This document shows, piece after piece, positions 1-4,307 of a stretch of 4,307 nucleotides of DNA. This stretch comes from a virus (lineage: Duplodnaviria > Heunggongvirae > Uroviricota > Caudoviricetes): the IMG/VR virus record IMGVR_UViG_2778261526_000002, one strand, 5' to 3'. The notes beneath the pieces are model-generated. The model did not search any database. It was not told the DNA's origin and saw nothing but the letters and a program-made list of their open reading frames with translations. Every line of letters begins with the position of its first letter. Within the stretch, counting starts at the first letter, position 1. A program made the translations under genes and the position numbers.

Positions 1-142
1 GATTATCGCTGCCGGGAGCGTTCGTACGGGCATGAAGATACCCTGCGCTCAGTGTGGCCTGCTGCTCAGACGCCCATGCAGGCGCACCGGATACGGCCAG
101 ACAGATGGCTGCGGACAAAATGGCTGCACAAACTTTACGCAT
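1..142 (-). CDS. lom: Lom/Ail/PagC-family outer-membrane protein, N-terminal 47 codons only; the rest of the gene lies beyond the window start
   Basis: The minus strand reads ATG (142..140) CGT AAA GTT..., translating to MRKVCAAILSAAICLAVSGAPAWA/SEQQATLSAGYLHARTNAPGSDN by my hand translation. This is a typical Sec signal peptide (basic N-terminus, hydrophobic core, A-W-A cleavage motif) followed by a Ser/Thr-x-Gly-Tyr first beta-strand, as in Lom/Ail/PagC/OmpX proteins. A GAGAGG Shine-Dalgarno sits at 153..148, 5 nt upstream of the ATG. The position immediately downstream of J matches lom in lambda. The ORF is absent from the supplied track because it is truncated by the window edge. Confidence 0.6.
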   Translation of the reverse strand, partial: MRKVCAAILSAAICLAVSGAPAWASEQQATLSAGYLHARTNAPGSDN

Positions 143-147
143 AATTA

Positions 148-153
148 CCTCTC
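148..153 (-). promoter_or_regulatory. Shine-Dalgarno site (GAGAGG) for the lom-like gene
   Basis: The minus strand reads GAGAGG-taatt-ATG, a 5-nt spacer to the start codon at 142..140. Confidence 0.5.
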
Positions 154-163
154 GCTTTTCTGC

Positions 164-192
164 AATAAAAAAGGCACCATTTCTGGTGCCCT
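164..192 (-). terminator. Rho-independent terminator downstream of J
   Basis: The minus strand reads AG-GGCACC-AGAAAT-GGTGCC-TTTTTTATT. This is a perfect 6-bp GC-rich stem (190..185 pairing with 178..173), extendable to 8 bp with the flanking A-U and G-U pairs, with a 6-nt loop, followed by a run of six T then ATT (172..164). It lies 20 nt after the J stop codon (214..212). Confidence 0.6.
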
Positions 193-211
193 TATATGGG
201 TTATAACAATT

Positions 212-3200
212 TCAACGAATACTGATGCCGGAAGCGGCTTTTTTGGTCACAATCACCGTACAGTCGGTGATATTACCTGCCCGCTGATTGCCTTTATGGA
301 AAACCTTAAACTCCAGAGTGACGCTTCCCCTGCCACTCGGCATATCAATAACCGCACTGTAGCTACCGGGAATGGCCCCTTTAGTTTCTCTGGATGCGAT
401 TAATACACCGTTTTTGCGAACTTCAAAACCATACCCCGTGTATCTTGTACCTCCCGGGTTATTACCACTTCCCGGATCGCTATACGCTATTCCGTTAAAG
501 ATAATGGGCGGAATAATGATTTGACGGTCAAAGTTATGATCATCGCTGATGGTGACTGTAACCGTCCCGTTTGGTGTTTCCGTATTACCCCACGTACCAG
601 CCTGTTTCGGGAATGATTTGGATACAGCTTTAACGAAGTCACCTCTGACCTGAGTCGCCTCCAGCATGCCCTTAATCGTACAGTTTTCATTTACCGTGAC
701 ATTGTTGAGCGTCCCGGCGTTCGCATTCACACTGCCACTGATATCCGCATTTTTAGCGGTCAGCTTTCCGTCTGATGTCAGGGAAAATACCGGAGGACTG
801 CCACCACTGGTAATGGTGGGGGCCGTCAGGCGCTTCAGGAACACGTCGTTCATGAATATCTGATTGCCCTGCGCCACAAACATCGGCGTTTCATTCCCGT
901 TTGCCGGGTCAATAAATGCGATACGGTTAGCGGCAACCAGAAACTGACTCAGTTTGCCTTCCTCCGTGTCCTCCATGCTGAGGCCAATACCCGCGACATA
1001 ATGTTTGCCGTCTTTGGTCTGCTCAATTTTGACAGCCCACATGGCATTCCACTTATCGTTGGCGTCCTTCCACTCTTTCGAAAACTCCTCCAGTCTGCTG
1101 GCGTTATCCTCCGTCAGCTCGACTTTTTCCAGCAGCTCCTTGCCGAGATGGGATTCGGTTATCTTGCCTTTGAAAAAATCCAGGTAACCTTCCGCATCAT
1201 CGCTCGCCCGACCGACGGCCTCCACGAATGCCGATTTGCCAACGGTGTTCACACTGCGGATATAAAAGTAATAATCATGGCCCGGTTTGATATTGATACT
1301 GGCGGCTATCCAGTACAGCGCCGTACCAAGATAGCGGGCTGTGGTTTCAACCTGCCTGATATCCGCAATCCGCTTTTCCGAGAACCAGAACTCAAACTGT
1401 ACCGTCGGATCATAAACCGCAAGATGCGGCGTGGCGGTTATCTGAAAATAGCCCGGCGTCAGCTCAATCCGAGACGGCGCTGCCGGTGCGGCAATCCGGA
1501 ACGATACCGATGCCGGATCGCCCTGCTGTCCCCACGCATTTACCGCCCGGACTGTCAGCCTGTAGTTCCCCAGCGCCAGTTGCGTGAAGCGGTATGTGGT
1601 TTCCGCCGTCCGGGCCGTGCTGACCAGCCGCTCACTGCCGTCATCCGCTGCCACGGTCAGGCGAAGCAGGAAACTCACGCCCTTCACCACCTTCGGCGTG
1701 TCCCAGCGGGCCAGTACCTGATACTCCCCGCTGTCTGCGGTGACTTCGGCAGTCAGGTGCTGCACCGCGGGCGGCGTGACACCATTCACCGTGCCGCTCT
1801 GGTCGCCGTCAAAGTGCGCCCCGTTATCCACGATGGCTTCTTTTTCCGGTACATGCTGCACGGCAGTGATGGCATACGTGCCGTCATCGTTCTCACGGAT
1901 ACTCACACAGCGGAACAGGCGCTGGCGCAACGTCGGCAGCTTCAGCCCCCATACGCTGTATCCGGCAACGCCGTCAGGAACACGGCTCACTTTTACCTTC
2001 ACGCCGTCGGTGACGGACTGGACCTCCACGCTGACCGGATTGCCACTTCCGTCAACCAGGCTTATCAGCGTGGTACCGGAGGATGGCAGCGTGATTTCAC
2101 GGTCGAGCGTCAGCGTCCGGGTCTGGCTGTTCACCGCCAGCACGCGCCCGCCGGTGCTGATACCGGCATAGTCATCATCGCAGATTTCAATGACATCGCC
2201 CGGCACATGGCGAAGCCCTTCTGCGCCCACGCTGAAATCCACGGTCTGCGTTTCCAGCAGTTCTGTTTTAATCAGCCACAGCCCGGCGCGATGTGCCTGC
2301 CCCCGGCTGGTACAGCCAAAGGCATCCATCTTCGTGACGTTACGACCGTAACGGGCAATGGCCTGCGTGTCCTCCACAAGCTCTGTCGCCGTCTCCCAGC
2401 CGTTATTCGGGTCAATCCAGTTCACCTCAACGGCATTATGGCGGTCCTTCAGGGCGCTGAAGCTGTAGCGGAACGGCGCGCCATCATCCGGCATCACCAC
2501 ATTACTGCGGTTATAGGTCCACACCTTATCTGATGGTCGGTCCTGCACGAACGTCAGCGTCTGCCCGTTCCATACCGGCATACAGCGCATCGCCGAGCAG
2601 AAATCACTGAGCACATCCCACGCCTTGCGCTGTGTGGTCAGCCAGGCATTACAGGTGATGCGCGGCTCCGTGCCGCCAAAGCCGTCCGGCACTGACTGGT
2701 CGCAGTACTGGCCGATGACATACAGCGCCCATTTATCCACATCCGCCGCACCAAGACGTTTCCCCATGCCGTAGCGCGGGTGGGTCAGCATATCCCACAG
2801 ACACCAGGCCATGTTGTTGCTGTATGCCGGTTTAAACGTTCCGTCCCAGATACCGCTGTATTGCCGCGTCTGCGGGTTATAGTTCGACGGCACCTGCAGA
2901 ATGCGCCCGCGCAGATGATAATTACGGCTCACCTGCTGGCTGCCGAACTGCTCCGAATCCACCTGCACGCCGACCAGTGCCGTGTTCGGGTAGCCCTGTT
3001 TCACATCGATGATTTCGGTGTATGACGACCAGAGCGTTTTGTTCTGCAGCTGGTCTGTGGTGCTGTCCGGCGTCATCCTGCGCATCCGGATATTAAACGG
3101 GCGCGGCGGCAGGCTACCCACCACCACCGAGGCCAGATACTGCGAGGTGGTTTTGCCCTTAATGGTGATGTCTTTTTCCGTCACCCAGCCACCGTTACGT

Positions 3201-3625
3201 TGTATCTGAACCAGCAGGCGGACTTCCGATGGATTCCTGTCCCCCTTTGAGGTGGTTTCCACCAGTGCCTGCACGCCGAAAGTAAAACGCAGACGGTCAA
3301 TGTTTGCCGACGTGATGGTCCGGGTGATCGGCGTGTCATATTTCACTTCTGTACCGAGCACCGTCTCGGAGCCGGAGGATTCAAATCCCTCCGGCGGTGT
3401 CTGCTCCTGCTCACCGGCCCGGAACACCACCGTGACGCCGGATATATTGGTATTCCCCTCACTGTCCAGCACCGGCGTACTGTTCAGCAGCACGCTTTTT
3501 AATCCATCCACCGGACCTTCAACCGGCCCTTCGCTGATGGCATCGATCACACTCAGCAGCTGCGTGGACTTCAGGTTGTCCTTCGCTTCGCGCGGGGTAT
3601 GCCCCTTACTGCTGCCTTTACCCAT
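212..3625 (-). CDS. J: Tail tip host-specificity protein / central tail fibre (lambda gpJ family), 1137 aa, complete
   Basis: A 1137-aa minus-strand ORF whose N-terminus ([34 protein letters not shown]...) and most of its length match my recollection of bacteriophage lambda gpJ (1132 aa). GGAG at 3637..3634 lies 8 nt upstream of the ATG (3625..3623), and the stop is TGA at 214..212. The middle of the protein shows fibronectin type III-like motifs ([11 protein letters not shown]...[14 protein letters not shown] and [28 protein letters not shown]). The gene order I-J-lom matches lambda. Confidence 0.95.
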
Positions 3626-3633
3626 TCGTCACG

Positions 3634-3637
3634 CTCC
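3634..3637 (-). promoter_or_regulatory. Shine-Dalgarno site (GGAG) for J
   Basis: The minus strand reads TTTATGGAGcgtgacgaATG, with GGAG 8 nt upstream of the J start codon. Confidence 0.6.
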
Positions 3638-3646
3638 ATAAACGAC

Positions 3647-3667
3647 AAAACCGCCCGCAGGCGGTTT
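3647..3667 (-). terminator. Intergenic stem-loop with a U-rich tail between I and J (terminator-like or attenuator, possibly an RNA-stability element)
   Basis: The minus strand reads AAA-CCGCC-UGCG-GGCGG-UUUU followed by GUCGUUUAU. The 5-bp GC stem (3664..3660 pairing with 3655..3651) is extended by three A-U pairs and has a 4-nt loop. It lies in the 60-bp spacer between the I stop (3688..3686) and the J ribosome-binding site. Confidence 0.4.
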
Positions 3668-3685
3668 CACATAAAACATTTTGCA

Positions 3686-4307
3686 TCAGCGGCCAATCAC
3701 CACAACCTGACCACCGTCCCCTTCATCTGCCGTGCTGATCTCCTGAGAAACCACACGAGACCCCACACGCATTTCACCGTACAGAACAGGCAGAACATTG
3801 CCCTGGGCAACCATGTTATCCAGTGACGAGAAATACGTGTTCTGTTTGCCGTTATCTGTACTGGCTGCCGTGGGCGTCCTGGCTTTCGGTGCCAGCATCT
3901 GCGCCACACCACCCAGGATCATACTGGCCCCTGCTGCATACAGACCCGATACAGCCGCGGCCCCCAGCCAGCCAACAGGGTTCCACCATGCCACCGCAAT
4001 CAGCGCCGCACCCAGCACCGCCTGAAACACACCGCCACTTTTGGCACCCGCCAGACGCGGAACGACGTGGATCACGGCACCATTTGCCAGCGGTTCATTA
4101 AGACGGGCAGATAATTCATTTTCGCCTGCATCACGCCCGGAAATGCGCACCTGATACCAGCCCTCATTCAGTTTCTGGCGAAACGACGGAAGCTGTGTGG
4201 CCAGCGCCCGGATGGCTTCAGCCCCCGTTTTCACACGAAGGTCGATGCGGCGGCCAAATCGTTGTAAATCCCCGTAAAGGCAGATGCGTGCCATGCCCGG
4301 TGACGCC
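3686..4307 (-). CDS. I: Tail assembly protein I (lambda gpI family), 5'-partial; the true start lies beyond the window end
   Basis: The minus-strand ORF translates to MARICLYGDLQRFGRRIDLRVKTGAEAIRALATQLP...NGKQNTYFSSLDNMVAQGNVLPVLYGEMRVGSRVVSQEISTADEGDGGQVVVIGR, matching my recollection of lambda gpI at both ends. The reading frame stays open upstream of the Met at 4294..4292: bases 4307..4295 encode ..ASPG before MARI, matching lambda gpI, whose annotated start is about 13 codons further upstream. The stop is TGA at 3688..3686. Confidence 0.9.
   Translation of the reverse strand, partial: ASPGMARICLYGDLQRFGRRIDLRVKTGAEAIRALATQLPSFRQKLNEGWYQVRISGRDAGENELSARLNEPLANGAVIHVVPRLAGAKSGGVFQAVLGAALIAVAWWNPVGWLGAAAVSGLYAAGASMILGGVAQMLAPKARTPTAASTDNGKQNTYFSSLDNMVAQGNVLPVLYGEMRVGSRVVSQEISTADEGDGGQVVVIGR

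Follow-up and report, generated by a model that had tools for sequence, protein, structure and literature searches.

A prophage J protein of Escherichia coli with a lambda-like body and a receptor-binding tip of the h434 class, probably acquired by recombination and probably directed at OmpC

We analysed a 4,307-nucleotide stretch of viral DNA (hereafter the window) and found that the tip of its J protein, the last ~150-195 residues, is very probably an h434 allele of the receptor-binding domain (RBD) that was joined to a lambda-like J body by recombination, with OmpC as the most likely porin receptor. The evidence comprises a step in identity and synonymous divergence from lambda inside J, a non-homology that runs on past the J stop codon, the presence of the same RBD in other J backgrounds, and close similarity to the RBD of phage 434.

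The window is the complete contig NKDO01000089.1 (4307 bp) of the E. coli draft assembly GCA_002456475.1 and is a piece of an E. coli lambda-like prophage, with every gene on the minus strand (Table 1). An exact look-up of its J protein returned RefSeq WP_096839871.1 (“phage attachment tail tip protein J [Escherichia coli]”), which sits in a 90%-identity cluster of 4993 members. The order of Pfam domains is complete (FNIII-A_GpJ, Phage-tail_3, Ig_J, Ig_J_second, Phage_Tail_Tip, Ig_GpJ_C); J is full-length and has Ig_GpJ_C at its very C-terminus, behind the Phage_Tail_Tip segment of the fibre. Because the reading frame of gene I is still open at the contig end, that gene may be cut at its 5' end. 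An Rfam scan returned no RNA family in the window, and nothing was found in the text of the paper on svsR, a prophage-encoded small RNA, that would place it between J and lom.

Table 1. Genes, segments of J and other features of the window, in window coordinates.
Feature	Position	Strand	Remarks
lom (Ail/Lom outer-membrane protein), 5' part	1..142	-	first 47 codons; PF06316 Ail_Lom; truncated by contig end
Terminator-like hairpin and T run	170..193	-	directly after J stop codon; stem of 10 pairs
Gene J, tip attachment / central tail fibre protein	212..3625	-	1137 codons plus stop codon (212-214); from ORF listing and Pfam
Divergent receptor-binding module of J, residues 991-1137	215..655	-	identity 39.7% to lambda, 95.9% to phage 434, 99.3% to Perceval
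Pfam Ig_GpJ_C (PF12421) in J, residues 1001-1136	218-625	-	
Transition zone of J, residues 943-990	656..799	-	79% identity to lambda
Conserved body of J, residues 1-942	800..3625	-	98.2% identity to lambda gpJ; hub domains, FNIII/Ig domains, helical shaft, most of the beta-prism fibre
Gene I, tail assembly	3686..4307	-	frame open to contig end

To locate the drop in identity, the protein was aligned with lambda gpJ (NC_001416). A preliminary description of this DNA, made from the letters alone, had called the N-terminal ~950 residues nearly identical to lambda, and the alignment bears this out with 925 identical residues out of 942 (98.2%) over residues 1-942. Identity then falls to 38/48 (79.2%) over residues 943-990 and to 54/136 (39.7%, with a further 17 gap columns) over residues 991-1137. 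The first differences of the C-terminal region (S943N, V946A, S951P) are scattered from S943N onwards, and substitutions become dense at ~985-991. At the DNA level, identity in 100-nt bins stays at 0.90-1.00 up to gene nt 2900, is 0.72 at nt 2901-3000 and ~0.5 thereafter; blastn homology to lambda ends at window position 656, which is codon 990, and never resumes within the window. The same description held that the last ~180 residues do not match lambda. The divergence is real, with ~147 strongly diverged residues, or ~195 if the transition zone is counted, but “do not match” was too strong since the C-terminus remains clearly homologous to that of lambda (phmmer gave E = 3e-43 against 8iyk_J). 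The protein string quoted there runs for 143 residues from residue 995.

That the diverged stretch is the receptor-binding region, as had been proposed, was confirmed by both domain and structure searches. Residues 1001-1136 score 90.5 bits (E = 1.3e-25) with PF12421 ([quoted passage not shown]), whose gathering cut-off is 26.2 bits. The last 195 residues of J were modelled with AlphaFold as a monomer (mean pLDDT 79, and 80-92 across the RBD) and the model was compared with the PDB using Foldseek. The top four matches (E = 5e-16 to 8e-15, TM 0.62-0.70, probability 1.00) are all gpJ tips, namely lambda gpJ in the closed (8xck) and LamB-bound (8xcj) states and A8 gpJ in the closed (9wca) and OmpC-bound (9wcb) states, and the next matches lie near 5e-4. 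In the model the J RBD thus has the same Ig-like beta-sandwich as the RBD of lambda gpJ, which had been suggested as the structure to compare it with. Since the fold is kept, the J tip is a divergent allele of the same domain and not an unrelated module. It has in common with the lambda RBD (8XCJ/8XCK) the PF12421 domain, the fold, the position at the fibre end and the motifs DDHxFDRQ and DMPxGxG, and differs from it by an identity of only 35-40%, by five indels and by having no DNA-level homology to it. Searched by sequence, the PDB returned gpJ chains only, the best being the RBD of the A8 gpJ chimera (E = 2.5e-52), a natural E. coli prophage allele that uses OmpC experimentally and was solved alone and with OmpC (9WCA, 9WCB). 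A8 has the same fold but shares only 52% of the last 195 residues and 41% of the RBD proper with the window J, and therefore represents a separate allelic class.

Sequence comparison assigns the RBD to the h434 allelic class. Over residues 1001-1137 its identity is 95.6% to phage 434 and 99.3% to Perceval, compared with 41% to A8 and, depending on the alignment, 35-39% to lambda. When the last 195 residues served as a tblastn query on 50,697 phage records, 74 records had at least 80% identity and 192 were below 60%, so that an RBD of this class is present at at least 80% identity in 74 of 267 J-bearing phage records. The identities are bimodal, with none between 51.5% and 89.7% among the matches listed, and the window J falls in the upper group together with phage 434, lambda h434 imm21, Perceval, Evi, mEp460, cdtI and many Stx1a- and Stx2c-converting phages; lambda, HK630 and others are at ~46%. 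The RBDs of Perceval, Evi, mEp460, cdtI and the Stx1a/Stx2c-converting phages are 97-99.5% identical to that of the window, although in each of these phages, as in the E. coli prophages that carry the class, the J N-terminus is another mosaic. The J protein of phage 434 (UMO75286.1, the classical h434 host-range allele) is likewise 1137 aa long and 98.1% identical overall. The intergenic region between J and lom in 434, with its annotated terminator, is identical to that of the window, and the window lom is of the 434 type, matching 434 Lom at 40 of 47 residues by hand count and giving no blastn match to lambda.

We assessed how widespread the module is in bacterial genomes using a 513-nt query made of the RBD and the intergenic region. 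Many complete E. coli genomes contain an exact copy of it. A locus covering at least 80% of the query was present in 2082 of 5426 complete E. coli genomes, and 354 records matched at 99% identity or more; the best match to the whole window among complete E. coli genomes reached 97.5%. When one genome from each species was scanned, Escherichia alone yielded close relatives of the RBD, apart from a 1350-bp contig in a Collinsella MAG that is probably a binning error; the scan gave no evidence for a donor outside Escherichia.

The preliminary description had proposed that the module was acquired by recombination. An alternative is that the C-terminus of J diverged in place from a lambda-like ancestor, without any module being swapped, under strong diversifying selection by host receptors. 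Tips that bind receptors are well known to come under positive selection, and substitutions relative to lambda accumulate gradually from residue 943 with no single sharp point, as divergence in place would predict. Synonymous sites, however, tell the two apart. Synonymous divergence from lambda is not uniform along the gene: dS is 0.12-0.15 over residues 1-959, 0.21 over residues 960-990 and saturated (4.6) over residues 991-1137, and selection on the protein could not produce such saturation next to 0.12-0.15 upstream. The non-homology to lambda also reaches non-coding DNA, running through the J stop codon and the intergenic region into the start of lom; in a comparison of phage 434 with lambda, homology does not return until lambda nt 19458, close to where lom ends. 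Third-position G+C (GC3) falls from 63% to 46%, and identical DNA is found in many otherwise different J genes and prophages. Outside the tip, the N-terminal body of J is about equally distant from both groups (dS 0.12-0.15 to lambda and 0.09-0.20 to phages of the 434 class) while the RBDs form two deep classes, and the same RBD occurs at 99-100% identity in J backgrounds whose N-termini are as far from the window as that of lambda. Divergence in place was therefore ruled out on the dS profile and on the non-homology beyond the stop codon, and we give it next to no chance. The jump in dS, together with a non-homology extending past the stop codon into lom, indicates that an old allele was exchanged, and its occurrence in other J backgrounds likewise supports acquisition by recombination.

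Within the h434 class, the comparison with phage 434 over codons 991-1137 gave a dS of 0.33 for a dN of 0.023 (dN/dS ~0.07), values that indicate purifying selection and likewise favour the exchange of an old allele. The J gene is a finer mosaic as well: it agrees with 434 at every base of gene nt 2301-2900 and 3301-3414 and is only 86-92% identical in between (nt 2901-3300). Because this more distant segment lies within identical flanks, the window carries a different sub-lineage of the h434 class. A second junction is located at the terminator, as homology to phages that do not carry lom, such as Tritos, ends at window position 164. Tritos carries an RBD of the same class followed directly by stf; unlike the window, it and some other phages of the class do not have lom downstream of J. 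This arrangement rules out the RBD and lom as one obligate cassette.

Base composition had been put forward as a further sign of foreign origin, on hand-counted values of roughly 45% G+C at window 181..700 and 65% at 1501..1620. Exact counts reproduce these figures (46.7% and 65.0%), with 1501..1620 being the G+C peak of the J gene. The claim that a composition step coincides with the point of protein divergence stood for GC3 and failed for total G+C. In a likelihood search, the best single change point in total G+C was gene nt 2175 (window ~1450), where G+C goes from 60.3% to 50.1%; this main step lies ~800 bp upstream of the divergence point, inside sequence ~96% identical to lambda. For the J genes of lambda and 434 the best change point falls there as well, so the step is a property of the J gene family and is uninformative about a swap of the module. 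Across the divergence point itself, total G+C changes from 52.1% to 47.3% (Fisher p = 0.12), and third-position G+C from 63.3% in codons 751-990 to 45.6% in codons 991-1137 (p = 7e-4). The shift at the divergence is confined to synonymous sites and is smaller than the contrast first described had implied. We considered whether the AT-richer composition might follow from the amino acids that the distal fibre contains and from constraints acting locally on it, instead of marking a foreign origin. The position of the largest step in lambda-like sequence, its presence in lambda and 434, and the non-significant change in total G+C at the divergence point all fit this explanation. GC3, which is less bound to amino-acid content, nevertheless drops at the divergence point, and it is also below that of the lambda RBD (62.0%, with lambda keeping GC3 at 62% where the window has 46%); the total G+C of the two RBDs differs too (47.3% here and 55.0% in lambda, p = 0.025). 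On balance we consider compositional constraint the less likely explanation, while allowing it a real share of probability.

It had been suggested that this phage may use a receptor other than LamB, such as OmpC. Two papers, both citing older primary work, report that phage 434 uses OmpC and that lambda given the 434 J gene binds OmpC (PMC3509688; PMC11101478). Since the window RBD shares 95.6% identity with the RBD of 434, a reported OmpC user, the best inference from sequence is that the window J would recognize OmpC, where lambda uses LamB. Grafting natural gpJ C-termini after lambda residue 964 switched lambda from LamB to OmpC (PMC11338833); the residue numbering of the window J and lambda is the same up to ~1009, so that this graft point falls in the transition zone of the window J. 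At its informative sites, the laboratory hybrid lambda h434 imm21 follows lambda between nt 2182 and 17619 and 434 from nt 17637 (J codon ~712) onward, which places the h434 host range in a segment containing the RBD. The 434 segment of this hybrid also spans lom and the side-tail-fibre (stf) genes, which means that the mapping alone cannot single out the RBD. The RBD was also compared with the two other OmpC-binding gpJ alleles whose sequence has been published (PMC11338833). It is not the engineered OmpC-binding allele A8 (41-52% identity), nor is it the 1A2 allele, to which it is ~40-60% identical in fragments (the 1A2 sequence was machine-read with errors and ends in ...KKATAGITIS). As A8 and 1A2 are different alleles, OmpC binding by the window RBD cannot be read from its likeness to them. 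We found no measured receptor in the literature for the mEp460, Perceval, Evi and PhiR phages that share the RBD, nor for any phage with the exact RBD haplotype of the window.

We propose the following scheme. Homologous recombination in the conserved fibre segment at residues ~943-990 would have joined a 434-type RBD to a lambda-like J body. The central tail fibre would end in three copies of the J RBD, following the pattern of lambda and of the A8 gpJ-OmpC complex, and the distal loops of this trimer would dock onto the extracellular face of a trimeric porin. This porin would most likely be OmpC, the receptor reported for 434, and not LamB. Porin binding would then open the RBD trimer and send a twist up the fibre, and the tail tip would open for DNA ejection. 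The docking and signal-transmission mechanism comes from structures of lambda with LamB (PMC11101478), and by analogy we infer that it may apply to the window J.

The receptor could still differ from that of 434 in detail. Between residues 943 and 1137, nine substitutions separate the window J from that of 434, and six of these lie in the RBD (S1004A, Q1008K, A1009V, N1019D, S1049D and R1099G). All six fall on sites that vary recurrently among 49 sequences of the class (1004, 1008, 1009, 1019, 1049, 1099, 1108, 1110 and 1115), and fine specificity, for instance for OmpC variants, could therefore differ. The RBD haplotype of the window, exact or one residue off, is found in Stx1a/Stx2c phages of O157 and in the LF82 prophage Perceval, and not in K-12 laboratory phages. 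One could thus envisage a domain with the fold and ancestry of 434 in which these substitutions direct binding to another receptor (OmpF or another porin) or to a subset of OmpC variants, such as non-K-12 ones. Lambda J can gain the use of OmpF by a few mutations. Natural gpJ RBD alleles discriminate among OmpC variants, and the gpJ chimera 1A2 delivers to the OmpC of EDL933 and not to that of K-12 (PMC11338833). On the other hand, the 95.6% protein identity to 434 and the dN/dS of ~0.07 in the class suggest a conserved function, and a full change of receptor by so few substitutions is possible without being the default expectation. We accordingly regard an altered receptor as unlikely and retain OmpC use as in 434 as the preferred reading. 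A related idea, that the nine variable sites tune the domain to OmpC variants and that the window haplotype would hit other strains than 434, or even another porin, we hold to be slightly more plausible, though still doubtful.

The h434-type module of J is already known, already annotated and widespread in E. coli, and a survey of gut coliphages had sorted the lambda J adhesin into four main clusters (PMC6969025). The present case is a textbook modular exchange of host range in lambdoid phages and as such adds little. It carries a lesson for locating such exchanges: a drop in G+C taken alone does not pinpoint the recombination junction, and GC3 together with synonymous divergence places it better. 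Its practical value lies in the receptor prediction for this prophage, which would be OmpC rather than LamB.

Compared with phage 434 (L002), J was a mosaic at the DNA level. Two segments in the distal part of the gene were 100% identical to 434 DNA and were separated by 400 nt that showed only 86-92% identity to the same phage. This intervening stretch is a fine-scale mosaic patch within the region of the receptor-binding domain (RBD) itself. Coordinates of these and other features are given in the table.

Features of the window and their positions
Feature	Window (nt)	Gene nt of J	J codon
DNA 100% identical to phage 434, first segment	726-1325	2301-2900	
Intervening 400 nt, 86-92% identical to phage 434		between 2900 and 3301	
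DNA 100% identical to phage 434, second segment	212-325	3301-3414	
Largest total G+C step in J, 60% to 50%	~1450	2175	~725
Non-homology to lambda beyond the J stop codon	1-211		
ORF of 510 codons, plus strand, antisense to J	1001-2533		
Contig NKDO01000089.1, whole (4307 bp)	1-4307		

The largest total G+C step in J sits within sequence conserved with lambda, and both lambda and 434 have their G+C change point at the same position of the gene. This step is a family-wide trait of the distal half of J and not a recombination scar. For the long antisense ORF, we found no evidence of gene status; such ORFs are frequent in G+C-rich coding DNA.

In the draft E. coli assembly GCA_002456475.1, the window makes up one whole contig, which begins within lom and runs to a point within gene I. 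The assembly was probably interrupted at sequence repeated across several lambdoid prophages of the strain. Separately, the RBD of the window is also encoded, with 98% identity, on a 1350-bp contig (JAGZNZ010000056.1) of a metagenome-assembled genome labelled "Collinsella sp."; almost certainly, this contig is a piece of an E. coli prophage placed in the wrong bin.

Beyond the J stop codon, non-homology to lambda spans the intergenic region and enters lom; in phage 434 (L002 1043-1714) it reaches approximately lom codon 165. The lom allele of the window is of the 434 type, with 40 of 47 residues identical (counted from the alignment). In the laboratory hybrid lambda h434 imm21 (L005), the crossover that made the hybrid maps to the interval from nt 17619 to 17637 (around J codon 712), and everything 3' of it, to nt 21000 at least, is derived from 434, including lom, stf and tfa. 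The RBD and lom are frequently co-inherited, although not constantly, because phage Tritos carries an RBD of the 434 class directly followed by stf, without lom.
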